Shown here: positions 1-35,061 of the stretch, one piece after another
Layout of the letters: every line of letters begins with the position of its first letter
How positions within the stretch are numbered: the first letter of the stretch is position 1
Origin: a virus
Taxonomy: Duplodnaviria; Heunggongvirae; Uroviricota; Caudoviricetes
Reading direction: 5' to 3' (one strand)
Length of the DNA: 35,061 nt
Virus record (IMG/VR): IMGVR_UViG_2654587570_000013
Coordinates: 1 to 35,061 of that record
The notes under the pieces: model-generated
What the model saw: the letters and a program-made list of their open reading frames with translations, nothing else
The model's database searches: none
Told to the model about the DNA's origin: nothing
Translations under genes and position numbers: made by a program

Positions 1-387
1 ATGTTCAATATCATGATTCGTAAATTTGGCGAGATGACTTTCGAGAAAGCTGGTGTTGCGCGTACCGAAGAAGAAGCAATGGCCTTAGTTCTGGTAGCAC
101 TGAGATCATCACCTGAGATTATCGACGCTGAATATGTAGCCGCAGAAGGTGAGATTAAAGAGATTAAAGCAGTGGCTAAGGAATTAGGTGTTAAAGGTTT
201 CCGTAAGCTGAAACTATCCCGCGAGACTTATGTCATTGGACAGCAAGGACAATACCTAGATGAGAATAGCGCGATTGTCCTACTGAATAAGATCACCCGC
301 TATGGTTTCCAGATTGAGCAATATAAAACGTGTTTCGAATTATACGAAAAAGGTTTGCTGGATACTCTGACCATCGTTCGCGCTTAA
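1..387 (+). CDS. hypothetical protein (128 aa; start coincides with window edge)
   Basis: ORF from ATG at 1 to TAA at 385-387, followed by a terminator hairpin at 402-427. No family recognised. Confidence 0.5.
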   Translation: MFNIMIRKFGEMTFEKAGVARTEEEAMALVLVALRSSPEIIDAEYVAAEGEIKEIKAVAKELGVKGFRKLKLSRETYVIGQQGQYLDENSAIVLLNKITRYGFQIEQYKTCFELYEKGLLDTLTIVRA

Positions 388-401
388 TTAATTTCTAATT
401 T

Positions 402-427
402 GGTGGGTGCAATTCCCACCGCTTTTT
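402..427 (+). terminator. intrinsic terminator
   Basis: GGTGGG / 7-nt loop / CCCACC stem-loop followed by GCTTTTT. Confidence 0.6.
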
Positions 428-444
428 AAACTGGAGAATCAAAC

Positions 445-525
445 ATGTTAGCTTTTATCTCATTCGTGGGAGGTAGTCTCACAACCATGATTAGTCTTTC
501 TTATATTGTCGTTAGTATGGGGTGA
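445..525 (+). CDS. putative small hydrophobic peptide (26 aa)
   Basis: Hand-read ORF below the track cutoff. GGAG lies 9 nt upstream of the ATG. Peptide MLAFISFVGGSLTTMISLSYIVVSMG is almost entirely hydrophobic. Confidence 0.25.
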   Translation: MLAFISFVGGSLTTMISLSYIVVSMG

Positions 526-528
526 GCA

Positions 529-654
529 ATGAAACAATTTCATGATGGCATTTCATCCAAGACATTCAAGAAAGAATATAGCGGATTGTGTATTAACTGG
601 ATTGATTTGATTGGTGCGGTTGTGTTTGGTTTGGTAATCAGCATCAACTTTTAA
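529..654 (+). CDS. putative small membrane peptide (41 aa)
   Basis: Hand-read ORF whose ATG lies 3 nt after the previous stop. C-terminal TM-like stretch LCINWIDLIGAVVFGLVISINF. Confidence 0.3.
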   Translation: MKQFHDGISSKTFKKEYSGLCINWIDLIGAVVFGLVISINF

Positions 655-699
655 CGATATAAATATATCGTAATTCAAATAACAAGAGGAAATTCTACT

Positions 700-945
700 A
701 TGAAAAAGATTATCGCGGGTGTTGTTCTTGCTCTGGGTTTGGTTGGTGCTGCAAATGCCGAACAATATGTACAGGGTGATAGTGTCAAGCGTGCTGCCGT
801 TGCACCTTCTTTAAATCAACTGTGTACTGAATTAGCACAGGTTGCCGGAGTTGGTGACGATGACGACTTTATTACTGCGTGTGTATGGAGTCATATCGAG
901 GATATTAATAAACGTGATGCAAAACTAACTGGAAAGAAATATTAA
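700..945 (+). CDS. small secreted protein with Sec signal peptide (81 aa)
   Basis: AGAGGA RBS upstream. N-terminus MKKIIAGVVLALGLVGAANA/EQ is a classical signal peptide with an AXA site. The mature part has two Cys and an acidic DDDD patch. Confidence 0.65.
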   Translation: MKKIIAGVVLALGLVGAANAEQYVQGDSVKRAAVAPSLNQLCTELAQVAGVGDDDDFITACVWSHIEDINKRDAKLTGKKY

Positions 946-961
946 TGACTTACTAACCAAT

Positions 962-997
962 GCCCCTATCGTTATAATACGCGGTAGGGGCGTTTTT
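962..997 (+). terminator. intrinsic terminator after the 81-aa gene
   Basis: GCCCCTAtCG ... CGgTAGGGGC stem (one wobble), 10-nt loop TTATAATACG, then GTTTTT. Confidence 0.6.
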
Positions 998-1010
998 GTT
1001 TGGAAATGGT

Positions 1011-2690
1011 ATGAAAACTAAACTGTATTCGTATATTCGCTTCTCGTCTATGCGTCAGAATGATGGTTCGAGTTATGAACGACAAATCAGGATGGCGAGA
1101 GAGGTTGCGGCAAAGTATGACCTTGAACTGGTAAATGATTATCAGGATCTGGGTGTATCTGCGTTTAAGGGTGCTAACTCTAAAACAGGGGCGCTATCTC
1201 GTTTCCTTGATGCAATTGGTAGATCCGTTCCTGTTGGTAGCTGGCTATTCATCGAGAACTTGGACCGTTTATCCCGTGCCGATATTGTCAGTGCGCAGGA
1301 GTTATTCCTTTCAATAATCCGTAGGGGGATAACCATTGTTACTGGCATGGATAACAAGATCTACTCGCTGGATACTGTTACCGCTAACCCGATGGACCTG
1401 ATGTTCTCCATCCTTTTATTCATCCGTGGTAATGAGGAAAGCCAGACTAAGCGCAATCGTACTAACTCAAGCGCATTGATTAAGATTAAAGCTCATCAAG
1501 AAAATCCACAAAATCCGGCAGTGGCTATCGAGGAAGTTGGAAAGAATATGTGGTGGACTGATACCACTTCCGGTTATGTGTGTCCCGATCCGGTCTTCTT
1601 CCCTATTGTTCAGGAGGTTGTGGAATTACGCAGGAATGGACGGTCTACCGCCGAGATACTGGATCACCTTAACGCGACATATACACCACCACCAGCCGCA
1701 AGTCACAAGAGGCATTCAAACTGGTCACGAGCAATGATTGAAAGGTTGTTCCATACCCGCGCTTTGATTGGTATCAAGGAAATCTCTGTAGATGGCGTTA
1801 AGTATGAGTTAAAGGATTATTACCCTCGTGTGCTAGATGACGCTGAGTTTTATCACCTTAAGAAAAGCATTGGTGTTAGAGCATGTAACTATGGAGACAA
1901 AGAAGAAGCTAAACCGATCCCCCTGCTTAGTGGTGTTAATCTGCTGAAATGTGAACATTGCGGTTCCGCTATGGTTAAGGTGAAAGGAACTAACAAACGG
2001 CCTAACCAATATCGTTATTCATGCGATGCAATGCGCTCTAGTCGTATTGCATGTGTGCATACAAACTGGAGTTTTCGAGGTGATCAATTAGAGAAAGCTG
2101 TATTGCAATTGCTGGCTGATAAAATCTGGATTGCTGAGGATAAGGCTAATCCTGTTCCGGCTTTGAAAGTACAGATTGATGAGATATCACGCAAGATTGA
2201 TAACCTGATTACCCTTTCTGCTATGACTGGAGCAACGAAGGAGTTAGCCGACCAGATTACTACCCTCAATAGCGAGCGTGAAACACTCTATAATCAGATT
2301 AAGATGGCAGAAGAGGAAATGTATTCTGTGGACTCTCAAGGCTGGGAGAAGCTCGCAGAATTTGATTTAGAAGATGTTTATAACGAGGATCGCATTAAGG
2401 TCCGGTTTAAGATTAAGCAAGCTCTAAAACGGATCGGGTGTAGCAGGATTGACAAATACAAAAACTTGTTTGTATTGGAATACATTGATGGCAAGACCCA
2501 GAGAGTTGTAATAGAAAATTCAAGAGGACCGAGGAAAGGACAAATCTTTGTCGATTTGAAAACTATCAATGATAGGCAGATTCTGGAGAGTAACGGGCTT
2601 GTTCTGCATCCATGTTTAGACATGCTGACAGATAAAGACTGGAAGCCAGAAGAGGAAATACCAGGTCCATTACAGGAATTTGGAATTTAA
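1011..2690 (+). CDS. large serine recombinase (integrase-type, 559 aa from ATG 1011)
   Basis: N-terminal resolvase-type catalytic motif YSYIRFSSMRQ plus ENLDRLSRAD. Its size, a central recombinase region, the Cys cluster CEHCGSAM...YSCDAMRSSRIAC and a C-terminal coiled coil fit the class. The track start at 996 is TTG inside the upstream terminator, so ATG 1011 is preferred. Confidence 0.85.
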   Translation: MKTKLYSYIRFSSMRQNDGSSYERQIRMAREVAAKYDLELVNDYQDLGVSAFKGANSKTGALSRFLDAIGRSVPVGSWLFIENLDRLSRADIVSAQELFLSIIRRGITIVTGMDNKIYSLDTVTANPMDLMFSILLFIRGNEESQTKRNRTNSSALIKIKAHQENPQNPAVAIEEVGKNMWWTDTTSGYVCPDPVFFPIVQEVVELRRNGRSTAEILDHLNATYTPPPAASHKRHSNWSRAMIERLFHTRALIGIKEISVDGVKYELKDYYPRVLDDAEFYHLKKSIGVRACNYGDKEEAKPIPLLSGVNLLKCEHCGSAMVKVKGTNKRPNQYRYSCDAMRSSRIACVHTNWSFRGDQLEKAVLQLLADKIWIAEDKANPVPALKVQIDEISRKIDNLITLSAMTGATKELADQITTLNSERETLYNQIKMAEEEMYSVDSQGWEKLAEFDLEDVYNEDRIKVRFKIKQALKRIGCSRIDKYKNLFVLEYIDGKTQRVVIENSRGPRKGQIFVDLKTINDRQILESNGLVLHPCLDMLTDKDWKPEEEIPGPLQEFGI

Positions 2691-2726
2691 GCGGACTAAA
2701 TCGACGTATAACGAGCTAAACACTTT

Positions 2727-2751
2727 AAGGGGTACATCTGTACCCCTTTTT
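2727..2751 (+). terminator. terminator between convergent genes
   Basis: AAGGGGTACA / TGTACCCCTT inverted repeat followed by TTTTT. Confidence 0.6.
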
Positions 2752-2763
2752 AATTTAATTGTA

Positions 2764-3762
2764 TTAAAGAGCCTCTAAAGGGCTTAAATCGAGTTCTAAG
2801 TCTTCCGGTATTAAATCAGCTAACGGTGCATTCATCCACTGCGATAAATCTCGTTCTATGTCTTCATCACTAATGTAGTTGTTCAGATTGATTGCGTTGG
2901 TATCATCAAAATACATTGGCTTAGATGGGTTGGTGTGGATGTATTCATTGATGAATGATTTAACATCTTTCAGCTTGCTAATCGGTAGCGTTTCTGTGAA
3001 TCCGCTATTCATTACCTTACGTGGGATTTTCTTGCCCTGAATATTCTTTTTAATCCCCATTTCTAAATCACCAGCTTTCCATCCAATGTTAAACAAATGT
3101 GAGCATTCAAAGGTGATTTTCTCGCTGGTGTGCTTCTGGTGTTCTCTTACCCGTTGCATCGGATCTTTGCGAGTGGTAATTCCATATTTGAAAAACTTCT
3201 CGCCAACACGAATTAGATAAAAGTGCATAGAGCGCTGTGCAAACTTGTTTCTGATAACCTGTTTTCTACCATTCTGAATTGATTTAAGTACACCCCTAAC
3301 CAAAGGGCATGTTAACCCACCTTGTCTGCGGTTATTGTGTAAATCACCTTTCTTGTGAATCTTTCCGTGGCACTTACAACGAAGAATTAGTTTAGTGTCA
3401 ACACCCTGATAAGGTTCAGCCAGACCTAACACATCCCACCCTATCGGCTTGTAGAACTTGCGAGCGTTTTCTAAGTGTTCTTCTTCGGTAAATCTAAACT
3501 TCTTCTTAGGCGGTGATACTCTATCTTTGCCAGTAAACTGACCAGTTAGAACATGACTAATACATGGCGTTTTAACCTTTCCGTTAACTTCTATGCAAAC
3601 TTTGGTGTTCTGGAATGGTTTCTTTACAGGAAGCACAAAACCACTGTATAACCATCCATGCGCTTGACAAACTTTAATGATTCTGGTTTCATATTCGACC
3701 GGAGGGGTCGCACGTTTGCTTTTTGCGGTAAATTCGATATCCTTTGCTAAAGTAGTATTCAT
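2764..3762 (-). CDS. GIY-YIG superfamily (T5orf172-like) domain protein, homing-endonuclease-like (332 aa)
   Basis: C-terminal half has FYLIRVGEKFFKYGITTRKDPMQRVREHQ ... GFTETL, resembling the GIY..YIG..R..E pattern. The N-terminal half has two repeats of a C..HG...GL(T)CP zinc-ribbon-like module, as I recall from phage homing-endonuclease-like genes. Assigned from memory, not searched. Confidence 0.5.
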   Translation of the reverse strand: MNTTLAKDIEFTAKSKRATPPVEYETRIIKVCQAHGWLYSGFVLPVKKPFQNTKVCIEVNGKVKTPCISHVLTGQFTGKDRVSPPKKKFRFTEEEHLENARKFYKPIGWDVLGLAEPYQGVDTKLILRCKCHGKIHKKGDLHNNRRQGGLTCPLVRGVLKSIQNGRKQVIRNKFAQRSMHFYLIRVGEKFFKYGITTRKDPMQRVREHQKHTSEKITFECSHLFNIGWKAGDLEMGIKKNIQGKKIPRKVMNSGFTETLPISKLKDVKSFINEYIHTNPSKPMYFDDTNAINLNNYISDEDIERDLSQWMNAPLADLIPEDLELDLSPLEAL

Positions 3763-3799
3763 AGTAGTGAATCCTCAATAAAATAATATTCACTACTAT
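3761..3799 (-). promoter_or_regulatory. perfect 12-bp inverted repeat enclosing the RBS and abutting the start codon of the 332-aa gene
   Basis: ATAGTAGTGAAT (3761-3772) pairs with ATTCACTACTAT (3788-3799). The 15-nt loop carries the GAGGA Shine-Dalgarno on the minus strand, and the 3' arm runs into the ATG. Confidence 0.5.
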
Positions 3800-3808
3800 T
3801 TATAAGAA

Positions 3809-4066
3809 TTAATTATTGTAGTTTTGGAAACCAGTAAGATCACAAAATGAATCAGTATCATGTGCAGGAGAACGATGCTCTGCTTCGTCAGAGAAAATGT
3901 TGGCTACCGGAGATTCCACTTTAACTTCCAGTGCTTCTTCAACATCTGACTTAACTTCTTCGACCACTGGTTCAACTGCTGGAGATTCTTCTTTTGTTTC
4001 TTCAATGACGATCTCAGGTTCTTTCATTGCTTCAACCAGAGACGGATCAACTTCGTCGAATACCAC
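3809..4066 (-). CDS. putative very acidic protein (85 aa, GTG start)
   Basis: The ORF has only a GTG start and no clear SD. Its composition is low-complexity and acidic (PVVEEVKSDVEEALEVKVESPV). Coding status is uncertain. Confidence 0.35.
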   Translation of the reverse strand: MVFDEVDPSLVEAMKEPEIVIEETKEESPAVEPVVEEVKSDVEEALEVKVESPVANIFSDEAEHRSPAHDTDSFCDLTGFQNYNN

Positions 4067-4140
4067 TTTATCATCTGCGGTATATTTGTCTATAATGAAA
4101 AATGGTCAGAAATATAGCTAACGTCGCCAGCATATTCTAA

Positions 4141-4167
4141 CAAAAAAGCGCCCACTGGAGGCGCTTT
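4141..4167 (-). terminator. intrinsic terminator ending the leftward late operon
   Basis: Minus strand reads AAAGCGCC-TCCAGT-GGCGCT followed by TTTTTTG, directly after the endolysin stop. Confidence 0.7.
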
Positions 4168-4171
4168 AATT

Positions 4172-4525
4172 TTATCCATTCCACCGTGATTTTTTTGATC
4201 TGGAATCAATATGCGTAAAGGTTTTATATTTTCCTAAGCCGTATTGAGTAGGATATTTCCCATCAAGATAAGCATGAACAATATCAGGCGAGACACCCTT
4301 GATAACAATGTCAGCCGCGCGGCCTCGAACATGATAGCTATTGGTTGCGCCGCCTACATTCTTGTTATGAGTCGGGCAACGGTTCCCACTGTTAATAATC
4401 ACTGGTTTACCGAAGTGCTCTCGTACATCCTCAAGAATCACCAGTAATTCAGCGTCGATTGTATCATAATCACATTTTCCGCATTTACATTTAAATTCCT
4501 TGCGAGAAAAATGCTTACTTAACAT
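4172..4525 (-). CDS. peptidase M15-family endolysin (zinc D-Ala-D-Ala carboxypeptidase-like, 117 aa)
   Basis: SGNRCPTHNKNVGGATNSYHVRGRAADI ... THID matches the H..D..H zinc-ligand pattern of M15 (VanY/M15_3-type) phage lysins. It is the last gene of the late operon. Confidence 0.8.
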   Translation of the reverse strand: MLSKHFSRKEFKCKCGKCDYDTIDAELLVILEDVREHFGKPVIINSGNRCPTHNKNVGGATNSYHVRGRAADIVIKGVSPDIVHAYLDGKYPTQYGLGKYKTFTHIDSRSKKSRWNG

Positions 4526-4534
4526 ATTACCCCC

Positions 4535-4882
4535 TTAGATCATTTCGAAGATATAACCAATAAAGCGCATACCCTTGATATAATAAGGAGCAGTGCCTAC
4601 ACACACCGCGCGTGCATCACCCAGACAGTTAAAGCTATAAGGATTAACTACATCGACTTCTTGCCCTACACGAAAACGATATTTAGGACGTTTAGCCAAT
4701 GTAGCGACACAAAACACGGTCCCCTTTTCATGATCACGGATACATTCTTTATATTGTTTATGTTTAACTCTCTTCGCCTCAAAATCATAGGTCATAGATT
4801 CTGGGCTAATGCCATTAATAAAAATACCGGAAAGCTGATCAACCGGATAAGTAGGAAATTCAGTGAAAATATTTTTAGCCAT
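4535..4882 (-). CDS. hypothetical protein (115 aa)
   Basis: Tightly packed ORF in the late operon. No family recognised. Confidence 0.6.
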   Translation of the reverse strand: MAKNIFTEFPTYPVDQLSGIFINGISPESMTYDFEAKRVKHKQYKECIRDHEKGTVFCVATLAKRPKYRFRVGQEVDVVNPYSFNCLGDARAVCVGTAPYYIKGMRFIGYIFEMI

Positions 4883-4920
4883 GTTATACCCCCATAAGAT
4901 TCTATGAGGGTATTTATTGA

Positions 4921-5604
4921 TTAAACGTATTTCATGCGCGATTTAATGTGCTTATTGATGTTTTCAAGCATCATTGCTTCGTTGCTTTCCCACGATCCTA
5001 GCGTCGAATAACGAGTAGAAATTTTATCCGACTTAACGGCAACAATTCGCTTACTCTGTTTCTGGATGCGTTTCTCTAAGCGACGTTTTGCCACCGCCGA
5101 TCCATTCTTAGCGCGTTTGGTTCGGGATTTCTTAGGCTTGTACTTCTTCATGATAAAAGTCCCTTCCTTGTTCTCTACCTTGATGAAGTTGCCGTTTTCG
5201 ATGTTACGCATCATCTTACCGCCTTTGATGGCCTTAATGTTCCCGTGGGAGTCTAAGACCTTACCGTTGGCGATTGGCACTAGCTTATTGATTTTGCCAC
5301 CATCGAAATAGTGTTTCAGATAGTCATCCTGACTGCCGATCTTCTTGTCCTTATCCCTTGCGCCCTTGATGAAGATTTGGTGTCTGGTCCCTGATCGGTT
5401 CTTGTAGTTGGTATTACCTACAGCTTGCTGAGTCCAGCGAGTAGGTCTATCAACATTCTTGTTAATCTTCTTCTGGAGTGCACGAGCAGCAAAGATCGCC
5501 CCTTCCCCTATCGCCCTTTCGAATGTATCGGTTGCTTTATCAGTCCATTGGCGTAACGCTTTCTTTGTCCTTAGAGCGTTTCGTTTATTGGTACTGGTTG
5601 CCAT
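4921..5604 (-). CDS. hypothetical highly basic protein (227 aa)
   Basis: ORF in the late operon with Lys/Arg-rich termini (KKYKPKKSRTKRAKNGSAVAKRRLEKRIQKQSKR). No family recognised. Confidence 0.6.
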   Translation of the reverse strand: MATSTNKRNALRTKKALRQWTDKATDTFERAIGEGAIFAARALQKKINKNVDRPTRWTQQAVGNTNYKNRSGTRHQIFIKGARDKDKKIGSQDDYLKHYFDGGKINKLVPIANGKVLDSHGNIKAIKGGKMMRNIENGNFIKVENKEGTFIMKKYKPKKSRTKRAKNGSAVAKRRLEKRIQKQSKRIVAVKSDKISTRYSTLGSWESNEAMMLENINKHIKSRMKYV

Positions 5605-5605
5605 G

Positions 5606-5776
5606 TTAGCCCCCTAATAACGAAAAGACCCCCGCCAGTGTCCTTAGCAATTGTTCATCCACGGTCATAGCCGGGAGTTCAAGCCCAAAGGACGTTAGCA
5701 GAGGTCTAATAGCTACGTTATAAGTGAGGGCGACAATCAAGAGATAACCAAAATATTTCTTAAGTTTATTCTTCAT
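5606..5776 (-). CDS. small membrane protein (56 aa, one TM)
   Basis: Hand-read ORF with a GGGGTG RBS 5 nt upstream of the ATG. TM stretch YFGYLLIVALTYNVAI. Its stop lies 1 nt before the next ATG. Confidence 0.45.
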   Translation of the reverse strand: MKNKLKKYFGYLLIVALTYNVAIRPLLTSFGLELPAMTVDEQLLRTLAGVFSLLGG

Positions 5777-5794
5777 ATATTCACCCCTTTATTA

Positions 5795-6073
5795 TTATTT
5801 TTGTTTGAGTATGTCGAGAACTTGGTCAAATTTGGCGTCCATCGCAACCACTTTCTTCTCTATACCGTGTAGTGTTTGTTCCATTTGGTAAACACGTTCA
5901 GCAATCTGAGTATGGTTATTCTGCATCGTCTCAAACTTCTGGTTTAACAATGCGTCGCTGGATTCCAATTTCGACAATCTATTTTCTGTGGCTAATTGAT
6001 TTCGGTGAAGTCTCCAAAGCCCACCACAAATTAAGGCGATAACACCGATACCGCCATATATAATTTCAGTCAT
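5795..6073 (-). CDS. membrane-anchored coiled-coil protein (92 aa)
   Basis: GGGGG RBS. N-terminal TM IIYGGIGVIALICGGLW followed by a heptad-rich helix. Candidate holin, i-spanin-like or exclusion protein. No embedded lipoprotein frame was found. Confidence 0.6.
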   Translation of the reverse strand: MTEIIYGGIGVIALICGGLWRLHRNQLATENRLSKLESSDALLNQKFETMQNNHTQIAERVYQMEQTLHGIEKKVVAMDAKFDQVLDILKQK

Positions 6074-6115
6074 TACGCCCCCGATATTTTTATATAATTT
6101 AATGGCAGAATTATT

Positions 6116-6159
6116 TAGATAAAAATAATCCCGCCTAACTCAAAAGAATTAAGCGGGAT
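6116..6159 (-). terminator. hairpin with T-run after the J-like gene
   Basis: AATCCCGC (6126-6133) pairs with GCGGGATT (6152-6159), with an 18-nt loop. The minus strand continues ATTTTTAT. Confidence 0.45.
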
Positions 6160-6178
6160 TAATTATTAGAATTAAATT

Positions 6179-9100
6179 TTAAGAAACAGAAATACCAGTA
6201 GCGGCTTTCTTAGTTACCATTACCGTTAGATCGCTGATATATGCACTTGGGTTATAGTTGTTAACGCCCTTACAGTAAACTTCAAAAGTCATTGTTACTG
6301 CCCCGTGTCCGGCTGGCATGTCAATAACTCCACTGTACATACAGCCAGAAGTTGCAGTGCGATCATATAGAACACCACCATTTTTCTTAACGATTAGTCG
6401 GCAAGTATCCCAATGATCGCTACTTTCGCCACGACGAACAGACCCGTTATGATGAATCGCTGGAATCACTATTTGGCGATCGAATGGATGATCATCTTCG
6501 ACCCTTACAGTGATTGCACCATCAGGCCAGTTTGGTTGGCGATGCGGGAAACTCCTACCAACCACTTTCACGAAGTCACCACGCACCTGATTAGCATCAA
6601 GCATACCCAAAATGCGGCAACTTGAATTAATCGTTACGTTGTTCATTTCGCCGGAATCAGCCACCAAATGACCACGAATATTAGCGTGTCTAAAATGACA
6701 AGTGCCATCTTTGCCGATATACCATCCATCGTTACCATTCCAGTTATAAGACTGGATATAGTTACCAATTTTAGCATTATCGATAGAGCCATCAATGATA
6801 TGACCTGTTCCGATCTGTGCGTGTTGGATGTGAGCGCCGTTAATCTGGGCTGTGCCGATCTTAGCCGTGGTGATACTAGCATCACTAATCTGGGCTGTGC
6901 CAATTGCAGCATTACGAATCATCGCATTATCAAGATAAACTTTGTTATCTTCGATGCCAAACGGACAAACTTCTGATCCGTCTTGTGGAGCTACCGCGAT
7001 TTTATCAGCCGTAAAGATGATTCTTGTCGGTTCTGCCGGATCATTGGTTGCGCTCATATGAATACCAGCCACGCGACCATCTGCATTAACTGCCAGATTA
7101 TATTTGCTGTTAATGGTTCCCTTCAAAGCATCGATTTTTACATCTGCTTCCTGATTCACACCAGCAATCTTGCCATCCATTTCTACCCGAACTTGATCAA
7201 TCTTACTTGCGCTTGCTGCCTCACTGGTAGCAATTGCTTGTTTCAGGGTAGTAGCAGATGCGCTAACTTCTTTGGTGATATCGCCTTTCAGTTCAGCTTT
7301 AACCTGATCAATCTTAGTTGCGCTGGCTTGCTCACTGGTAGCAATCAGACTCTTGAGAGTATCGGCTGAGGCTTGGACCGTCTGCCCTGTCTCGGTAGTA
7401 ATCTGTTTATGCATTGCATCAATCTTAGCATCGGCATTAGCGCCAGCTTGAGCAATAGCATCCGCGATGGTTTCATCTAAGCGATCTTGTAAACCAATCA
7501 GGTCTTCCAGTGCTTCTTTGTCCTGATCGTCCCAGCTAATGGTAGATTTCATTTGCATGAAATACGGTTCAGACCAAACAGCATCATCCATACCGAAAAT
7601 ATCATAGTGAGCACCACGGATATAATAATCACCGTCAGCCAAATCAAAGGAAGTATGACTAACGCTATTGGTAGTCACTGCCCTTGCATCGGAGAAAGTA
7701 TTATCGGTTGCATACTGGATGATTGACCCTGCATAGTCATGTTCTACGTCATCCGCCCAGCTAACAAACGCAGTATTAAAGCCACCACGCGCACTAAAAC
7801 CTTTCATCGGCTTATGTTGTGGGTTGATAGCCACTAAACGCGCTGGGGCGCTCTCTGAGTTGTTATAGCCCTTGACTGATACTTCTACCGTCAATTCACG
7901 GGAAAGGCCGTTAAACTGGTTCATATCAAGCGTATAAGTCCATGATTCAGGATCGCGGGTACGGTACTGAATAGACTTACCAGCCTTGTTAGTCACCTTG
8001 ATAATGTATGCTTCAAACAGGTCACTAAACTTGTTAGCTTCACCGTTGATCATCACATCTAATTGTTGCTGATTTTCCCATTCGATAATCAGATCATTGC
8101 CTTCGAAAGTACCAGGTGAACTACCCTGATTTTTGATTCGAATAACCGGAGTCGGCAATTCATAGGTAACAGTAGGATTCTGGTTAACCAGTTCCACCCA
8201 TTCGGAACGAGCAATAATACCGAAAGCACAAACGCGGTAATCGTAGGAACGATCTTTAGCCAGTGCATTGATATTGAAAATTTGCTGTGAAGTCTGTCCC
8301 AGCTTAATCCAGTTAGGTGATCCACTCACTTTGTAATCAATCTGGAAACCGTAGCGGTTGAAATCTTCCGGTACATCCCATGTCAAAGTTACGTTTTTAC
8401 CGTGGATTGTCTCACCAGTTGCCTTAATTCTGAAATTAGTCGGTTTCTGTACTGTCATTGAATCCGGTAAACCAGTAGGTCTATTGTCTGGATTCGCCGC
8501 ATAGTTCAGGTCAGTATAAACCTGAGAATTATATTCTGTGGCGGTGATAGTCATCATCCCAGCAATACCAGAATCAATAGAGCGATCAATTGCAGTAATA
8601 CGCCAAAGTGAATTATTCAGTTTTAATTCATCATAGGTTACGCTAATAACATCCCAAACTTCGGCAGTGAATGCGTCAGTAGTCATAAAGCTGATAACCT
8701 GAGTGATACGAGATTTATTTCGTTCTACACTCGCTAGTTTATCAATCTGGGCTTTAGACTTAACAAAACGATATTCAATATCTTTAGCGATAATTCGACC
8801 ATCTTGACGAATAGTAGCATCGTTTTCAGCATCAGCCGGATAACGTAGCATTTGCTCTGAATAGTCAATTGATGGTTCTTGATACATCGCGTTAATGGTA
8901 TTGAAATAACCATTAGTGCCACCTGTTTTCAGTGATACTTTTCCCATCATGATATTGTCTTCATTGAAGGTATGCTTAACAATATCAGGAGCATCCAGTT
9001 TCAGAGTAATACGTCCAAAGGATTCGAACATCACCCCGCCGAAAGTCTGCATAAGACTGGTCAAGTTCTCTTTAAAGCTGGCGTTCGGATCACATGCACC

Positions 9101-9925
9101 GTTTGAATGCAAATCCATCTGGCGTACTTGTTTACGTACTTTCAGGAATGAATCAACGTTGATGTTTTCAATTGGTACGGATAAGCCATATTTTTCATTT
9201 GTTAGGTAGTGGAAAATCTGGTCCACGCCGTTAGTGCTTGCCTCAATAGCATTGGTTTCAAGGTTACGGATTTTTAAGCCCATAACATCGACCGCTACCT
9301 GGCTATTTGGTTGAAGGATATCAACACCAGCAGCCAAAGATTTGTCATCACGACGTAAAACAATACACATGGTCGCAATGCCGTTACCCTGATACCGATC
9401 ATCCCAATCAGCGCCCAAATGATGTTTAGCAAGATCTAATGCAGTGTTAGGATTTTTACCCGTGCGAAACTCGACTTCTAAAACTTTGCGGTATTCGTCT
9501 TTAATGTTTCCTTTATCGAGAATGCCATCACGAATTGTCATATTCTGGCTAATGAGAACGTTTTTATTATCGATGTGCAGTGCTTTAAAGTGATCGATCT
9601 CACCTTCGGCAATAGCAAAAATTTGTACCAGCTTGTTATTTTCACGCTGTGAAATTGCTTTGTAAACGCAGATTGCACCAGTTCGGGTAGTACCGAAAAG
9701 AACGGGTAAAACTGTCTTAGGATCGTTTGATGTTCCTAGTGTCACCGCATTATCTGGGCTTTGTACTTTCGGTGTTTTTGGTGCGCCTACAGTGGAAGCG
9801 ATCAAGGTCATTGCACCAGCAGCCATACCGATAGCGACTGCGGTCATAACAGAAAATGTTGCAGCAGCAGCCATCCCAGCAGACGCACCAGCAATAACCG
9901 CGCCTACTAATATTTCAAATCCCAT
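6179..9925 (-). CDS. tail tip / host-specificity protein, lambda J-like (1248 aa)
   Basis: Size and position after the K-like gene fit J. It has a hydrophobic gpI-like N-terminus, FN3-like middle, helical repeats (KIDQVKAELKGDI.. twice), a short A.IG.A.I repeat run and a distinct C-terminal domain. Confidence 0.85.
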   Translation of the reverse strand: MGFEILVGAVIAGASAGMAAAATFSVMTAVAIGMAAGAMTLIASTVGAPKTPKVQSPDNAVTLGTSNDPKTVLPVLFGTTRTGAICVYKAISQRENNKLVQIFAIAEGEIDHFKALHIDNKNVLISQNMTIRDGILDKGNIKDEYRKVLEVEFRTGKNPNTALDLAKHHLGADWDDRYQGNGIATMCIVLRRDDKSLAAGVDILQPNSQVAVDVMGLKIRNLETNAIEASTNGVDQIFHYLTNEKYGLSVPIENINVDSFLKVRKQVRQMDLHSNGACDPNASFKENLTSLMQTFGGVMFESFGRITLKLDAPDIVKHTFNEDNIMMGKVSLKTGGTNGYFNTINAMYQEPSIDYSEQMLRYPADAENDATIRQDGRIIAKDIEYRFVKSKAQIDKLASVERNKSRITQVISFMTTDAFTAEVWDVISVTYDELKLNNSLWRITAIDRSIDSGIAGMMTITATEYNSQVYTDLNYAANPDNRPTGLPDSMTVQKPTNFRIKATGETIHGKNVTLTWDVPEDFNRYGFQIDYKVSGSPNWIKLGQTSQQIFNINALAKDRSYDYRVCAFGIIARSEWVELVNQNPTVTYELPTPVIRIKNQGSSPGTFEGNDLIIEWENQQQLDVMINGEANKFSDLFEAYIIKVTNKAGKSIQYRTRDPESWTYTLDMNQFNGLSRELTVEVSVKGYNNSESAPARLVAINPQHKPMKGFSARGGFNTAFVSWADDVEHDYAGSIIQYATDNTFSDARAVTTNSVSHTSFDLADGDYYIRGAHYDIFGMDDAVWSEPYFMQMKSTISWDDQDKEALEDLIGLQDRLDETIADAIAQAGANADAKIDAMHKQITTETGQTVQASADTLKSLIATSEQASATKIDQVKAELKGDITKEVSASATTLKQAIATSEAASASKIDQVRVEMDGKIAGVNQEADVKIDALKGTINSKYNLAVNADGRVAGIHMSATNDPAEPTRIIFTADKIAVAPQDGSEVCPFGIEDNKVYLDNAMIRNAAIGTAQISDASITTAKIGTAQINGAHIQHAQIGTGHIIDGSIDNAKIGNYIQSYNWNGNDGWYIGKDGTCHFRHANIRGHLVADSGEMNNVTINSSCRILGMLDANQVRGDFVKVVGRSFPHRQPNWPDGAITVRVEDDHPFDRQIVIPAIHHNGSVRRGESSDHWDTCRLIVKKNGGVLYDRTATSGCMYSGVIDMPAGHGAVTMTFEVYCKGVNNYNPSAYISDLTVMVTKKAATGISVS

Positions 9926-10344
9926 TATTCACCCCCGAATCTATAAACTTGTTCATAGTCAATGTCTGAAACAGGAATGGTCATCCAGATACCATCTTCT
10001 TCAACGAGGCCATAACCGGAATAATGAGGAACTACGGAATAATATTTGCGGTTTCCTAATTTGTGGGCTGTGACCAGTAAGTCGCCGTCCTGTAAATCAT
10101 CAGTGACTAATTTGAAATGTTTCTTAATTGGTTGAAGGATATTTGTGTATCCGCTTAATTCTTTGCAGATTTTCAAGCCTTCTTCTTTAGTTGAATATTT
10201 TTTATAAAGAGAATTATATAGGTCAGTACCAGCGAGAATATCGATGATCTTACATGCAATTATATTGCAATCATTCTCGCCTTGAACGAACTCCTGACCT
10301 ATTAAAGAATTGATGTAATCGGTGATAAGCCTAGTTTTTAGCAT
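9925..10344 (-). CDS. tail tip assembly protein, NlpC/P60-like (lambda K position, 139 aa)
   Basis: GGAGG lies 8 nt upstream of ATG 10344, so the track's longer start overlaps the upstream gene. ENDCN Cys motif. TAATG overlap with the J-like start. Confidence 0.65.
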   Translation of the reverse strand: MLKTRLITDYINSLIGQEFVQGENDCNIIACKIIDILAGTDLYNSLYKKYSTKEEGLKICKELSGYTNILQPIKKHFKLVTDDLQDGDLLVTAHKLGNRKYYSVVPHYSGYGLVEEDGIWMTIPVSDIDYEQVYRFGGE

Positions 10345-10390
10345 GTTGAATACCTCCATGCAGTTATTTACTAGGCTTAGGGAGAAGGGA

Positions 10391-11044
10391 TTATTTCTTC
10401 GATGAATGCCACTTGCTTTCGCTATTCCAGCGACCCGTCCTTGAGAAGAATAGATCGTTCTCGTTTCCAACATAGGAACGGTGGATACCATCGGAAGCAT
10501 GACTACGAGCGTTTTTATCTAGAACTTCCCAGATACTATTAAGCTGAAATTCTGATTCGTTTTTACACTCTTCATCTTCATGTTCGATGTTAATACCGAT
10601 GGAATCGACTACCCCACGGAAAACAGGGTAAGTAGTTTCAACCTTGCCCGTGTTGGGGTTAAGGAAAACCATCTCGATTTTCACATCAGATTTATCGAAT
10701 TGCTTGTTACGAATCAGGGTAATGTATTCTTCGCGAACGTTAGAAACAGTTACGTTGATCCCGTTGTTGTTGATCTCCTTCTCTTCGGTATTCGATGAGA
10801 TTTGAAGAAAGTCACCCGTTGCAAGATACGTAAAACCGTTATAGTCCAAATCGAAGTACCCATCTGTAAGCCGTAGAACGTCTCCTGACGCGGTTATTAC
10901 TTCGATAATGTGAAACATCGATCCAGTGGAAAAAAGCTGCGGTAGAGTCAATCTAGACACATTCTGCCCTGTCTGGTCGTTGTAGACCTCGATGAAGTCC
11001 AGATTAGTGCATAGTTTGCTGAATGATTCCTGAATAGTTGCCAT
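10391..11044 (-). CDS. minor tail protein (lambda L position, 217 aa)
   Basis: Called from synteny (tape measure, M-position, this gene, K-like, J-like) and the TAATG overlap with the upstream gene. Confidence 0.55.
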   Translation of the reverse strand: MATIQESFSKLCTNLDFIEVYNDQTGQNVSRLTLPQLFSTGSMFHIIEVITASGDVLRLTDGYFDLDYNGFTYLATGDFLQISSNTEEKEINNNGINVTVSNVREEYITLIRNKQFDKSDVKIEMVFLNPNTGKVETTYPVFRGVVDSIGINIEHEDEECKNESEFQLNSIWEVLDKNARSHASDGIHRSYVGNENDLFFSRTGRWNSESKWHSSKK

Positions 11045-11604
11045 TATACATTCTCCACTAATTCAAATTTCATCTTGCCGATCTGAGCGATCTTCCAATC
11101 GATGTTTTCAGTTTTGAGAACAAATTCACCTTCTACGTTCTGATACTTGATCACCTCACCCGCTAGGACGTTCTGACGCAAGTTAGGGAAGAGTTTCATT
11201 TCGCCACCTGATTTCACATCTTCGGTGATCGTGTAGATTTTCTTGTGGTTCTCAAACTGGATGATAGTTCCCGCTTTCAGTGTTCCGGTGAAGTTGGAGA
11301 TTCTCACCTTACGCCCACCGCGAGCAGTACCAGCAGCAGCCGTTACCATCTGGCGTACATCACCTGTGTATTTTGAAAAGTAAGACAGTGGCACATTGAA
11401 AGGACGACCAAAAAGGTGACGTGCTACAAATTCTTTTACTTCGTTAATATCCTGAGCCATGAAATTCGCGGTAAATTCTGCTTCGTAAAAATGGATGCCA
11501 GTAAAGCGACGCTGGAACTTACCGGATATAGATTGCGCCTTGAAGAAAGGCTGTTTTGATTTAAGAGTAAAATCTGTGATTTTAATATTCTTGGATTTGA
11601 ACAT
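11044..11604 (-). CDS. distal tail / minor tail protein (lambda M position, 186 aa)
   Basis: First gene after the tape measure. Called by position only. Confidence 0.5.
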   Translation of the reverse strand: MFKSKNIKITDFTLKSKQPFFKAQSISGKFQRRFTGIHFYEAEFTANFMAQDINEVKEFVARHLFGRPFNVPLSYFSKYTGDVRQMVTAAAGTARGGRKVRISNFTGTLKAGTIIQFENHKKIYTITEDVKSGGEMKLFPNLRQNVLAGEVIKYQNVEGEFVLKTENIDWKIAQIGKMKFELVENV

Positions 11605-11606
11605 AG

Positions 11607-11652
11607 AAAAGCCCCCATAGTTTTATGATTATTTATGACTATGGGGGCTTTT
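11607..11652 (-). terminator. strong symmetric hairpin (attenuator/terminator) between tape measure and tip genes
   Basis: AAAAGCCCCCATAGT / 16-nt loop / ACTATGGGGGCTTTT, with 11 perfect GC-rich pairs extended by A-T pairs. U-runs are available on both strands. Confidence 0.5.
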
Positions 11653-11654
11653 AA

Positions 11655-14084
11655 TTACATCTTACGACGCTGTGCGTCTTCTACCGCCTGAGCAACTAAC
11701 TTAGCGTGACGTTTGATAGCATCCATGACCATCTTGTCTGAGCTATTAACGTTGCCGTTAATGTTCAAAGGCGCATTAACTTCAATCGGCTGAGAGTTAC
11801 CACCACCTGATTTTTGAGCAGCAAGGAAGTCTTTCAAATCGCCGTTAGTACGCTGATCAACTACTCGTTCACCCTTATCAAGCAACCATGTACCCTCACG
11901 CGGGATGTTATCGATACCATCATGAGCCATACCGCTAACGTTAGTAGACTTGATGTTTGCGATGTTCCCCATGTTCTGAGAAACAGCCAATGCAGCAGCA
12001 GCGATCTTTTGTCCTGTGGTGACGTTGGTCGGATCGTTCCATGCATCGGTAGCAGCCGTCCACATGTTCACCGTCGCTTGTCCGATAGAGAATGCTTTAT
12101 GAGCATTGAAAGCCATCTGCATAGCTTTAGTGTTTTCCTGCCCGAAGAGAGTCATTGCAGCAGCAAAACCGCCATACATATCATCGGCTATTGACTGGCG
12201 AGCATCAGCATATTTCTTTTCAATTGCAGCCATCCGTTTTTGATGGTTTTCATTGAGTTTTTCTAATGCTTCCATCCGTTTAGCCGGATCATTAATACCG
12301 TCAATCTTGAGTTTATCGGTCTTATAATCTTGTTCAGCATCCGATTTCTCTTTATCGATTGCATTAAATTTAGCAAACGGATTATTTGAGTCTTGATAAT
12401 CATAACCACTAGTTAATTGATTGGTTTTATAACCATCCATTCCCTGTAAAGAATTTTCAATCTGAGAATAGTTTTGCTCGGTATCGTTCACACGACGCAT
12501 ATATTCTTCGTAGGAGATAGCTTTACCATCAAGTAACCGTTTATGGCTTTCTAGCTCGTTGTCCCTGATTTGTTGCAATTGTGTTAAAGCATTCAGAGCA
12601 TCAATCGGATCAGCACCCAACATCATTTTATAAACGTTTTCAGTATTCTGATCGATTAGCGCCTGGCGTTTCGCGGCTGCGTCTTCCTGAGAGATTAAGC
12701 CCAGAGCTAACGCGTCGTTCACATCTTTTAAGCTGTTTTGCAACTGGCTATTTTGAGAAGTGATAGACGCTGCAACTTGCCCTTGCAATTTAACATCAAG
12801 TGCATTCAGTCGCTTGATTGCATCCTCGCGTGCTTTCTGTGCTTTTTCTGCGGCTTCCTTAGCCTTTTTAGCTGCCTCTTCCGCTTTCTTGCGTGCTTCT
12901 TCTTCGGCTTTCTTCTCATTACCAGACTTACCCAATGATTCTGGTCTTACTGGTTTATTTGGTATAGTCAAATCACGGTTAGGATCTGCCTTGCGGGTTA
13001 GATGTTCCCCGTTATCGACAACAATCAGAGAGCCATTTTTCTTATAAGAATCACCAAAACGTTTCTTAAATCCTTCAACATCAAAGCCAGCAGTACGAGG
13101 ATCGACACCAGCACCACGGATCGCGGCCTTTTCCCAATCTGCCAGATTATTCCAACGCTTTTCTTTATTGTACTTGTCAATAATTTTTTGAGCGTCTTTA
13201 TGGTTGGCGTTAAGAATACCGCCAGTTGCGGTCTTGCCTTCTTTATTCAGTCGATCTAATGCCCTGAATAGAGAACTCTTTTCCCAATCAATATTAAACC
13301 AGTCAAATAACCAGTTTAAACTATCAACCAGCGGACCAGAAATGGTCATACCGACACCTTTCAGGTTATTTTCCAGCTTATTGATATTTTGAGAAAATTT
13401 ATCATATTTTTTAGCGTTTTCTTCGGTGACGTTAACAGATTGATTCTGAATAGCGATCATCGCCTCTTGAGCAGTATTATATTTCTCAAGCTGGCTGGTC
13501 ATATGGCTTGAATCACTGGCTAAAGATTCCATCATGAACTTGATTTCAGCCATTGATTTTCCGGCTTTCTTCATGTCATAGAACACTTGGATCGCCGCTT
13601 TCATACCACCTTGCGGATCAGTCATGAAGTGAGCATAGTTTTCTAACTTAAGGCCAACCGATTCTAAGTCATCGGCAATACCGCCACCGTTAGCCCATGC
13701 ATCACCCATTTTATCTAAGGTGTCTTTGTTGATATCACCAAATTTTTCAACTGTTAGGCCAGTACCAGAAAATTCCTTTTCCAGTCTTTGAAGGGATTCA
13801 ATCGAGAGTCCGGTCGCCTTAGATACTTCTGAATATTGTTTAACGTATTCCGCGCCAGCTTTAGCGGCTGCAACCACTGCGGTCGCAACTAAGCCGATAC
13901 CACCAGCAGCTAAACCAGCAGAGCCAGCAATACCACGAAGAGATCCAGTCAGACCAGACAAGCCACCACCAAAATCAATATTACTTGCCTTTTCAGACAA
14001 ATCATCGAGCAGGTCAGCGGCTTCACTAGTGCTTCTCTTTAGCCCTTTATTATCCCCTTCTATTGTTACTATATGTTTTGTCAT
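11655..14084 (-). CDS. tape measure protein (809 aa)
   Basis: Size, position after the G/GT chaperones, long helical Ala/Lys/Glu-rich regions and N-terminal glycine-rich hydrophobic segments. Confidence 0.85.
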   Translation of the reverse strand: MTKHIVTIEGDNKGLKRSTSEAADLLDDLSEKASNIDFGGGLSGLTGSLRGIAGSAGLAAGGIGLVATAVVAAAKAGAEYVKQYSEVSKATGLSIESLQRLEKEFSGTGLTVEKFGDINKDTLDKMGDAWANGGGIADDLESVGLKLENYAHFMTDPQGGMKAAIQVFYDMKKAGKSMAEIKFMMESLASDSSHMTSQLEKYNTAQEAMIAIQNQSVNVTEENAKKYDKFSQNINKLENNLKGVGMTISGPLVDSLNWLFDWFNIDWEKSSLFRALDRLNKEGKTATGGILNANHKDAQKIIDKYNKEKRWNNLADWEKAAIRGAGVDPRTAGFDVEGFKKRFGDSYKKNGSLIVVDNGEHLTRKADPNRDLTIPNKPVRPESLGKSGNEKKAEEEARKKAEEAAKKAKEAAEKAQKAREDAIKRLNALDVKLQGQVAASITSQNSQLQNSLKDVNDALALGLISQEDAAAKRQALIDQNTENVYKMMLGADPIDALNALTQLQQIRDNELESHKRLLDGKAISYEEYMRRVNDTEQNYSQIENSLQGMDGYKTNQLTSGYDYQDSNNPFAKFNAIDKEKSDAEQDYKTDKLKIDGINDPAKRMEALEKLNENHQKRMAAIEKKYADARQSIADDMYGGFAAAMTLFGQENTKAMQMAFNAHKAFSIGQATVNMWTAATDAWNDPTNVTTGQKIAAAALAVSQNMGNIANIKSTNVSGMAHDGIDNIPREGTWLLDKGERVVDQRTNGDLKDFLAAQKSGGGNSQPIEVNAPLNINGNVNSSDKMVMDAIKRHAKLVAQAVEDAQRRKM

Positions 14085-14095
14085 AAATTACCCCT

Positions 14096-14437
14096 TTAAC
14101 CGCTTCTGAGTTTCTCAAGCAAAGATGGATCAAACATGTTCAGCATTGTCGCTTTACGTTCTTCTTCTTTCTTGCGTACAAGTTCTTCCTGTTCTTCTTT
14201 AGTTTTAAAGAGTTTTTCTTCTCTAATTAATTGGAATTGGCTAGGCTTGAGTTTCTTTGCAGTTTCACGAGTCATTCCTTGCGACGTCATATACATGGAA
14301 TACTGCAACATCGCATTCTGCATATCATGAAACGCGGGGCTTTGTGGTTCTAAGTAGGTGTCGAAAATGTATAATTTCCAAAATAGAGTGATTGGCATAT
14401 TATCCATTTCATCTTTACTAAGCCCCGATCTCATCAT
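14096..14437 (-). CDS. tail assembly chaperone T-like segment (expressed as a -1 frameshift extension of the upstream ORF)
   Basis: The ORF lies exactly in the -1 frame of 14467..14775. No SD precedes its ATG, and the -1 frame is open from 14484. Confidence 0.55.
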   Translation of the reverse strand: MMRSGLSKDEMDNMPITLFWKLYIFDTYLEPQSPAFHDMQNAMLQYSMYMTSQGMTRETAKKLKPSQFQLIREEKLFKTKEEQEELVRKKEEERKATMLNMFDPSLLEKLRSG

Positions 14438-14466
14438 TTGCCGGAAATAGAAATTCAGAAGCGGGT

Positions 14467-14775
14467 TTACTTTACCTCGTTTTCAATTACCGCCGGATCT
14501 TGCATCAATGAGGCTTGAGCAACCAAACCGATTAATTCACTGCGGACGTTAGTATACAGTGCCTTAACTTGTTCAATAGATTCAAATACTGGTTTACCGT
14601 CTTCATCTTCAATACAACGAAGAATCGAACGTTCGTCACGGTCTTCTTTATCAGTATTAAAAACATGTTCGTTAAATTCTTTTACTGACATAGGGCGAGC
14701 ATAGAAAGTGAATCCACCGATGGTCAGAGATTCGCGTTTCGGAGAGAGTGCGGCTAACATTTCGTTAATATTCAT
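14467..14775 (-). CDS. tail assembly chaperone G-like (102 aa)
   Basis: Canonical position between the tube and tape-measure genes, with the size expected of a G-like chaperone. Confidence 0.65.
   Translation of the reverse strand: MNINEMLAALSPKRESLTIGGFTFYARPMSVKEFNEHVFNTDKEDRDERSILRCIEDEDGKPVFESIEQVKALYTNVRSELIGLVAQASLMQDPAVIENEVK
14469..14476 (-). promoter_or_regulatory. candidate -1 slippery site G-GUA-AAG-UAA
   Basis: On the minus strand the last sense codons are GAG GTA AAG TAA. Slipping tRNA-Lys from AAG to AAA enters the open -1 frame. This is not a full X XXY YYZ heptamer. Confidence 0.35.
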
Positions 14776-14823
14776 TCTTGTTTCCTCTTAAGTTAATTAG
14801 ATATGTTTATTTAGAATTGGAAA

Positions 14824-14849
14824 CAAAAAAGCCACCCCGAAGGATGGCT
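14824..14849 (-). terminator. intrinsic terminator after the major tube gene
   Basis: Minus strand reads AGCCAUCC-UUCG-GGGUGGCU followed by UUUUUU. Confidence 0.7.
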
Positions 14850-14857
14850 AGATAATA

Positions 14858-15328
14858 TTAGACTTTCTGGAAAACAGCTTGTTTGACCGGAGCACCATCT
14901 ACTACAAAGGTGAAGGTACGGCCTACTACAGCATCCTCACCACCAGTCATGGTAGTTTTAGACAGGAAGCCGTTATAAGCGATATGTACACCAGATTTTT
15001 TCGTAGCATCGATGTAGTAAGCAATTTTAAGCTGTACGCGCTTACCGTCTTCGGTTGCTTTAATCAGTTTTTCGTGTACTTCGTTACCCGGCATGTAGTT
15101 GATCGAAAGTTCGATATCCGGTACAGACATACGACCAACCAGCTTACGGTTATACGGACCACCGAAGTTAGGAACATCGATAGTAGAACGTTCTACACCA
15201 GTTTCCGGGAAAGCCGCACATTCTGGAATTTCCAGATAGCTTTCACTGTCAAGATCGGTGTTAGTTACTTCTTCATGCAGAAACAGACCAACGAGGCCAC
15301 CAGAAAAAATATCAAATTTAGTAGTCAT
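14858..15328 (-). CDS. major tail tube protein (156 aa)
   Basis: Canonical position upstream of G/GT. It has strong codon optimisation (the codon-aligned antisense frame is stop-free) and its own terminator. Confidence 0.75.
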   Translation of the reverse strand: MTTKFDIFSGGLVGLFLHEEVTNTDLDSESYLEIPECAAFPETGVERSTIDVPNFGGPYNRKLVGRMSVPDIELSINYMPGNEVHEKLIKATEDGKRVQLKIAYYIDATKKSGVHIAYNGFLSKTTMTGGEDAVVGRTFTFVVDGAPVKQAVFQKV

Positions 15329-15382
15329 TATTCTTTTCCTTCTATTTTAAACAATAGGGCACATACCCGTAATTCTATTTAT

Positions 15383-15685
15383 TTAGCGGTTGCTCAAACG
15401 TCTATAACGAAGATGAGCGATCCCCCTATTTGTGCTAACGGTAATTACCGCCCCTTGCGGTGCAATACAAGAATGAATCTGTCCCCAATCATGACCCTTA
15501 TGGCTTCCAGAAACACACAAACCATGAATAAGCAATTCAGAGTCACCACCGCCACCACCGGAAGAATGAGCACAGAATGAAATAGTCCCGAAAGCGTCGG
15601 CTGTCCAACCGTTAGGAATATCAAACCATCCCTGATTTGCTTTACCCGCCCTATTCCCCAAAGCGCCATCTACCCAAAATGCCAT
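15383..15685 (-). CDS. glycine-rich small protein, paralog 3 of 3 (100 aa)
   Basis: Shares M..W...FDIPNGW...G-rich loop...GL...WG...V(S/T) with the two upstream genes. TAATG overlap with paralog 2. Confidence 0.7.
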   Translation of the reverse strand: MAFWVDGALGNRAGKANQGWFDIPNGWTADAFGTISFCAHSSGGGGGDSELLIHGLCVSGSHKGHDWGQIHSCIAPQGAVITVSTNRGIAHLRYRRLSNR

Positions 15686-15990
15686 TAGTGCATTCTCCTG
15701 AATTTAAAATAATGCAAGCTACCTTTACCCAATGTAAAGCTAACGGTAGCACCAGCGCCAACTAAAGAACTAGCGCCCCAACTCCCGGCATCAGCCGCAT
15801 GATGACCCGATTCAATCAATCCATTTACGACCAATTCAGAATCAAGATCACCAGCACCGTTAATGGCTTCCATATGAGCAAAAACAATTCCGCATGAATC
15901 AGTAACCCAGCCGTTGGGGATATCAAAATATCCACCATTAGCCCAAATACTAATAGCGTTTGACATTCTTTGATTTATCCATCCAGCCAT
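15685..15990 (-). CDS. glycine-rich small protein, paralog 2 of 3 (101 aa)
   Basis: FDIPNGW motif and C-terminal YFKF, as in paralog 1. Its start lies 2 nt after the paralog 1 stop. Confidence 0.7.
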   Translation of the reverse strand: MAGWINQRMSNAISIWANGGYFDIPNGWVTDSCGIVFAHMEAINGAGDLDSELVVNGLIESGHHAADAGSWGASSLVGAGATVSFTLGKGSLHYFKFRRMH

Positions 15991-15992
15991 AA

Positions 15993-16289
15993 TTAAAACT
16001 CCATGAATTTAAAATATTCAACACCACCTTCACCCCCTAAACCAAAGGAGACGGTGCAGCCAGCAGGAACAAACGAATTTATAGTAGATCCCCAATTGGT
16101 CCCACCACGACGACGAGCAACGGTCAAACCATCTACGTTAATATGTGCATCAGACCACCCACCACCAGCATTATGACGCATTACAGCGACACCAGCACGA
16201 GCAGTACCATAGCCGTTAGGAATATCAAATACATGCCATTTTAAAGCATCGATTTTAGTATTAATTTCGCTACTTACCCAATATCCCAT
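15993..16289 (-). CDS. glycine-rich small protein, paralog 1 of 3 (98 aa)
   Basis: AAGGA RBS. FDIPNGY motif, GGGW loop and C-terminal YFKF. It lies directly downstream of the fibre gene. Confidence 0.7.
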   Translation of the reverse strand: MGYWVSSEINTKIDALKWHVFDIPNGYGTARAGVAVMRHNAGGGWSDAHINVDGLTVARRRGGTNWGSTINSFVPAGCTVSFGLGGEGGVEYFKFMEF

Positions 16290-16327
16290 ATAAGAATCCT
16301 TAGCGGAGATTTCTCCCCGCTTTCCAA

Positions 16328-19300
16328 TTACCCTAATTTAGCTTCAATTGCAGCAAGACGTTCACGAAGAAGTTTATTTTCTTCGCTCATTTCTTGGACC
16401 GCTTTAATTAAAAGCGCGTTCACTGCGGAGTTTGAAATTGTTAAAATTTCTTCTGGGTTATCAAAACCACCAATTTTTGCGGTTTTAACAGCTTCCGGTA
16501 ATACCTCTTGTAAATCCTGTGCGATAATACCAATCTCATGACCTATAACTTCTCGGTCATTAAGAGATTTAACTTTATCGTAGGTTTTAACTTTGAGTTT
16601 ATTTACCTTATCCACCGCATTTTCTTCGTAATCTTCAACATTAATTTTCAGACGACGATCGGAACGAATATAAACATCGTTAAAGTTACCATTACCAGGA
16701 CAGTAAAAAGTACCATCATGATGGAACTCGAATACAGCTTGAGGGTGACCAGCCGCTGGCGATGCCTCCGCAGATCCAACACGAATAATTGCTTGCCCCC
16801 AATTTTGAGGAACACGACGCATACCAAAATCGACGGCAGTTGTATACCCTTGATTGGTGATTAAACTTCTTCCTTTGATAATCGGATAATAACAGTCCGG
16901 TGAAACATAGCCATGATCGACAAATATTGGCGCTTCTAAGCCCCATTGATCACCCCAACCTCCAGATTGGCTAGCAGTCCAACGTTCACCATGAACATAG
17001 AATCGAACGTTATTGACATGAGTCATTTCGACACCTTTTGGACTTAGCGCGATATCCCCCGCGTTTGTAATATTGATAGCAGCATTAGTAGCATAGCTAT
17101 AGAACGCTAATCCATTATCAGCACCACCTTTACCGATATACCAGTTGTTATTATCAGCACAAGTACCCAACAAATATATCGACGAATCGCCCGTTTCGGC
17201 ATTCATGATGATTGCGTCAGAACCACGATTAACTTTAAGTTTCCCGAAGAAGGTGTTTTTAATGGTATTATCACCCAATCGTTCAAATTCGGCTAAAAAT
17301 CCTTTTGAGTCACGAAGGCTTAAAACGTTATTTCGACCTGTATTGCTTGCCCCCCAATGGACGAGTTCCATATAGTCCATAGATTGACGAGAACCAGCTT
17401 TAAAGAAAAGATTGTCCTCAAGACGAGTGCTACCATCAATTCCAAGATGCAAACAGCGTGCGGTCGCTGTGCCACCTAGATCTAATCCACCACCAGCAAA
17501 ATCATAACTAAATGGTCTACGGCTATTCCACCCACCGAAAGAATCACCGTGATCTGTGGAAAGAATATGGAAGCTAGTTCCATCATTACGGAACATCAAA
17601 CCATAATTACCACCTTTAACAGCCAAACGAGCATTTTCAGATAATGCAACTTCGCTATTCATTACAATTTTCTGGCCTTTACCACCAGTAATATGTAATT
17701 CACCATCTTCAATCAGGTTTATCGAGTTTTGACCGTTATCATTCCACCAAATAAAATCTTTGGTTGTTCCATCACCGAAGCCAAACCAGCCATTACGAAC
17801 ATCTTGTCCAGTGCGATAATCCATGAAATTAAAATGGCTTGATTCGTTTGGTCCTCGACGAATATCAATACCAGAATTTCCACCAACACCACCATCCAAT
17901 GTTAATCTCTTGACATGTAACCCGGTTGTTGCTGTCAGCAATAATTCCTGATTTGTATCTTCGTATCCAGTAGCAAGACGATATGCGTTATCATCAACTG
18001 TCTCATGCCAGATAGTGGCAGGAGCAGAACTACGGAAGCGACGCAACATTTTCTTAGCATTTGTTTGCTGTTCGTTCAAATGCTCAATGTCATATTGGCC
18101 TTGATGGTTTCCAGCAAAATTTAACGTTCCACGGTTGCTAAAGTTATTGAACGATGAAATGTTAAGAGCATCAAAAATTTCATCTGCAACAGGTTTTTCA
18201 CCGCCCAGGTATTCAGGAGTATCCAACAGGTTTAAAGAAACACCACCGGAAGAAACTTGATATTCTGCTAAAACAAATCCTGTATGTGCACCATAGTAAG
18301 CGTAAAGATCATAATTGTCGCCATCGGTTGGAATAGCGCAAAAATGTTGTTCATAATGCCAAATAGTATAATACGCATTGAATACAACACCTTTCGGGCT
18401 ATTGTTGCCGCATCGAATCACCAATTCGATAATATTGGCTTGTCCATTCATCCCGACGTTATAACCGTTACCACCAACTAAGCGGATCTTAGCACTACGA
18501 CCGTGTTGCTGTGGCATTGTCAAAGTGCCTAGTTTAAACCAACCACCCTCGATCCCAAAATTAAGCGTCTTCTGGAACAGTCGGTCAATTTCTGCTTTCG
18601 AATATGCGCCAATTTCGGCAGGAGTAGGTTTATCACCTTCATGATACATGCGGTGAGAATATGCCAAATGACCCAATTCATCATAGCCGTATGTTCTTAC
18701 CGTATGAACCGGATTAGACCCATAAGTGAACTCAAAGCCACGAGCATGATTAACACCAGATGGATGCGGAACATGCAAGATCATTGCAATATGACCCGCC
18801 AGGTCATTCATGCGGAATGCACCAAAGTAATCAAGATTACGCGCATTTGGATCATCAAAATAGTTTGCGGTCTTAGACAGCAAATAACCATCAGTATAAG
18901 TGTTTACGTGTTTTTTGATGTACTTGCCATCAGCAGATCCATCGGCTGCATCAATACGGCTTTCTAAGCGTGCCAATTCAGAATCAGTGTAAGACTTGTT
19001 ATTGTCAACTTTGCTATGAATTGCTGTATTTTTGGCTTCAACATCACGGGTTAATGCTGCGACGTTATCCGCTGCCTCTTGCTTATTGGCTGCAATCACA
19101 CCAGTAAGGTTATTGTAGGTGTCAGTTAACTGATTTTCCGCATAGACTTTATTTGCTGCGATAGTGCGGTCAGTTTCTGTCTTAATCAGATCAACTTTGT
19201 CATTGATTGCTTTGTCATTACTTGCGATTGTCGCGTCGGTACGGGATTTAATATCATCAACTTTTTTATTGATGCGGGTATCCAGTTCCTGGGTTGCTAC

Positions 19301-19738
19301 AGCAGCCGCATTTTTATTAGCGTTGATGGTATCCGACAATTCAGCTTTAACACCAGCAAGGTCGGAAGCAGCTTTATTTTTATTGGCCTCGATTGTCGCG
19401 TCGGTTTCGCGTTTAATTACATCAACTTTATTGTTAATTTCTGCGTGATTTGCTGCGATGGTTGCATCAGTAGTTTGTTTAATTTCATCTACTTTAGCGT
19501 GAATATTGCGGTCATTTACTGCAATTGTGCTATCCAGTTCTTGTTTGTTAGCATCAACTTTAGATTCTAGTGCCGCGTGAGTTTCAGGAGAAACAGAGAT
19601 TTGAACTACTTCATGATCTCGGTCTTTGGTAAAAATAACATGGTCTTTAAGGTTGATTGCTACCTCACCGACCTGTAATTGTTCCGGCGTTGGTTTTTTG
19701 CCAGAAACATTTGTTCGTTTAAATTGGATCGACTGCAT
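16328..19738 (-). CDS. tail fibre with C-terminal intramolecular chaperone (peptidase S74) domain (1136 aa)
   Basis: N-terminus IQFKRTNVSGKKPTPEQLQVGEVAINL is a fibre N-terminal motif. There are five or more helical repeats of VD.IK..TDATIAAN. The last 111 aa start SDRRLKINVEDY... and end in a coiled coil, the S74 auto-cleaving chaperone signature, with predicted cleavage before Ser1026 (about nt 16663). Confidence 0.85.
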   Translation of the reverse strand: MQSIQFKRTNVSGKKPTPEQLQVGEVAINLKDHVIFTKDRDHEVVQISVSPETHAALESKVDANKQELDSTIAVNDRNIHAKVDEIKQTTDATIAANHAEINNKVDVIKRETDATIEANKNKAASDLAGVKAELSDTINANKNAAAVATQELDTRINKKVDDIKSRTDATIASNDKAINDKVDLIKTETDRTIAANKVYAENQLTDTYNNLTGVIAANKQEAADNVAALTRDVEAKNTAIHSKVDNNKSYTDSELARLESRIDAADGSADGKYIKKHVNTYTDGYLLSKTANYFDDPNARNLDYFGAFRMNDLAGHIAMILHVPHPSGVNHARGFEFTYGSNPVHTVRTYGYDELGHLAYSHRMYHEGDKPTPAEIGAYSKAEIDRLFQKTLNFGIEGGWFKLGTLTMPQQHGRSAKIRLVGGNGYNVGMNGQANIIELVIRCGNNSPKGVVFNAYYTIWHYEQHFCAIPTDGDNYDLYAYYGAHTGFVLAEYQVSSGGVSLNLLDTPEYLGGEKPVADEIFDALNISSFNNFSNRGTLNFAGNHQGQYDIEHLNEQQTNAKKMLRRFRSSAPATIWHETVDDNAYRLATGYEDTNQELLLTATTGLHVKRLTLDGGVGGNSGIDIRRGPNESSHFNFMDYRTGQDVRNGWFGFGDGTTKDFIWWNDNGQNSINLIEDGELHITGGKGQKIVMNSEVALSENARLAVKGGNYGLMFRNDGTSFHILSTDHGDSFGGWNSRRPFSYDFAGGGLDLGGTATARCLHLGIDGSTRLEDNLFFKAGSRQSMDYMELVHWGASNTGRNNVLSLRDSKGFLAEFERLGDNTIKNTFFGKLKVNRGSDAIIMNAETGDSSIYLLGTCADNNNWYIGKGGADNGLAFYSYATNAAINITNAGDIALSPKGVEMTHVNNVRFYVHGERWTASQSGGWGDQWGLEAPIFVDHGYVSPDCYYPIIKGRSLITNQGYTTAVDFGMRRVPQNWGQAIIRVGSAEASPAAGHPQAVFEFHHDGTFYCPGNGNFNDVYIRSDRRLKINVEDYEENAVDKVNKLKVKTYDKVKSLNDREVIGHEIGIIAQDLQEVLPEAVKTAKIGGFDNPEEILTISNSAVNALLIKAVQEMSEENKLLRERLAAIEAKLG

Positions 19739-19811
19739 CGAATCACCTCACTATAAAACAGGAATAAGGGAGGCGTTAACCTCCCGCGTCATGTTTTATT
19801 TAGAGAAGCAA

Positions 19812-20645
19812 TCAGTATTCCCCGAAGTCGATCCGGTCATGGATAGAAACGGCTTCAATCTCGGCTGGTGTCGGTTTTTCTTCTGTGGAATACACTTTCA
19901 CCCATCCAGAATTACCGTCTTTCTGGACTGTGCGAACTCGTAAACGTGGTGCGCCGGAAGCGGTGCAAGTTAATTGCCATCCACCATCTTCATTAGGTTG
20001 AACGTGAATTAGTGAAGTATCAGCACTAAATGGATTAGATACGCTCGATCCCTGATAAGTTACGAAACGGTTTCCGGCTAATGCTTCGCTATCAATCGGA
20101 CCTATGAATGGGCTAACGCCTGAACCTACGCCATAATCCCCTTGTCGCAGAATTTTTCCCTCGGTCGCGATACCCCTTGCAAGAATCCCGCCATCTGGTT
20201 CAAGTTTAAATTCCAGTGTTACAGCTTTGTTATCTGCGCCACGGGTTTTATGTGATGTGACGTAAGCATCGAATATACAAAAGTACCCTGTGTTAGCAGC
20301 ACTATAGCCAGAGTTCACAACATAGAACATACGGAAGCGTAAAGGTGTTTTATCCTCTACCGCTTTCATCAACATTGCTTGATGTTCGTCATCCAGAACA
20401 CGGTTTAACGTGAGTGTTGTCGGTTCCAGTTTACGATAACCAGCAAGTTTCCCCGTAGCGTCCTGGTCATACTCTTCTAACGTCTGGATCTCTGTGGATT
20501 CGGTTATCGTCGGAAATGCTGCGATGTTCTCGATAGGACTAAAGCTAGGATCGAAAAAGTCCGGCTGGTTATCCACCATAGTAGACACGGAGACTTCAAC
20601 ATGCGACCCCGTGAAAATGTCTAAGTTATCTTGTGTAATATTCAT
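19812..20645 (-). CDS. tail tube paralog with fibre-like C-terminal extension (277 aa)
   Basis: The N-terminal ~160 aa align by eye with the 156-aa tube: LDIFTGS/FDIFSGG, IAAFP/CAAFP, KLAGY/KLVGR, AVEDK/ATEDGK. The C-terminal ~110 aa are extra and contain EKPTPAEIEAVS, resembling DKPTPAEIGAYS in the fibre. Codon usage is not optimised. Confidence 0.65.
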   Translation of the reverse strand: MNITQDNLDIFTGSHVEVSVSTMVDNQPDFFDPSFSPIENIAAFPTITESTEIQTLEEYDQDATGKLAGYRKLEPTTLTLNRVLDDEHQAMLMKAVEDKTPLRFRMFYVVNSGYSAANTGYFCIFDAYVTSHKTRGADNKAVTLEFKLEPDGGILARGIATEGKILRQGDYGVGSGVSPFIGPIDSEALAGNRFVTYQGSSVSNPFSADTSLIHVQPNEDGGWQLTCTASGAPRLRVRTVQKDGNSGWVKVYSTEEKPTPAEIEAVSIHDRIDFGEY

Positions 20646-20654
20646 TATTACCCC

Positions 20655-21077
20655 TTAAAAACGCGCTAGATAAGAAAATTTAAGGCTAAGTGTCCCAACG
20701 ATACCCCCATCACTAGAATCATCGTCATAATCGGTATTAGAGGCTACTGGAGTGATATCTGAAATAGAGAAGCCCAAATCTTTAAAACGTGGATTATCCG
20801 GCTGAATCTGGATTATCTGGCAAATACCCTCATGAATTTTGGTTTCATGATTCTGAGAATACAACTGCATTTCGATAACGCATTCAGCTTGCATTGCATT
20901 ACCACCACGGACCCTATTGTAAGTCTCATTCATTCCGGTAATCCAACAAACCACGTCATCACTAAAGCCTTGCTGAGTTTGTTCTACGTTTAAAGCCAGA
21001 CCTAAATCTTGTTCGATAATATCCTGCAAGGCGCGTTTGATTTTCAGTCTAGGCATATTATTAACGGTAGCGAGCAT
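20655..21077 (-). CDS. putative tail completion / terminator protein (140 aa from ATG 21077)
   Basis: Called by position between the connector and tube-like genes. GGGGG SD lies 5 nt before ATG 21077. ATG 21056 is an alternative start. Confidence 0.45.
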   Translation of the reverse strand: MLATVNNMPRLKIKRALQDIIEQDLGLALNVEQTQQGFSDDVVCWITGMNETYNRVRGGNAMQAECVIEMQLYSQNHETKIHEGICQIIQIQPDNPRFKDLGFSISDITPVASNTDYDDDSSDGGIVGTLSLKFSYLARF

Positions 21078-21351
21078 GTGTACCCCCTGCACGAGCAATA
21101 AAGCAATCAGAAGTATTATCACCATTGCGCTTAACGTATTGAACTTTGAAACGCTGATTTTCTACAGTGACAACATCACCCTGATTTAAGTCTCCCTCAC
21201 GACAAAATAGAAATTCTGTCTCTGTCATTACCCCTTGTTCGTCGGTAGTAGTAATTTCATGATAAGCACGAATTGATTTACCACCTTCCACCGAAAATAC
21301 AGGAGCACTTCGGAACATTCTTGATAATTGTGATTCTGATAATTTGAACAT
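21061..21351 (-). CDS. putative head-tail connector / head closure protein (96 aa)
   Basis: First gene after the capsid terminator. Called from size and position only. Confidence 0.45.
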   Translation of the reverse strand: MFKLSESQLSRMFRSAPVFSVEGGKSIRAYHEITTTDEQGVMTETEFLFCREGDLNQGDVVTVENQRFKVQYVKRNGDNTSDCFIARAGGTHARYR

Positions 21352-21380
21352 AGTTACCCCCTTTATGGAGTATTTACATA

Positions 21381-21408
21381 CAAAAAAGCCCCACCGTTAG
21401 GCAGGGCT
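21381..21408 (-). terminator. intrinsic terminator downstream of the capsid gene
   Basis: Minus strand reads AGCCCUGCC-UAAC-GGUGGGGCU (9 pairs, 2 wobbles) followed by UUUUUUG. Confidence 0.7.
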
Positions 21409-21545
21409 AATTATTATTTTGCTTTAGTCTTACGTTCTTTTTTAACTGTGGCTTTCGCCGTAACCGTCTGAGATTCTTCTTCCTGAGATGGAATCAGATT
21501 TTCTTCCCCCAAATCGGGGGAAGGTTCAGATGGTTCTACGTTATT

Positions 21546-23558
21546 TCATTCAGCGGAGATGTGAAGAACTTTCAGAGCTTCCGGCTGAACTACGGTGAAG
21601 TCCAGGTCTACCCAGATACGCGGAACGATAGCAGACTGTGCGCGGTAAGTGGTGTCGTCCATATCCAGTTCCAGACCACCCCATTCACCGATCATGATAC
21701 CGGAGAAGTCACCCAGAACGATGTGGTCTGCCGGAATAACGCCAGAAGTAACTACATCGTAACCAGCCAGTTTGCCGTTTTCGATGATATAACCGGAAAC
21801 GCCGTTATCTTTCAGGGTAGATTCCAGTTCAGCAGCAGTTGCACCGCTCATTGCAAACTTGATGGACTGTGCCGGAACGCCAGCGTCGGTCAGTGCTGCA
21901 ATTTCTTTCAGGAAGTCTTTGTAAGAGAAAGCAGCTTTCTTAGTAACGCGACCACCGTCTACCAGTTGCTTAACCAAACCTTTCGGACCGCGAGTATTGT
22001 CTTTGTCAGACAGAATCAGTTGTTCCAGTTTGATGCGAACAGCTTTGTTAATATGATCAGTGATCAGGGTAGCAATATTCGGAACAGTTTTCAGAGACTG
22101 ACGGCTGATCGGGTTGCCACCAGCAAAAGTTTTCGGAGCCATTTTCACGTTTTCAAAGGTAGCCTTCGACTCGGGGGCACTTCCATTTTCGTCTACAAAA
22201 CCAAAGGCATCAACGCTGGAAGCAGTCATTTTCGGTACAGCGATCGGGCTATTCAGACCAGACAGGACGGTCACGCCCAGACGACCCAGACACGAAGCAG
22301 GAAGCAGCATTTCGATGTATGATTCAGTCAGCAGTTTTTCGTCAGTTACAGCGGTCAGAGTAGTTTTGGTGTTACCATCAGCAGCAGCACGCAGAGCAGC
22401 AGCCGGAACGAATACAGAGCCACCGCGAGCAGCACGACCACGCTGCATTGCAGCACCAGCAGCCATAGCGGAATATTCAGCTTCGTTAGCACCCAGAGCA
22501 GCACCATCTACCAGAGAGCGAATTACGTTGTTCAGGTCAAAAGTTTTTTCCATTTTAGAGTCCTTAATTTGTTGTTCGTTGTTACGTTGAGCAGTAGCGA
22601 TTTTATTTAGTGCCTTAGTGCGGAATGCTTCCGGCGTAATTTCTTTATTTGCCAATGCGCGTTTAAATTCTTCATCGTCTTCGTTAATATTTAGCTCGCG
22701 AGCGATCTCGCGAATTTCTAATTCGTCTTCTTCGGAACGTTCAGCCACTTCTTCGATTTTTTCTTCTTCAACCGGAGCGGCTTCACGTTCTTCTTTTACT
22801 TCTTCTGCTTCCCGAACAGTTGAACTATCATCATCAACACTTTCAGGATGTTCAGCGTCTTTTCCGTCTTCGAGATTTTCATTTTCTTTATTCTCTTCAA
22901 CTTGGCGCTCTTGAGTTTCTTCAACTTCCGGTTCTTTATTTTCTTCTACCGGAGTTTCTTCAACCTGAGCGGCTTCTTGTTCTTCTTTGATTTCTTCGAT
23001 TTGTTCTTTAGTCATATCGCGTTTAGCCTCCAAATTAACTGTGATAGTATTTAGAGAGCGATTTAAACCGACCGAATCATCAGCAGGAACGGTGACAAAT
23101 GAGAGTTCATAGGGCGCCCACTTAGTAACAATCAATTGCCCTTTGGCGTAATCGATGTGATATTCTTTAATGTCATAGCCGACAGAAATTTTTTCCATCG
23201 TACCTTCAATGACTTTATTGCGAATATCATTAGCCAAAGTGCCATGCTTAGAGAATTTAACCAGAGCACGACCTACGTTATCCGCATCGATTCGAGCGTC
23301 GCAGACTACACCTAAATGATTATCGAAATTATGATTGAACAGCAACGGAGCGTTATTATTCAGACGAGACAGATCAACCGCTTCCGGTGTATGTACCAGA
23401 ATTTCATCTAGTACCACCATCTCTTGATTTTGCTCATCCCAGAATTGGCGCTGATACGGCTGTTCACTGGAGAAAGCAATTTCAAATTCGTATTGATCGT
23501 TATGCCCTTCGTTAATAACTCCACCGTAACCGTTAAGATCGCGGCGAAATTTAAGCAT
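21546..23558 (-). CDS. prohead protease / scaffold-like acidic linker / HK97-fold major capsid fusion protein (670 aa)
   Basis: The N-terminus has LLFNHNFDNHLGVV and EKISVGYD, like HK97-type (S78) prohead proteases. Residues ~185-300 are an extremely acidic helical region. The C-terminal ~340 aa are capsid-like. Codon optimisation is very strong. Confidence 0.8.
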   Translation of the reverse strand: MLKFRRDLNGYGGVINEGHNDQYEFEIAFSSEQPYQRQFWDEQNQEMVVLDEILVHTPEAVDLSRLNNNAPLLFNHNFDNHLGVVCDARIDADNVGRALVKFSKHGTLANDIRNKVIEGTMEKISVGYDIKEYHIDYAKGQLIVTKWAPYELSFVTVPADDSVGLNRSLNTITVNLEAKRDMTKEQIEEIKEEQEAAQVEETPVEENKEPEVEETQERQVEENKENENLEDGKDAEHPESVDDDSSTVREAEEVKEEREAAPVEEEKIEEVAERSEEDELEIREIARELNINEDDEEFKRALANKEITPEAFRTKALNKIATAQRNNEQQIKDSKMEKTFDLNNVIRSLVDGAALGANEAEYSAMAAGAAMQRGRAARGGSVFVPAAALRAAADGNTKTTLTAVTDEKLLTESYIEMLLPASCLGRLGVTVLSGLNSPIAVPKMTASSVDAFGFVDENGSAPESKATFENVKMAPKTFAGGNPISRQSLKTVPNIATLITDHINKAVRIKLEQLILSDKDNTRGPKGLVKQLVDGGRVTKKAAFSYKDFLKEIAALTDAGVPAQSIKFAMSGATAAELESTLKDNGVSGYIIENGKLAGYDVVTSGVIPADHIVLGDFSGIMIGEWGGLELDMDDTTYRAQSAIVPRIWVDLDFTVVQPEALKVLHISAE

Positions 23559-23604
23559 TTAATCACCTTTAATTAATTGGGGGCATTGCGCCCCCCGTTG
23601 GTTA

Positions 23605-25116
23605 TTAGGGATCGGCTGGGGAATTTTTTTCTTCACCCTCGCCATCAACGATAATATTTAGTGCGCTCTTTTCGGCTTGAATCTCTGAGAATACTTTTTC
23701 AGGATCATCACCACGTTCAAGAATAACGGCAGTACGTGATTTAAGTCCTTTATCAATTAAAGCAATATCAGCGTTTACGTCTTTAATAACATCGACAGAC
23801 TCGAAACGCGGACGAATAATAGTTGTATTATCGATAATATGTGGAATTGCAGTAATACGAATCGGAACAATACCACGCGCGGAATAATGGCGTAGATACG
23901 CTTCGAAAATTGGCAATACCACTGTTTCAATCAATTTGTTTTGAAGTGCTTTAACGCGGTTACGTTGAAGTAGTTCACCAAAACGTGCGGCGCTGTAATT
24001 TATTTGGCTAGTATCGCCAGTTAAGCCCTGATTGAACACGCCAAGACCCATCGCTATACTCTTGAACATTCCATCATTGAAGCTGTTAAAGTCATCACCA
24101 CTTTGCGATGATTGAATTGACTTGATTGTTGCCCCTTCCGGCAATTCCTGAATAGTACCAGGCGCGAAATCGTGAATAACTTCCGGCGCTTGATATTGGT
24201 CTTCATCTTCACCAGTATCAAAATCGTCACCAGAATCTTTCGGACGCTCGATGAACGCCATGCTACAACTTGAAATTCGTTTATGTACCAGTACAGCTTC
24301 GCGGAATGCGTCTTGATGTGCGATATCCTTAATCACTGGCAGGAAGTCAGTCACACCACGCAGAGATTCAGCCGCAAGTGGTTGATAATAATGGCATACT
24401 TGCGAAGCATCTACGCGATAGTTATCACCTGTGTAGGTCTGAGTCAGTAGGTTGATTTTACGAAACCAGTATGCAACAGGGCGCATTGTGTGTAGGTCAT
24501 ACTCCACACCTTGATATATCGCACGCTCTTTGCTTACTTCACGGTTGAGCGACCAGTCGCACTTATCAGCAGACAGGATAGAAACATTTAACTCATTGTT
24601 TTCTTTAGTTAAAACGATGAAACACTCACCACCCATAACGCGCTCACGTTCAGCCATTACCAGCAGTTCACGGAAGTTAAAGCGACCGTTACGAGAGAAG
24701 CGTTTAGCATTCTGCGCCCACTTCCAGAAAGCATTCTCAATCTGCTTATTCAGTGCGCTATCAAGTTTGCCATTTGATTTAACGATTGATGGCTTCGGAT
24801 CTAGGCCAGTACCTACCACCATATCGGTTATGTATTGCGTGTAGCGACTGCCTACGGAAGTGTTTAAGGCCAGAGTACGACCCTGATCATAAAGGCGCTT
24901 ACCGTTCGATTTGAGAGCCTTATTGAAGGTTCCGGTGATAGTATCTTGTTGAAGCTGTCCATCAATGCGATCACCAACCAGTCCTAAACTCCGAGTCGCC
25001 AAAGATCTCTGGTATTTTTCTACTTGTTTGTCGATGAAAATTTTTGGTTGTTGCTGGCGGTGATTAGTTTTAACTGGAGTTTCTACCGCCTTTTTGCGTC
25101 GAAAAAGATTAAACAT
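23605..25116 (-). CDS. portal protein (503 aa)
   Basis: Size and position between the terminase and the protease-capsid gene. AAGGGG RBS. Confidence 0.8.
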   Translation of the reverse strand: MFNLFRRKKAVETPVKTNHRQQQPKIFIDKQVEKYQRSLATRSLGLVGDRIDGQLQQDTITGTFNKALKSNGKRLYDQGRTLALNTSVGSRYTQYITDMVVGTGLDPKPSIVKSNGKLDSALNKQIENAFWKWAQNAKRFSRNGRFNFRELLVMAERERVMGGECFIVLTKENNELNVSILSADKCDWSLNREVSKERAIYQGVEYDLHTMRPVAYWFRKINLLTQTYTGDNYRVDASQVCHYYQPLAAESLRGVTDFLPVIKDIAHQDAFREAVLVHKRISSCSMAFIERPKDSGDDFDTGEDEDQYQAPEVIHDFAPGTIQELPEGATIKSIQSSQSGDDFNSFNDGMFKSIAMGLGVFNQGLTGDTSQINYSAARFGELLQRNRVKALQNKLIETVVLPIFEAYLRHYSARGIVPIRITAIPHIIDNTTIIRPRFESVDVIKDVNADIALIDKGLKSRTAVILERGDDPEKVFSEIQAEKSALNIIVDGEGEEKNSPADP

Positions 25117-25126
25117 GATTTACCCC

Positions 25127-25621
25127 TTATCGCGTAAGACGTAATTTGATATTTTTAATCGGGCTAATTCCCTGTTTACGTCGTTCGGCTTGAATTAATT
25201 TTGATAACTGACGTTCATAATCGACTTTTAGAGTCTGGAGAACAGCCAATGACTCATAGGCGAAAGTATTCCCTTTCACTGTCATTGCTGATAATGCGGC
25301 TTCGTCCCCAGATAAACGGGCGAAAATAACTTGCTCGATTAAGGCGATAGTTTCCCGCAGATATTCTTTTTTGGATTGTTTGGCGAATACTGGTAAAACA
25401 GTTAATTCCTGCATTGATACCAGTTCTTCTTCCAAAGTGGTTACGATGGTATATTTACCTTCGGCAAAATCTAAGGTTTTGATCTCATGATTAGCCGGAG
25501 TATCATCAACCTGATAAATGATACCTTTACTATTTCCTACCTGAATTGTTACACCCTCTTCATTCGCCAGCGTGATTTTTTCGCCTTTACGAATTACTAA
25601 GGGAATTAGTTCTAAACTCAT
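25127..25621 (-). CDS. hypothetical head/packaging-module protein (164 aa)
   Basis: ORF between the large terminase and portal genes, the position lambda W occupies. No family recognised. Confidence 0.55.
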   Translation of the reverse strand: MSLELIPLVIRKGEKITLANEEGVTIQVGNSKGIIYQVDDTPANHEIKTLDFAEGKYTIVTTLEEELVSMQELTVLPVFAKQSKKEYLRETIALIEQVIFARLSGDEAALSAMTVKGNTFAYESLAVLQTLKVDYERQLSKLIQAERRKQGISPIKNIKLRLTR

Positions 25622-25693
25622 AATTACCCCTTATTTAATTGTTATTGGATTAACAATATTTAGGAGTAAGCCGCCCCGAAGGACGGCGAGTTA

Positions 25694-27601
25694 TTAGAAC
25701 GATGTTACCCAACTACGGCCTCTATTTGGAGGTCTGACGATGTTTTGACGTTGCGGTCGTGTGATTGGCTTAGTTTCTTCGATTTGCTCGTTAGATTGCG
25801 ATTTAGGAGCTTTTACGGGTTCTTCGACAACGCGGTTTAAGCTGTCTTTCATTGCAATGAGTTTATCCCATGACATTTTTGAAAGGACGTAGCGAGAAGC
25901 CGCATAGCTATAAACCAGACAGTCGAGAGCCTCGTTTCGGGTACTACCTGGATTTTTCACCCAACGCACGCCAGTAGTAGTACGCTTGATGGATTCACTC
26001 AAAAGCTGATCGAGATAATCATCAGGAACGGTTTCTGATATCTCTAAACCAATATGAGGATTGTCTTTCAGGTTTCTAACCAGCATTTCACGAACAGCAG
26101 ATTTACCAACGTTAACACCCAGCATAAGCAATTCATGACCACCTGTGCGGGTAGGTTTAACCGGAATCACTGGAGCATTACCAGATGAACTACCTTTGAT
26201 CGCGTGTAGGTTCTTCCACTTACCGCAAATACGGTATCCGGCTTGAGTGAATCGACCGTTCGATGTATCAAGGAAGCTGGCGAGCATAGGAACACGATCA
26301 CCCGATACAGTAGTAAATTTGGTTTTATGGAAGTTGATTAATCTATCCCATACAGGGGATTCATATCGTTCACAGTTATGATCGTAAAAGCTGCGGTGAT
26401 CCAGAATGTAAACCTTATCTTTCGCTACACCTAAGATGGTAGTTTCTGCGCGATCTAATTGCTGGTCAGTACCCGCACATAAGAAAATCACGTCATCAGG
26501 GATATTCTCGATAGAAACATCTGTTTTGAGTTGTTCCAGTTCATTTGCTTCTACTGCCGTGTCCTGATCGTCGTATACCTTGCCTAACACGGTGTTAAAA
26601 AAGGATTGTAAATCAAAGGATTGCCACGCATGACTAAAATCAACCACACAAGCGCGAATCGTGCTGAAAGGTGAATACAGACGACTGATCCAGAATCCTG
26701 CTACCTCACTTTCACGGGTTGCTCTCCACTCTCCTTGTGCTACTGCCCTGATTCGTTCCCCTTCTGTCCATGCGTTCTTACAGTGGGGGCAAATATAACG
26801 AGCGGTATCAGGATCGGGTAAGTTCTTACCATCAATGTTACGCCATTCAAATTGAACGTTTTCCCACTCGATCACCTGGTGTCTACCGCAATGAGGACAC
26901 GGAACAAAAAACATACGCATATCGCTTGATAACCATTGCTGGTTAATGCTTCCCAGCTTACTGGTCGGGGTACTGGATACGACTAATCGACCTTCATCGC
27001 CAAAGGTAGTTAAACGGTTAGCAGCCAGTGCCACCGGATCACCTTCTTCTGAGGCTGTGGCAGCATCAATTTCGTCAAGTAATCCAACCTTTGCGGTCTT
27101 ACCACGTAGGGTTGATGGGCTGGTAAGCGATACCATGTACAGGAAGTGATTCGTTTTTAACTGGAGTTGGTTGTTGTTGTTAACCGCGTTGCGATCATTC
27201 TTGTCTGTAACCACGTCTTTCAATGCATCACATGCTTCGATAGACGGTCGGATCTTACCCGCGAGATATTGAGACATTTCTTTAGCGGTTGATTGTCCGA
27301 TAATCATATTGCATGGATCGTTAGCCATCTGGTTAAACAGGATACCGTTTAGGATGGTAGTTTTTCCGATCTGCGCACTGGTCATCAGTACATACTTTTT
27401 CTTATTCTCAAGGAAAGGAGCATCAATCATGCCTTTCTGGAATGACAGCAATTTAACTTTATCCCCCGCTTGAGGACCATCTACCAGCACCATATTCGCT
27501 TCGCACCATTCAGACGGAAGGAGCTTAGGCGGTGGAGTGATATATTTTGCGGCATTTTTAAGAATCTTTTTTAATTTTGCCTTATTAGAAATCAGTTTCA
27601 T
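25694..27601 (-). CDS. terL: terminase large subunit, lambda GpA-type (635 aa)
   Basis: Walker [10 protein letters not shown] and Walker B GLLDEID. The paired Cys motifs CPHCGRHQ...[10 protein letters not shown] are typical of GpA-family terminases. The size (635 aa) fits lambda gpA. Confidence 0.9.
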
Positions 27602-27644
27602 GTAATTACCCTCATTACGAAATATGAAGGTATTTATTAAATTA

Positions 27645-27672
27645 TTGATATTTTGATAAATACGGGTATTAA
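27645..27672 (+). promoter_or_regulatory. candidate sigma70 promoter for the rightward 198-aa gene
   Basis: TTGATA-N16-TATTAA, about 17 nt upstream of the AAGGAGG RBS. Confidence 0.4.
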
Positions 27673-27688
27673 GATTTAAGGAGGGTGT

Positions 27689-28285
27689 ATGCTAATTAAT
27701 CAGCAAGAAAGAGATGAATTAGCCTTGTCTTGTACCGATCATGAATATCGTTTACCCGTTAAGCATAAGCATTTAAAAACCGATTACACAACATCTGGGT
27801 TTAGCCGTGAGGAAGCGAAAGAGATTTTAATAGAATTTTACCGTGATAATGGCTATAGAGACGTTCATAACTTCTTTAAGAAGCATCGCACATCACAGAC
27901 AGAGTTTCAGCGAGTCCGTGAGTGGTTTGATTTTGATATCAAGCGTTATTATCGCATTGATGACGGTCCTATCTATCGGTTGCAGTGGAAGCCGATCAGG
28001 GAAGTGTTGAAACAGAAGAGATTGAATCACGCAATTACACGCTATCGTAACGAGGCTTTCAAGAAAGGCTATGGTGATACAAGGGAACTATTCGTTGAAC
28101 TCGCTAACGTGAAGTACAGCCACTATTACAACGATCCTAAAGGGTTCTTTGAAGTGCTTCGCAAGGTTGATATAAGTCGGGGTACATATTATTCACGGTT
28201 GAAGAAGTACGGGATTAAGGCAGAGTTCTTTATGTCGGTTGACGATGGAGAACTTTTTCCGATAAAATGTAAGTCCTCTAAATAA
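27689..28285 (+). CDS. tandem-HTH-module protein (198 aa)
   Basis: AAGGAGG RBS. It contains two copies of the module also found singly in the 77-aa and 59-aa proteins (FYRDNGY..FFKK...FQRVREWF and [27 protein letters not shown]). Confidence 0.6.
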
Positions 28286-28314
28286 AGGTGAACATTCACT
28301 TTAATTTGGAGAAA

Positions 28315-28548
28315 ATGACTATGACTACTAAAGCTACTCGCGGTCGCCCTACCCGTTTTAATCGTGAACAGATGGCTGATATTGCCTACGCTTACTATAC
28401 AGCGGATCGTGGTAAGGAAGCGAAAGAACAGATTCTTAGTGAACATGGGATCTCAATCGCCCAATTCTATAAGAATATGAAGAAGTTAGACATTAAATTC
28501 TATGTTCAGATCGGTGATGGTCAGATCGTAGAAGCAACAGGTTTTTGA
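28315..28548 (+). CDS. small HTH DNA-binding protein (77 aa; alternative start 28321)
   Basis: ATRGRPTRFNREQMADIAYAYY...GISIAQFYKNMKKLDIK is paralogous to the 31655..31834 product. The GGAG position favours ATG 28321. Confidence 0.6.
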   Translation: MTMTTKATRGRPTRFNREQMADIAYAYYTADRGKEAKEQILSEHGISIAQFYKNMKKLDIKFYVQIGDGQIVEATGF

Positions 28549-28556
28549 TTCTCTTT

Positions 28557-28580
28557 GCCACTCTTCGGAGTGGCTTTTTT
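28557..28580 (+). terminator. intrinsic terminator
   Basis: GCCACTC-TTCG-GAGTGGC followed by TTTTTT. Confidence 0.75.
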
Positions 28581-28626
28581 GTATGTAAAACAATCGGCGC
28601 AAAACTGCGCTCATCTCTAAGTTGAG

Positions 28627-28666
28627 TCCAAATCTGGACTGATCTATAGATGCATCCAAATCTGGA
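28627..28666. repeat. 40-bp quasi-palindromic site: TCCAAATCTGGA - ctg - ATCTATAGAT - gca - TCCAAATCTGGA
   Basis: Two identical 12-mers (28627-28638 and 28655-28666) flank a perfect 10-bp palindrome (28642-28651). The site lies in the gap between convergent terminators. Confidence 0.6.
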
Positions 28667-28700
28667 GGGATGTGCTTAACTTTCAGCGCATCTACAGATA

Positions 28701-28726
28701 CAAAAAAGCCCCTGAAATTCAGGGGC
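28701..28726 (-). terminator. intrinsic terminator after the Rha-like gene
   Basis: Minus strand reads GCCCCTGAA-T-TTCAGGGGC followed by TTTTTTG. Confidence 0.7.
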
Positions 28727-28734
28727 AAAAATTA

Positions 28735-29577
28735 TTACAGTCCGAAGGCTTCCAGAGTTCCGATATTCTTACGAATCAGTGCAGCCGTATTGTTGATAAT
28801 TGCACGAGCATTGTTTGGCTGCGGTAATTTCAAAGTTGCTACCGTCTCTTCCTCAATCAAGCCCAATTTAACCAGCACTGGTAAACAGTCAGTTGTGAAC
28901 TCAAGCTGACCATGTGCTGATTGTCGAGCGTACATGTAAGCAGGAGGAAGAACATCATAGCCGTTAGGCTTACCAGAAGCATCCAGACGACGCTCAATGT
29001 GTTTAGCCTCACATAATCCCTTAAGAATACGTTGTACCTTCGTAGAGCCTCGTTTTTCGCCTAATAAGCGGGTGAGACTGTGTGCGTCAATGGCACGTCT
29101 GATGTGGAGATCAACTAAACGTTTATTTTCGCGGGTTTTCTCTAATGCCAGTTCGATCCAATCGGTTTCTTCAAAGTGTTCATATGGATTAACCGGAACA
29201 TTAGCTTTACCTTCTTTCATCAAACGCCATTCTTTAGCAATTTTGAAGCGAAGCGGTGCATCGTATCCCATAACCAGAGTATTACAGAGATCTTCATCCA
29301 GTTCATACATCGGTTTATTACGATTCAGAGAATCTTTATAAGTCGTTTCTTTATAAAAACCGATGGGCGCAAAATTGCGCTCATCTCCTCCGACCAGTTT
29401 GCTACCCTTTTCAAGCGAATCAACCATATTACGAAAATCACGCATAACATCTTTATGATTCTTTCCGGTTAATTCCGCGATCTGCAAAGTAGACATGGTC
29501 AGCGGTTTGGTGTTATCAACAACCAGAGACACGGAAGCAGGTTTAATAGCAGTATTCATAGTAGTAACAGTATTCAT
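28735..29577 (-). CDS. rha: Rha-family phage regulatory protein / antirepressor-like (280 aa)
   Basis: LTMSTLQIAELTGKNHKDVMRDFRNMVDSL matches the conserved Rha N-terminal motif as I remember it. AAGGGGG RBS. Confidence 0.75.
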   Translation of the reverse strand: MNTVTTMNTAIKPASVSLVVDNTKPLTMSTLQIAELTGKNHKDVMRDFRNMVDSLEKGSKLVGGDERNFAPIGFYKETTYKDSLNRNKPMYELDEDLCNTLVMGYDAPLRFKIAKEWRLMKEGKANVPVNPYEHFEETDWIELALEKTRENKRLVDLHIRRAIDAHSLTRLLGEKRGSTKVQRILKGLCEAKHIERRLDASGKPNGYDVLPPAYMYARQSAHGQLEFTTDCLPVLVKLGLIEEETVATLKLPQPNNARAIINNTAALIRKNIGTLEAFGL

Positions 29578-29666
29578 AGTAAAATCCCCCTTAAACGGTT
29601 TAGTGATGATCCTCCTAGTTCCGGCATCACTACCGGAACAATTTTATTTATAAAGAAATTTTTATC

Positions 29667-29813
29667 TCATTTAGATTCAGCAATCGCGCGATCAATTTCT
29701 TCTTGAATGCGACGCTGGCGTTCATGGAAGTCAACCATTGAGAAATTCAGGTTTGGGGTCCACGGTTTGCGGTTCGGGTTTTTACGTCCATCAATTTTCT
29801 TAGTAGTGTTCAT
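29667..29813 (-). CDS. small basic protein (48 aa)
   Basis: Hand-read ORF with an AAGAGGA RBS 8 nt upstream. Sequence MNTTKKIDGRKNPNRKPWTPNLNFSMVDFHERQRRIQEEIDRAIAESK. It is the first gene after the 29872-29900 promoter. Confidence 0.45.
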   Translation of the reverse strand: MNTTKKIDGRKNPNRKPWTPNLNFSMVDFHERQRRIQEEIDRAIAESK

Positions 29814-29871
29814 AATTAACATCCTCTTTACAAATCTAGGTCAAATAGGTTCAAAGTTGTCAAGTGCGATA

Positions 29872-29900
29872 ATCATAAAAAAGTTAGAAAATTTTGTCAA
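29872..29900 (-). promoter_or_regulatory. strong sigma70-type promoter (leftward)
   Basis: Minus strand reads TTGACA (29900-29895), a 17-nt spacer, then TATGAT (29877-29872). Confidence 0.6.
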
Positions 29901-29935
29901 TGCCCCTTGACAAGCCACCAAAGGGTTGACCTAAC

Positions 29936-30394
29936 TTACAGCATATCTAAGCCTTCATCATGGCCGTAGAAGCCACCGTGAGAAGAGAAACAGATTGGTG
30001 CGTAGTCGTCGTCATCTTCGTCTTGTTCATCTTGTTCTGGGGCTTCCTGAGCGGGTTGTTTGCCGTAATCAGCCATAATCTGGTCAAGATCAGCGATCCC
30101 ATAGTAAGAGCCTAAATCAACGTCATATTCACGAACATCAAACGGCAGGTCATCACGAACAATAATTGCTGGAATATCGTTGTATTGAAGACGACCTTCA
30201 TCAGTAAGACAGTCGATGATCACAGTAGGACGACCATTTCGTTTTAAAGCGTAGAAAGCAGTTGAGTAGTTGGAGTCTTCGGAATGACGAATGATGTTAT
30301 AACCACGATTAGCGAAAACTTCTAGCATATGGAAGTTACCATAGTTTTCAGAGTCCAGACCCAGAAGTACGAAAGGAGTTTTAGTATTGATCAT
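29936..30394 (-). CDS. hypothetical early protein with acidic C-terminal tract (152 aa from ATG 30394)
   Basis: AGAGGA RBS before MINTKTPF. The N-terminal alpha/beta-like domain is followed by EAPEQDEQDEDDDDY. It is the first gene leftward of the ORF-free control region. Confidence 0.6.
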   Translation of the reverse strand: MINTKTPFVLLGLDSENYGNFHMLEVFANRGYNIIRHSEDSNYSTAFYALKRNGRPTVIIDCLTDEGRLQYNDIPAIIVRDDLPFDVREYDVDLGSYYGIADLDQIMADYGKQPAQEAPEQDEQDEDDDDYAPICFSSHGGFYGHDEGLDML

Positions 30395-30593
30395 AGTGGT
30401 ATCCTCTAAAAGAAAGTGAATCAAACAAATTACACTAGTATTTATACGAGAAAAAAATATCTATTTGGAAGTGATTGGATTCAGTCGGCTTCGCCTCCTT
30501 CATGATTTTGATTAAATCATCATCAAAACGAAGGAGTATCTTTAGAATATAAGAATCTTTCTTTTGGAGAAATAATAATCAGGAAGCAATTTG

Positions 30594-30837
30594 GCAACCG
30601 AAGGTTGCAATCCCGAAGGGATACCAATACCTTTCTAGAAAGTGATTGTTACTCACTTCGTTCGTTTACTAGAATCAGTTAGTAACTAGCATTAAATCCC
30701 TTTCTAAGAAAATCCTTTCAAAAGTGAGTGAACGCCGTAGGCGTGAACGTGAGCGAAGCGAACTATCCAATCCCTTTCGAATCCTGCTTGCAGGTCTTAG
30801 AAGGTGTTGATGGGCGCTTCGCGCACGGCTACGCCGT
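30594..30837. repeat. field of GC-clamped mini-hairpins with 3-nt loops
   Basis: GCAACC-GAA-GGTTGC (30594-30608), ATCCC-GAA-GGGAT (30610-30622), ACGCC-GTA-GGCGT (30732-30744), GC-GAA-GC (30753-30759), GCGC-TTC-GCGC (30814-30824) and ACGGC-TAC-GCCGT (30825-30837). A perfect palindrome CTTTCTAGAAAG sits at 30631-30642. Confidence 0.7.
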
Positions 30838-30967
30838 ATTCTTTTTGCGAGATCTTTCTTGAACGTAGTGAGAGAAAACGAGCAAAAAGGAGAACGTTAG
30901 TTCGAATTTTATATTCTATGGTCTGTGGGGTGAAATGTTTTTCAAGATCATACACTTATGAGATTGA

Positions 30968-31092
30968 AGTGTAGGGTTAGTGTAGGTGTGTAGGTTTCAT
31001 AGTGTAGGTTTGAGGGTGTTATAGTGTAGGTTTACTGGCTAGTGTAGTGTAGGCCAATCCCTTTAAAGTGTAGGTTTGTAGTGTAGGGTTTT
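30968..31092 (+). repeat. iteron array: 8 direct copies of (A)GTGTAGG(TTT)
   Basis: GTGTAGG starts at 30969, 30980, 30988, 31002, 31024, 31047, 31068 and 31081, all in the same orientation. Three copies are exactly AGTGTAGGTTT. Confidence 0.85.
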
Positions 31093-31093
31093 C

Positions 31094-31110
31094 ATCAAAA
31101 ATTTTGATAG
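31094..31110. repeat. AT-rich palindrome ATCAAAAATTTTGAT; 15-mer CAAAAATTTTGATAG repeated at 31245-31259
   Basis: The 15-nt palindrome is perfect. The identical 15-mer occurs at 31096-31110 and 31245-31259. Confidence 0.7.
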
Positions 31111-31195
31111 AAAATTCTTGTATATTATTTAATCAGAAAATCACCAAAAATCGCGGTAACTGCATGATTTAAAAGGAATGGTCAAAAGGTCACCG

Positions 31196-31204
31196 TGCTA
31201 TAAT
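31196..31204 (+). promoter_or_regulatory. candidate extended -10 promoter (TGcTATAAT)
   Basis: TGCTATAAT is a perfect extended -10 element. No good -35 is present. Confidence 0.4.
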
Positions 31205-31284
31205 AGGTTATAAAGGTTGATAATCGTTATCCGCCATTTTCACACAAAAATTTTGATAGTCTTTTCTCGTTTAGGTCAAGTGTA

Positions 31285-31313
31285 TTGACAACTGTCAAGG
31301 ATTATTTTATACT
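31285..31313 (+). promoter_or_regulatory. strong sigma70-type promoter (rightward)
   Basis: TTGACA (31285-31290), a 17-nt spacer, then TATACT (31308-31313). Confidence 0.65.
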
Positions 31314-31447
31314 TTTTATCGCTGGTGGGGGTTGAAATTTTCTAAACAGCCCCCATATAGATGATAAGCAAGATTTTTCGTGTATAAATACATGCATGAA
31401 ATGATTGTTCACTTCTGAAAATCCCCTGATTCACTGTTAACACATAC

Positions 31448-31475
31448 AGCACTGGTTAAACACACAGTGCTTTTT
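31448..31475 (+). terminator. intrinsic terminator inside the rightward leader
   Basis: AGCACTG / 10-nt loop / CAGTGCT followed by TTTT, about 155 nt downstream of the predicted start. Confidence 0.65.
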
Positions 31476-31533
31476 CGATTAAATAATGTACGAAATGATT
31501 AATTATTAATCTTCTCTTTAGCAATTCGTGCTC

Positions 31534-31559
31534 CCACTGATCGGATATACAGTGGTTTT
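31534..31559 (+). terminator. second hairpin with U-tract in the leader
   Basis: CCACTG / 10-nt loop / CAGTGG followed by TTTT. It has the same CACTG...CAGTG design as the first. Confidence 0.45.
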
Positions 31560-31654
31560 ACAGGGTTTTCTGAAATGACTTTTATAAATAGAAGTATCGA
31601 GGGCGAAAAGCTCTTTTTATTGTCCTTATTAATCCACATTTGAGGAATCTACTT

Positions 31655-31834
31655 ATGGCTAGACCTGTTAAGTTTACTCGTGAAATGATTGTTGATATTG
31701 CTAAACGCTTTTATGGCGATACTGAACGAGGCGGCGAGAATTTCTTTAAGAAGGAAGGAATTGATAGAAGCGGATTCTATAAGTTAATGAAGAAATACGA
31801 AATTCAGATAAAGATTAACGTTCAAGTTTGTTAA
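31655..31834 (+). CDS. small HTH DNA-binding protein (59 aa)
   Basis: GAGGA RBS 8 nt before ATG 31655. MARPVKFTREMIVDIAKRFY...GIDRSGFYKLMKKYEIQ is paralogous to the 28315..28548 product. Confidence 0.6.
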   Translation: MARPVKFTREMIVDIAKRFYGDTERGGENFFKKEGIDRSGFYKLMKKYEIQIKINVQVC

Positions 31835-31950
31835 TCCACTTTCACTGAGAATTATATGATGGCTTTAAAAATAAAAAGCCTCCCTTGTTGCAGCAAAGGA
31901 GGCTTGAAATGAACAATTAAAACTAACACAGCATTCAGGAGTATTTATAA

Positions 31951-32946
31951 ATGAAAAATTCTAAGCGCATCACCTTCAACCTGTTTATTAAATCCAACGG
32001 CAAACTGAACATTACCGTCATGGAAGGTAAAGCAAGCAAACAAGACAAATCCTTTGAAGTAGTATCCGGTAAGACTCTGACCGAAATGCGTCAGAATGCT
32101 GGCATCAAAGACGGTGCTGAATGGCAGATCACTAACCGTTTCGACAAACGTCACGTTAAACCTACACTGGTAGAAGGTGAATCCGTTTATTGCTTCGCTC
32201 GTGCTGTTAAAGCCGATGAAACTTACTATCTCGCTGTTGTTAAAACTGCTTCCGGCTTCCGTGCTGTAATGCATCACAAGAGCAAGCGTAACGAATACGG
32301 CGTAGAGACCCAGGAAGTCGCAAAACGCTTCCGTACTGTTGCTACCGAATCCACTGTAAAGGATGTTTCTGGTACTGTTAACACCGCTAAAGGCGGTTCC
32401 TTCTACAACCACGCATTACAGGTTACTTCCTCCTTCTTCTGCAAAAAAGAAGCACAGAAAGAAGTTTCTCCGGTAGTAGTTGAAGAAGTTAAAGAAGAAG
32501 TTGCAGTGGTTGAATCTTCCGAAGTTGAAGCACTGAAAGCACGCATTGCTGAACTGGAAGCTGAAAACGCATCTCTGAAAGCTGAACTGGCAGCACAGGA
32601 AACCACTTTCGAAGTAGCAGCGGTTGAAGTTGAAGCAGTTGAAGAAAAATCCATTGATGAAGAACTGGAAGAACTCCTTAACTATCGCTGGGGTGTTGTT
32701 GCAGAAGTAGAACAAGAAGTTGCTCCGGTAGTTGTTCCGGTTGAAGTTGAAAAAGAATCCGCACCTGTTACTAACTTTGAATCCCTGCGCAATAACTTTA
32801 TGGCTAAATTCAAAACCACTTGGGAAGATACCGAAGAAGAACAAGAAGAGATTGAAGTAAACGAAGACGAGATCCGCGAAGCACAGATGGCACTGCATGA
32901 CGCTATCTACGACACCAACTACAGCGCCTACGCATACGCAGCTTAA
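31951..32946 (+). CDS. abundant-type acidic coiled-coil protein of unknown function (331 aa)
   Basis: AGGAG RBS. A basic N-terminal ~170 aa domain is followed by a coiled coil (ALKARIAELEAENASLKAELAAQE) and acidic V/E-rich repeats. Extreme codon optimisation leaves a single TTA/CTA/TCA-type codon (the TTA at 32416) across 31951-32946, keeping the antisense frame open. Confidence 0.75.
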   Translation: MKNSKRITFNLFIKSNGKLNITVMEGKASKQDKSFEVVSGKTLTEMRQNAGIKDGAEWQITNRFDKRHVKPTLVEGESVYCFARAVKADETYYLAVVKTASGFRAVMHHKSKRNEYGVETQEVAKRFRTVATESTVKDVSGTVNTAKGGSFYNHALQVTSSFFCKKEAQKEVSPVVVEEVKEEVAVVESSEVEALKARIAELEAENASLKAELAAQETTFEVAAVEVEAVEEKSIDEELEELLNYRWGVVAEVEQEVAPVVVPVEVEKESAPVTNFESLRNNFMAKFKTTWEDTEEEQEEIEVNEDEIREAQMALHDAIYDTNYSAYAYAA

Positions 32947-32961
32947 TAGAGGGGTGAATCT

Positions 32962-33204
32962 ATGATGAATCAAAACAAAGAATTTCTGGGTAATCTGATG
33001 TTAGAAATTACCAAAATGAAAGAAAGAATGGTAGCGATGGAATCAGAGATTAAAACTCTTAAAGCTGATAATAAGGCGTTGAGAAAGTCCTTAAAGCTGA
33101 TTGATGAGACTAATGCGGTTATGATGGATCATGTATTCCCTGAGTGGCGAAATGAAACTAAACCTACACAACATAAGAAACTTACACTTCGAATTGTTGC
33201 ATAA
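32962..33204 (+). CDS. small coiled-coil protein (80 aa)
   Basis: GAGGGG RBS. Heptad-rich MKERMVAMESEIKTLKADNKALRKSLKL. Confidence 0.6.
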   Translation: MMNQNKEFLGNLMLEITKMKERMVAMESEIKTLKADNKALRKSLKLIDETNAVMMDHVFPEWRNETKPTQHKKLTLRIVA

Positions 33205-33228
33205 AAAAAAGGGACTCCGAAGAGTCCC
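33203..33228 (-). terminator. intrinsic terminator (leftward)
   Basis: Minus strand reads GGGACTC-TTCG-GAGTCCC followed by TTTTTTTT. Confidence 0.7.
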
Positions 33229-33303
33229 TAGTAAGTTTAGGTTAGGTTTGCACAACAAAGATGAGGTTATAATGAACATAATGCTACATTATTCTTTAAA
33301 GCC

Positions 33304-33330
33304 AGAAAAATAACCGCCCCGAAGGGGCGG
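33304..33330 (-). terminator. intrinsic terminator (leftward)
   Basis: Minus strand reads CCGCCCC-TTC-GGGGCGG followed by TTATTTTT. Confidence 0.6.
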
Positions 33331-33479
33331 GAGGATTAATACTCAATCTATACTTGTTATGTTTTTGTGTTGTATGGATCACTGACTATGAAAACACTGT
33401 TTTTATGGCTTTTAATCGGGAACTCTCTTTCGAAAATTCCCTGTTAAAACCACATAAGGAGAAAAGGCAGATTACAATA

Positions 33480-33653
33480 TTATTTAGTGTCTGATTTATA
33501 GCAACTAAAAAGAATAAACAGGATTAAACATACCCAGCCGTAAGGCGTACCGATTAGAAATTTGAAAAACACCACCAGCGATATAAAAATCAATTTAATG
33601 CCAGCGACGATAGTCAAAAACAGCAGAGTAGCAAAGTAGACAAAAAGATCCAT
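33480..33653 (-). CDS. small multi-TM membrane protein, holin-like (57 aa)
   Basis: Hand-read ORF with an AGAGGA RBS. It has two or three hydrophobic segments and a charged C-terminus KSDTK. Confidence 0.45.
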   Translation of the reverse strand: MDLFVYFATLLFLTIVAGIKLIFISLVVFFKFLIGTPYGWVCLILFILFSCYKSDTK

Positions 33654-33706
33654 AGATAATCCTCTTTGAAAACGACCATCATCTATAGTTCAATTCATCG
33701 ATTTAA

Positions 33707-33808
33707 TTAATGATACTTGAAAGCATTACACACAGCAGAAATGCCAATGTGAGCAAATGAATATACGATAGTTAATCCTACAGCCAGATAAATCAAAAAT
33801 TCAACCAT
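33707..33808 (-). CDS. small single-TM peptide (33 aa)
   Basis: Hand-read ORF with a GAGGA RBS 7 nt upstream. Sequence MVEFLIYLAVGLTIVYSFAHIGISAVCNAFKYH. Confidence 0.35.
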   Translation of the reverse strand: MVEFLIYLAVGLTIVYSFAHIGISAVCNAFKYH

Positions 33809-33904
33809 AGGTAAATCCTCAAATAAGAAAAAGGTTAGCGGGGGATGTTCTCCCCCGTAGACGTTGACCATCAACATCTTTCATACATTTATTTATAACG
33901 CGTT

Positions 33905-34456
33905 TTAAGACACATCAAATTCATCGTCTTCTTCTGGTTCTTGTTCCGGTTCATCCATTAATGGTAATTCTTCTTCCTCGTCTTCTCCTAAATCCGCATT
34001 TTCGAACAAGTCCCCTACTTCATTTAAACGACGCTCGATGATCTCCCTTAGCTTATTCTTCAATGTTTTCTGGTCGGTGGCAGATTCAAGAATTTCTAAA
34101 GCGTCGATTGTGGCGATCTGCAAAATAGTCTGTTTCACCTTCCCGCAATATTCCGCTAGTTCCTGCTCAACATACCCGACCGGAATCAGGAGGTTCATTG
34201 CTTCCTGGTTCTCTCGTTCGGCTGCATCTGCTAATGCTCTCTCACGGCGTAATTTCTCTACGTCGATTTGTTCCTTGACAGTAGTTTCCCTGAGTGGACT
34301 GATGATATTTTTTGCTACCCACTCGGTCCCCTCTTTGAGTGGCACGCGGCGGGTATTGGTATTGTAAGGTAGTCCCCTTTCTAACCATTTCTTAGCGGCG
34401 TTAATTGTATAGCCGTATAAGCGGGAAATTTCTGTAAGGGTTAATTCTTCTTTCAT
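33905..34456 (-). CDS. terS: terminase small subunit, lambda Nu1-like (183 aa)
   Basis: AAGGAGG RBS. The N-terminal winged-HTH LTLTEISRLYGYTINAAKKWLERGLP and the VEKLRRE...ADAAERE helix resemble Nu1 as I remember it. The C-terminal tail is acidic. Confidence 0.6.
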   Translation of the reverse strand: MKEELTLTEISRLYGYTINAAKKWLERGLPYNTNTRRVPLKEGTEWVAKNIISPLRETTVKEQIDVEKLRRERALADAAERENQEAMNLLIPVGYVEQELAEYCGKVKQTILQIATIDALEILESATDQKTLKNKLREIIERRLNEVGDLFENADLGEDEEEELPLMDEPEQEPEEDDEFDVS

Positions 34457-34755
34457 CCGGTTATCCTCCTTTAAATTTGCGTAAAATTATTTATCTGATC
34501 TGCGCATTCAGGAGAGCGCCTAAAACGCTTTATAACGAAGGGAAAGATCGAGGCATGGAAAGGGATTGGCGTGTGTTAATAGTCGCGTAGCGACCGCGCT
34601 GGTGGGCTGCACTGCACCTGTTTTGAAATCTCACACGCACATCAAATACCGGGGTGCCGAAAACTCCCTTTATTTCACCCGTGGAACAGTACCTTTTGAT
34701 TTTGTCAAGTCTTTTTTATAAATAATCGAAAATATTTTTCACACGAGGGCAAATC

Positions 34756-35061
34756 ATGAAGACTAAAGATATTAAGATTGAATTTGAAACTGTTGATGAC
34801 GTTCGGGAACATCGCATTGATTCTACTGGCTGCATCTTCCAGCTTACTAACTCCCCTATTGGATTGATTATCTATGTAGCAGAAGATGACGTGTACGCTA
34901 TATGGGATGGACAGGATGAGTTTAAAGGCGGGAATAGCCATCTGATCAATACTCATGAGGGATTTGATCCGACTCCTGTCTGTATGCTTGCTTATCACGT
35001 AACACTGGATGAACTACCGGAAGCAAGCGCGCGTATCCGTAGAATGAAAGACATTAAGTGA
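34756..35061 (+). CDS. hypothetical protein (101 aa)
   Basis: GAGGG RBS 6 nt upstream. The ORF ends exactly at the window edge. It is preferred over the overlapping minus-strand ORF 34705..34998, which lacks an RBS. Confidence 0.55.
   Translation: MKTKDIKIEFETVDDVREHRIDSTGCIFQLTNSPIGLIIYVAEDDVYAIWDGQDEFKGGNSHLINTHEGFDPTPVCMLAYHVTLDELPEASARIRRMKDIK

Follow-up and report, generated by a model that had tools for sequence, protein, structure and literature searches.

A tail tube paralog as a probable socket for side tail fibres in an Enterobacterales prophage

Why would a tailed phage encode a second tube-like protein, and why would a side fibre and three small genes lie between it and the ordinary tube gene? 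This arrangement is found in a 35,061-nucleotide stretch of viral DNA analysed here as a whole (the window). Its source is an E. coli prophage, carried for example by strains UTAK-14 (NZ_CP168998) and DEC5A. The open reading frames of the block are all on the minus strand, with the coordinates that a first-pass annotation had given them, and the features of the region are as follows.

11044-11604, minus strand: separate distal tail protein, 186 aa (phrog_1302 'distal tail protein', E 1.4e-16)
11655-14084, minus strand: tape measure protein, 809 aa (phrog_13674, E 4.6e-67)
14096..14775, minus strand: tail assembly chaperone pair, 102 aa G-like and 113 aa T-like (weak Pfam Phage_TAC_13 and Phage_tail_T; phrog_344)
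14830..14849, minus strand: terminator-like hairpin 3' of the tube gene (eight-pair stem with 5 GC pairs, then a T run)
14858..15328, minus strand: bulk tail tube protein, 156 aa (phrog_158, E 3e-20; CAI 0.61)
15383..16289, minus strand: three small paralogous ORFs, 100/101/98 aa, with a common FDIPNGW motif
16328..19738, minus strand: side fibre, 1136 aa (Pfam and phrog_1699)
19812..20645, minus strand: proposed fibre anchor, 277 aa, a paralog of the tube protein extended at the C-terminus by fibre-type sequence
20655..21077, minus strand: tail terminator, 140 aa (terminator fold; alternative ORF start at 21125)
21061..21351, minus strand: head-closure protein, 96 aa, gpFII-like (Pfam Phage_attach, E 6.7e-5, under the curated threshold)

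Pfam contained no family for either the 140-aa or the 277-aa protein, NCBIfam gave no match for any of seven proteins tested, and the 3' end of the G gene has no canonical slippery heptamer for a G/GT frameshift.

The 156-aa and 277-aa proteins had been described as clear paralogs. Their homology holds, but it is not clear in pairwise comparison, where BLASTP returns E=50, and profiles are therefore required to compare them. Each has a match to phrog_158 ('major tail protein'), that of the 277-aa protein with E 4.6e-10, and the two matches cover the same stretch of the profile; hhalign of the two families gives a probability of 99.1% (E 5.6e-19, 152 aligned columns) with tube domains that are ~21% identical. 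This alignment pairs DIFSGG with DIFTGS, AAFP with AAFP, KLVGR with KLAGY, and ATEDGK with AVEDK, exactly the motif pairs listed by the first-pass annotation. That annotation would have abandoned the kinship had structure comparison shown the proteins to be unrelated; the structure model of the 277-aa protein in fact matches tube proteins and has their beta-sandwich plus helix fold. Its family profile found nothing meaningful among PDB sequences. The 156-aa protein matches Pfam Phage_TTP_12 below threshold, and its counterparts in relatives are labelled 'phage tail tube protein' by PGAP. Fibres aside, the 277-aa protein is closest to tube proteins from its own prophage group. At the level of profile comparison, its N-terminal 160 residues are shown to derive from a copy of this phage's tube protein that has since diverged.

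The 277-aa gene sits in the usual terminator-to-tube interval, and the role of tail terminator was considered for it. The 140-aa neighbour has the terminator fold, and the 277-aa protein lacks the gpU-like alpha/beta fold of a terminator of the lambda gpU / DUF3168 type, its model matching tube proteins. Nor is its gene in the position of a distal tail protein gene, a separate one being encoded after the tape measure; hub genes are also present in the window. With other genes supplying the terminator and the distal tail protein, the 277-aa protein is best regarded as an extra tube-like part.

Codon usage distinguishes the two tube-like genes. With Sharp & Li weights, and with codon bias taken as a proxy for expression only, the 156-aa tube gene has a CAI of 0.61 and the capsid gene, in its capsid half, one of 0.69. 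The 277-aa gene, at 0.29, resembles the portal (0.33) and tape measure (0.35) genes. The short copy thus has the codon usage of a major, highly expressed tail component and the long copy does not, as had been noted before, and the hairpin at 14849-14830 on the minus strand agrees with the earlier view that the tube gene has its own terminator. Judged by codon bias, the 277-aa protein is shown to be made at the level of a minor component.

The 277-aa protein, hereafter the anchor, combines a single tube domain with a fibre-type extension in each chain, and two segments of the fibre are related to this layout.

20160..20645, minus strand: tube-like domain, anchor aa 1-162
20034..20159, minus strand: glycine-rich linker, anchor aa 163-204 (GDYGVGSG...), predicted to be flexible
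19815..20033, minus strand: fibre-type 'shoulder', anchor aa 205-~256, then KPTPAEIEA at aa 257-265 and the C-terminal tail DRIDFGEY
19589..19738, minus strand: N-terminal ~50 aa of the fibre (MQSIQFKRT..GKKPTPEQL..GEVAINLKDHVIF), the proposed docking end
18596..18937, minus strand: shoulder domain of the fibre, aa 268-381, homologous to the anchor C-domain and ending KPTPAEIGAY (phrog_8378, phrog_20472, BLASTP)

The linker has a pLDDT <50 and is 19% glycine, and the C-terminal half of the anchor is modelled by AF2 with moderate to low confidence (pLDDT 33-69). BLASTP aligns the anchor C-domain with fibre aa 300-380 (E 9e-4), defining a common ~80-aa domain, and the fibre-type KPTPAEI(E/G)A motif that had been pointed out in the extension lies inside it, at aa 257 of the anchor and aa 370 of the fibre.

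The 1136-aa protein is itself recognizable as a fibre. It matches phrog_1699 ('long tail fiber distal subunit', E 1.7e-129), and Pfam identifies an S74 C-terminal domain (Peptidase_S74, 6.6e-15) together with T-even fibre trimerisation domains (Gp34_trimer, 1.2e-15, and a weak gp37_trimer). The three small ORFs beside it are 25-38% identical to one another on alignment and are true paralogs, as had been proposed. Neither NCBIfam nor the PDB gave a credible match for them, and in Pfam two were without a family and the third had only a sub-threshold, chance-level hit. We regard them as putative fibre accessory proteins.

How the anchor and the fibre are related becomes apparent from their homologs. 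A profile of the anchor tube domain recovers ~113 protein clusters of 342-1563 aa in which this domain occupies residues ~3-150 and the C-terminal parts contain Peptidase_S74, T4 gp36, and Phage_tail_C_2 domains. The anchor aligns to the first 240 positions of these fused proteins (E 1e-35), the linker motif G-D-x-G-V-G is kept in split and fused family members alike, and in longer anchor homologs fibre repeats are inserted between the KPTPAEI motif and the C-end. By homology, the tube-like domain, linker, and shoulder are shown to be the N-terminus of complete fibres in many related Enterobacterales prophages. Since the tube domain is fused to fibres in one chain, the 277-aa protein and the 1136-aa fibre are linked as a unit, and the window contains the split version, with an anchor ending in IDFGEY and a separate fibre with a conserved N-terminus.

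Gene order is equally consistent. The plain tube gene lies 0-2 ORFs downstream of the fusion gene in 64/64 viral contigs, an anchor or fusion is found upstream of the tube gene in every locus recovered with the tube protein as query, and the order terminator, anchor or fusion, fibre (where separate), plain tube is invariant in all related loci examined. The order is the same in E. coli, Proteus, and metagenome contigs. A tblastn search of 50,697 phage records with the 277-aa protein, a fused N-terminus, and the tube protein returned only DCP80 and weak Vibrio tube matches, and DCP80, the sole match to the module in this database, is a chimeric record, which leaves no cultured phage with the module among those records. 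Scanning viral contigs with the single protein P0113 gave no match. In the published literature we found no description of tube-domain-fused fibres or of second tube proteins so attached.

In the split loci, the anchor and fibre have matching ends. A fibre with a QFKR(T/S) N-terminus follows the anchor in all 35 of the 35 loci examined, and the C-end motif is present in 34/35 split-type anchors versus 0/80 fused proteins. Two variants of the anchor C-end, IDFGE[FY] and IDLGTF, track two variants of the fibre N-terminus, a match that could stem from shared ancestry and not from physical contact. E. coli relatives with a different distal fibre still keep the N-terminal ~50 aa, and there is no separate collar gene between anchor and fibre in the window.

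These observations lead us to conclude that the 277-aa protein is probably a low-copy, tube-like socket of the side tail fibre. The first-pass annotation had suggested a specialised tube-like anchor for the side fibre, and this suggestion is supported by the fusions, the gene order, the codon bias, the other roles already being filled, and the docking pair. With about even confidence we extend it to a wider proposal, that many Enterobacterales prophages attach side fibres by an undescribed route in which an N-terminal tube paralog forms one ring within the wall of the tube, a flexible linker takes its six subunits to two trimeric fibres, and the window is a derived two-gene form with a plug (the fibre N-terminus) and a socket (the IDFGEY tail). 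Six tube-like domains would form this ring, stacked in line with the ordinary tube rings, and the glycine-rich linker would let three adjacent chains meet outside the tube wall, one ring carrying two trimeric stubs or fibres. A point against the model is the symmetry mismatch that it requires between six tube domains and trimeric fibres. The ancestral one-chain fibre would have split in the lineage of the window, leaving the separate 1136-aa fibre to dock on the IDFGEY tail of the anchor via its own N-terminal ~50 residues. The outer two-thirds of the fibre and the three accessory genes would swap freely with T-even phages, changing host range while the anchor stays fixed.

The least certain step is the position of the ring. 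It would most likely be at the far end of the tube beside the distal tail protein, by analogy with p140 of T5. The anchor gene lies between terminator and tube, unlike that of p140, which is among the tail-tip genes, and this could point to a head-proximal site. A ring in the neck, where the terminator meets the last tube ring, would make the fibres collar or whisker fibres and has a parallel in T4 gp3, which has a tube fold and closes off the tube beneath gp15. We consider this placement unlikely but worth keeping in mind; the site upstream of the tube gene is explained most simply by tandem duplication of the tube gene.

Less probable again is that the anchor is incorporated at low frequency among the 156-aa subunits throughout the tail, which would place fibres at random heights. 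The homologous tube domains and the low expression relative to the tube protein are what a sub-stoichiometric subunit should have, and mixed plain and decorated tubes are known, as in the gp17.1/gp17.1* pair of SPP1. Extended tube proteins provide further examples (PMC6669499). Against this, domains that are only ~21% identical are less likely to make the same lateral contacts within a mixed ring, and the decorated tubes that are known use a frameshift or a same-gene Ig domain, not an old separate paralog. The fused homologs, moreover, end in obligately trimeric modules such as the S74 chaperone, and such ends need three neighbouring chains and not scattered single ones.

Part of this locus is conserved and part is exchanged.

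15367..18652, minus strand: exchanged segment, fibre aa ~363-1136 and the three small ORFs (megablast)

In megablast this segment matches the gp37 locus of Krischvirus G37-3 (86% identity) and that of KFS-EC (94% identity), and in T-even phages, too, the small ORFs accompany the distal fibre. The exchange junction is ~7 codons upstream of the KPTPAEIGAY motif. The distal end of the fibre varies widely among relatives (S74 peptidase, pyocin knob, or gp38 adhesin), conservation within the lineage covers the anchor and the fibre up to aa ~360, and the anchor and fibre N-terminus are conserved with the head-tail genes in E. coli, Salmonella, Proteus, Edwardsiella, and others. Mobility is restricted to the distal fibre and the three small ORFs, which are 80-94% identical to T-even phages.

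The alternative offered by the first-pass annotation, that a whole mobile tube-fibre-adhesin block recombined at the tube gene with the second tube gene as a passenger, draws on this clear transfer of T-even DNA, on the variety of distal ends, and on distant Cronusvirus relatives without the block, but is very improbable given that the transferred segment stops at fibre aa ~363, that the anchor and fibre N-terminus are conserved beside the head-tail genes across several genera, that the anchor is closest, fibres aside, to tube proteins of its own phage group, and that the proposed search for relatives lacking the block found none within the clade.

If the proposed socket is real, the fibre is part of the tube, which is a new way to fit three-fold fibres to a six-fold tube, and a duplicate of the tube gene has been co-opted to recognize hosts. 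Prophages of clinically important Enterobacterales commonly contain the module, so it bears on predicting and re-engineering prophage host range. A natural swap point is the KPTPAEIGAY motif, as shown by the fixed anchor, the exchangeable distal fibre, and the T-even-derived tip; the plug and socket pair of fibre N-terminus and IDFGEY tail would, if correctly identified, be a natural exchange point for host-range engineering. Named carriers of the proposed tube-wall route are E. coli, Salmonella, Klebsiella, Citrobacter, Serratia, Pantoea, and others.

To our knowledge, few side-fibre attachments on long noncontractile tails have been solved, and all are collars around the tube (T5, Ur-lambda, and lactococcal phages). 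The distal fibre resembles the gp37 type of T-even phages, with fibre aa ~363-1136 and the small ORFs at 80-94% DNA identity to Krischvirus and related E. coli myophages. In T-even phages this distal half is joined via gp36, gp35, and gp34 to the baseplate of a contractile tail; here it is grafted on a siphophage-specific proximal part, which is proposed to dock on the tube-like anchor. Decorated tube proteins share with the anchor a tube domain bearing an outward-facing C-terminal addition. The lambda gpV Ig domain, SPP1 gp17.1*, and the lactococcal frameshift extensions place the decorated form along the whole tail, and in SPP1 the gp17.1/gp17.1* pair gives a mixed plain and decorated tube. 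In those cases the addition is on the major protein itself or on a same-gene frameshift product, whereas the anchor is an old separate paralog with minor-protein codon usage and a true fibre module.

The Ur-lambda Stf has three N-terminal collar domains, flexible linkers, and one trimeric shaft, an arrangement that absorbs the mismatch between ring and fibre symmetry; the domain is a small beta-sheet-plus-helix, with 12 copies outside the gpV/gpM junction and four fibres (PMC12617516). As in our proposal, the fibre has its own N-terminal ring-forming domain, but in the present system that domain adopts the tube fold and would belong to the wall of the tube; six copies would then yield two fibres. 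The neck passage structure or BppU-type collar of lactococcal phages, whose Ig-like BppU fold is predicted to encircle the connector as an 18-mer (PMC6669499), is likewise an accessory fibre with an N-terminal ring-forming domain, a trimeric shaft, and an exchangeable receptor-binding end. Its ring domain is not a tube-protein paralog.

The closest parallel is T5, in which p140, a duplicated tube protein, is the seat of the fibre collar (PMC10038345). The anchor has also arisen by duplication of the phage's own tube protein. The first-pass annotation held that separate plain and decorated tube genes differ from known solutions, and since T5 already uses p140 in this way that claim needs qualifying: what still sets the present system apart is the extension or fibre in the same chain. 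T5 p140 has two tube domains per chain, is trimeric and undecorated, and is encoded among the tail-tip genes, the fibres being held by a collar of 12 copies of a separate Ig-like protein, p132 (PMC10038345). Its authors regard p140 and p132 together as a landmark of T5-like phages only (PMC10038345). The anchor, in contrast, has a single tube domain and no separate collar gene between its own gene and that of the fibre, carries a fibre-type extension or, in the fused homologs, the whole fibre in the same polypeptide, and is encoded between the terminator and the tube.

In an E. coli prophage, the proposed fibre anchor (a 277-aa protein that begins with a tube-like domain), its fibre and the plain tube protein are encoded in a late operon on the minus strand, listed below in order of transcription.

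Late-operon features of the window
23605-25116, minus strand, portal
21546-23558, minus strand, protease-capsid fusion
21061-21351, minus strand, 96-aa gpFII-like protein
20655-21077, minus strand, 140-aa protein (tail terminator)
19812-20645, minus strand, 277-aa protein (anchor)
16328-19738, minus strand, 1136-aa fibre
15383-16289, minus strand, three ~100-aa ORFs
14858-15328, minus strand, 156-aa tube protein
14096-14775, minus strand, two chaperone-like genes
11655-14084, minus strand, tape measure
11044-11604, minus strand, distal tail protein
With the distal tail protein at the downstream end, minus strand, hub proteins; central fibre of 1248 aa

Of 5426 complete E. coli genomes, 55 contain a near-identical prophage, which spans at least 80% of the region in 25 cases. 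In the NCBI annotation of these prophages, the 277-aa product is hypothetical and the 156-aa product is named "phage tail tube protein". In the window, a single ORF of 670 aa encodes both prohead protease and major capsid protein and includes a long acidic linker; a strong terminator-like hairpin (21408-21387) lies 3' of it. An upstream ATG in the terminator ORF (20655-21125) would give 156 aa with a hydrophobic N-terminus (MVIILLIALLLVQG) and an overlap with the 96-aa gene; NCBI annotation and homologues favour the start at 21077, which gives 140 aa. There is no clear sign of the expected G/GT frameshift: the 3' end of G in the window has no canonical XXXYYYZ slippery site; the sole match, TTTAAAA at 14209, is inside T, and the T-like chaperone frame opens just a few codons ahead of the G-like stop (14437-14475).

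The first-pass annotation called the 156-aa and 277-aa proteins clear paralogs. The relationship is real, although this wording overstates what a simple pairwise comparison gives (BLASTP E = 50, not significant). Both proteins match phrog_158, "major tail protein", at the same profile positions, and hhalign of the two families, each aligned from related loci and database homologues, pairs them over 152 columns (99.1% probability, E 5.6e-19) and recovers the motifs that the annotation had listed. The tube-like domain of the anchor is a homologue of the tube protein and has its fold. The top hit bears the misleading database name "neck whiskers protein"; its paper gives a tube protein. With Sharp & Li weights for the CAI, the 156-aa gene scores 0.61 and the capsid half of the protease-capsid gene 0.69 (0.51 for the whole gene), the portal 0.33, the tape measure 0.35, and the 277-aa gene 0.29, which is the codon usage of a minor protein. 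The annotation was right that the short copy is codon-optimised and the long one is not, that the tube gene has a terminator-like hairpin 3' of it, and that the long copy carries a fibre-type motif: KPTPAEI begins at aa 257 in the 277-aa protein and at aa 370 in the fibre, and belongs to an ~80-aa domain common to both (E 9e-4).

A profile of the tube-like domain alone, searched against 1.84 billion representative proteins, returned 150 clusters, 149 of them new. About 30 clusters are plain ~150-aa tube proteins, and ~113 of the new ones are proteins of 342-1563 aa with the tube-like domain at residues ~3-150. These long proteins are true fibres: towards the C-terminus they have typical fibre repeats and domains of the Peptidase_S74, T4 gp36 or Phage_tail_C_2 families. 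One group consists of one-chain fibres (750-1563 aa) and the other of anchors (275-1209 aa) with the conserved C-terminal end [IVL]D[FLA]G[ETL][FYE]; the 277-aa protein is the shortest anchor form, and longer anchors have fibre repeats inserted between the KPTPAE motif and this end. Alignment of the 277-aa protein with the fused fibres spans their first 240 positions, through tube domain, glycine-rich linker and shoulder domain (E 1e-35). By exact look-up, both groups belong to Enterobacterales (Salmonella, Citrobacter, E. coli, Klebsiella, Enterobacter, Rahnella, Pantoea, Serratia and Mangrovibacter). These fusions are the decisive evidence for the anchor's link to a fibre.

The split forms carry matching termini. 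Downstream of each of the 35 split-type anchors lies a fibre gene, and the encoded fibres share a ~50-aa domain at the N-terminus (..QFKR[TS]..G.KPT...GE.AIN..D..IY). The C-end motif terminates 34 of the 35 anchors (the remaining one ends in IDFGKY) and 0 of 80 fused proteins. Anchors ending in IDFGE[FY] and in IDLGTF are each paired with their own variant of the fibre N-terminus. This is how a plug-and-socket pair made by splitting one gene would look; shared ancestry could also account for the paired termini, since it would yield the same pairing.

Gene order is constant too. The fused fibre gene precedes a plain ~152-aa tube gene at all 64 IMG/VR loci with enough sequence, with no ORF between them in 53, one in 10 and two in 1. 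Full ORF maps were inspected for 16 loci, and all of these share the order terminase, ~165 aa, portal, protease-capsid, ~105 aa, ~132 aa, fusion, tube, two chaperones, tape measure, tail tip. E. coli variants, Proteus and a metagenome contig whose anchor has 482 aa show the same order. A tube-protein search found an anchor or fusion upstream at every locus with enough context, and among its loci no clade member without the module. Cronusvirus R4C and RcCronus, which are distantly related in their head genes, lack such a block and have only one tube gene. In some E. coli relatives (among H25, H27, H32 and H35), IS elements (IS3, IS903B) or a gene for a GIY-YIG nuclease lie between anchor and tube genes, an interval that appears to tolerate insertions. 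Many E. coli relatives (loci L004, 2316-3473, and L106-L126) have the fibre upstream of the tube gene and a 168-aa adhesin of the gp38 type encoded downstream of it, so that the tube gene is embedded in the fibre module. A sub-lineage with 465-485-aa anchors (L008, 14729-15484; L129-L137) has a ~251-aa plain tube protein whose C-terminal extension looks like Ig-type decoration, so that a single phage combines a decorated tube protein with tube-anchored fibres.

The annotation's alternative, insertion of a whole tube-fibre-adhesin cassette, is unsupported, because matches to other phages stop at fibre aa ~363 and relatives keep the anchor and fibre start. Megablast matches to phage genomes are confined to 15367-18652, comprising fibre aa ~363-1136 (the distal two-thirds) and the three small ORFs, with 80-94% DNA identity to T-even E. 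coli myophages (Krischvirus G37-3, 86%; KFS-EC, 94%; MIZ4), in which the match falls on the gp37 locus. E. coli relatives retain the anchor and the first ~55-65 aa of the fibre with differing distal ends, such as pyocin-knob S74 or gp38 adhesin. Exchange is confined to the outer fibre. The junction lies ~7 codons upstream of KPTPAEIGAY, which suggests that this motif is a joint at which fibre modules recombine. The small ORFs (98-101 aa) are tandem paralogs, as first annotated, sharing an FDIPNGW motif; they have no Pfam, NCBIfam or PDB-sequence match, lie between the gp37-like gene and holin in T-even phages, and possibly encode a tip adhesin or fibre accessory.

We propose that tandem duplication of the tube gene would account for the location of the anchor gene, and that the tube-like domains would form one hexameric ring within the tube stack. 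Through the glycine-rich, low-confidence linker (aa 163-204), three neighbouring chains would converge into a trimer, so that one ring would carry two fibres, each fibre N-terminus docking onto the anchor's C-terminal region. Solved structures from two phages lend these steps plausibility: the duplicated tube protein p140 of T5 seats the fibre collar (PMC10038345) and, in Ur-lambda, flexible linkers join three collar domains to each trimeric fibre (PMC12617516). Where the ring sits is the weakest point. We favour the tip-proximal end, because of the analogy with T5 and lambda and the reach of the fibres; a neck position seems unlikely. Sparse co-polymerisation of the anchor with the tube protein is more doubtful still.

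Full-text literature searches returned nothing that describes this prophage group or a fibre whose N-terminal domain is a tube protein. In a 50,697-record collection, the only cultured phage with the module is Escherichia phage DCP80 (GenBank PQ671644.1; loci L001 and L092), classed under Straboviridae with a genome of 141 kb. The first ~25 kb of the record are a siphophage head-tail module as in this prophage group; beyond them come T4-like genes, and two rIIA copies lie in opposite orientation. The record is probably a chimeric assembly. According to the T5 authors, only T5-like phages have p140 and p132, and side fibres of other siphophages must be anchored in a different way (PMC10038345). 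A specialised tube ring for side fibres is known from T5-like phages; the new element here would be a ring that is joined covalently or modularly to the fibre.

Follow-up and report, generated by a model that had tools for sequence, protein, structure and literature searches.

The DNA analyzed here, a stretch of 35,061 nucleotides referred to throughout as the window, appears to be an entire 35-kb element, in which no replication gene could be recognized. It belongs to a family of uncharacterized temperate siphophages of ~35 kb, which integrate into ycdX of E. coli and Salmonella through a serine integrase encoded by the element itself. The element is present in 58 of 5,426 complete E. coli genomes and is also found in Salmonella. 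All 61 matching places in E. coli are chromosomal; no copy was found among the 72,556 plasmids searched, and the non-coding region described below has no plasmid similarity. The large terminase is 45% identical to its nearest relative among isolated phages, so there is no characterized relative to lend annotation.

Between a leftward gene for a 152-aa protein and a rightward early operon lies a 1.2-kb interval (30425-31654) with no open reading frame of 60 aa or more; the longest frames touching it are 44, 52, 56, and 46 aa. The equivalent gap in nine E. coli genomes measures 1258-1447 nt and contains no RefSeq CDS. Gene calls likewise leave it empty in L011, L012, L038 (a Salmonella relative), and L040, the sole exception being L041, where a 66-aa frame was called in a non-homologous leader. 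The gap is unannotated in every related prophage fetched, which bears out the ORF-free region reported in a preliminary description of this DNA. That description was also correct in the layered anatomy it gave: boxes interspersed in a field of GC mini-hairpins, eight iterons in the same orientation, and an AT-rich palindrome repeated near 31245 were all recovered (Table 1). It had recognized no initiator, helicase loader, or Par protein, and searches of the window ORFs against Pfam, PHROGs, and NCBIfam agreed, adding the absence of a CI-type repressor. RepA helicase, RepB' primase, and RepC initiator domains were absent from all ORFs scanned, and tRNA and tmRNA scans found nothing.

Table 1. 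Features of the non-coding region and the adjoining early genes, numbered from the first nucleotide of the window
Feature	Position	Strand	Remarks
Leftward promoter-like element TATAAATAC	30438-30455	-	Upstream of the 152-aa gene; putative promoter
Mini-hairpin GGC-GAA-GCC	30487-30495	-	GNA loop
Composite hairpin	30495-30536		72% complementarity
75-nt module shared with RB49-like T4-type phages	30507-30584	+	~80% identity, E 1e-7
Putative sigma-70 promoter	30520-30548	+	TCATCA (30520-30525), 17-nt spacer, TAGAAT (30543-30548); within the 75-nt module
Two adjacent mini-hairpins, GCAACC-GAA-GGTTGC and ATCCC-GAA-GGGAT	30594-30622	+	CCGAAGG in both
AATCCCTTTC-type half-sites and CTAG-centered palindromes	30626-30778		Presumed protein-binding boxes (30626-30647, 30695-30704, 30709-30718, 30769-30778)
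Mini-hairpin ACGCC-GTA-GGCGT, then motif GAGC-GAA-GCGA	30732-30760	+	
Two mini-hairpins, GCGC-GAA-GCGC and ACGGC-GTA-GCCGT	30814-30837	-	GNA loops on the - strand
Long imperfect hairpin	30841-30889	+	C-GTA-G cap (30864-30868); read by eye
Iteron array, (A)GTGTAGG(TTT) x8 direct repeats	30968-31092	+	Predicted binding array for the 331-aa protein
AT-rich tract	31093-31180		GC 0.28; starts with palindrome ATCAAAAATTTTGAT; candidate unwinding element
Palindrome ATCAAAAATTTTGAT	31094-31108		AT-rich
Extended -10-like TGCTATAAT	31196-31204	+	Putative promoter P1; by eye, conserved
Second palindrome copy AAAAATTTTGAT	31243-31257		Two mismatches vs ATCAAAAATTTTGAT
Early rightward promoter, TTGACA-17-TATACT	31285-31313	+	Strong; 11/12 consensus positions (scan)
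Palindrome TTGAC-N4-GTCAA	31285-31298		Contains the -35 of the early promoter; presumed operator
Untranslated leader	31316-31654	+	340 nt; hairpin 31316-31345, then T1-T3
T1	31448-31475	+	Hairpin (31448-31471) plus T-run
Invariant 19-mer CTCTTTAGCAATTCGTGCT	31514-31532		Contains TAGCA-N5-TGCT; also in unrelated phages
T2	31534-31559	+	Hairpin plus T-run
T3	31599-31620	+	Hairpin plus T-run
59-aa protein gene	31655-31834	+	First gene of the early rightward operon
331-aa orphan protein gene	31951-32946	+	Putative iteron-binding protein, candidate initiator
80-aa coiled-coil protein gene	32962-33204	+	Swaps together with the 331-aa gene; possible partner

The early rightward promoter is of consensus quality. 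The palindrome that overlaps it keeps its arms, with variable N4, in all repeat types (defined below) including Salmonella. Two rightward promoters had been proposed here; the promoter scan supported this one but was silent on the other, TGCTATAAT, which was read by eye and is flanked by two ATCAAAAATTTTGAT-type palindromes ~150 bp apart. The leader was originally called terminator-laden. Its hairpins are real and three of them are followed by T-runs, but the terminator scan flagged only 31599-31615, within T3. The leader RNA fold has a z-score of -4.6, and mean identity across 20 distinct sequences is 87%, with long invariant blocks. T1 retains its outer pair through compensatory A-U to G-C changes in three of these 20 sequences. 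T3 shows a one-sided G-U change and is found in every relative, its loop being GAAA, GAAAA, or TTT. The invariant 19-mer includes CTCTTTAGCAA, which we take to be boxA-like (10 of 12 positions of rrn boxA). A boxA/nut function is weakened by its orientation relative to genes in other phages, which is the opposite: the 19-mer is antisense to genes in L017 and L019, and in the Salmonella relative it lies upstream of the promoter. Orientation and position together make a nut role in RNA doubtful. Three matches to the 19-mer in unrelated MAGs (596 Gb of contigs) were ignored, as their number is about that expected by chance for 19 nt.

At the far left of the region, the leftward promoter-like element is an 18-nt inverted copy of 31374-31391 (89% complementary). 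Exact TATAAATAC occurs at 30438 on the - strand and at 31383 on the + strand, and is conserved in all relatives including Salmonella. The idea that TATAAATA is a special late-promoter motif was discarded because it is common upstream of operons. The composite hairpin described earlier does exist and its inner TGATTAAATCA is conserved, but its outer arms are weaker in relatives. It runs into the 75-nt module, which is the extent of similarity between the non-coding region and isolated phages; RB49 has two copies of this module, with GNA hairpins after each. Among the boxes, AATCCCTTT, a half-site of a CTAG-centered palindrome, occurs in three exact copies plus variants, and L038 carries a perfect palindrome, AATTCCTTCTAGGAAGGATT. 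AAGTGAT repeats fall within the same interval, and CTAG reaches 4.1 per kb here vs 1.1 per kb elsewhere in the window.

Judged by their loops, the GC mini-hairpins are C-GNA-G triloop hairpins, a very stable DNA mini-hairpin. Five with stems of at least 4 bp occur in 30594-30837 and seven in the window, whereas shuffled sequences average 0.07-0.09 and never exceed two. In a hairpin scan of the regions of 32 loci, GNA or TNC loops were found in 20 of 29 distinct GC-rich triloop hairpins; elsewhere in the window they account for two of 15. Stems vary by compensatory substitution while the middle loop base is free. Relatives have GGGC-AAA-GCCC or GGGC-TAAA-GCCC in place of the hairpin at 30487-30495 (the stem is kept with a different sequence), and GCCCC-GTA-GGGGC, TGCAGC-TTC-GCTGCA, GGATGC-GTA-GCATCC, or TCCAC-GAA-GTGGA at positions homologous to 30594-30622. 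The element at 30732-30760 is replaced by GCCAC-GCA-GTGGC and CGTC-GCA-GACG in type B loci and by GTCCC-GTA-GGGAC in L040. The pair at 30814-30837, which with 30740-30760 makes a 21-nt inverted repeat (30740-30760/30815-30835), has compensated CGGC/GCCG, GGGC/GCCC, or GGCC/GGCC stems and TTC, TAC, or TGC loops in relatives. By eye, the long imperfect hairpin has a GAA cap in L012 and reads ACACATGAGC-GTA-GCGAATGTGT, with unrelated arms, in type B. Strand polarity is conserved, with GNA on the + strand in the distal hairpins and on the - strand beside the repeats. Very stable GNA mini-hairpins mark the G4 primase site, RSF1010 ssiA (CCGAAGG), and N4 promoters, and GNA or GNNA DNA mini-hairpins at priming sites exclude SSB (PMC13037366).

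GTGTAGG occurs eight times on the + strand between 30969 and 31087, against a chance expectation of ~2 copies in the whole 35-kb window; the observed total was reached in 0 of 100 shuffles. The spacings (11, 8, 14, 22, 23, 21, and 13) are mostly 11 or 21-23 bp. Arrays of every other repeat type are also in a single orientation, with spacings mainly of 11, 13, 21-23, and 41-42 bp, so that all comprise at least three direct repeats of the same orientation in helical phase, as iterons do. GC skew over the array is +0.55 to +0.75. Directly to its right, GC content falls to a minimum (0.28 at 31050-31149, a measure of composition only), and this AT-rich tract is kept across all E. coli repeat types. 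DnaA boxes (TTWTNCACA with one mismatch) were not enriched, with 67 matches vs 88 expected and no cluster in the region, where the IHF consensus WATCAANNNNTTR had no match either. Further repeat copies, in inverted orientation, lie inside the 331-aa and 80-aa genes.

The preliminary description could name no cognate protein for the repeats and offered the neighboring HTH proteins, the Rha-like protein, and the Nu1-like protein as binders to try. The regional comparison across related prophages that it proposed points elsewhere, to the product of the 331-aa gene. In all 32 related E. coli and Salmonella loci where both repeat and protein could be read, the repeat type agreed with the type of N-terminal domain of this protein; there are five repeat types and no discordance. 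Because many of these loci are close relatives, the number of independent swaps is ~5, not 32. GTGTAGG pairs with a protein beginning MKNSKRITF, and GTGCAGG with a homologue whose N-terminal domain is 48% identical to that of the window protein and 42% to that of L012. TTTCAGGGGCAAA goes with a protein beginning MLFSANFF; the partner of GAGGGGCAAAAAT is a 54% relative of that protein, and CGGGGA, in 16 copies, goes with a protein beginning MKQNNFSITVY. The relationship is graded: proteins with at least 76% N-terminal identity have the same repeat, at 42-54% the core differs by one to a few bases, and at 29% or below the repeats are unrelated. The swap involves two separate blocks with ~860 bp of conserved sequence between them (72-97% identity), comprising the AT-rich tract, the promoters, the leader, and the 59-aa gene. 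The binders suggested earlier do not co-vary with the repeats; loci whose repeats are unrelated share the 59-aa and TerS-like proteins at 96-97% identity.

The 331-aa protein consists of a variable β-rich N-terminal domain (~170 aa), a coiled coil, an acidic linker, and a C terminus ending in AYAYAA; its type B counterpart has 313 aa. A variable DNA-binding end, an oligomerization region, and a variable C-terminal module would parallel lambda O. The protein had no match in Pfam, PHROGs, NCBIfam, or PDB sequences, and an exhaustive HMMER search of 1.84 billion representatives returned only its own family. The AlphaFold model of the full-length protein was poor (pLDDT 49.6). A model of the N-terminal domain from a more diverse alignment was usable (pLDDT 68) and matched neither a known initiator fold nor any other fold. 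No ATPase or HUH motif is present, so the label "initiator" derives from context alone. The 80-aa protein gave coiled-coil matches only, all sub-threshold. The 59-aa protein, a paralogue of the 78-aa product of 28312-28548, is conserved across repeat types and matched no family.

Phased repeats that co-vary with an orphan protein, stable mini-hairpins, and early promoters together make a replication origin with an early control region the most likely identity of this region. From the sequence, we read it as an iteron-type origin served by a cognate orphan initiator, with hairpins as priming signals and an early operon under attenuation, a proposal to which we give about an even chance. It upholds the origin half of the earlier suggestion of an iteron-type origin or partition locus. 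The C-GNA-G identity of the hairpins and their kept polarity strengthen it through the precedent of single-strand initiation signals. Against it, the N-terminal model of the 331-aa protein lacks a known fold, neither DnaA-box enrichment, an IHF consensus, nor a helicase loader was seen, arrays of 8-16 repeats would fit centromeres or regulatory arrays as well, further repeat copies lie inverted within the 331-aa and 80-aa genes, and the upstream promoter-like module and the + strand fold score allow the hairpins to act as RNA.

In the mechanism that we propose, the early rightward promoter would be derepressed at the overlapping operator, and transcription would pass the attenuator leader to express the 59-aa, 331-aa, and 80-aa genes. 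The N-terminal domain of the 331-aa protein would then bind the eight phased repeats on one face of the helix, and its coiled coil would oligomerize the bound protein. The 28%-GC tract could open at this point, aided by negative supercoiling behind the outward-firing promoters. Unwinding would expose the mini-hairpins, the distal ones folding on the + strand and the repeat-proximal ones on the - strand. By staying free of SSB, they may let host primase or primosome enter on both strands, in which case the phage would need no helicase, primase, or loader of its own. The terminal -AA may make the 331-aa protein short-lived.

A DNA-binding protein that co-varies with its sites is just as characteristic of immunity regions. 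The 331-aa family might thus be a repressor, activator, or immunity-type determinant and the repeats an operator or enhancer array for divergent early promoters, the swaps reflecting hetero-specific regulation, not replication. The array does lie between divergent transcription units, 110-320 bp from the rightward promoters, in a phage without a recognizable CI-type repressor, and a DNA-binding domain followed by a coiled coil and a regulated C terminus recalls the Mu repressor. However, TTGAC-N4-GTCAA and ATCAAAAATTTTGAT, the palindromes close to the promoters, are retained in every E. coli repeat type, so the early promoters are apparently under a shared factor and not under the variable protein. 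The position of the 331-aa gene behind a strong promoter and three terminator-like hairpins is odd for a maintenance repressor, and 8-16 unidirectional phased repeats beside a 28%-GC tract are atypical for operators. We consider such a regulatory switch unlikely, although it is the strongest competitor.

Somewhat less probable again is that the hairpins matter in RNA and not in single-stranded DNA. The putative sigma-70 promoter would produce a structured RNA of ~290 nt (about 30556-30846), with a regulatory or antisense role or one as primer or R-loop at the repeats; this reading as a whole is compatible with an origin. Its -10 is conserved and reads TATAAT in L012, L038, and L003, the same module precedes hairpins twice in RB49, and the hairpin field folds better as + strand RNA (z = -4.55, equaled by no shuffle, vs -2.08 for the - strand). 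The scan saw the last hairpin and its T-run as terminator-like, and one variant has a + strand G-T wobble (L022). On the other side, the promoter scan did not report 30520-30548, and no Rfam family reached its gathering score in the window, with chance-level matches only at E up to 10 (30300-31900). The T-run is missing in L011 and displaced by 10-12 nt in type B, so the last hairpin is not a canonical terminator in general. A long-range 100-nt hairpin predicted by RNA folding (30736-30838) is not a conserved unit either: of the predicted fold, type B and B' relatives retain the local mini-hairpins but not the long-range pairings. C-GNA-G is preferred on either strand, which is a signature of DNA stability (PMC13037366); as RNA, half of the hairpins would read UNC.

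The ~11-bp phased, single-orientation repeats also resemble R1 parC. A centromere bound by the 331-aa protein as a ParR- or ParB-like adaptor during a plasmid-like stage would suit the coiled-coil, acidic protein encoded nearby, but this second half of the earlier suggestion is very improbable: all 61 E. coli matches are chromosomal with none on plasmids, a serine integrase and a defined ycdX insertion are present, and no ParA, ParM, or TubZ-like NTPase was found. Least credible is a packaging site of cosB or pac type for a small terminase, for although a lambda-type gpA large terminase and the Nu1- or TerS-like protein put forward in the preliminary description are encoded, the latter is 97% identical between loci with unrelated repeats and so does not co-vary with them (the 331-aa protein does), and its gene lies 2.8 kb away, in a different operon that runs leftward and has a non-coding region of its own upstream.

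The proposed origin shares with iteron theta origins (P1 oriR/RepA, F ori2/RepE, pSC101, R6K gamma/pi, and lambda ori/O) the same-orientation repeats at helical-turn spacing, the AT-rich neighbor, and a nearby gene whose DNA-binding end changes with the repeats and whose product may be unstable; as with lambda O, this gene is in an early operon. It differs in that the 331-aa protein resembles the winged-helix Rep and O families in neither sequence nor fold, DnaA-box and IHF signals and a P- or DnaC-like loader were not found, and arrays reach 16 copies. In some iteron origins the repeats are inside the initiator gene; here, they are upstream of the promoter. The lambda pR operon (cro-cII-O-P) likewise has a strong early promoter under an operator, terminators before the early genes, and a gene for a small DNA-binding protein ahead of the (here candidate) initiator, but no N- or Q-like protein was recognized in the window, and the boxA-like CTCTTTAGCAA has the opposite orientation in other phages.

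In RSF1010, oriV has iterons together with two hairpin ssi signals, which lie on complementary strands (PMC8567376). IncQ origins (RSF1010/R1162) thus resemble our region in having iterons, an AT-rich tract, and hairpins of opposite polarity arranged as an inverted repeat, and the CCGAAGG mini-hairpin of ssiA is found here twice. Unlike IncQ oriV, the element encodes no homologue of RepA helicase, RepB' primase, or RepC, so host enzymes would have to prime; there are many hairpins instead of two 40-nt signals, and they lie across the repeats from the AT-rich tract. Stable GNA or GNNA DNA mini-hairpins are also typical of the sites used by G4, St-1, and alpha3 (DnaG) and of phiX174-type primosome sites (PMC13037366). 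Those genomes are single-stranded, whereas in this double-stranded genome the hairpins would be exposed only after unwinding, and priming at them is a prediction. Type II centromeres such as R1 parC/ParR have unidirectional repeats with ~11-bp phasing, in R1 bound cooperatively by a small adaptor, but the present element is integrated, lacks ParM, and has no plasmid copies. The PeSLs of RB49 and phi1 are described as terminator stem-loops (GGGG...CCCC) with first an AT-rich tract and then a consensus promoter behind them (PMC2839356). The shared 75-nt promoter-like module with adjacent stem-loops, found in an RB49 intergenic region, is reminiscent of these cassettes, except that here the hairpins follow the promoter and have GNA triloops.

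A bolder version of the origin model, which we offer as a speculation with rather little chance of being right in full, is that a tailed temperate phage, encoding no helicase, primase, or loader, relies for replication on one orphan initiator whose fold matches none known and on a strand-polarized battery of C-GNA-G hairpins that recruits host primase or primosome directly, in the manner of single-stranded phages and IncQ plasmids, the RB49-like module being a shared mobile origin or priming cassette. If the origin reading is true, this region would be the replication module of a widespread, unstudied prophage family whose early genes carry no annotation. The 331-aa protein would represent a new family of initiators whose DNA specificity is easily exchanged, with five natural repeat-protein pairs at hand. 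The region would also be the first case in which GNA DNA mini-hairpins, described to date from single-stranded phages, IncQ plasmids, and N4, form a cis element conserved in a double-stranded temperate phage. With natural specificity swaps available, the binding hypothesis can be tested directly, and the swaps may also provide orthogonal protein-DNA pairs for engineering.

Nine E. coli prophages supplied the first alignment of the gap, which was extended by 22 IMG/VR loci found via an invariant 19-mer, and six further diverged loci were reached through the neighbouring protein. The preliminary description of 30425-31654 as ORF-free holds: no ORF of at least 60 aa touches it, and nine RefSeq genomes show a gap of 1258-1447 nt without annotation rather than conserved coding frames. 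The eight same-orientation iterons reported there correspond to GTGTAGG, for which chance predicts about two copies in the entire window, and the AT-rich palindrome and its second copy are both present. One of the two rightward promoters, TTGACA-17-TATACT (+), was confirmed; the other, TGCTATAAT, is putative, being found by reading and not by scan. The same is true of two of the three terminators in the leader, whose richness in hairpins was confirmed.

In some relatives the repeat array has been exchanged as a whole, for TTTCAGGGGCAAA (about nine copies; L004, L006, L038 and other loci), GAGGGGCAAAAAT (seven to eight copies; Salmonella B' relatives L040 and L041), GTGCAGG (six copies; L011) or CGGGGA (16 copies; L020, L025). 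Every replacement is accompanied by a new N-terminal domain in the 331-aa protein encoded at 31951-32946, and none of the 32 loci readable for both is discordant in repeat and protein type. At N-terminal identities of at least 76% the repeat is unchanged, at 42-54% its core is altered by one to a few bases, and at 29% or less the repeat is unrelated. In type B and C loci, nucleotide identity stays at 72-97% in the 152-aa gene and at the left end of the gap, and likewise in the AT-rich tract, promoters, leader and 59-aa gene; their spacer and repeats, like their 331-aa and 80-aa genes, show no detectable similarity. Conserved segments thus lie between diverged ones, and two discontiguous blocks switch together, a joint change that would be hard to explain other than by a protein-repeat interaction. 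The 59-aa protein does not co-vary (96% identity across repeat types). All arrays are unidirectional, with dominant spacings of 11, 13, 21-23 and 41-42 bp; in the window array the GC skew lies between +0.55 and +0.75, and the lowest-GC tract of the region (GC 0.28) abuts it. Inverted full-length copies, GTGTAGGTTTA, lie within the 331-aa and 80-aa genes, and the type B locus L004 has one outlying TTCAGGGGCAAAA at 2184 (+), between the 78-aa gene and Rha; L012 lacks all of these extra copies. Hybrid repeats AGTGCAGGGGCAAAAAT and AGTGTAGGGGCAAAAAT (L040 3085-3135, L041 3100-3135) fuse a type A core to a type B' core. The short-spaced G-runs of the type C array (GGGGACGGGAAAGAGACGGGGAAGGG...; L025 4217-4470) match the canonical G-quadruplex motif on the + strand, which type A and B arrays do not.

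Members of the 331-aa family share a variable β-rich N-terminal domain (~170 aa) followed by a coiled coil, then an acidic linker and finally a short C-terminal module that almost always ends in -AA (AYAYAA, RRAA/VRRAA, ARAA, DFAA). Such ends recall the C-terminal degron of the ssrA/ClpXP system; in E. coli type B members the last residues are YCQ instead. Because the family is tiny (five clusters among 1.84 billion representatives) and limited to this prophage family, its role can be deduced only from context and from its co-variation with the repeats. The 78-aa and 59-aa proteins, encoded in separate + strand operons, are paralogues (~36% identity) with a common RPxxFxRE motif.

The -35 element of the early promoter sits in a palindrome, TTGAC-N4-GTCAA, whose arms all types preserve, Salmonella included, and both ATCAAAAATTTTGAT palindromes are retained across the E. 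coli types. This conservation suggests that early transcription would be controlled by a shared repressor and not by the variable protein. A regulatory specificity switch, the main rival to an origin, is therefore unlikely: the promoter-proximal operators do not change, and the gene position also speaks against it. Among 20 distinct sequences of the 340-nt leader the identity is 87% and long blocks do not vary at all; its fold z is -4.6. Its terminator hairpin shows compensatory A-U to G-C changes, and a second hairpin with a T-run immediately precedes the 59-aa gene in every relative; from these, early expression is predicted to be attenuated. Exact copies of the invariant 19-mer, CTCTTTAGCAATTCGTGCT, occur in unrelated IMG/VR phages (L017, L019, L030, L034) between co-oriented genes, opposite to transcription and overlapped by the stop codon of the upstream gene. 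The 13-nt sequence TGAAATGATTGTT, repeated exactly in the leader and at the coding start of the 59-aa gene, may be a duplication remnant or a pairing site. The non-homologous leaders of Salmonella B' relatives contain an ORF of 35-66 aa (M[TA][HD][YC]LQKSKQHKILKNAIFDFWKGG...; L041 3270-3470, L039 301-410, equivalent in L040) that has no clear ribosome-binding site.

The GC mini-hairpins proved to be one specific motif, a C-G-closed stem with a GNA triloop (GAA, GTA, GCA), on either strand. Five of the window's seven C-GNA-G hairpins with stems of at least 4 bp fall within 30594-30837 (shuffles, ~0.1). A hairpin scan of the region in 32 loci gave 29 distinct GC-rich triloop hairpins, 20 of them with the GNA motif; elsewhere in the window the figure was 2 of 15. 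Stems differ at homologous positions (GCAACC-GAA-GGTTGC, GCCCC-GTA-GGGGC, GGATGC-GTA-GCATCC; ACGCC-GTA-GGCGT, GCCAC-GCA-GTGGC, GTCCC-GTA-GGGAC; CGGC/GCCG, GGGC/GCCC, GGCC/GGCC), and the middle base of the triloop varies freely on one and the same stem. Polarity is kept: distal hairpins carry GNA on the + strand (one exception, the flipped first hairpin of L011) and the repeat-adjacent pair carries it on the - strand, the two sets together forming a 21-nt inverted repeat. The AATCCCTTTC boxes, half-sites of a CTAG-centred palindrome that is perfect in L038, recur through the field in both orientations. Long-range pairing suggested by RNA folding was rejected as a conserved unit; it is lost in type B and B' relatives, which retain the local hairpins.

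A 75-nt promoter-like module before the field has a counterpart, with ~80% identity, between genes of RB49-like Krischvirus phages. RB49 itself holds two copies (L010 1203-1275 and 1349-1420), each followed by C-GNA-G hairpins (CTCC-GTA-GGAG, TCGC-GAA-GCGA, CCGC-TAC-GCGG). A -10 element conserved in the module alignment, TAGAAT (TATAAT in relatives), lies 17 nt after TCATCA, so that the hairpin field may plausibly be fed by a rightward promoter. The field might then act as RNA, a role compatible with an origin alongside, and its + strand does fold better than its - strand (z -4.55 vs -2.08). We regard this as improbable, since not all relatives have a T-run following the last hairpin and no Rfam family matches the region.

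The window has the character of a single, complete element (~35 kb). Both on E. coli chromosomes and in Salmonella this element lies within ycdX, beside ghrA. Homologues of the non-coding region occur in 58 of 5,426 complete E. coli genomes, in every case chromosomal, and on none of 72,556 plasmids searched. This residence, with no NTPase found, contradicts the earlier alternative of a partition locus, now very improbable. Isolated phages contain no relatives of the region, and their closest large terminase is 45% identical. Early proteins matched nothing in Pfam, PHROG or NCBIfam except a Rha-family regulator and the TerS-like protein, so that, as first described, no initiator, helicase loader or Par protein is recognisable, nor is a helicase, primase or CI-type repressor. 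The TerS-like (Nu1-like) protein, once proposed as a binder, is 97% identical across repeat types, and without this co-variation a packaging site is scarcely credible. The non-coding DNA upstream of its gene, with a AATCCCTTT box, a mini-hairpin and a GC-rich stretch, is a candidate location for cos.

Positions of features in the window
Feature	Position	Strand	Remarks
Serine integrase	996-2690		
Siphovirus structural module		-	from large terminase down to tail fibres
Large terminase	25694-27601		lambda-type gpA
Early region	27.6-35 kb		
78-aa gene	28312-28548	+	
Promoter TTGACA-17-TATGAT	29872-29900	-	near-consensus, leftward; between 152-aa gene and 51-aa + Rha genes
Promoter-like module	30507-30584		
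CCGAAGG	30598-30604, 30613-30619		
GTGTAGG x8	30969-31087	+	
TGCTATAAT	31196-31204		rightward promoter
TGAAATGATTGTT	31397-31409, 31681-31693		leader; 59-aa coding start
CTCTTTAGCAATTCGTGCT	31514-31532		contains TAGCA-N5-TGCT
59-aa gene	31655-31834	+	
GTGTAGGTTTA	32158-32167, 33160-33169	-	331-aa gene; 80-aa gene
331-aa C-terminal end	32929-32943		
Terminator GGGACTC-TTCG-GAGTCCC + T8	33205-33235		strong, leftward; between convergent operons
Terminator CCGCCCC-TTC-GGGGCGG + T-rich tail	33314-33330		strong, leftward; between convergent operons; doubles as GNA hairpin on + strand
TerS-like gene region	33905-34755		own leftward operon, 6.3 kb from large terminase gene
AATCCCTTT box	34559	-	
Mini-hairpin GTCGC-GTA-GCGAC	34582-34594		

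GCGNAGC- and CCGAAGG-type mini-hairpins are extraordinarily stable DNA structures, are bound poorly by SSB, and occur at the G4 primase site, RSF1010 ssiA and the N4 virion-polymerase promoters (PMC13037366). In RSF1010 oriV, iterons are accompanied by two hairpin ssi signals, one on each strand (PMC8567376), and the window shares CCGAAGG, present twice, with ssiA. The region failed as a member of the IncQ oriV group, RepA, RepB' and RepC being absent here, and assignment to the classical Rep or O families would be unwarranted. With moderate confidence, we read the region as an early control region that contains an iteron-type origin, because phased unidirectional repeats adjoin an AT-rich tract and co-vary with an early-operon protein, because hairpins of the single-strand-initiation-signal kind occur in opposite polarities, and because the genome has no other recognisable replication function. 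Such an origin would proceed through binding, melting and priming. Architecturally it would be an iteron origin, distinguished by its orphan protein family and by a battery of hairpins undescribed for double-stranded temperate phages.

Follow-up and report, generated by a model that had tools for sequence, protein, structure and literature searches.

A selected cluster of C-GNA-G mini-hairpins beside an iteron array in an E. coli prophage: candidate strand-specific origin signals

A gene-free gap and its hairpins

The window analyzed here, the whole 35,061-nt stretch of a Caudoviricetes virus record (IMGVR_UViG_2654587570_000013), is a nearly complete 35-kb E. coli prophage integrated in hicB. 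All relatives are E. coli/Shigella or unidentified assemblies, which gives the comparisons below a shallow phylogenetic depth, and the large terminase used as a query found no relatives among 185,579 species-representative genomes. Searches of the ORFs neighboring the locus against Pfam, PHROGs, NCBIfam and PADLOC returned only Rha, terminase, portal, capsid, a serine recombinase, an endolysin and an endonuclease-like ORF. Early-region and left-end ORFs gave no primase or helicase match in these collections, a relative's annotation contains neither, and no replication or repressor gene is recognizable in the 35-kb prophage from family searches and that annotation. A tRNA/tmRNA scan also gave no match.

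The hairpin cluster lies in a 1.2-kb gap without genes, between divergent promoters that are each downstream of the cluster in their own direction. On the right, plus-strand promoters (31196–31313) comprise an extended −10 element, TGCTATAAT (31196–31204), and TTGACA-17-TATACT (31285–31313). On the left, a conserved −10 at ∼30437–30443 gives the leftward gene a short leader; the leftward operon consists of a 162-aa ORF, a 51-aa ORF and the antirepressor-type regulator Rha. Eight direct repeats with the core GTGTAGG (30969–31087, plus strand) begin 130 bp to the right of the cluster. Directly after the last of these iterons are the 40 nt in which the gap is richest in A+T (31094–31133, 87.5%), a candidate unwinding element. 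Farther right is a 331-aa ORFan (31951–32946, plus strand). Left of the cluster is module M1 (30507–30581, plus strand), a TTTTGAT-N9-ATCAAAA stem with a conserved tail that is common to RB49-like T4-type phages. Other repeated motifs are dense in the gap, including GAAAG(G/T)GATT in both orientations at 30626–30778, and genes for several small HTH-like paralogues are close by. A search for DnaA boxes gave no cluster.

An earlier note on this DNA had described six GC-rich hairpins with 3-nt loops in otherwise AT-rich surroundings. Five of these are perfect: H1 (GCAACC-GAA-GGTTGC, 30594–30608), H2 (ATCCC-GAA-GGGAT, 30610–30622), in tandem with H1 at a distance of one base, H3 (ACGCC-GTA-GGCGT, 30732–30744), H5 (GCGC-TTC-GCGC, 30814–30824) and H6 (ACGGC-TAC-GCCGT, 30825–30837), which abuts H5. 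The sixth, H4 (30753–30759), is merely the minimal 2-bp mini-hairpin GCGAAGC, and the surroundings are moderately AT-rich (∼39% GC). The GNA reading of the loops falls on the plus strand for H1–H4 and on the minus strand for H5 and H6, whose loops there are GAA and GTA, respectively, as well as for a 3-bp mini-hairpin, H0 (GGC-TTC-GCC, 30487–30495), which is GCGAAGC on that strand. Most of the hairpins occur in tandem pairs of 25–29 nt. A weak mini-hairpin, AC-GTA-GT, is present on the plus strand at 30863–30869 within the recurring motif GAACGNAGTGAG. The note's seventh hairpin, GTCGC-GTA-GCGAC (34582–34594, plus strand), does exist upstream of the small-terminase-like gene and is identical in L001 and L144, two relatives with differing flanks.

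Taking all hairpins of ≥4 bp with ≥3 G-C pairs and a 3-nt loop, we found 20 in the whole 35-kb window, five of them inside 245 bp. The expectation is ∼0.11 per 245 nt, for a Poisson P(≥5) of 1e-7, or 1.4e-5 when corrected for window number; the corrected P for the C-GNA-G type alone is 6.5e-10. All five hairpins counted in the cluster read as C-GNA-G on either the plus or the minus strand, as against none of 13 in the structural genes. Across the prophage family and RB49, 21 of 24 distinct triloop hairpins obey this rule, the exceptions having the loops AAA, CCT and TAA. The hairpin cluster is real, and its hairpins are selected units rather than products of chance. Several familiar identities were considered for it and rejected: attP (the att sites are at the prophage ends), a REP or MITE element (the element is present in one copy per prophage), a retron msr/msd (there is no reverse transcriptase) and a type III toxin–antitoxin repeat array (the repeats have the wrong form and there is no toxin).

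The longer pairings are less durable. The ∼100-nt imperfect palindrome reported earlier is present in the window: its 21-nt arms (30740–30760 and 30815–30835) are 81% complementary, its center is CCTGC-TT-GCAGG (30783–30794), which reads 5′-CTG on both strands, and the resulting long hairpin is the minimum-energy single-stranded DNA fold of the window's sequence. It is not kept in L143, L144 or the allele-B loci. The center becomes CCAGC-N8-GCTGG in L143, a compensatory change, and has no counterpart in allele B, where the spacer contains no CTG or CAG. A helix proposed between 30649–30658 and 30722–30731 exists as 7–8 bp (30651–30658 with 30723–30730), and a 9-bp match between 30544 and 30909 belongs to a 15-nt, 87% inverted repeat (30543–30557 with 30904–30918); neither is kept in these relatives. 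Because these long-range pairings and the palindrome are not retained, the ∼375-nt multibranched RNA that had been suggested is unlikely. A second imperfect palindrome (30614–30660), centered on CTAG at 30636/7, overlaps H2 with its left arm and is found in a perfect version with 21-bp arms in one relative.

Selection on stems and loops

The hairpins were compared position by position among 11 distinct sequences. Only 1 of the 28 stem positions of H3, H5 and H6 varies, as against 138 of 223 neighboring non-hairpin positions (Fisher p = 9e-10); the stems are almost invariant. The single change, C to T at one of the ten stem positions of H3, leaves a G.T pair on the plus strand. The stems of H5 (0 of 8 positions) and H6 (0 of 10) do not vary, and their loops do so at the center alone, from TTC to TAC in H5 and from TAC to TGC in H6 (L143). 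The H1 loop likewise changes from GAA to GCA, the G and A being kept throughout.

Other hairpins vary by compensation or wholesale replacement. H1 takes the forms GCAACC-GCA-GGTTGC (L150), GCCCC-GTA-GGGGC (L144) and GCAGC-TTC-GCTGC (L143); column-wise pair counts in a four-sequence MAFFT alignment are uninformative for this hairpin, as the replaced stems are misaligned. H2 has the same 13 nt in the module-carrying relatives of both allele A and allele B. Among these is L143, in which the homologue of the 331-aa protein has 46% identity across the N-terminal domain. In allele B, H3 is replaced by GCCAC-GCA-GTGGC and CGTC-GCA-GACG, and a GGGC-TAC-GCCC hairpin is also carried. H4 undergoes a compensatory change from G-C to A-T (ACGAAGT) in L143 and L144, by which pairing with H5 is weakened and the local hairpin is kept. 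The mini-hairpin at 30863 is ACGAAGT in L144 and, in allele B, GAGCGTAGCGA inside a 6-bp outer stem. At the H0 position we find GGGC-AAA-GCCC, GGGC-TAAA-GCCC, GGGC-TATC-GCCC or GCCCC-GTA-GGGGC, the stem being kept and the loop free in sequence and in length (2, 3 or 4 nt). Module M1 is nearly invariant across the prophage alleles. L017 and L021 each lack one or other hairpin module, which indicates that no single module is indispensable. These patterns show strong purifying and compensatory selection on the hairpins and a strand-specific constraint on the G and A of their loops.

Inverted repeats of this kind might also be double-stranded sites for a dimeric phage or host protein, which would have an operator or architectural function in the divergent-promoter region and for which hairpin formation would not matter. 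The density of repeated motifs in the gap (GAAAG(G/T)GATT and the dyad of M1 itself), the small HTH-like paralogues and the co-travel of hairpin alleles with iteron and protein alleles would all suit such sites. We nevertheless consider this improbable, because unlike stems swap at one position (GCAACC, GCCCC or GCAGC at H1; ACGCC or GCCAC at H3) and one protein cannot read them all. Pairing kept together with the loop G and A is, moreover, the signature of the sheared G.A of a folded hairpin rather than of a symmetric dimer site, and the changes in H0 loop length would shift the spacing of half-sites.

Equally, the gap is highly mosaic among relatives, with at least four to five iteron modules, three hairpin modules, exchange points near the hairpins and IS insertions, and its palindromes are perfected or decaying in individual relatives. 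The hairpins could on this basis be recombination-prone cassette boundaries, or selfish palindromes without a dedicated function, comparable to the PeSLs of RB49-type phages. PeSLs are promoter/stem-loop cassettes, composed of a consensus sigma-70 early promoter and a G-run/C-run terminator stem-loop and recurring along the genome, that mediate modular shuffling (PMC2839356). The RB49-like group, in which they were described, has both the 75-nt module and hairpins of this design. However, both defining PeSL features are absent at the hairpins, and the element is single-copy. Passive boundaries would also not yield the contrast between stem and neighboring positions, the changes confined to loop centers or the compensatory pairs, and we see little likelihood of this explanation.

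A function in RNA has a modest chance of being correct. The hairpins would then be stabilizing, processing or protein-binding stem-loops, either in a long RNA leader to the leftward operon or in a small plus-strand RNA that ends at H5–H6, like the RNA-based immunity of P1, P4 and N15. The RNA fold of 30480–30940 beats shuffled sequences on both strands (z = −5.3 for plus and −3.1 for minus), a weak promoter-like site is present on the minus strand at 30934–30906, and the Rha gene of the leftward operon is of the antirepressor type. One H3 variant pairs only as G.U on the plus strand, and several one-sided changes in the long hairpin remain G.U. On the other hand, the long hairpin did not exceed its column-shuffle control (124/500), and the long-range helices are not conserved. 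No conserved promoter was found to read into the cluster, and the conserved leftward −10 leaves a short leader. There was no Rfam 15 match in the window at gathering thresholds, and matches at E ≤ 10 over 30300–31950 were at chance level, with none at the hairpins. A single transcript would also leave unexplained why the T..C loops keep both outer bases and drift at the center, and in DNA, GNA triloops with a closing C-G pair have exceptional stability (PMC13037366).

The RNA account is also served by H6, which, followed by ATTCTTTTTG, scores as a plus-strand terminator in this allele, but the T-run is gone in L143 and displaced in allele B. Since H6 alone qualifies, and only in this allele, an intrinsic terminator was rejected as the identity of the cluster. 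Terminators of this design are found elsewhere in the window on the minus strand, at 33209–33232 and 33314–33330.

The iterons and comparison with known systems

Each of three iteron types is matched without exception by its own N-terminal type of the 331-aa ORF, the 60-aa ORF between them assorts independently, and the hairpin alleles go together with those of the iterons and the protein. Because of this co-variation, the 331-aa product is probably an iteron-binding protein and is a candidate initiator; it has no family, PDB or fold match and falls in none of the known initiator families. The iterons are also just upstream of a promoter, and the protein could be a transcription regulator. An iteron origin is expected to have at least three direct repeats and an adjoining AT-rich stretch, both of which are found here. 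With its iterons, AT-rich stretch and apparently specificity-matched protein, the neighborhood looks like an origin.

The same linkage bears on whether the cluster is part of the cos packaging site of a lambda-type terminase. The terminase is of the gpA type, the palindrome center has the two-fold symmetry of a nicking site, and a hairpin of the same design is upstream of the small-terminase-like gene. The cluster, however, is 3 kb away from either terminase gene and is linked, physically and by allele, to the iterons and their putative binding protein rather than to the terminase, and allele B shares the terminase module though it has no palindrome center. We regard a cos function as very unlikely; nothing locates cos or a packaging site at the cluster, and a cos outside it would most probably be in 34457–34755.

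The closest analogy is with the IncQ plasmid RSF1010. In the IncQ locus examined (L145), ssiA is ACCC-GAA-GGGT and ssiB has the loop GCA on the other strand, so that both functional hairpins are C-GNA-G triloops. As in the prophage, where H3 and H4 are on the plus strand and H5 and H6 on the minus strand, these are short GC-rich hairpins on opposite strands, arranged as an inverted repeat, and they are found beside the direct iterons and AT-rich stretch of oriV. H2 and ssiA have the 9-mer CCCGAAGGG in common, and a GGGC-AAA-GCCC-type hairpin occurs both in RSF1010 and in the prophage family. The differences are also substantial. RSF1010 has the archaeo-eukaryotic-type primase RepB′ and the helicase RepA, neither of which is encoded by the prophage. 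The cluster has more hairpins (six to eight), mostly in abutting tandem pairs; its order around the palindrome, plus and then minus, is the reverse of that of ssiB/ssiA; and the iterons separate its hairpins from the AT-rich stretch. The conserved 40-nt ssi sites, their RepB′-binding 5′ hexamer among them, have no similar sequence here, and a blastn search with the gap against 72,556 plasmids gave no match.

Stable hairpins are used in other replication and transcription systems. At the DnaG-dependent origins of G4, St-1 and alpha3 and at primosome assembly sites, stable hairpins, including those of the GCGAAAGC type, resist SSB and mark the start for host primase (PMC13037366). Those phages package a single-stranded genome, unlike this double-stranded temperate phage, and their sequences are not similar to the cluster; the start triplet CTG of G4-type origins is present on both strands at the palindrome center here and in L143. 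The early promoters of the N4 virion RNA polymerase have a 5–7-bp stem and a GGA or GAA loop, are extruded from duplex DNA and are read on one strand (PMC13037366). Their stem and G-N-A triloop geometry matches that of the cluster, but an N4-type virion RNA polymerase gene was not found in the 35-kb prophage. Iteron-type origins, such as lambda ori and those of plasmid Rep proteins, resemble the locus in their direct iterons, adjoining AT-rich stretch and specificity-matched protein with a variable N-terminal domain, and lambda ori has a palindrome near its iterons. The locus differs in that the iterons are upstream of the gene rather than inside it, DnaA boxes do not cluster and the protein is outside the known initiator families.

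Hairpins of this design are also found in the RB49-like phages (Krischvirus), in an unannotated 413-bp intergenic region, upstream of a DprA-like gene, that contains two copies of M1 with ∼80% identity. As in the prophage, hairpins of 5 bp (GTA loop) and 4 bp (GAA loop) abut each other, and another has its GNA loop on the opposite strand. The RB49 counterpart of H6/H5 is ACTCC-GTA-GGAGT with TCGC-GAA-GCGA, which differs by two compensatory pair changes. The 59 Krischvirus genomes have diverged too little in this region for covariation analysis. In contrast to the prophage, these phages are lytic and T4-type, and no iteron array was seen on reading through the 413-bp region by eye. A tblastn comparison of the early-region proteins with RB49-type loci gave no match, and a homology between the 152/162-aa neighbor and the RB49 DprA-like protein was rejected, the two being unrelated on comparison.

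A possible role in priming

The reading that we tentatively favor, at somewhat less than an even chance, is that the hairpins are strand-specific single-stranded DNA signals of an origin region, analogous to ssiA/ssiB of RSF1010 but not members of that family. GNA loops divided between the two strands fit single-stranded DNA signals better than one transcript, which would not explain the constraint on the T..C loops. Among priming, packaging and nicking, the single-stranded or cruciform functions that had been proposed, priming is the most plausible in view of the origin-like neighborhood. We infer, then, that the locus is a replication origin, that the hairpins form in single-stranded DNA and that they direct priming.

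A plausible sequence of events would begin with binding of the 331-aa protein to its eight cognate iterons and opening of the adjoining DNA. The C-GNA-G mini-hairpins could then snap shut on each separated strand, H1–H4 acting on the plus strand and H5, H6 and H0 on the minus strand. They would persist as structured landmarks free of SSB that mark the start of priming or primosome assembly and help to hold the region open; the role of ssi hairpins and the poor binding of SSB to tandem mini-hairpins have been described (PMC13037366, PMC8567376). The priming activity itself would be supplied by the host, because the phage encodes no recognizable primase. Host primase starting at SSB-resistant hairpins is, to our knowledge, the sole priming route for a phage without its own primase. 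Weighing against this reading are the position of the hairpins and the AT-rich stretch on opposite sides of the iterons, unlike in RSF1010, and the absence of a DnaA-box cluster, of a match between the 331-aa protein and any known initiator family, and of a phage primase. The DnaG triplet CTG of the palindrome center is also not kept in allele B.

A broader proposal must be considered speculative and rather unlikely. Tandem C-GNA-G mini-hairpins may constitute a portable, undescribed class of strand-specific origin signal, distributed across a family of temperate E. coli siphophages and lytic RB49-type myophages. Such a signal would allow a phage that has no primase, helicase or known initiator to draw host priming to an iteron origin under the control of an ORFan protein family whose DNA-specificity domains are interchangeable.

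We know of only a handful of documented biological roles for GNA mini-hairpins, namely those in G4-type origins, RSF1010 ssiA/ssiB and N4 promoters. Here a temperate phage with double-stranded DNA carries several of them as a conserved array, and natural variation spares the features needed for the DNA fold. If the array is instead active as RNA, it would represent a new phage regulatory RNA. Should it serve in priming or as an origin signal, it would account for the replication of a 35-kb phage without recognizable replication genes, would provide a function for a new family of iteron-binding proteins with several specificity alleles and would offer compact, orthogonal origin parts.

Selected mini-hairpins in a gene-free gap

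A mechanical scan of the whole window for hairpins with a 3-nt loop and a stem of 4 bp or more that includes at least three G-C pairs returned 20, five of which fall within 30594-30837, where a stretch of that length is expected to hold ∼0.11 (corrected P = 1.4e-5, falling to 6.5e-10 when only the C-GNA-G type is counted). Each of the five closes with a C-G pair and has, on one of its strands, a loop that reads G-N-A, a design found in none of the 13 structural-gene hairpins that pass the same scan. The cluster of six described in the earlier note is borne out, its sixth member (H4) being a minimal GCGAAGC at 30753-30759; an extra mini-hairpin, GGC-TTC-GCC (H0), lies at 30487-30495.

The cluster sits within a gene-free gap (30425-31639) flanked by a leftward operon (162-aa ORF, 51-aa ORF, Rha) on one side and a rightward operon (64-aa, 331-aa and 80-aa ORFs) on the other. 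A conserved minus-strand TATAAAT at ∼30437-30443 is likely the -10 of the leftward operon, and rightward promoters lie at 31196-31204 (extended -10) and 31285-31313 (TTGACA-17-TATACT). These positions place the hairpins upstream of both divergent promoters, and no conserved promoter is directed into them. Several E. coli genomes carry insertions in the gap, of the IS3 family (L003 2023-3185) and the IS5 family (L007 2114-3094), just to the right of hairpin H2 (30610-30622).

For comparison of the hairpins we took relatives found in E. coli genomes, in IMG/VR and in metagenomes, together with two assemblies that are further removed, L144 and L143, whose homologues of the 331-aa protein are 77% and 46% identical in the N-terminal domain. 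Among 11 distinct sequences of the window's allele, 1 of the 28 stem positions of H3 (30732-30744), H5 (30814-30824) and H6 (30825-30837) varies, compared with 138 of 223 surrounding non-hairpin positions (Fisher p = 9e-10). Loop changes are confined to the centre base (TTC to TAC in H5, TAC to TGC in H6, and GAA to GCA in H1, 30594-30608), and a compensatory pair in H4, GCGAAGC to ACGAAGT, keeps the local hairpin while weakening its pairing with H5. In the position of H1, L144 has GCCCC-GTA-GGGGC and L143 has GCAGC-TTC-GCTGC; a second allele has GCCAC-GCA-GTGGC, CGTC-GCA-GACG and GGGC-TAC-GCCC in place of H3/H4 and H6, and a third has GACGCTC-CCT-GAGCGTC directly beside TGC-GAA-GCA. The C-GNA-G rule holds on one strand for 21 of 24 distinct triloop hairpins, and many of the hairpins stand end to end in pairs that span 25-29 nt. 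We conclude that the hairpins exist and are structural units under selection.

The larger structures fared differently. The ∼100-nt palindrome of the earlier note does contain a 21-nt, 81% inverted repeat, and the long hairpin that this repeat forms is the minimum-energy fold of the window sequence, but L144 and L143 each favour a different fold. The palindrome survives only partially in the second allele, its centre being missing there and compensated in L143, and the pair count for the long hairpin stayed within its shuffle control. Neither L143 nor L144 has an equivalent of the two proposed long-range pairings (30649/30722 and 30544/30909), and Rfam gave no match for the hairpin region. Because neither the palindrome nor the long-range pairings are conserved and the shuffle control was not exceeded, a large branched RNA is unlikely. 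The main rival to a role in single-stranded DNA, that the hairpins themselves act as RNA, draws on RNA folding scores and on the terminator-like character of H5-H6 in the window's allele; we consider it the less probable of the two.

Iterons and a matched ORFan protein

Eight direct iterons with the core GTGTAGG occupy 30969-31087, directly followed by the 40-nt stretch with the highest AT content in the gap (87.5%). Across 30 loci, repeat family and N-terminal type of the downstream 313-341-aa ORF agree without exception: GTGTAGG accompanies MKNSKRITF..., GGGGCAA accompanies MLFSANFF... and CGGGGA accompanies MKQNNFSIT.... The 60-aa ORF between the iterons and the 331-aa gene assorts independently and recombines freely (L002, L004, L022), which argues that the match is functional rather than mere linkage. 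More repeat families exist beyond these three, including CTTGTACATC and ACCTCCTAC types. The ORFan family (313-349 aa; loci L008-L031, L143, L144 and L149, plus window 30969-31087 and 31951-32946) has at least three specificity alleles, probably five, each with its own upstream iteron family. In all the protein types a variable N-terminal domain of ∼170 aa is followed by a middle part that is acidic and coiled-coil and then by a short C-terminal tail; two of the three types have a common motif in that tail. This architecture would fit an initiator with a swapped specificity domain. Homologues of the 331-aa protein are confined to this phage family, and it gave no usable structure model.

A leader of ∼320-430 nt (31196-31639) precedes the rightward operon. 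It starts from two promoters, one of which the palindrome TTGACAACTGTCAA overlaps, and its two terminator-like hairpins (31448-31476 and 31599-31620) suggest attenuation or antitermination control. On the minus strand, a terminator-like hairpin of 12 bp was scored after the 64-aa gene (31876-31905). Classical minus-strand intrinsic terminators, GGGACTC-TTCG-GAGTCCC plus T8 and CCGCCCC-TTC-GGGGCGG plus TTATTTTT, are found at 33209-33232 and 33314-33330, the latter being one of just two GNA/TNC-type hairpins outside the cluster.

The prophage and its links to RB49-like phages

The window is a near-complete prophage of ∼35.3 kb. Related copies occur in 57-58 of 5,426 complete E. coli genomes, chromosomal in every case; in strain DEC5A, a related element, whose left end carries a large serine recombinase, interrupts hicB. 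The left 27 kb encodes lysis, tail, head, portal and lambda-type gpA terminase functions, and the right 8 kb holds ORFans, a Rha-type regulator, a small-terminase-like gene and nothing else. Family-library searches found no recognisable replication or repressor gene anywhere in the prophage.

The small-terminase-like gene (33905-34456) lies 6.3 kb from the gpA-type large terminase gene (25694-27601), separated by the entire putative early/control region, including opposite-strand genes, which is not the usual arrangement of a lambda-type packaging module. Relatives keep both GTCGC-GTA-GCGAC and a block, CACACGCACATCAAATACCGGGGTGCCGAAAACTCCC, in the intergenic stretch 34457-34755 upstream of the small-terminase-like gene; this is the likeliest place for cos, and a cos site in the hairpin cluster is less likely.

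The product of the first leftward gene (29936-30424) was modelled confidently over residues 1-110 (pLDDT 80-90), with a predicted small alpha/beta domain of P-loop-kinase-type fold, followed by a disordered, very acidic tail. No Walker A motif was seen by eye in its sequence, and the family is limited to E. coli and Shigella. Three paralogous small proteins (31640-31834, 28288-28548 and 27689-28285) have a common R(G)RP.KFTRE ... FYK.MKKY motif, present twice in the 198-aa paralogue, which looks helix-turn-helix-like; none of the three proteins matches any family library. A 332-aa endonuclease-like ORF (2764-3762; phrog_681) has no counterpart at this position in the DEC5A relative and is probably a mobile or accessory gene that was inserted here; the tail module of that relative, for its part, contains an inserted NUMOD3-domain gene.

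Part of the tail-fibre DNA (∼15370-18880) reaches 94% identity with genes for the distal long-tail-fibre subunit in Krischvirus (RB49-like) phages, KFS-EC among them, which shows that a temperate siphophage-like element and lytic T4-type phages have recently exchanged DNA. Just left of H1, a 75-nt module (30507-30581) has ∼80% identity to two copies (L033 1501-1575 and 1651-1725) in a 413-bp unannotated intergenic region found upstream of a DprA-like gene in 59 of 59 Krischvirus (RB49-like, T4-type) genomes. The module is non-coding and is not a consensus sigma-70 promoter. In the Krischvirus region ACTCC-GTA-GGAGT stands directly beside TCGC-GAA-GCGA, a tandem pair laid out like H6-H5 in reverse complement but differing by two compensatory pair changes; TCCGC-TAC-GCGGA, with GNA on the other strand, is also present. 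Divergence among these copies is too small for a covariation test.

Candidate single-stranded-DNA signals

GNA triloops with a C-G closing pair are exceptionally stable in DNA, tandem mini-hairpins are bound poorly by SSB, and documented roles include G4-type primase origins, RSF1010 ssiA and N4 hairpin promoters (PMC13037366; PMC8567376). In an IncQ oriV, whose sequence we checked directly, iterons are followed by an AT-rich stretch; ssiA (ACCC-GAA-GGGT) is on one strand and ssiB (CCGC-TGC-GCGG, whose complement reads GCA in the loop) on the other, with a GCGGGC-AAA-GCCCGC hairpin between them. The prophage element closely resembles this origin in design and setting. Membership of the IncQ ssi family was rejected, however, given the missing RepB' primase, the lack of similarity to the 40-nt ssi sites and the different order of parts.

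The loop G and A are kept on the carrying strand, both strands are used and the neighbourhood is origin-like, which favours single-stranded-DNA signals; duplex protein sites and recombination cassettes are less likely explanations of the same hairpins than an RNA role. Our preferred, still tentative, reading is that the hairpins are single-stranded-DNA signals in a replication-origin region, where they would work like ssi sites, drawing on host priming.

Follow-up and report, generated by a model that had tools for sequence, protein, structure and literature searches.

Conserved boxes and linked mini-hairpins in the origin/control region of a prophage family of Escherichia coli, Salmonella and Proteus

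The stretch of DNA analysed here (35,061 bp, hereafter the window) is an integrated prophage of E. coli. In a megablast search, relatives of the window were found in 64 of 5426 complete E. coli genomes and were chromosomal every time; in one strain, the position that corresponds to 35061 is followed at once by a truncated cytosine permease gene. The family is thus a common one, yet no close relative turned up when GenBank phages and PLSDB plasmids were searched by megablast, and distant blastn matches consisted only of a 75-nt stretch of RB49-like phages and one gene fragment. Peptide-seeded scans of IMG/VR yielded 46 loci (about 30 contigs), and look-ups of homologous proteins added prophages from E. 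coli, Salmonella and Proteus whose genes are ordered as in the window, placing members of the family in the latter two genera as well. A scan of genome contigs with TerS peptides gave zero confirmed relatives. No tRNA was detected in the window itself, nor did any Rfam family match at either the gathering or the E<5 threshold.

Genes for lysis, tail, head, portal and a gpA-type large terminase occupy the minus strand of the window, and a 7.4-kb arm of orphan genes comes after terL. Before a noncoding region, the ORFs of this arm encode 198-aa and 86-aa proteins (plus strand), followed by a Rha-type gene and a 162-aa ORF (minus strand). Beyond the noncoding region lie ORFs of 64, 331 and 80 aa (plus strand), two small membrane ORFs, the 183-aa ORF (minus strand) and an ORF of 101 aa. 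Pfam, PHROG and NCBIfam scans of the regulatory-arm proteins found no primase family, and no helicase was detectable in the phage. More generally, the prophage family has no recognisable replication, repressor or antitermination genes and no cultured close relative. The main landmarks are:

996-2690, serine integrase
25694-27601, minus strand, gpA-type large terminase (terL)
27689-28285, plus strand, 198-aa protein of two tandem three-helix plus beta-hairpin units, putative reader of the boxes described below
30425-31639, control/noncoding region of 1.2 kb
31951-32946, plus strand, 331-aa ORF (p331), presumed iteron-binding initiator, swapped together with the iteron type
33905-34456, minus strand, Nu1-like small terminase candidate (TerS) of 183 aa, 6.3 kb from terL

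In more than 30 relatives, a noncoding region of 1.1-1.7 kb is retained between a gene of 150-160 aa and a small HTH gene. Alignments demonstrated that segment 30728-31090 is replaced in relatives, where unrelated repeat arrays stand instead of the GTGTAGG repeats of the window; at least six repeat types exist (AGTGTAGGTTT, CAGGGGCAAAA, ACGGGGAT, CTAGGGATG, GTTATAGGACA and TCACGGACAAAA). The homology break between iteron types is at 30727, directly after a pair of tandem boxes, and an AT-rich stretch comes after the iterons. The p331 and p80 proteins were found at 84-100% identity (93-100% for p331) in 11 of 11 type-A loci and were missing from type-B and type-C loci, save for two partial p331 matches at 30%. 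Since the repeat type covaries with p331, the repeats behave as iterons, and p331 is their presumed reader.

The control region also contains a family of short boxes, many of them accompanied by mini-hairpins, and one further box lies upstream of terS. In the order of the window, these elements are:

30467-30478, minus strand, box CCAATCACTTCC, 20 nt upstream of TATAAATA (30446-30439) of the leftward 152/162-aa gene
30487-30495, minus strand, mini-hairpin GGC-GAA-GCC
30594-30622, plus strand, pair of GNA-triloop mini-hairpins, GCAACC-GAA-GGTTGC and ATCCC-GAA-GGGAT, directly 5' of the box at 30624
30624-30635, plus strand, box CCAATACCTTTC of the CCAAT class, 1 nt past the hairpin pair
30638-30649, minus strand, box ACAATCACTTTC, right arm of an imperfect palindrome
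30693-30719, plus strand, tandem stand-alone boxes TAAATCCCTTTC and AAAATCCTTTC, 15 bp start to start
30732-30759, plus strand, mini-hairpins ACGCC-GTA-GGCGT and GCGAAGC, 5' of the box at 30767
30767-30778, plus strand, exact box CCAATCCCTTTC, left half of an inverted hairpins-plus-box assembly adjoining the iterons
30796-30809, minus strand, degenerate box CAACACCTTCTAAG, facing the box at 30767
30814-30837, minus strand, mini-hairpins GCGC-GAA-GCGC and ACGGC-GTA-GCCGT, 5' of the degenerate box on that strand
30965-31090, plus strand, iteron array, eight copies of GTGTAGG (unit AGTGTAGGTTT)
31054-31065, plus strand, box CCAATCCCTTTA, inside the iteron array
34558-34569, minus strand, exact box CCAATCCCTTTC, terS upstream region, 22 nt upstream of TTATAAAG
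34583-34595, minus strand, hairpin GTCGC-TAC-GCGAC (GTA on the plus strand), conserved in E. coli and Salmonella

The core of the box is AAT[C/A/T][C/A]CTT[T/C]C, after which TAG or TAA is common, and two classes can be told apart, namely CCAAT boxes, which are hairpin-linked, and (A/T)AAAT boxes, which are stand-alone and form the 15-bp tandem. An initial annotation of the window had already proposed such a family, and the sequences and coordinates that it gave were correct: CCAATCCCTTTC at 30767-30778 (plus) and 34558-34569 (minus), AAATCCCTTTC at 30694-30704 and AAAATCCTTTC at 30709-30719. The copy CCAATCCCTTT reported among the iterons is indeed present at 31054-31064, within the GTGTAGG array, and the second exact 12-mer, placed about 100 nt upstream of the Nu1-like gene, lies 102-113 nt from its ATG (34456). 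The family is real, although copies at 30467-30478, 30638-30649 and, in degenerate form, 30796-30809 (all on the minus strand) had been overlooked, and one listed variant has to be removed, as CAATCCC at 30608-30614 belongs to the hairpin ATCCC-GAA-GGGAT (30610-30622), of which it forms the 5' arm. The palindrome at 30624-30648 was found where it had been described, but it is imperfect; boxes 30624-30635 and 30638-30649 form a head-to-head pair about CTAG.

The same annotation had also argued that chance alone would not repeat an exact 12-mer within 35 kb. This argument fails, since many 12-mers recur in simulated sequences: Markov-1 simulations give 92-143 recurring 12-mers, and the window has 352. 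Support for the boxes comes from their clustering and their conservation in relatives, not from the single recurrence. The genome-wide count that had been suggested as a check demonstrated that the family is enriched, clustered in the control region and sparse outside it. With up to two mismatches, CCAATCCCTTTC has 11 sites against 3.1 expected, a number reached by none of 100 shuffles, while AATMMCTTYC occurs eight times against 0.98 expected, five of the occurrences being in 30467-30778 and one at 34558. A looser 9-mer class, whose density was compared in four diverged genomes (the window, a second E. coli prophage, Salmonella and Proteus), reaches 3.7-6.9 sites per kb in the control region versus 0.3-0.7 per kb outside. 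Eight of the nine box positions lie 3-4 kb from terS, in the iteron-bearing, origin-like region, and only two of the nine are promoter-like, being 20-22 nt upstream of TATAAA elements. We rejected the box as a general promoter element, as the terL upstream region and other TATAAATA elements have no conserved box.

Boxes stand at equivalent places of the noncoding region in nearly all relatives. Those from E. coli keep the 30467 box as CCAATCACTTCC or CCAATTCCTTTC; the spacer of the head-to-head pair is 3 nt, or 9 nt in some relatives; and where the window has the degenerate box 30796-30809, type-B relatives (CCAATTACTTCTAG) and Salmonella (CCAATACCTTCTAA) carry a good one. Conservation extends over three genera, the boxes being kept in Salmonella and Proteus even though the flanking noncoding sequence is unalignable. 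Their number, order, tandem spacing and linkage to hairpins are preserved in both, and the 15-bp tandem seen at 30693-30719 of the window is also present in both. In Proteus, the counterpart of the box within the iteron array of the window is ATCCCTTTAAAG, found between unrelated CTAGGGATG iterons. The boxes remain constant over six iteron/initiator types and hence do not covary with the initiator in the manner of iterons. As the box family passes unchanged through cassette swaps, the boxes are distinct from the iterons, and p331, which is type-specific, was discarded as their reader.

Outside this prophage family, matches to the tandem-box pattern in IMG/VR are chance-like, so that the pattern is essentially confined to the family. 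Window positions 30507-30584 include 75 nt about 80% identical to an RB49 spacer, and GNA hairpins are found in that spacer too; over 50 kb of RB49, the box occurs at background density only. RB49-type phages also have PeSLs, which resemble the elements described here in being short conserved noncoding cassettes where shuffled modules meet, but PeSLs are sigma-70 promoters with G/C-tract stem-loops (PMC2839356). A literature search for the box sequence returned unrelated primers only. Overall, we conclude that the origin/control region has in these boxes a true cis element shared by the whole family.

Box and hairpin had been proposed to form a composite site. Their association is real, but it is directional and confined to one box subclass. 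CCAAT-class boxes lie 2-8 nt 3' of one or two mini-hairpins with G-N-A loops on the same strand, which gives four hairpin-plus-box units in the window, 30594-30635 and 30732-30778 on the plus strand and 30837-30796 and 30495-30467 on the minus strand. In the last of these, box 30467-30478 is 8 nt 3' of hairpin 30487-30495; near terS, box 34558-34569 is 13 nt 3' of hairpin 34583-34595. Among 59 boxes from 10 lineages, 15 have a same-sense GNA hairpin ending 1-20 nt to their 5' side, four have a hairpin on the 3' side and two an opposite-sense hairpin, while about two thirds of the boxes are without a hairpin. The stems covary in at least five lineages, Salmonella and Proteus included, with the GNA loops and the following box kept. 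For instance, the pair begins with the stem GCAACC/GGTTGC, GGATGC/GCATCC, GGACAC/GTGTCC, GCCCC/GGGGC or CGC/GCG, depending on the lineage. Units 30732-30778 (plus) and 30837-30796 (minus) face each other 130-230 bp from the iterons, and facing units on opposite strands were also found in type-B relatives and Salmonella. The polarity of 5' hairpin and 3' box, which a reader of duplex DNA would not need, hints at a single-stranded function.

The exact copy upstream of terS had led the initial annotation to compare the boxes with the R sites of lambda cosB, bound by Nu1; if so, TerS would mark the packaging start or couple replication to packaging at these sites. Several observations fit. The 183-aa protein is Nu1-like, matching PHROG 57 (E=4e-15), aligning with lambda Nu1 over its full length and giving weak PDB matches to 6hn7 and 1j9i; Pfam Phage_Nu1 matches 6 of 12 family members, below threshold (best E=1.5e-4). 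Boxes and R sites are both pyrimidine-rich 12-mers found in both orientations, and 8-9 of the 12 bases of the box are identical in the lambda sites R1 and R2 (CGTTTCCKTTCT; taken from the lambda record, where the R sites are CGTTTCCGTTCT and CGTTTCCTTTCT). About 200 nt upstream of terS, at ~34640-34700 and so placed like lambda cosN, there is a GC-rich block conserved across genera, which is the best candidate for cos; one exact box lies between it and the terS start, and a noncoding Chi at 34598 is oriented towards the block. We also considered the ends of IMG/VR contigs as a guide to cos and discarded them, as they resemble provirus trimming, not termini.

The distribution of the terS-proximal copy tells a different story. 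At this position, the exact box is confined to the E. coli sublineage whose TerS is 95-98% identical. It is replaced by CCTAGCCCTTACC in the group with 87-92% TerS identity, by TCCAGCCCTTTCC in Salmonella and elsewhere also by AAATCACTTCTC, and it is absent from the E. coli lineages with 80% and 55% TerS identity and from Proteus. The predicted recognition helices of TerS likewise differ among lineages (INAAKKW, LNGGGKRW, LPAVTKW, LQAVQKW and IQAVNKW). The control-region boxes are unchanged across all five helix variants, including the four other than that of the window at 55-80% TerS identity, and only the terS-proximal copy varies. Since the helices differ and the control-region boxes are nevertheless kept, the main cluster, which lies in an origin-like region at a distance of 3-4 kb from terS and terL, is unlikely to be read by TerS. 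As judged from these alignments, a terS copy that is degenerate or absent in lineages with other helices argues against Nu1-type R sites, despite the identity of 8-9 bases out of 12. The terS-proximal site itself may be read by TerS, its variants tracking the recognition-helix groups, but this variation could equally reflect linkage. Unlike the R3-I1-R2-R1 array of lambda, with IHF bound between R3 and R2, the terS upstream region has a single box and a TCTTTCCCTTCG remnant, and the IHF consensus WATCARNNNNTTR has no match in 34457-34755 or 30425-31639. Escherichia phage DCP80, the only GenBank phage match for TerS and the best match for TerL, was set aside as uninformative, being a 141-kb T4-type record, possibly chimeric, with its TerS and TerL genes 22 kb apart; no boxes occur upstream of its Nu1-like gene. 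Taken together, we regard terminase sites as a quite unlikely explanation of the box family.

The other proposal of the initial annotation, operators of a regulator, fits better than TerS sites and comes near the reading that we favour, although only two boxes are promoter-like and the boxes do not vary with the HTH alleles. The operators of the C1 repressor of phage P1 are similar in being asymmetric, single or head-to-head, and in forming a main cluster with distant promoter copies. The boxes differ from them in being invariant among regulatory alleles, mostly off promoters and in many cases tied to hairpins, and the sequences are unrelated. Nor does the pattern resemble operators of an immunity repressor, which overlap promoters and differ between heteroimmune relatives: two of nine boxes are near TATAAA, and the boxes stay the same while the adjacent 64-aa HTH gene varies. 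To our knowledge, the box does not match the consensus sites of DnaA, Fis, CRP or FNR, and we know of no convincing likeness to the sites of RcsAB, NarL, sigma-E, sigma-28, the sigma-32 -35 element or Tus.

With respect to the possible reader, the asymmetry of the boxes, their occurrence in both orientations and their variable spacing (3 or 9 nt head-to-head, 15 bp in tandem) point to a monomeric or bipartite protein rather than a rigid dimer. The 198-aa protein (27689-28285) would suit this description, and recognition of an asymmetric site by such a bipartite HTH protein is plausible from its predicted architecture. Its domain occurs singly in the 86-aa (28288-28548) and 64-aa (31640-31834) paralogues. 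It is the best conserved non-structural, regulatory-arm protein, with 87-96% identity among members of the main E. coli group and 68% to its Proteus counterpart, versus 55% for TerS and TerL and 37% for p162. A Foldseek search of the PDB with its model gave no significant match. Covariation with the boxes does not single it out, since E. coli lineages in which this protein is only about 51% identical keep the boxes unchanged. We also rejected two other candidates: the 64-aa HTH protein p64, whose identity lies anywhere between 39 and 100% in relatives that have identical boxes, so that the boxes are independent of p64 alleles as they are of TerS alleles and initiator type, and Rha, which the Proteus relative lacks. 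An Enterobacterales-wide host protein would account for the unchanging boxes just as well.

Keeping these observations in mind, the explanation that we favour, with a probability of roughly 0.4, is that the boxes are sites of a conserved phage-encoded DNA-binding factor that organises the origin and two promoters, the tandem-HTH protein of 198 aa being the candidate. According to this scenario, the boxes would be asymmetric recognition sites of ~12-15 bp, CCAAT-NN-CTTYC and often then TAG, read by one family-wide factor distinct from the type-specific initiator that would bind the iterons. They would be scattered over the left half of the 1.2-1.7-kb origin/control region, on both strands, singly, in 15-bp tandem or 3' of GNA hairpins, with one box within the iteron array and outlying copies ~35-45 bp upstream of TATAAA, at the leftward 152-aa gene and, in one sublineage, at terS. 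By coating these sites, the factor would build an origin/control nucleoprotein complex that allows interchangeable initiator and iteron cassettes to fire, and the same factor would tune both flanking leftward promoters. The likeliest reader would be phage-encoded, either the 198-aa protein or its single-domain paralogue at 28288-28548. We infer protein binding at the boxes, the identity of that protein and the effect on replication and transcription.

It is tempting to suppose that the hairpin-linked boxes act instead as single-strand initiation signals: the initiator would open the origin, the GNA hairpins would extrude, and the single-stranded box would be read by a primase or primosome, leading to DNA synthesis, a role that ssiA and ssiB have for RepB' at the RSF1010 oriV. 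We consider this unlikely, yet it is the chief rival of the favoured reading, and several features agree with it. Covarying stems with constant GNA loops are a hallmark of extra-stable DNA mini-hairpins, and GCGAAGC is kept although its stem of 2 bp is not long enough to be stable in RNA. On the 5' side of boxes, 15 hairpins are same-sense and only 2 opposite-sense, so that the polarity is specific to the strand, and units on opposite strands face each other beside the iterons and the AT-rich stretch. In the RSF1010-type oriV, for which we used the sequence of an IncQ plasmid, the iterons precede ssiB and ssiA, which lie on opposite strands and each consist of CCTTTC and then a hairpin capped by GCA or GAA. 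Common to both systems are iterons, an AT-rich stretch and two opposite-strand signals that combine a C-GNA-G mini-hairpin with a CTTTC-type pyrimidine word and are independent of the iteron-binding protein. In RSF1010, the RepB' primase makes base-specific contacts with the CCTTTC tail and also contacts the first base pair (PMC4434180). Mini-hairpins recur at priming sites, among them the G4 origin and ssiA, and at N4 promoters, where GNA or GNNA loops mark starts of synthesis on single-stranded DNA (PMC13037366).

The differences are nevertheless considerable. The CCTTTC of RSF1010 abuts the 5' side of one long hairpin, whereas in the window CCAAT..CTTTC comes after one or two very short hairpins, the boxes lying 2-8 nt 3' or 7-16 nt 5' of hairpins and in no case abutting them. 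About two thirds of the boxes are hairpin-free, several units occur per strand, and neither a RepB'-type primase nor a RepA helicase, nor any other primase or helicase, was detectable in the phage. The DnaG start triplet CTG stands beside the units in type A only, and on the box strand the loop of the terS copy is TAC. As the order of word and hairpin differs and a primase was not found, we take the likeness, striking as it is, to mean that the boxes may work like the RSF1010 signals, not that they belong to them. The G4 and N4 signals are more distant, since the window belongs to a temperate phage with double-stranded DNA that lacks an N4-type RNA polymerase, and its conserved adjacent word is different.

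A hairpin followed by a C/U-rich box might also act in RNA, as a nut/rrn-type antitermination site or as an anti-Shine-Dalgarno or antisense element, which we hold to be improbable. The hairpin-then-box polarity would suit such a signal, as would the location of the units in the leaders of leftward and rightward transcription units and the boxes being unpaired in local folds; a host factor would then account for the invariance across genera. Positions 30580-30850 fold far better than shuffles (z=-5.2), but this good fold is mostly one long inverted repeat. The boxA consensus is GCTCTTTA, and the boxes have only 5-7 of 9 bases in common with it. Triloops on stems of 2-3 bp are weak as RNA, both box orientations occur within one short region, Rfam gave no match, and the scans found no N-like or Q-like gene. 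Just as improbable, in our opinion, is that the boxes are duplex sites of a host DNA-binding protein conserved in Enterobacterales that assists the origin as an accessory factor. Host factors are commonly employed at plasmid and phage origins, and the boxes are invariant in E. coli, Salmonella and Proteus phages regardless of the phage alleles. Against this stand the box itself, which does not match the IHF consensus, the chance-like matches that are all IMG/VR offers beyond the family, and the background density in RB49.

Finally, the boxes could have no dedicated function and be a conserved linker at module junctions, kept by recombination between relatives. The iteron-type break just past the tandem boxes and the highly mosaic E. 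coli relatives would agree with this. We regard a mere linker as very improbable, because the boxes persist with their number, order, spacing and hairpin linkage in Salmonella and Proteus despite diverged surroundings. Binding of a family-wide, phage-encoded factor remains our preferred reading.

What the boxes mean for these prophages depends on how they are read. If they are ordinary operators of one HTH protein, the finding is a routine one. If they are single-stranded signals, the small set of known ssi-type signals would extend to a double-stranded temperate phage. One might go further and speculate that the units of mini-hairpin and CCAAT box represent a new class of strand-specific origin signal that recruits priming or replisome loading for prophages devoid of their own helicase and primase, a common socket for at least six unrelated initiator/iteron cassettes; we put this forward as an attractive but doubtful idea. 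The boxes and hairpins are the only cis elements kept family-wide while the initiators are exchanged, and for this reason they are the best handle on how this prophage family replicates and is switched on.

The Nu1-like small terminase gene (terS, 33905-34456) and the gpA-type large terminase gene (terL, 25694-27601) lie 6.3 kb apart, with the origin region in between, and this terL-origin-terS order is kept in E. coli, Salmonella and Proteus. Upstream of terS, about 200 nt from its ATG, E. coli relatives and those as distant as Proteus share a conserved noncoding block (window ~34640-34700), which reads GTGTTTCG, a GC-rich stretch of 10-12 nt, a T-rich stretch and CGTGTGA..TTTTCAAAA, in that order. 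The block is a candidate cos region. Just upstream of terS, there is also an inverted repeat, TGCGCA...TACGCA (34470-34510; TGCGTAA...TTACGCA in other lineages), on both sides of ATAAATAA. The arrangement resembles that of an operator overlying a promoter.

Among relatives (loci L002-L063), the 331-aa ORF, the presumed iteron-binding initiator, and the 80-aa ORF (together 31951-33204) are swapped as a linked pair with the iterons (30728-31090), of which there are at least six unrelated types. The linkage of iterons and ORFs persists across ~900 bp of intervening sequence that varies independently. The window holds eight Chi sites against 0.48 expected:

Chi sites in the window
1689, 13900, 16162, 17490, 22117 and 33572, minus strand
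31321 and 34598, plus strand

Neither plus-strand site falls in a gene, and both are on the right-hand side of the iterons; five of the six on the minus strand are on the left-hand side. This polarity is the one expected for bidirectional replication from ~31 kb, though it is confounded with gene orientation.

One orphan domain, made up of three helices and a beta-hairpin ending in D-G, is present in four copies over three genes (27689-28285, 28288-28548 and 31640-31834), and the family is confined to these prophages. For the 162-aa ORF (29936-30424), the listed TTG start is probably wrong: alignment to relatives starts at residue 9-12, and an ATG at 30394, accompanied by a GAGGA ribosome-binding site, would give a 152-aa protein instead.

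The T4 late-promoter word TATAAATA occurs nine times in the window, as compared with 2.6 expected. All of the copies are intergenic and eight are directed into the adjacent downstream gene, the exception being the minus-strand copy at 31942, which is directed back into the end of the 64-aa ORF. Close variants of the word are found upstream of terL, the 198-aa gene and terS. No gp55-like factor was found.

Late-promoter-like words in the window
658, 3797, 29645, 30439, 31383, 31583, 31942, 33890 and 34717, TATAAATA
27630, 27656 and 4910, ATAAATAC

A near-perfect sigma-32 (heat-shock) promoter look-alike, GTTGAAA-N13-CCCCATAT (31329-31349, plus strand), closely follows a Chi site and a strong promoter of the sigma-70 kind (31285-31313, TTGACA-17-TATACT); locus L039 carries the same look-alike. 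The control region of the Proteus relative (L054) contains TGGCACGCATCTTGCT at ~1107-1125, a perfect sigma-54 -24/-12 look-alike with no equivalent in the window.

We would also like to comment on Escherichia phage DCP80 (PQ671644.1), filed as a Tevenvirinae genome of 141 kb. Since it carries a gpA-type terminase and a Nu1-like gene of the siphovirus family represented by the window, 22 kb apart, this record may be chimeric.

Finally, a 75-nt noncoding element of the window has a tandem pair of counterparts in RB49-type T4-like phages, with ~80% identity:

The 75-nt element and its tandem copies
30507-30584 of the window, noncoding element
1501-1575 and 1652-1724 of the RB49-type locus L001, tandem copies in the ORF164c-ORF165c spacer

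The same spacer also has the sole GNA mini-hairpin cluster in 50 kb of RB49. The 1136-aa tail fibre (16328-19738) matches distal long-tail-fibre families of the T4 gp37 type. At the nucleotide level, the 101-aa ORF (34756-35061) is 73% identical to a gene found in phages of the JSE and RB49 types. Taken together, the tail-fibre match and the identity of the 101-aa ORF indicate repeated exchange with T-even-like phages.

What the first reader, a model, noticed from the sequence alone, without database searches (positions are those of the whole stretch)
30968..31092. Eight direct AGTGTAGGTTT iterons within 125 bp
GTGTAGG occurs eight times in one orientation, with starts spaced 11, 8, 14, 22, 23, 21 and 13 bp apart. 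Several spacings are close to one or two helical turns. An AT-rich palindromic tract follows immediately. I noticed no comparable cluster elsewhere in the window; only a weak TAGGTTAGGTTT echo appears at 33234-33250. The leftmost copy overlaps the -35 position of a possible leftward promoter (-10 TATGAT at 30952-30947), an arrangement typical of autoregulated initiator genes. Which protein binds these repeats is not evident.
Basis: seen in the sequence. Interest (0 to 1): 0.65.

Follow-up and report, generated by a model that had tools for sequence, protein, structure and literature searches.

The report
Prophage iteron array and its binding protein
Eight repeats in an uncharacterised E. coli prophage are almost certainly the docking sites of the unannotated 331-residue protein encoded 860 bp away; repeat and protein swap together in five matched versions, as a replication origin and its initiator would, but that function is inferred.

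Summary
GTGTAGG occurs 8 times in one orientation at 30969-31087, against about 2 expected in the whole window, and a 60-bp tract of 18% G+C follows.

The window is a ~35-kb temperate E. coli prophage. It has a serine integrase and a gpA-type terminase, and sits in hicB or ycdX. Its early region has no annotated function.

Across about 45 related loci the array sits at the same place in five sequence types:
- A: GTGTAGG
- A': GTGCAGG
- B: CAGGGGCAA
- C: CGGGGA
- D: GGAATCTTGGGGATTT

Each type pairs without exception with one version of the N-terminal domain of the 313-342-aa protein (window 31951-32946). The genes around and between them assort freely. Homology between types breaks at the array's right edge and at that gene's start codon. 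Repeat cores are conserved while spacers drift, and every array is helically phased.

So this protein very probably binds the repeats. Its function is inferred. A replication origin with its initiator is most likely (about 0.45). A regulatory or immunity array is the main rival (about 0.3). The protein has no detectable homologue, so it cannot be placed in any known initiator family.

The parts
30968..31092 (+). Iteron array: 8 direct copies of tAGTGTAGGtTT, with cores starting at 30969, 30980, 30988, 31002, 31024, 31047, 31068 and 31081
   Evidence: The array is nearly invariant in 10 close relatives, two of which carry 22-bp deletions. Against L165, cores are 42/42 identical and spacers 39/53, Fisher p = 2e-4. 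Phasing has best period 11.2 bp, R = 0.83, p = 0.013. It is not structured as RNA.
30728..30967 (.). Non-array part of the type-specific left cassette. It includes a long imperfect hairpin or inverted repeat (about 30715-30850) followed by a T-run
   Evidence: Homology to types B, C and D is lost from 30727, 30635 and 30721 up to the array's right edge. The hairpin has dG -53 kcal/mol, z = -3.3, and a terminator-like site lies at 30825-30847. Its role is unknown.
31091..31151 (.). AT-rich tract (18% G+C) abutting the array, starting with the palindrome ATCAAAAATTTTGAT (31094-31108). Candidate unwinding element and/or operator
   Evidence: The sequence is conserved across iteron types A-D.
31244..31258 (.). 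Second, partial copy of the AAAAATTTTGATAG palindrome, 27 bp upstream of the -35 hexamer
   Evidence: families D4 and I3.
31285..31313 (+). Strong sigma-70-type promoter TTGACA-17-TATACT (11/12). Its -35 lies in the palindrome TTGACAACTGTCAA. It would drive the operon of the 59-aa, 331-aa and 80-aa proteins
   Evidence: It is the only promoter-like site conserved in all six array types.
31599..31623 (+). Terminator-like hairpin in the 340-nt leader, just upstream of the 59-aa gene. Possible attenuator
31655..31834 (+). 59-aa helix-turn-helix-like protein (MARPVKFTRE...). Its alleles assort independently of iteron type, so it is not the iteron binder
   Evidence: It is a paralogue of the 86-aa ORF at 28288-28548.
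31876..31905 (-). Strong minus-strand intrinsic terminator between the 59-aa gene and the 331-aa gene
31951..32946 (+). 331-aa protein, the inferred iteron-binding protein. It has a type-specific, strand-rich N-terminal domain (about residues 1-175), a coiled coil (about 190-245), an acidic linker and a short C-terminal helix ending in ...YAA
   Evidence: Its N-terminal type covaries 1:1 with iteron type in about 45 loci. The reading frame is real: nucleotide differences to L165 are 25/19/61 by codon position. No Pfam, PHROG, NCBIfam, PADLOC or PDB match except coiled coil. Only 5 cluster representatives were found among 1.84 billion.
32962..33204 (+). 80-aa coiled-coil protein, the second gene of the type-specific right cassette. 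It shares a C-terminal tail (...PTLRLVA-like) with unrelated-looking second genes in types C and D, and is absent from type B
32158..32168 (-). Perfect inverted copy of AGTGTAGGTTT inside the 331-aa gene. Significance uncertain
   Evidence: It is present in all close type A relatives and absent from L165.
33160..33188 (-). Two inverted 1-mismatch copies in the last codons of the 80-aa gene. Probably lineage-specific or a coding coincidence

Best explanation
The array is the cognate binding-site cluster of the 331-aa protein encoded 860 bp to its right (31951-32946). Together they most likely form the phage's replication origin and initiator. Proposed mechanism: the protein dimerises or oligomerises through its central coiled coil. 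Its type-specific N-terminal domain recognises the roughly 11-bp repeat. Because the repeats lie on one face of the helix (period about 11 bp), 6-15 bound units build a wrapped nucleoprotein complex. That complex strains the adjoining 18%-G+C tract, possibly helped by transcription from the strong promoter about 190 bp away. The acidic and C-terminal part then recruits host replication proteins. Shown here: the repeats, their conservation and phasing, and the strict pairing of repeat type with protein type. Inferred: physical binding (I put it at about 0.85). More weakly inferred: that the complex initiates replication rather than controlling transcription (about 0.45).
For: 1. Repeat type and N-terminal domain type pair 1:1 in about 45 loci from isolates, complete E. 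coli genomes and metagenomes. The types are A GTGTAGG, A' GTGCAGG, B CAGGGGCAA, C CGGGGA and D GGAATCTTGGGGATTT, with no exception.
2. The change is graded. A 67%-identical protein keeps GTGTAGG and the first five spacings. A 45%-identical protein has a one-base change in the core.
3. Flanking genes do not covary. The alleles of the 59-aa gene, which lies between array and protein gene, and of the 162-aa gene assort freely. The small-terminase-like protein is 87-98% identical in every type.
4. Homology breakpoints between types fall at the array's right edge (31093, 31091, 31086) and at the start codon of the 331-aa gene (31949-31958).
5. Cores are 42/42 identical and spacers 39/53 in the window versus L165 comparison (p = 2e-4). 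All six arrays are helically phased (R 0.72-0.94, p 0.003-0.03).
6. An AT-rich, low-stability tract abuts or interrupts the array in every form.
7. No other recognisable replication gene exists in the 35-kb prophage.
8. There is an experimentally proven precedent for this signature. In the Vibrio PLE satellite, an intergenic iteron origin covaries with the N-terminal DNA-binding domain of RepA (PMC8263062).
9. One genome carries two type B prophages, which argues weakly against an immunity determinant.
Against: No homology to any known initiator or DNA-binding family was found. The structure models are of low confidence (pLDDT 44 and 49) and the fold searches were uninformative. No DnaA-box or IHF consensus lies near the array, and there is no GATC cluster. 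The AT-rich tract is not the least stable in the window, and its conserved palindromes look like operators. The module was not found on any plasmid or sequenced phage. Many co-evolving specificity types among near-identical prophages are also what immunity systems show. In the right cassette the 80-aa gene is swapped together with the 331-aa gene, so for type A alone covariation cannot separate the two. Type B, which lacks the second gene, does separate them.
Confidence: 0.5

Rival explanations
1. The array is a regulatory array. The 331-aa protein would be a transcription factor: an immunity repressor, autoregulator or activator. By cooperative binding to many phased direct repeats it would silence or activate neighbouring promoters. 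The five types would then be immunity or incompatibility groups. This would resemble Mu repressor on O1-O3, P2 C on direct repeats, or the co-evolving repressor and stoperator sites of cluster A mycobacteriophages.
For: The array always lies upstream of the strong promoter of the protein's own operon, and in L164 the last repeat is 16 bp from the -35 hexamer. In the B-type hybrids L140 and L168, a GTGTAGG sits in the spacer of a TTGACA-17-TATACT or TATAAT promoter. The prophage has no recognisable CI-type repressor. Multiple co-evolving specificities in otherwise similar prophages are typical of immunity regions. The protein's layout (N-terminal DNA-binding domain, coiled coil, C-terminal ...AA tail) recalls the Mu repressor; that resemblance is from my own knowledge.
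Against: In the common arrangement the array ends 193-238 bp from the promoter and overlaps none that is conserved. The promoter region has its own palindromic operator-like sites, which are shared by types A-D and assort independently of iteron type. That suggests a separate regulatory system. The GTGTAGG copies at the promoter in L140 and L168 sit next to a type B protein, not their cognate. Copies of the motif elsewhere do not behave as functional sites: the one in the terminase gene is kept in L164, whose iteron is GTGCAGG. One genome holds two type B prophages.
Confidence: 0.3
2. The array is a centromere-like or structural nucleoprotein site. The protein would coat the phased repeats to position, pair or segregate phage DNA, as ParR does on parC or KfrA does with its N-terminal DNA-binding domain and long coiled coil. 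It would not start replication.
For: The arrays have repeats of about 11 bp in phase, 6-15 copies, upstream of the operon. The protein has a long coiled coil.
Against: No ParA, ParM or TubZ-type NTPase is present in the cassette or elsewhere in the window. The element integrates with a serine recombinase into hicB or ycdX, and all 70 matches of the region in complete genomes are chromosomal, none on plasmids.
Confidence: 0.08
3. The array is a packaging recognition site (cosB or pac) bound by the small terminase.
For: The phage has a gpA-type large terminase, and a small-terminase-like gene lies at 33905-34456, about 2.8 kb from the array.
Against: The small-terminase-like protein is 87-98% identical across loci whose iterons are unrelated in sequence, so it cannot be the specificity partner. 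The array lies downstream of that gene and 3.4 kb from the large terminase gene.
Confidence: 0.02

Closest known systems
Vibrio cholerae PLE satellite: RepA and its intergenic iteron origin
   Same: An intergenic iteron cluster covaries with the N-terminal DNA-binding domain of the neighbouring protein. The rest of the element is shared, and specificity modules have been swapped repeatedly. For PLE this was shown experimentally to be a modular origin-initiator pair (PMC8263062).
   Different: PLE RepA has a recognisable RepA_N domain and about three 30-bp semi-palindromic iterons. Here the domain matches nothing known, the repeats are 6-15 short direct units, and a promoter plus a small gene separate the array from the protein gene. 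The C-terminal half is only weakly conserved between types (30% between A and B).
Phage lambda O protein and ori-lambda, and lambdoid replication-specificity types
   Same: An N-terminal domain reads type-specific iterons and an AT-rich tract lies next to them. The gene lies in an early rightward operon behind a strong promoter and a small helix-turn-helix gene. Replication specificity and immunity are separate mosaic modules. These points about lambda are from established knowledge.
   Different: Lambda's four 19-bp iterons lie inside the O gene, whereas here the array is 860 bp upstream. There is no Phage_rep_O match, and no P-like helicase loader is recognisable.
Iteron plasmids and the P1 plasmid replicon (RepA with incC and incA)
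   Same: Phased direct repeats lie upstream of the gene for the protein that binds them. Extra copies lie downstream in type A. Copy number varies by unit deletions.
   Different: No Rep_3, RepA or winged-helix signature was found, and no DnaA boxes. The module is never seen on plasmids. The downstream copies are not conserved in L165.
Mu repressor with its operators, P2 C repressor with direct repeats, and cluster A mycobacteriophage repressor with stoperators
   Same: An asymmetric short site is repeated many times and co-evolves with a repressor's DNA-binding domain. The Mu repressor likewise has an N-terminal DNA-binding domain, a coiled coil and a C-terminal degradation tail. These comparisons are from my own knowledge.
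   Different: The array does not overlap a conserved promoter, and dispersed copies fail the covariation test. A separate palindromic operator set exists at the promoter.

Membership tests
Iteron-type replication origin (functional class) | Cluster of at least 3 direct repeats of one motif in one orientation, more than chance gives | tested here: met
   There are 8 copies in 125 bp. The window holds 15 against 2.0 expected, and no shuffle of 100 reached 15.
Iteron-type replication origin (functional class) | Repeats spaced in helical phase | tested here: met
   The best period is 10.5-11.3 bp, with R 0.72-0.94 and p 0.003-0.03, in each of six arrays.
Iteron-type replication origin (functional class) | A cognate binding protein is encoded nearby, with matched specificity | tested here: met
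   Iteron type and N-terminal domain type correspond 1:1 in about 45 loci, and the homology breakpoints fall at the array edge and the start codon. Binding itself is inferred, not measured.
Iteron-type replication origin (functional class) | Adjacent AT-rich unwinding element | tested here: inconclusive
   An 18%-G+C tract abuts the array, but it is only the 6th least stable 60-mer in the window and carries operator-like palindromes.
Iteron-type replication origin (functional class) | Host-factor sites (DnaA boxes, IHF) near the repeats. Common but not universal | tested here: not met
   TTWTNCACA has a single match in the window, at 34735. No IHF consensus lies within 3 kb of the array.
Iteron-type replication origin (functional class) | Supports initiation of DNA synthesis or autonomous replication | not testable with these tools
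   This needs marker-frequency analysis, 2D gels or a mini-replicon test.
Known initiator protein families (RepA_N, Rep_3, Phage_rep_O, RepA/TrfA winged-helix, HUH Rep) | Sequence or fold match of the binding protein to the family | tested here: not met
Lambda-type origin | Iterons lie inside the initiator gene | tested here: not met
   The array lies 860 bp upstream of the gene. The single intragenic inverted copy is not conserved in L165.
Type II partition locus (parC, ParR, ParM) or other centromere systems | Partner NTPase (ParM, ParA or TubZ) encoded with the centromere-binding protein | tested here: not met
   No such domain is found in any ORF of the cassette or the window.
Repressor-operator (immunity) array | Sites overlap the promoters they control | tested here: inconclusive
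   No overlap exists in the common arrangement, where the gap is 193-238 bp. The last site is adjacent to the -35 in L164. A non-cognate GTGTAGG lies in the promoter spacer in L140 and L168.
Repressor-operator (immunity) array | Co-resident prophages of the family carry different types | tested here: inconclusive
   Strain UTME-9 carries A plus B. Strain BS74R-D carries two matches to the B-type gene, and only one of them (in ycdX) was inspected.
Terminase recognition site (cosB or pac) | Specificity matched to the small terminase | tested here: not met
   The small-terminase-like protein is 87-98% identical across unrelated iteron types.

The most novel reading that the evidence does not exclude
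The 331-aa protein founds a previously unrecognised family of sequence-specific DNA-binding proteins. It has a strand-rich N-terminal domain with no detectable relatives, and it serves as the replication initiator of a widespread but unstudied E. coli prophage lineage. Its origin is split from the gene by a shared promoter and leader segment. At least five origin-initiator specificities are kept together by selection despite recombination between them, perhaps driven by conflict between co-resident elements, as shown for PLE and the ICP1 nuclease Odn.
Probability: 0.4. Interest if true: 0.65.

Novelty: new variant of a known kind. Interest (0 to 1): 0.55.

Why it matters
It assigns a testable partner and role to a block of 'hypothetical' genes present in roughly 1% of complete E. 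coli genomes (60 of 5426: 18 type A, 35 B, 6 C, 1 D). It also offers a natural set of five matched pairs of a short DNA motif and a protein domain, including a pair that differs by a single base. Such a set is a compact system for studying how DNA-recognition specificity evolves in a domain of unknown fold. If the origin reading holds, it adds a new initiator family and a set of mutually orthogonal origin-initiator pairs that work in E. coli. If the regulatory reading holds, it defines a new kind of prophage immunity determinant. In either case the array is a functional element and not a chance repeat.

Tried and rejected
- A scan of viral contigs for three GTGTAGG within 30 bp of each other returned only in-frame coding repeats and chance hits, so that scan was wasted.
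- Megablast and tblastn against sequenced phages and plasmids found nothing for the region or for the type A or B protein.
- Two scans of species-representative genomes found nothing.
- Two of the three word-indexed protein searches returned only near-identical type A proteins, including the profile search meant to reach the other types.
- Rfam and tRNA scans of the window found nothing, and the array does not fold as RNA.
- The DnaA-box, IHF and GATC-cluster checks were negative.
- PADLOC gave no defence-system match for the cassette.
- The idea that dispersed GTGTAGG copies are functional stoperator-like sites is rejected for the terminase-gene copy. That copy persists in a phage whose iteron is GTGCAGG.
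- The idea that the 59-aa helix-turn-helix protein binds the repeats is rejected, because its alleles assort independently of iteron type.
- Literature searches for the motif and for prophages in hicB or ycdX found no description of this phage.

Full report
**The observation**

The + strand between 30968 and 31092 carries eight GTGTAGG cores. The whole window has 15 copies against 2.0 +/- 1.3 expected from dinucleotide-preserving shuffles, and none of 100 shuffles reached 15. The extended consensus is tAGTGTAGGtTT. Seven of the eight copies match AGTGTAGGTTT with at most one mismatch.

Immediately to the right lies ATCAAAAATTTTGAT (31094-31108) inside a 60-bp stretch of 18% G+C. That stretch is the sixth least stable 60-mer of the window (z = 3.1), so it is marked but not unique.

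One is perfect, at 32158-32168. Two have one mismatch each, at 33160-33170 and 33178-33188.

**Context**

The window is essentially a whole temperate prophage of Escherichia coli.
- It has a large serine recombinase (996-2690), an M15 endolysin, and a long minus-strand structural module.
- That module ends with a lambda-type portal and a gpA-type large terminase (25694-27601).
- Identical copies of the 331-aa protein are encoded in E. coli and Shigella chromosomes next to hicA, yncJ, rlhA, ydcN and tehAB, with hicB truncated.
- A second insertion site is ycdX.
- RefSeq annotation calls every gene of the early region 'hypothetical'.
- No sequenced phage or plasmid carries the region, and I found no description in the literature.

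The array sits in a 1.2-kb non-coding stretch between two gene groups.
- To the left is a leftward group: a 162-aa acidic protein and a Rha-type regulator.
- To the right is a rightward group: a 59-aa helix-turn-helix-like protein (31655-31834), the 331-aa protein (31951-32946) and an 80-aa coiled-coil protein (32962-33204).
- The rightward group lies behind a near-consensus promoter, TTGACA-17-TATACT, at 31285-31313.

**The key result: five matched types**

I collected related loci from IMG/VR, complete E. coli genomes, exact-protein look-ups and metagenomes. At the same position, left of the same conserved AT-rich segment, the array exists in five sequence types.

| Type | Repeat | Copies | N-terminus of the 313-342-aa protein |
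|---|---|---|---|
| A | GTGTAGG | 6-9 | MKNSKRITFN... |
| A' | TTAGTGCAGGG | 6 | MKKNRITFN... (45% identical to A) |
| B | TTCAGGGGCAAAA | 6-9 | MLFSANFFTNEV... |
| C | (A)CGGGGA | 12-15 | MKQNNFSITVYS... |
| D | GTGGAATCTTGGGGATTT | 5 | MKNVKIWFYDNT... |

Sources. Each repeat type occurs with one and only one version of the N-terminal 170 or so residues of that protein.

In 36 non-redundant loci, plus seven metagenomic and two further type C loci, there is no exception.

The relation is graded. A protein 67% identical overall (77% in the N-terminal domain) keeps GTGTAGG and even the first five spacings. The 45%-identical protein goes with a single-base change in the core.

By contrast, the alleles of the 59-aa gene, which lies between the array and the protein gene, occur with several iteron types. 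So do the alleles of the 162-aa gene. The small-terminase-like protein is 87-98% identical throughout.

Pairwise blastn places the breakpoints precisely.
- Similarity between the window and types B, C and D stops at 30727, 30635 and 30721.
- It resumes at 31093, 31091 and 31086, the right edge of the array.
- It runs to 31949-31958, the start codon of the 331-aa gene.
- It is lost across the 331-aa and 80-aa genes and resumes at 33205, 33201 and 33183.

So there are two type-specific cassettes, separated by 857 bp of shared DNA, that are always inherited together. That is the signature of a DNA site and the protein that reads it.

The 80-aa gene is part of the right cassette. Type B has no such second gene, so the 313-342-aa protein is the common denominator.

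**Further support that the repeats are functional sites**
- Against the 67% relative, all 42 core positions are identical, while 39 of 53 spacer positions are (Fisher p = 2e-4). The flanks are 67-80% identical.
- Each of the six arrays is helically phased, with best period 10.5-11.3 bp, resultant 0.72-0.94 and p 0.003-0.03 against random placement with the same period scan.
- Two relatives have clean 22-bp deletions inside the array, as expected from slippage between repeat units.
- The array has no RNA structure (z = +1.6 and -0.5), and no Rfam family or tRNA is present.
- The 331-aa reading frame is real: differences to the 67% relative fall 25/19/61 on codon positions 1/2/3.

**What the protein is**

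It has no match in Pfam, PHROGs, NCBIfam, PADLOC or PDB sequences, apart from a coiled coil at about 190-245. A full HMMER pass over 1.84 billion cluster representatives found only five proteins.

The five types share an architecture:
- a strand-rich N-terminal domain;
- a coiled coil;
- an acidic linker;
- a short C-terminal helix, ending in ...AA in five of the six versions.

That ending resembles the ClpX-recognised ssrA tag. This comparison is from my own knowledge and was not tested.

Structure prediction stayed at low confidence (pLDDT 44 and 49), and the fold searches gave nothing usable. Membership in any known initiator, repressor or centromere-binding family therefore fails or cannot be tested.

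**Function**

I favour an origin-initiator pair, for these reasons.
- The arrangement is many phased direct repeats beside an AT-rich tract.
- The cognate protein has a variable N-terminal reader domain.
- The gene sits in an early rightward operon behind a strong promoter and a small helix-turn-helix gene.
- No other replication gene is present in the genome.
- The exact comparative signature was shown experimentally to define a modular replicon in the Vibrio PLE satellite. There the intergenic iterons covary with the N-terminal domain of RepA (PMC8263062).
- The promoter region carries its own palindromic operator-like sites: ATCAAAAATTTTGAT twice, and TTGACAACTGTCAA over the -35. These are shared by types A-D and assort independently of the iterons. 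This suggests that regulation and iteron specificity are two separate systems, as immunity and replication are in lambdoid phages.

The main rival is that the protein is a repressor or activator and that the types are immunity groups.
- For it: the array is always upstream of the protein's own operon, and in L164 the last repeat is 16 bp from the -35. No classical repressor is recognisable. Multiple co-evolving specificities are typical of immunity.
- Against it: the array overlaps no conserved promoter in the common arrangement. The motif copy in the terminase gene persists in the phage whose iteron differs, so dispersed copies are not co-evolving sites. One genome holds two matches to the B-type gene.

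A centromere role lacks any partner NTPase. A packaging-site role is excluded by the conserved small terminase.

The leftward TATGAT promoter is weak, and the scan did not report it. The only leftward candidate near the left edge (TTCACC-17-TAAAAT, 30934-30906) is confined to the window's own type.

The minus-strand copies at 32158 and at 33160-33188 are kept in close relatives. They are missing from the 67% relative, which uses the same iteron. The latter two also lie in the codons of a peptide tail (...KPTQHKKLTLRIVA) that is conserved in the second-gene family. I therefore treat them as doubtful.

**Verdict**

The array is a real, functional, type-specific protein-binding array. I put binding by the 331-aa protein at about 0.85. 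Replication initiation is the best-supported function at about 0.45, with transcriptional control or immunity next at about 0.3. It works like a known kind of system, an iteron origin with its initiator. But the protein is an orphan and the site and gene are split, so I class it as a new variant of a known kind.

Noticed in passing
window 30425-30967: The 540 bp left of the array are dense with short G+C-rich hairpins that have GAAG, GTAG or TTCG loops. They also carry a second repeat family, AATCCCTTTC(T/G)A(A/G)AA, at 30626, 30695 and 30769 (with one more copy inside the array at 31054), plus inverted partners such as TAGAAAGTGATT. The segment 30715-30850 folds into a long hairpin (dG -53 kcal/mol, z = -3.3) followed by a T-run on the + strand. 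It could be a small RNA, a terminator or a DNA cruciform, and part of it belongs to the type-specific left cassette.
   Followed up: partly
window 31314-31654: The 340-nt leader between the strong promoter and the 59-aa gene contains a terminator-like hairpin (31599-31623) just before the ribosome-binding site. It also has a conserved box, CTCTTTAGCAATTCGTGCT (about 31513-31531), which is present twice in L164 and L140. This suggests attenuation or antitermination control of the operon.
   Followed up: no
window 31876-31905 (minus strand): A strong intrinsic terminator (12-bp stem plus T-run) points leftward between two rightward genes. This implies a leftward, antisense transcript across the 331-aa gene that stops here.
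   Followed up: no
window 33905-34456 versus 25694-27601: The only small-terminase-like gene (phrog_57, E = 4e-15) lies 6.3 kb from the large terminase gene, with the whole early and regulatory region between them. This is an unusual split of the packaging genes.
   Followed up: no
window 27554-27754: The least stable DNA of the whole window (21-27% G+C, z = 3.4-3.7) lies between the divergent large terminase gene and a 198-aa gene. It includes one of the window's four IHF-consensus matches (27638-27650). It is a candidate cos site, divergent promoter region or alternative origin.
   Followed up: no
L140 4825-4872, L168 about 4770-4830, L141 about 4825-4845, L008: Some arrays are mosaics. Type B arrays that go with an alternative promoter region end with one to three GTGTAGG units, one of them inside the spacer of a TTGACA-17-TATACT or TATAAT promoter. 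Type B arrays, and one type A array, also contain a single D-like unit (GGAATCT(T/A)GGGGATTTT). These look like remnants of past cassette exchanges.
   Followed up: partly
window 28288-28548 and 31655-31834: The 86-aa ORF next to the 198-aa gene is a paralogue of the 59-aa helix-turn-helix-like protein (37% identity over 57 residues, E = 2e-10).
   Followed up: partly
window 32962-33204; L167 6579-7580; L166 5865-6725; L165 7040-7264: The second gene of the right cassette varies widely in length (74-333 aa) and in sequence. It always ends in a conserved tail, ...(K/R)PTLRLVA, and is absent from type B. In type C, a separate repeat TGTAGGTATATTGGT (three copies) lies left of the main array.
   Followed up: partly
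window 996-2690 and both prophage ends; L169, L137, L165: The prophage family uses a large serine recombinase and is found in two chromosomal sites, inside hicB and inside ycdX. In each case the target gene is left truncated.
   Followed up: partly
window 2764-3762 (minus strand): A 332-aa protein between the integrase and the lysis genes matches a PHROG endonuclease family (phrog_681, E = 2e-19) and, weakly, PD-Lambda-1 defence models (E = 0.002). It may be a cargo or defence gene.
   Followed up: no
NZ_CP157110.1 (strain UTME-9) and NZ_CP063332.1 (strain BS74R-D): Polylysogeny occurs within this family. UTME-9 carries a type A and a type B prophage. BS74R-D has two matches to the type B gene, one in ycdX and the other not located.
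   Followed up: partly

Follow-up and report, generated by a model that had tools for sequence, protein, structure and literature searches.

A putative marbox and a conserved terminator-like hairpin in the leader of the rightward operon of an Escherichia coli prophage family

A strong promoter, a long leader without an evident coding function and three rightward genes raise the question of how expression of these genes is controlled. The window analysed here is a stretch of 35,061 nucleotides. It comes from an unstudied temperate Escherichia coli phage of 35 kb, whose prophage is integrated at hicB, and the leader region within it is the early control region on the rightward side. A first-pass annotation had proposed that the leader gates the operon by attenuation or by processive antitermination. 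When we searched phage and plasmid collections with near and distant DNA searches, no annotated relative of the region was found, and the only matches were a 75-nt RB49-like element and tail-fibre genes elsewhere in the window. Rfam searches of the whole window at gathering thresholds, and of positions 30300-32000 at E values up to 10, returned only chance-level eukaryotic and sRNA matches, and the tRNA/tmRNA search found none. Among the flanking proteins, only Rha and a TerS-like protein were identified against Pfam, PHROGs, NCBIfam and PDB sequences. The literature yielded nothing on the sequence itself or on a link between marboxes and phages. We rely on a comparison with about 48 related E. 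coli prophages (47 relatives in the position counts, numbered L001 onward), whose leaders are of three types, A, B and C, the window leader being of type A. These relatives are 81-97% identical, so that covariation is thin, and none was found in other species when the alignment of the 59-aa protein was compared with one genome per species. The features considered below are the following.

30965-31092, plus strand: iteron array of about 8-10 direct GTGTAGG(T/G)TT repeats, upstream of the promoter
31094-31257, no strand assigned: type-A-only segment from the repeat analysis, absent from leader types B and C
31285-31313, plus strand: rightward sigma-70 promoter TTGACA-17-TATACT, matching the consensus at 11/12 positions
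31327-31361, plus strand: GGGG module GGGGG-TTGAAA-N18-TATAGA, with CCCCC directly before the -10-like box
31376-31401, plus strand: hairpin UUUCGUGUAU/AUGCAUGAAA, dG -8.9, z -3.2
31417-31570, plus strand: predicted RNA domain of 154 nt, from RNAalifold on 14 and on 24 sequences
31448-31476, plus strand: T1, terminator-like hairpin followed by UUUU, in type-A leaders only
31488-31531, plus strand: predicted marbox-containing hairpin from RNAalifold, z -2.4
31515-31534, minus strand: putative marbox (MarA/SoxS/Rob site consensus), backwards relative to rightward transcription
31534-31559, plus strand: hairpin 2, CCACTG/CAGTGG followed by UUUU, in type-A leaders only
31583-31589, plus strand: conserved TATAAAT box, candidate internal -10, located 10 nt upstream of the T3 stem
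31599-31619, plus strand: T3, short hairpin GAGGGC-GAAAA-GCUCUU followed by a U-run, flagged by the terminator scan
31655-31834, plus strand: open reading frame of the first operon gene, for a 59-aa protein with a helix-turn-helix of the Fis/NtrC C-terminal type
31951-32946, plus strand: gene of a 331-aa protein of no known family
32962-33204, plus strand: open reading frame of an 80-aa coiled-coil protein, last gene of the rightward unit

The promoter at 31285-31313, which had already been pointed out, is indeed present, and a near-consensus promoter occupies the same aligned position in all but one of the 47 relatives, across the three leader types. In a scan of 6.5 kb it was among the two top matches, and promoter-like matches overall were not above chance (12 found vs 16.6 expected). 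Terminator-like sites were enriched in the region (12 found vs 5.1 expected), and the minus strand of the window held no equivalents of T1 and T3. The promoter and T3 are judged to be above chance because they are conserved, and not from single-sequence statistics. The -35 element lies within the operator-like palindrome TTGACAACTGTCAA (31285-31298), for which no repressor was identified. Further upstream, the segment at 31094-31257, present in the window and in L001-L013, has a copy of the palindrome TCAAAAATTTTGA at each end (31094-31108 and 31243-31257) and carries an extended -10-like sequence, TGCTATAAT, at 31196-31204.

The leader of the window is about 340 nt long, and when the whole of it (338 nt) was folded, the folding energy was far beyond that of shuffled sequences (z -5.4, 0/100). 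No conserved open reading frame was found in it on the plus or minus strand, and indels of 1-2 nt among the relatives break the reading frames; three minus-strand candidates of 36, 36 and 46 aa were rejected on account of such indels and of start-codon loss. In the RNAalifold prediction, the domain at 31417-31570 holds T1, the marbox hairpin and hairpin 2 and is closed by a helix between GAAAAUCCCCUG (31417-28) and CAGGGUUUUC (31561-70). The pair 31424-31564 of this helix occurs as CG, UG and UA, and z is -3.5 for the folding of a slightly shorter stretch, 31414-31563. An analogous domain, also closed by a long-range helix, is predicted for types B and C, with a sequence unrelated to that of type A. 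Across 14 sequences, 94.7% of the cells of the predicted fold were paired, vs 28-51% in slid controls; 9 cells changed on both sides, a number reached by 0/500 shuffles, and 4 pairs changed on both sides, which 19/500 shuffles reached. Two pairs of the hairpin at 31376-31401 also change on both sides in the relatives (GU to UA and UA to CG). In the hairpin at 31488-31531, GUACGAAAUGAUUAA, a degenerate marbox copy in sense orientation, would pair with the antisense copy; since 12/14 of the pairs of this hairpin never vary, the alignment is uninformative about it. Type-specific sequence makes up the 5'-proximal two thirds of the leader, and the promoter-proximal 100 nt differ completely between leader types.

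Several hairpins can form in the leader, and their conservation differs. The first can form between GGGGG (31327-31331) and CCCCC (31350-31354), with dG -15.0 and z -3.3, as had been described for a hairpin at about +5, although with coordinates off by 1-2 nt; however, it belongs to a promoter-like module that is placed elsewhere in the other types: in B and C the same module, as TTGAAA-N18-TATAAA, precedes T3 by 7 nt. The motif GGGG-TTGAAA-N18-TATAAAT was also found upstream of genes in about 40 environmental viral contigs. T1 consists of AGCACTG (31448-54) and CAGTGCT (31465-71), forming 7 bp, followed by TTTT (31472-75), with dG -10.2 and z -3.7 in the window and a dG range of -9.6 to -11.2. 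It shows one A-U to G-C double change, in 2 sequences, and its stem or U-tract is damaged in L003, L008 and L009 (about 3/24 type-A relatives). The hairpin and U-tract of the terminator claimed at 31448-31475 are thus present, and with a start near 31320 they would yield the RNA of about 155 nt that had been predicted. Hairpin 2, proposed as a second look-alike terminator, fared less well. It pairs CCACTG (31534-39) with CAGTGG (31550-55) before TTTT (dG -7.4), but its z of -1.5 is not beyond chance, as 15/200 shuffles fold equally well, and it is broken in L006/L096 and in L010/L037/L041. It is also rivalled by a long-range helix, and the change in L006 keeps this alternative pairing with 31430-36.

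T3 is the sole terminator-like element kept in all leader types. Its stem-loop (31599-31615) is followed by a T-run to 31618 and lies 36-40 nt upstream of the start codon; the U-run of 5-7 nt and its position are constant across the relatives. The hairpin is weak, with 5-6 bp and dG -5.3 to -7.1 in every relative, and in the window (dG -7.1, z -1.9) it is alone not beyond chance. In most type-A sequences the stem reads AGAGC/GCUCU and the loop GAAAA, with GAAAT as the loop of L007 and L011. Types B and C have the stem GAGCG/CGCUC and the loop GUUAA. A G+C hairpin followed directly by a U-run, the arrangement of an intrinsic terminator, was found in T1 and T3, and this structure is kept while the sequence changes, in all types for T3 and in type A only for T1. 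Attenuation or read-through control, one half of the gating proposed earlier, is a natural reading because every transcript to the 59-aa, 331-aa and 80-aa genes would cross a conserved hairpin and U-tract.

The other half of that proposal invoked processive antitermination, in which an N-like protein acting at the GAAAA hairpin and the boxA-like run, or a put-like cis RNA, would allow read-through of T1-T3. Like lambda N/nut and PR'-tR'/6S, the locus has a strong phage promoter followed by a terminator, the type-A T3 has a 5-6-bp stem and a GAAAA pentaloop followed by GCUCUUU, and several terminators before the operon would need a read-through device if the promoter were the sole one. However, the order of the elements is reversed. 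The boxA-like sequence GCTCTTTTTA (31610-31619) lies 3' of the hairpin and overlaps its 3' arm and U-run, that is, the terminator itself, whereas boxA of lambda lies 5' of boxB, with a short spacer between the two. A boxB loop, which is read by the arginine-rich motif of N, should be conserved, but the loop likened to boxB varies among the relatives as given above and the stem register shifts, while the stem and U-tract persist. In addition, a nut site would lie upstream of the terminators that it suppresses, whereas T1 and hairpin 2 (T2) both precede the candidate hairpin, the last of the terminator-like elements. The 48-aa protein suggested as a weak arginine-rich-motif candidate contains HERQRR, but relatives with the same leader have an unrelated 59-aa or 110-aa gene in place of that for the 48-aa protein, and no nearby open reading frame matched an N or Q family protein in Pfam, PHROGs or NCBIfam. 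HK022 put, a cis-acting RNA of about 70 nt with two stem-loops that directly follows its promoter and modifies RNA polymerase without a protein, gave no Rfam match, and a conserved put-type RNA is argued against because the structured 5' region is not shared between leader types. Unlike lambda PR'-tR', the region precedes an early replication-type operon and not late genes. Based on these observations, we regard processive antitermination as very improbable.

The most conserved piece of the leader is a putative MarA/SoxS/Rob marbox, as judged from its match to published consensus sequences, and not a lambda-style nut site. Its core is the 17-mer AGCACGAATTGCTAAAG, running from 31532 to 31516 on the minus strand, which is the only invariant block of the leader and is identical in 46/47 relatives of the three leader types, the lone change falling at an 'n' position. 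The sequence GCACGAATTGCTAAA matches all 10 specified positions of gcannwwntgnnaaa, and all specified positions of AYnGCACnnWnnRYYAAAY except 1, 2 and 19; positions 1-2 are GG in type A and AC in some type B and C sequences. Type-A leaders contain a single copy and those of types B and C contain two, and marbox matches in the whole window were not enriched (2 found vs 0.8 expected). The 'n' positions of the 17-mer are nearly invariant as well. Protein binding alone would not demand this invariance, and an additional constraint, for example RNA pairing, or a recent shared ancestry may be involved. The invariant block at 31516-31532 had been missed in the first-pass annotation.

The marbox could serve a second promoter within the leader. 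TATAAAT follows the 17-mer after 50 nt in 20/21 type-A sequences, while types B and C have TATAAAT boxes at 60 and about 118 nt from it, so that the counterpart of the type-A box is ambiguous; the distance from marbox to TATAAAT is 48 bp in type A and 58 bp in the other types. Class I marboxes, as published, are reverse-oriented and centred anywhere from -56 to -85 of the promoter. If TATAAA (31583-88) is the -10, the centre of the prophage marbox would be at about -70 in type A and about -80 in types B and C, although the -35 would be poor: no good one was found at 16-18 bp, and TTTACA lies at 20 bp. In the marRAB promoter (marO), a reverse-oriented class I marbox, at which MarA, SoxS and Rob activate transcription, is located upstream of the -10, as the prophage marbox would be, and the cores are nearly identical. 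The marO site of MG1655, GATTTAGCAAAACGTGGCAT, shares TTTAGCAA..CGTG and 12 core bases with the prophage marbox, which under the same assumption on TATAAAT has its position inside the published class I window. The two differ in the distance to the -10, which is 39 bp in marO vs 48 or 58 bp in the prophage, and the putative marbox of the prophage has no good -35 and lies inside the transcribed leader of a prophage operon. Other readings of the 17-mer were considered and rejected. A sigma-54 or T7-like promoter, compared by eye, would have the wrong spacing, and a sigma-70 -10 is conserved in the T1-like phage contexts described below. Rha, which at 35% identity is the one protein in common with Rogue1, was considered as the protein reading the 17-mer and left unsupported; the same repeats are described in the TLS paper, where neither Rha nor an anti-repressor gene is mentioned.

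The 17-mer also occurs outside the prophage family. T1-like phages (Drexlerviridae) carry a 21-nt intergenic direct repeat, aaATAGCACnnnTTGnTAAAA, about 76 nt upstream of start codons, whose function is unexplained (PMC11447400), and the marbox 17-mer of the prophage is exactly identical to the 17-nt core of this repeat. We found the motif in about 50 T1-like contexts, in which it is strongly enriched. There it points with transcription and is followed 18-20 nt later by a -10-like hexamer in 33/42 contexts, which is class II geometry, whereas the prophage copy is reversed, single (two in types B and C) and has no -10 at that spacing; because no -10-like hexamer was found at 18-20 nt, we rejected the idea that the prophage marbox forms a minus-strand class II promoter of the T1 type. 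The class II spacing, together with the enrichment in T1-like phages, suggests that coliphages use the motif as a promoter element. It is possible, though we consider it doubtful, that both linked claims hold, namely that the prophage operon is wired to MarA/SoxS/Rob through its marbox and that the T1-like repeats are class II marbox promoters.

A functional short RNA had also been raised in the first-pass annotation. In this view of the strong promoter, it would mainly make one or more short, stable non-coding RNAs acting in trans, about 155 nt long when ending at T1 in type A, with longer forms to hairpin 2 or T3. Such an RNA might be an immunity RNA that causes premature termination or silencing in the manner of P4 CI or the P1/N15 c4-type RNAs. 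Alternatively, and speculatively, the leader RNA might be antisense against superinfecting T1-like phages, its 17-nt CUUUAGCAAUUCGUGCU, the exact complement of the AGCACGAAUUGCUAAAG repeats, pairing with these on their transcripts. A near-consensus, constitutive-looking promoter followed by terminators and the type-specificity of the 5'-proximal part, which resembles that of immunity determinants, are consistent with such an RNA. The leader has the exact complement of the T1-like repeat, types B and C complement its G-type and T-type variants, and base pairing would explain the near-invariant 'n' positions where protein binding does not. In P4 CI (seqA/seqC) and in the c4-type RNAs of P1, P7 and N15, transcripts from a constitutive promoter are terminated prematurely in the leader. 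The prophage resembles these systems in its strong promoter, its long untranslated leader with internal complementary repeats, the terminators before replication or early genes and the lack of a recognisable protein repressor gene nearby. However, no sequence or Rfam match to them, C4 included, was obtained in the window, or at 30300-32000 at E values up to 10, and the complementary repeat of the prophage is a putative marbox, which explains the motif in T1-like phages and prophage alike without any RNA. Types B and C moreover lack T1, which is weakened in L003, L008 and L009, and the 17-mer is sequestered in a hairpin in the predicted fold. Pairing at the T1-like repeats, about 76 nt upstream of start codons (PMC11447400), would have no obvious effect. 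A trans-acting RNA as the main product is therefore, in our view, unlikely.

The gene of the 59-aa protein, preceded by the Shine-Dalgarno sequence GAGG at 31642-45, is annotated as a coding sequence in every relative, and the only match of its product outside the family is the C-terminal helix-turn-helix of an NtrC-like activator, at 42% identity. A paralogue of this gene is found at 28318-28548. The 80-aa protein gave only weak coiled-coil matches, for example to a YabA-like protein at E 0.005. No match for the 331-aa protein was found in Pfam, PHROG, NCBIfam or PDB, all sequences from the homologue search were of E. coli or Shigella, with at least 94% identity and no domain, and a single-sequence AlphaFold model (pLDDT 43.8) was unusable; the protein is present on hundreds of contigs. 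The array in the window contains 8 exact GTGTAGG copies, vs 2.0 expected for the whole window, and each locus has 6-9 repeats, about 200 bp upstream of the promoter. In 20/20 loci, four classes of iteron pair with four classes of the 331-aa protein, independently of the leader type. As in an iteron module, direct repeats thus accompany an adjacent gene whose specificity tracks them. The array is likely the binding array for the 331-aa protein and possibly an origin, and the 331-aa protein is probably an iteron-binding protein, a replication initiator or a regulator. Since the 331-aa gene behind the leader co-varies with the upstream iterons, the leader would gate an iteron-binding protein. In iteron replicons such as P1 repA, F repE and pSC101, with attenuated or autoregulated rep genes, direct repeats likewise adjoin the promoter of a gene that co-varies with them, and in pT181 and pIP501 leader structure damps gene expression by attenuation, as proposed for the prophage. 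Unlike in these replicons, no Rep-like (winged-helix) fold or Rep family was detected for the 331-aa protein, the iterons of the prophage lie well upstream of the promoter and not in it, and no countertranscript is evident in the prophage.

The iterons also raise the possibility that the region acts as DNA. Rob was first described as an oriC-binding protein, and a Rob site lies at the right edge of oriC. A replication origin might be formed by iterons bound by the 331-aa protein, the Rob site and DnaA-box-like TAATCCACA, with transcription from the promoter activating or priming it and the hairpins only stopping that transcription. The pairing of the array with its cognate protein, the TAATCCACA/T 9-mers at 31629-37 and 31831-39 and the lack of recognisable replication genes elsewhere in the 35-kb phage are consistent with an origin. 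However, the promoter is directed away from the iterons, and conservation of the DnaA-box-like sequences does not extend to all relatives, many of which carry ATTATTCCAGAT. The 331-aa protein is no more than a putative initiator, given an AlphaFold pLDDT of 44 and no family match, and the RNA-level signals (z-scores and double changes in pairs) would be left unexplained. We consider it decidedly unlikely that a DNA-level role of this kind accounts for the region.

Based on these observations, we tentatively favour an attenuating leader with a host stress input, a reading that we hold to be plausible but short of probable, and in which transcription starts, termination and the binding of MarA, SoxS or Rob are predicted. 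A strong sigma-70 promoter, with its -35 in the operator-like palindrome, would transcribe the folded leader without a conserved open reading frame. RNA polymerase would have to cross terminator-like hairpins before the operon, three in type A, of which only T3 is universal. The leader would thus be an attenuator and insulator, and expression of the 59-aa helix-turn-helix, 331-aa and 80-aa genes would be low or conditional. The marbox, which 48 bp (or 58 bp in types B and C) separate from the TATAAAT box downstream of it, may provide a second, host-stress-responsive input to the operon through an internal promoter of class I type, whose transcripts would begin beyond T1 and hairpin 2.

If this reading is correct, the control region of a common E. 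coli prophage family, so far unstudied, is defined, and a family without recognisable repressor or replication genes would now have a probable initiator and origin indicated. Should the T1-like repeats be marbox promoters, much of the transcription of T1-like phages would go through host Rob, MarA or SoxS, and the repeats described in PMC11447400 would be explained. For the prophage, the marbox would mean a direct MarA/SoxS/Rob input of antibiotic and oxidative stress to the operon, and antibiotics, oxidants or bile could then alter how the prophage replicates or is induced, bypassing SOS.

The window amounts to a single, essentially complete temperate phage genome; lysis, tail and head genes accompany the features listed here.

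996-2690, large serine recombinase gene
25694-27601, TerL gene
28735-29577, Rha-family protein gene
29900-29872, minus strand, strong leftward promoter (TTGACA-17-TATGAT) upstream of the 48-aa and Rha genes
30425-31654, ORF-free gap of 1.2 kb holding the rightward promoter and the leader
33905-34456, TerS-like protein gene

The same element, ~35.3 kb in length, splits hicB into two halves in E. coli FDAARGOS_946. No repressor or replication gene was recognisable in the window. The ORF-free gap lies between a leftward 152-aa gene and a rightward three-gene unit that encodes proteins of 59, 331 and 80 aa. The genes for TerL and the TerS-like protein share a strand but stand 6.3 kb apart, an unusual layout, and this interval contains the entire regulatory region and opposite-strand genes. 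Part of the tail-fibre gene (16022-18217) shares 94% identity with the distal long tail fibre of KFS-EC, a lytic Krischvirus; this points to recent exchange between the prophage family of the window and RB49-like phages. In the gap, a 75-nt non-coding stretch (30507-30582) shows ~80% identity to an intergenic element found in 3-4 copies per genome in RB49-like phages (Krischvirus); in RB49 it lies between ORF165c and ORF164c, directly past a terminator, and it may represent a promoter/stem-loop cassette. Several short hairpins in the left half of the gap (30470-30640) give cUUCGg tetraloops when read on the minus strand, e.g. GCAACCTTCGGTTGC and ATCCCTTCGGGAT; the relative L011 has different hairpins in their places, and this suggests that the leftward 152-aa gene may have a second long structured leader.

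All promoter, hairpin and U-tract elements listed in the first-pass annotation are present in the window sequence. The rightward promoter (TTGACA-17-TATACT) matches at 11/12 positions, and it is followed by a first hairpin (GGGGG 31327-31 with CCCCC 31350-54, dG -15, z -3.3) and by three hairpins with U-tracts, namely T1 (31448-31476, dG -10, z -3.7), hairpin 2 (31534-59, z -1.5) and T3 (31599-31619, z -1.9). Terminator-like matches in the region exceeded chance (12 found vs 5.1 expected), promoter-like matches did not (12 vs 16.6), and the folding of the complete leader far exceeds that of shuffled sequences (z -5.4). Three TTGACAA half-sites are clustered at 29857-29913 around the leftward promoter, and the rightward promoter carries TTGACAACTGTCAA; these could be operators of one repressor. 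The TTGACAA motif is not enriched across the window (10 found vs 8 expected). Minus-strand small ORFs in the leader were rejected, being broken by indels among relatives. Rfam, protein family and PDB searches and AlphaFold modelling returned nothing informative.

The region is present in 57-58 complete E. coli genomes, 19 of which were fetched for comparison, and an IMG/VR motif scan added 28 further family members; no relatives were found in other species or genera. We sorted the leaders into three types, A, B and C, which are alignable in patches only; type A, with 24 unique sequences, is that of the window. A near-consensus promoter occupies the same position in all types, and type C leaders have two in tandem. 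These tandem promoters are 28 bp apart, the first with an iteron-like TGTGTAGGA in its spacer (L016-L019 and L023-L094). T3 was found in every relative, with the stem AGAGC/GCUCU or GAGCG/CGCUC, the loop GAAAA, GAAAT or GUUAA, and always U5-7 directly after it, ~40 nt upstream of the start codon. A TATAAAT box is conserved, and the sole invariant block is CTTTAGCAATTCGTGCT (31516-31532). T1 and hairpin 2 are restricted to type A and damaged in some members.

The first-pass annotation had also noted a boxB/boxA-like motif in the leader, and took the overall layout to suggest attenuation or processive antitermination. The order of the elements, the conservation of the loop, the N gene and the placement upstream of the terminators all fail. 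These are all the defining features of a lambda-type nut site that could be tested, and N/nut-like or put-like antitermination is very improbable.

RNAalifold runs on 14 and 24 type A sequences predicted a 154-nt domain, closed by a helix of 31417-28 with 31561-70, that contains T1, the hairpin of the invariant block and hairpin 2. The closing-helix pair 31424-31564 occurs as CG, UG and UA, and a double change in the relative L006 breaks the local hairpin 2 while preserving an alternative, long-range pairing between CAGTGG and 31430-36. In the pair counts, 94.7% of cells were paired, four pairs had double changes (reached in 19/500 shuffles) and nine cells were double changes (0/500); these formal counts back the predicted fold at weak to moderate strength. 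Types B and C have an analogous predicted domain with long-range closure, made of TGTTA/TAACA repeats. A product acting in trans, that is, an sRNA or immunity RNA, including an antisense RNA against T1, is an unlikely alternative for this structured region.

The first hairpin, placed at about +5 in the earlier reading, is present, and we consider it a promoter-like module, which in types B and C stands just before T3 instead. The pattern GGGGTTGAAA-N(11-16)-CCCCATAT, readable as TTGAAA-N18-TATAAAT, occurs in ~40 environmental viral contigs (IMG/VR, L104-L144), where the copies are intergenic and precede a start codon and its ribosome-binding site. In these contigs a 31-nt form, GGGGTTGAAA-N13-CCCCATATAAAT, stands upstream of genes, and in many copies a hairpin and TTATTAATCTTG come next; this form resembles a conserved class of promoter carrying a G4/C4 clamp. 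The module is intact in types B and C, ending 7 nt ahead of the T3 stem, and in type A, where its -10 is degraded to TATAGA, it directly follows the main promoter. Given this placement, every type has a TATAAAT box at most 11 nt upstream of T3.

By sequence match, the invariant block is a marbox, the DNA site of MarA/SoxS/Rob. Its reverse complement, AGCACGAATTGCTAAAG, fits the marbox consensus sequences AYnGCACnnWnnRYYAAAY (PMC3709825) and gcannwwntgnnaaa (PMC12052159), and is present without mismatch in 81 stretches of IMG/VR. Unrelated phages of 41-52 kb account for more than 50 of them; these phages are T1-like Drexlerviridae (Rogue1, AHS24 and C119, for example). Rogue1 has 11 copies at up to 3 mismatches (0.3 expected) and, over 1188-45738 (L102), 13 exact 15-mer marbox matches (0.9 expected; reached in 0/100 shuffles). 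In TLS, T1, Rtp and Rogue1 the motif has been published as the '21-nt intergenic direct repeat' aaATAGCACnnnTTGnTAAAA, and that paper counts its function among the open questions (PMC11447400). Searches of the literature for the motif sequence itself found nothing, and we found no paper linking the T1-like repeats to the marbox. Of 42 unique T1-like contexts (L021-L101 and L102), 33 have a -10-like hexamer 18-20 nt past the 17-mer, 24 of them at exactly 19 nt, an arrangement that would be a forward marbox centred near -40 with class II geometry. The prophage marbox has reverse orientation with respect to rightward transcription, as does the marO marbox of MG1655 (GATTTAGCAAAACGTGGCAT), but it stands upstream of TATAAA(T) by 48 bp in type A and by 58 bp in types B and C, compared with 39 bp from the -10 in marO. 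With TATAAA(T) as the candidate -10, this geometry would fit a class I site near -70 or -80, although the -35 is poor. Types B and C have a second marbox, CTTTAGCAAAAAGTGCT, 73 nt upstream. Across the window, marboxes are not enriched (2 found vs 0.8 expected).

Behind the leader, the 331-aa protein (31951-32946; ~320 aa across relatives) falls into four classes, with 23-27% identity between them in the N-terminal part, and the iterons likewise form four classes (GTGTAGG, GGGGCAA, TCTTGGGGA and CGGGGA). Protein class matched iteron class in 20/20 loci (window 30965-31092 and relatives L001-L019), independently of leader type and of the 59-aa protein variant, which argues that the operon encodes an iteron-binding protein. 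The 331-aa product would be this protein, without a known family, and we infer that it may act as an initiator. A role of the region as origin-accessory DNA is quite unlikely. Two DnaA-box-like 9-mers in direct orientation flank the 59-aa gene (TAATCCACA, 31629-31637; TAATCCACT, 31831-31839), and their conservation is partial, because ATTATTCCAGAT takes this place in many relatives. The 59-aa protein is similar to a C-terminal HTH of the Fis/NtrC kind. It has a 76-aa paralogue (28318-28548) with a common RPxxFxRE...FYKxMKK pattern, in the other rightward unit, and a separate terminator follows this paralogue at 28557-28574. Between the 59-aa and 331-aa genes lies a 12-bp hairpin (31876-31905) with a U-run on the minus strand only, which would block antisense transcription arriving from the right and leave the rightward operon unaffected. 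The 13-nt sequence TGAAATGATTGTT forms an exact direct repeat, with one copy in the leader (31397-31409) and the other in codons 9-13 of the 59-aa gene (31681-31693); the repeat is lost in relatives with the other HTH variant and is probably due to chance.

Among known systems, the nearest counterparts are the class I marbox of marO, the repeat of T1-like phages, leader termination of the P4 and c4 types, and iteron replicons. We tentatively suggest, a little short of calling it probable, that a strong early promoter, probably operator-controlled, feeds a structured attenuating leader, that T3 would serve as the universal gate ahead of the operon, and that the host MarA/SoxS/Rob regulators would provide an input through the marbox, possibly by an internal class I promoter.

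Follow-up and report, generated by a model that had tools for sequence, protein, structure and literature searches.

T7 gp2.5, T4 gp32 and E. coli SSB share a common layout: a basic, β-rich domain of nucleic-acid type is followed by an acidic, aromatic-containing C-terminal tail that tunes DNA binding and recruits partners; the proteins are oligomeric, and expression is early or middle. Lambda and T7 serve to calibrate codon usage. In lambda the codon adaptation index (CAI) reaches its maximum, 0.449, in the capsid gene E, followed by the decoration gene D (0.428) and, in third place, bet (0.394), and is low for O (0.27), cI (0.26) and the lysogeny genes rexAB, sieB, lom and bor (0.15–0.33); in T7 the top values belong to gp2.5 (SSB; 0.573), the capsid gene (0.543), ocr (0.494) and the scaffold gene (0.454). 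The only non-structural genes at or above capsid-level CAI in the lambda/T7 set are thus those of ssDNA-binding or annealing proteins and Ocr, and gp2.5 exceeds the capsid gene itself. A second point of reference is lambda O, a classic ClpXP substrate: a two-part, winged-helix initiator with a flexible linker, whose gene follows a small HTH gene in the early rightward operon and itself contains the iterons.

The DNA analysed here, a window of 35,061 nucleotides (IMGVR_UViG_2654587570_000013), is essentially one ~35-kb prophage inserted in hicB. It carries on the plus strand, at 31951..32946, a gene for a protein of 331 aa, which we call X. A strong Shine–Dalgarno sequence, AGGAG, can be read directly from the sequence at 31937..31941 (+), 9 nt before the ATG, and the second codon is AAA. 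With the Sharp–Li E. coli weights the CAI of X is 0.698, the highest among the 37 ORFs of the window and above every gene of lambda and T7; on the same scale the tail tube gene scores 0.613, the capsid–protease fusion 0.509, and the genes flanking X 0.22 and 0.24. A second, empirical table, built to be independent of those weights from 30 ribosomal-protein and elongation-factor genes of the str, S10, spc and alpha operons of one E. coli genome, gives X a CAI of 0.754, about eighth of 30 in rank, the reference median being 0.677. The preliminary description had attributed capsid-level codon optimisation to this gene and let the claim stand or fall by a comparison with highly expressed host genes; the outcome is a ribosomal-protein-level score, not an ordinary one. 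The bias is equal in both halves of the gene, is retained in divergent homologues (CAI 0.58–0.76), and leaves ten codons absent from X (AGA, AGG, CGA, CGG, ATA, GGA, GGG, CCC, CTA and TCA); the host background, represented by 29 chromosomal genes around the prophage in strain DEC5A, is 0.22–0.42 (median, 0.28). Codon usage, which is a proxy only, the Shine–Dalgarno sequence and the promoter described below together suggest that X is made in very high abundance.

The codon-aligned antisense frame of X is open, as had been observed before, but for a single TTA codon (Leu156; 32416..32418, +); the other two antisense frames contain 12 and 26 stops. In the window's 31 other genes, TTA, CTA and TCA together make up 3.66% of the codons; usage at this rate would put 12.1 stops in X (binomial P(≤1) = 6e-5), and its own 15 Leu and 21 Ser codons would lead one to expect 8.9 (P = 4e-4). 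The same signature had been ascribed to the major capsid and tube genes: the tube gene indeed shows it in full (0 stops), whereas the capsid gene shows it only in part (10 stops in 670 codons). The single-stop frame arises because of the extreme codon bias of X. In the homologue of lineage L004 the frame contains 6 stops, and in the other lineages the TTA falls at a different codon; as neither the antisense ORF nor the position of the TTA is conserved, the open frame is a by-product of codon choice and not a gene, and the TTA at 32416 is incidental. Two antisense ORFs of 155 and 185 aa were rejected as genes, as their frames are not kept open in the homologues, and the idea of a conserved TTA was rejected as well.

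X is a real gene under purifying selection (N-terminal-domain dN/dS against the L005 homologue, 0.17) and belongs to a taxonomically very narrow family. An identical protein is encoded on 248 E. coli contigs, and of 5,426 complete genomes of this species 64 (about 1%) carry the locus. Among the 120 matches listed of 202, all are from E. coli or Shigella with at least 94% identity, and all those that carry a name from their source are called hypothetical or bear a generic domain label. A phmmer search of the N-terminal domain against 1.84 billion cluster representatives returned three true 50%-identity clusters and two fragments, together with two matches that are repeat-protein artefacts; the clusters beyond that of X itself are represented by P0121 (77% identity) and P0123 (46%), and a word-indexed search started from the Salmonella homologue added one more, P0127 from Salmonella Muenchen, which groups with P0123. 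Neither tblastn, run over 50,697 records of phages and 72,556 plasmids, nor megablast, run over the phage records, gave a match to X, and a literature search by accession and integration site returned nothing on X or this prophage.

Searches of Pfam, PHROGs, NCBIfam, PADLOC and PDB sequences with X, the N-terminal-domain profile and the homologues yielded only sub-threshold coiled-coil noise, and residues 1–170 were empty in Pfam, PHROGs, NCBIfam and PDB profiles. The Pfam signals, sub-threshold bZIP and coiled-coil matches, fall in the coiled coil of X; the match to PF06810 (Phage_scaffold; E = 0.024, 15 bits vs. a cut-off of 35 bits) is confined to residues 177–224. When hhalign was used to compare the N-terminal-domain profile with 39 proteins of lambda and T7, gp2.5, Bet, O, Gam and Ocr among them, no probability exceeded 0.5%. 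SSB/gp2.5 family profiles do not match residues 1–170; annealing proteins of the Redβ/RecT, Erf, Sak and Rad52 types have no profile or fold match in X; neither a winged-helix domain nor a Rep-like initiator profile was found in it; and it matches no model of Ocr, ArdA or other anti-defence proteins. PADLOC gave no match for X, its two operon partners or the neighbouring early genes. In agreement with the first reading, which recognised no family, X is therefore unplaced by any library or fold search, that is, by sequence and by predicted fold.

The protein is sharply divided, as the preliminary description had proposed from its basic N-terminal ~170 aa, zipper and acidic C-half: residues 1–170 have a pI of 9.8 and a net charge of +13, vs. 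a pI of 4.05 and a net charge of −33 for residues 171–331. Conservation in the family centres on the N-terminal domain (31951..32460, +), where 56 positions never vary and many of these hold Arg, Lys, Phe, Tyr or Trp; AlphaFold2 models the domain as β-rich with two helices (pLDDT 66.7, pTM 0.66; one of five models above pLDDT 50). In the full-length model this domain is followed by disorder, a long helix, further disorder and C-terminal helices. The long helix, aa 190–231 (32518..32643, +), is the best-scored part of the full-length model and is predicted to form a leucine-zipper-like coiled coil, its leucines being spaced in heptads (L-x6-L) along LKARIAE/LEAENAS/LKAELAA. The acidic V/E/P-rich linker after it, aa 232–275 (32644..32775, +), is predicted to be disordered (pLDDT below 50) and is hypervariable: among 127 full-length homologues the minor-allele fraction is 0.13 for residues 251–275 vs. 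0.006 for the N-terminal domain, and indels in the linker among E. coli strains give protein lengths of 326–339 aa. The acidity of the C-half falls from −33 in X to −12 in the Salmonella homologue P0123. A likeness of the acidic repeats to the scaffold linker of the capsid fusion and to an 85-aa ORF at 3809-4066 had also been proposed; it is compositional only (BLASTP E = 0.74 and 0.017, respectively), and homology was rejected in both cases.

The C-terminal helical region, aa 276–331 (32776..32943, +), ends in NYSAYAYAA, the codons of the terminal Ala-Ala occupying 32938-32943. ClpXP recognises chiefly a terminal Ala-Ala–COO−, and natural proteins too are sent to it by Ala-Ala degrons of related type (PMC7652416); X likewise ends in Ala-Ala with a free carboxylate. 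The ssrA tag, AANDENYALAA, ends in YALAA, with which the final YAYAA of X agrees in four residues out of five; X lacks the portion of the tag to which SspB binds, and its own C-terminus could lie buried in a complex. ORFs ending in Ala-Ala occur by chance at about 1–4% in the analysed DNA, so that the argument for a degron rests on conservation: the Ala-Ala is kept in 125 of 127 full-length homologues, including Salmonella proteins ending in VRAA or RRAA, and across the deepest split in the family (35–38% full-length identity) only five of the last 60 positions are invariant, two of which are the terminal alanines. Because this end is kept while its surroundings diverge, we infer that X may be cleared by ClpXP via an ssrA-like terminus.

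The prophage around X has no close relative among isolated phages, the best capsid match being 44% identical, and IMG/VR returned only the same E. coli prophage. Its minus-strand genes include a large serine recombinase, a lysis module, siphovirus tail genes, a fusion of S78 protease and capsid, a lambda-type portal and a gpA-type large terminase; X thus lies on the minority strand and outside the structural operon, as had been noted. TerL relatives in GTDB genomes, at 27–31% identity, come from unrelated phyla and provided no useful positional analogues; one further TerL match in GTDB, 45% over about 44 residues, is on a contig of 484 bp. The early region extends from the large terminase to a distant TerS-like gene and comprises, in order, genes for proteins of 198 aa (+) and 86 aa (+), a Rha-family protein (−), a 51-aa protein (−) and an acidic-tailed 162-aa protein (−), then about 1.2 kb free of genes, and finally a plus-strand operon of a 59-aa HTH-like protein, X and Y. 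An LprI-like accessory gene is found near X. In the homologous DEC5A record X is about 3 kb from attR, which lies beyond the window. Gene order is the same around all three divergent homologues, and the HTH–X–Y operon, the iterons and the promoter–operator described below are common to four lineages. No gene of replication, SSB, recombination or repressor type is recognisable in the ~35-kb prophage.

The first gene of the operon (31655..31834, +) starts at a conserved ATG at 31655, an alternative ORF call placing the start at a TTG at 31640; its 59-aa product is 45–85% identical to the homologues in L003–L005 and is paralogous to the 86-aa ORF at 28288-28548 (E = 5e-9) and to two repeats in the 198-aa ORF at 27689-28285. 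The third gene, Y (32962..33204, +), encodes an 80-aa coiled-coil protein with homologues in L005, where the protein has 74 aa, and in L003, where it corresponds to the C-terminal part of a 286-aa protein; Y-type proteins share the coiled coil and a C-terminus of the form PTLR(I/V/L)V(A/G).

About 0.9 kb upstream of X, at 30969..31090 (+), lies an array of 8–9 same-orientation copies of (A)GTGTAGG(G/T)TT with a phasing of ~11/22 bp. There are 17 matches vs. 2.5 expected, 7 of them clustered at the array. All four lineages have an array at this place; the core reads AGTGTAGG in L005 as in the E. coli type, and AGTGCAGG in the Salmonella types. We regard the array as a putative origin or as a set of multiple binding sites for a protein. 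The copies within X and Y (at 32158 and 33160) have no counterpart in the homologues and are therefore probably due to chance. Downstream of the array, a near-consensus σ70 promoter, TTGACA-17-TATACT (31285..31313, +), matches the consensus at 11 of 12 positions. Its −35 hexamer lies inside a perfect palindrome, TTGACAACTGTCAA (31285-31298), of which this is the sole perfect copy in the window and which is a putative operator; promoter and palindrome are present in four of four lineages. Taken together, the HTH neighbour, the operator-bearing promoter and the iterons place X next to an origin-like region, in an operon of early type that is probably under repressor control.

The leader of this operon had been described as gated, and its hairpins are indeed conserved. 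Just upstream of the HTH gene, the terminator-like element AGAGC-GAAA-GCTCT-TTTTT (31599..31623, +), whose 5-bp stem and T-run are invariant in the four lineages, may weakly terminate or attenuate transcription of the plus strand. A 12–15-bp hairpin (31876..31905) separates the HTH gene from X; all four lineages keep it, and L003 shows one compensatory pair. On the minus strand it reads as an intrinsic terminator with a T-run (12 pairs); its plus-strand form lacks a U-tract and could stabilise the 5′ end of the X mRNA or mark a site for its processing. Beyond Y, two intrinsic terminators on the minus strand (33229-33210 and 33330-33314, within 33210..33330) end the convergent unit of the TerS-like gene and are predicted to insulate the X operon from antisense transcription. 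An Rfam search over 27000-35061 returned nothing, and no motif common to the upstream regions of X and the late genes was found.

Our results lead us to propose, tentatively and with a probability of about 0.3, that X is an abundant, ClpXP-cleared early protein that binds nucleic acid, coating or organising DNA for replication or recombination. On this proposal, induction or infection would fire the repressor-controlled promoter beside the iteron region and produce the three-gene transcript, from which X would be translated at ribosomal-protein efficiency; the conserved basic, aromatic-rich β domain would bind nucleic acid stoichiometrically, the substrate being phage DNA or ssDNA intermediates of replication or recombination, near the origin or spreading from it; the leucine zipper would oligomerise X and possibly pair it with Y; the acidic disordered tail would tune DNA binding and recruit partners, as it does in T7 gp2.5, T4 gp32 and E. 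coli SSB; and ClpXP would remove free X through the exposed Ala-Ala. Abundance, nucleic-acid binding and proteolysis are read here from sequence, and the early timing from promoter logic. We favour this proposal because, in lambda and T7, ssDNA-binding or annealing proteins and Ocr have high CAI and initiators, repressors and lysogeny genes have low CAI, and because X combines the basic-domain/acidic-tail layout with a position at the putative origin of a prophage in which no other replication or recombination gene is recognisable. X resembles gp2.5 as a non-structural phage protein with a CAI above that of the capsid gene, and it resembles gp2.5, gp32 and SSB in its β-rich basic domain, its acidic, aromatic-containing tail (less acidic, at −12, in the Salmonella homologue) and, as predicted, its oligomerisation and early or middle expression. 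It differs from them in having no sequence similarity, a predicted fold that shows no clear match to OB folds, a leucine zipper in mid-protein, a long disordered linker and an Ala-Ala end in place of an acidic-aromatic tip. Against the proposal also count the lack of a sequence or fold link to any SSB, annealing or DNA-binding family, a mid-protein coiled coil that is atypical of SSBs, and an N-terminal-domain model of mediocre quality. We hypothesise that the role of X is akin to that of bipartite DNA-binding proteins which phages make early and in abundance.

Codon usage alone would also suit a virion or morphogenetic protein made in capsid-like amounts, either a head decoration or head-fibre protein or an external scaffold: X, tube and capsid are the three top-CAI genes of the prophage, E and D hold the top places in lambda, the T7 scaffold gene is also high, and X shares with T7 gp9, P22 gp8, lambda gpD and phi29 gp8.5 a very high codon adaptation and an acidic coiled coil, a feature typical of scaffolds. 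A β base domain, a coiled-coil stalk and an acidic exposed tail would make a head-fibre layout, the first two being shared with the phi29 head fibre gp8.5, and the hypervariable, indel-rich acidic segment could be surface-exposed. The single family match that points this way, to PF06810, is far below its 35-bit cut-off and covers the coiled coil only. Moreover, scaffold and decoration proteins differ from X in where they are encoded: X lies some 8 kb away from the head genes and on the other strand, in an early-type operon with an adjoining HTH gene and a σ70 promoter with an operator-like palindrome, and it shares no upstream motif with the late genes. The capsid already has a fused protease and an acidic scaffold-like linker, and an exposed ClpXP-type terminus would be odd for a structural protein; we consider a virion role unlikely. 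The operon itself invites comparison with lambda O, in which case X would be an initiator whose N-terminal domain binds the iterons, whose C-half recruits host replication proteins and which ClpXP keeps short-lived. Like O, X occupies an early rightward slot behind a small HTH gene, beside origin iterons, and is a two-part protein with a flexible linker and a candidate ClpXP substrate; the array is helically phased and just upstream, no other initiator is recognisable in the prophage, and the iteron core differs (T vs. C) where N-terminal domains are 43–46% identical and is the same where they are 77% identical. Yet the O iterons lie inside the O gene, and the copies inside X and Y are not conserved; hhalign finds no relation between O and X, whose predicted N-terminal domain, all-β with two helices, is unlike a winged-helix fold and gives no Rep-like signal; and the iterons could equally well be bound by one of four HTH paralogues, above all by the 198-aa protein with its two repeats. 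Initiators are low-abundance proteins with ordinary codon usage, with which a CAI of 0.70 is hard to reconcile, and we regard an O-like role as improbable chiefly because of this bias.

The high CAI of T7 ocr (0.494), close to that of the capsid gene, would also allow X to act early against host defences or in host takeover, with an acidic, dimeric C-half that either mimics DNA, as Ocr and ArdA do, or titrates a host DNA-binding protein. A net charge of −33 on a C-half with a predicted dimerising zipper, and a strong σ70 early promoter for the operon, would fit this idea, which was raised in the preliminary description. It is weakened by the comparison of homologues: the part that is conserved and under selection is the basic N-terminal domain, whereas the C-half is hypervariable, its acidic part is predicted to be disordered, and its charge shrinks to −12 in P0123. 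X thus lacks the folded, uniformly acidic and conserved surface of Ocr and ArdA, and it matches no anti-defence or defence model; as its acidity is not conserved, we hold DNA mimicry to be distinctly improbable. The position of X about 3 kb from attR and on the opposite strand, its bracketing by hairpins and terminators, and the nearby LprI-like gene might instead mark a moron that the resident prophage expresses for superinfection exclusion, defence or host fitness, constant expression in the lysogen having shaped its codon usage. To this we assign little probability because operon, promoter–operator and iterons belong to the core of every lineage and keep their synteny at identities as low as 43%, as would not be expected of a mobile moron, and because the palindrome that covers the −35 hexamer suggests that the promoter is repressed in the lysogen; in addition, PADLOC gave no match, and the genes that lambda expresses in lysogeny all have low CAI.

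A variant of the proposed DNA-coating role, which we mention as a long shot, is that X represents a new family and a new fold and is a natural 'protease-queueing' or ClpXP-gated organiser, which would coat and organise iteron–origin DNA and saturate ClpXP. If this were true, queueing by X would transiently stabilise other ClpXP substrates during the lysis–lysogeny or induction window, and the substrates so spared would be proteins of the phage or of the host, or else antitoxins that belong to abortive-infection modules.

In conclusion, X is probably the most heavily made product of a widespread, unstudied family of E. coli, Shigella and Salmonella prophages. Once its fold or function is solved, X should prove to be a DNA-coating or replication protein of a new class, a novel component of the virion or the agent of a new strategy of host manipulation, and the answer should help to explain how this phage family replicates.

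The ~35-kb prophage sits in the antitoxin gene hicB, via a large serine recombinase (whole window; NZ_CP038394.1 2722774-2758065 in the homologous prophage of E. coli strain DEC5A). It has no close relative among isolated phages (the best capsid match is 44%) and contains no recognisable gene for replication, recombination, an SSB or a repressor. Its terminase arrangement is unusual: the TerS-like gene (33905-34456, minus strand; phrog_57, E = 1e-14) and the gpA-type large terminase gene (25694-27601, minus strand) lie ~6.3 kb apart, with the entire early region between them; two small membrane-protein ORFs follow TerS (33480-33877).

Within this early region lies an array of iterons (30969-31090), comprising 8–9 direct copies of GTGTAGG(G/T)TT with 11/22-bp phasing, and 3' of it an AT-rich stretch that contains the palindrome CAAAAATTTTGATAG twice (31096 and 31245). 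The position of the array is kept in all four lineages compared, and in the Salmonella types the core reads AGTGCAGG. The array probably serves as the origin of the phage or as an operator with multiple sites. Upstream, short GC-rich tetraloop hairpins are clustered at 30590-30840 (for example, GCAACC-GAAG-GTTGC, CGCC-GTAG-GCG and GGTGTTGATGGGCGC-TTCG-GCGCACGGCTACGCC); two blocks of this cluster are kept in 4/4 lineages despite divergent flanks, and the cluster has no match in Rfam. Possible identities for it are a structured non-coding RNA and a single-strand initiation signal belonging to the origin. Exact iteron copies also occur in reverse orientation (minus strand) within X, the highly codon-adapted 331-aa gene (32158-32167), and within Y, the gene downstream of it (33160-33169); as they are missing from the homologous loci, we regard these internal copies as probably due to chance.

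Two outward-facing, near-consensus σ70 promoters (29872-29912 and 31285-31313; 11/12 match each), both associated with TTGACAA/TTGTCAA inverted repeats, flank the iteron region together with the gene of a 162-aa protein (29936-30424, minus strand). The layout is similar to that of a lambda-like immunity region, but a recognisable repressor is absent. The 162-aa protein, for which family searches gave no match, has an alpha/beta N-terminal domain and a run of Asp/Glu residues, and its C-terminus is conserved (...DDDDYAP(I/V)xFSSxG...DML). Its gene has the second-highest codon adaptation index (CAI) in the early region (0.45; 0.46–0.55 for the homologues), and two of the homologues have no antisense stops.

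The antisense-open signature alone is an unreliable proxy for codon adaptation, because a 115-aa ORF (4535-4882, minus strand) likewise has zero codon-aligned antisense stops and an ordinary CAI of 0.37. The 85-aa acidic, V/E/P-rich ORF that adjoins the lysis genes (3809-4066, minus strand; CAI 0.49) is alike in composition to the linker of X; homology between the two is not demonstrable (E = 0.017). In the tail module, DEC5A contains a NUMOD3 homing-endonuclease-like gene (L001, the DEC5A prophage record, 1-306; NZ_CP038394.1 2732739-2733512), and a 191-aa ORF (9925-10500) occupies the corresponding position in the window.

Y-type genes (window 32962-33204; divergent loci L003, 11070-11930, and L005, 11040-11264) range in length from 74 to 286 aa; common to them are a coiled coil and, at the C-terminus, the motif PTLR(V/I/L)V(A/G). 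Their product is a possible zipper partner for X. Upstream of X, a 59-aa gene (31655-31834) carries one of four copies in the window of a ~55-aa HTH-like module (consensus RP.KF.RE...DIA..FY...FFKK.GI....FYK.MKKY.I), the others residing in an 86-aa ORF (28288-28548) and, as two copies, in a 198-aa ORF (27689-28285). The copies are related by BLASTP (E = 5e-9 to 1e-3) and match no Pfam or PHROG family. The proteins bearing this module are candidate binders of the iterons or of an operator.
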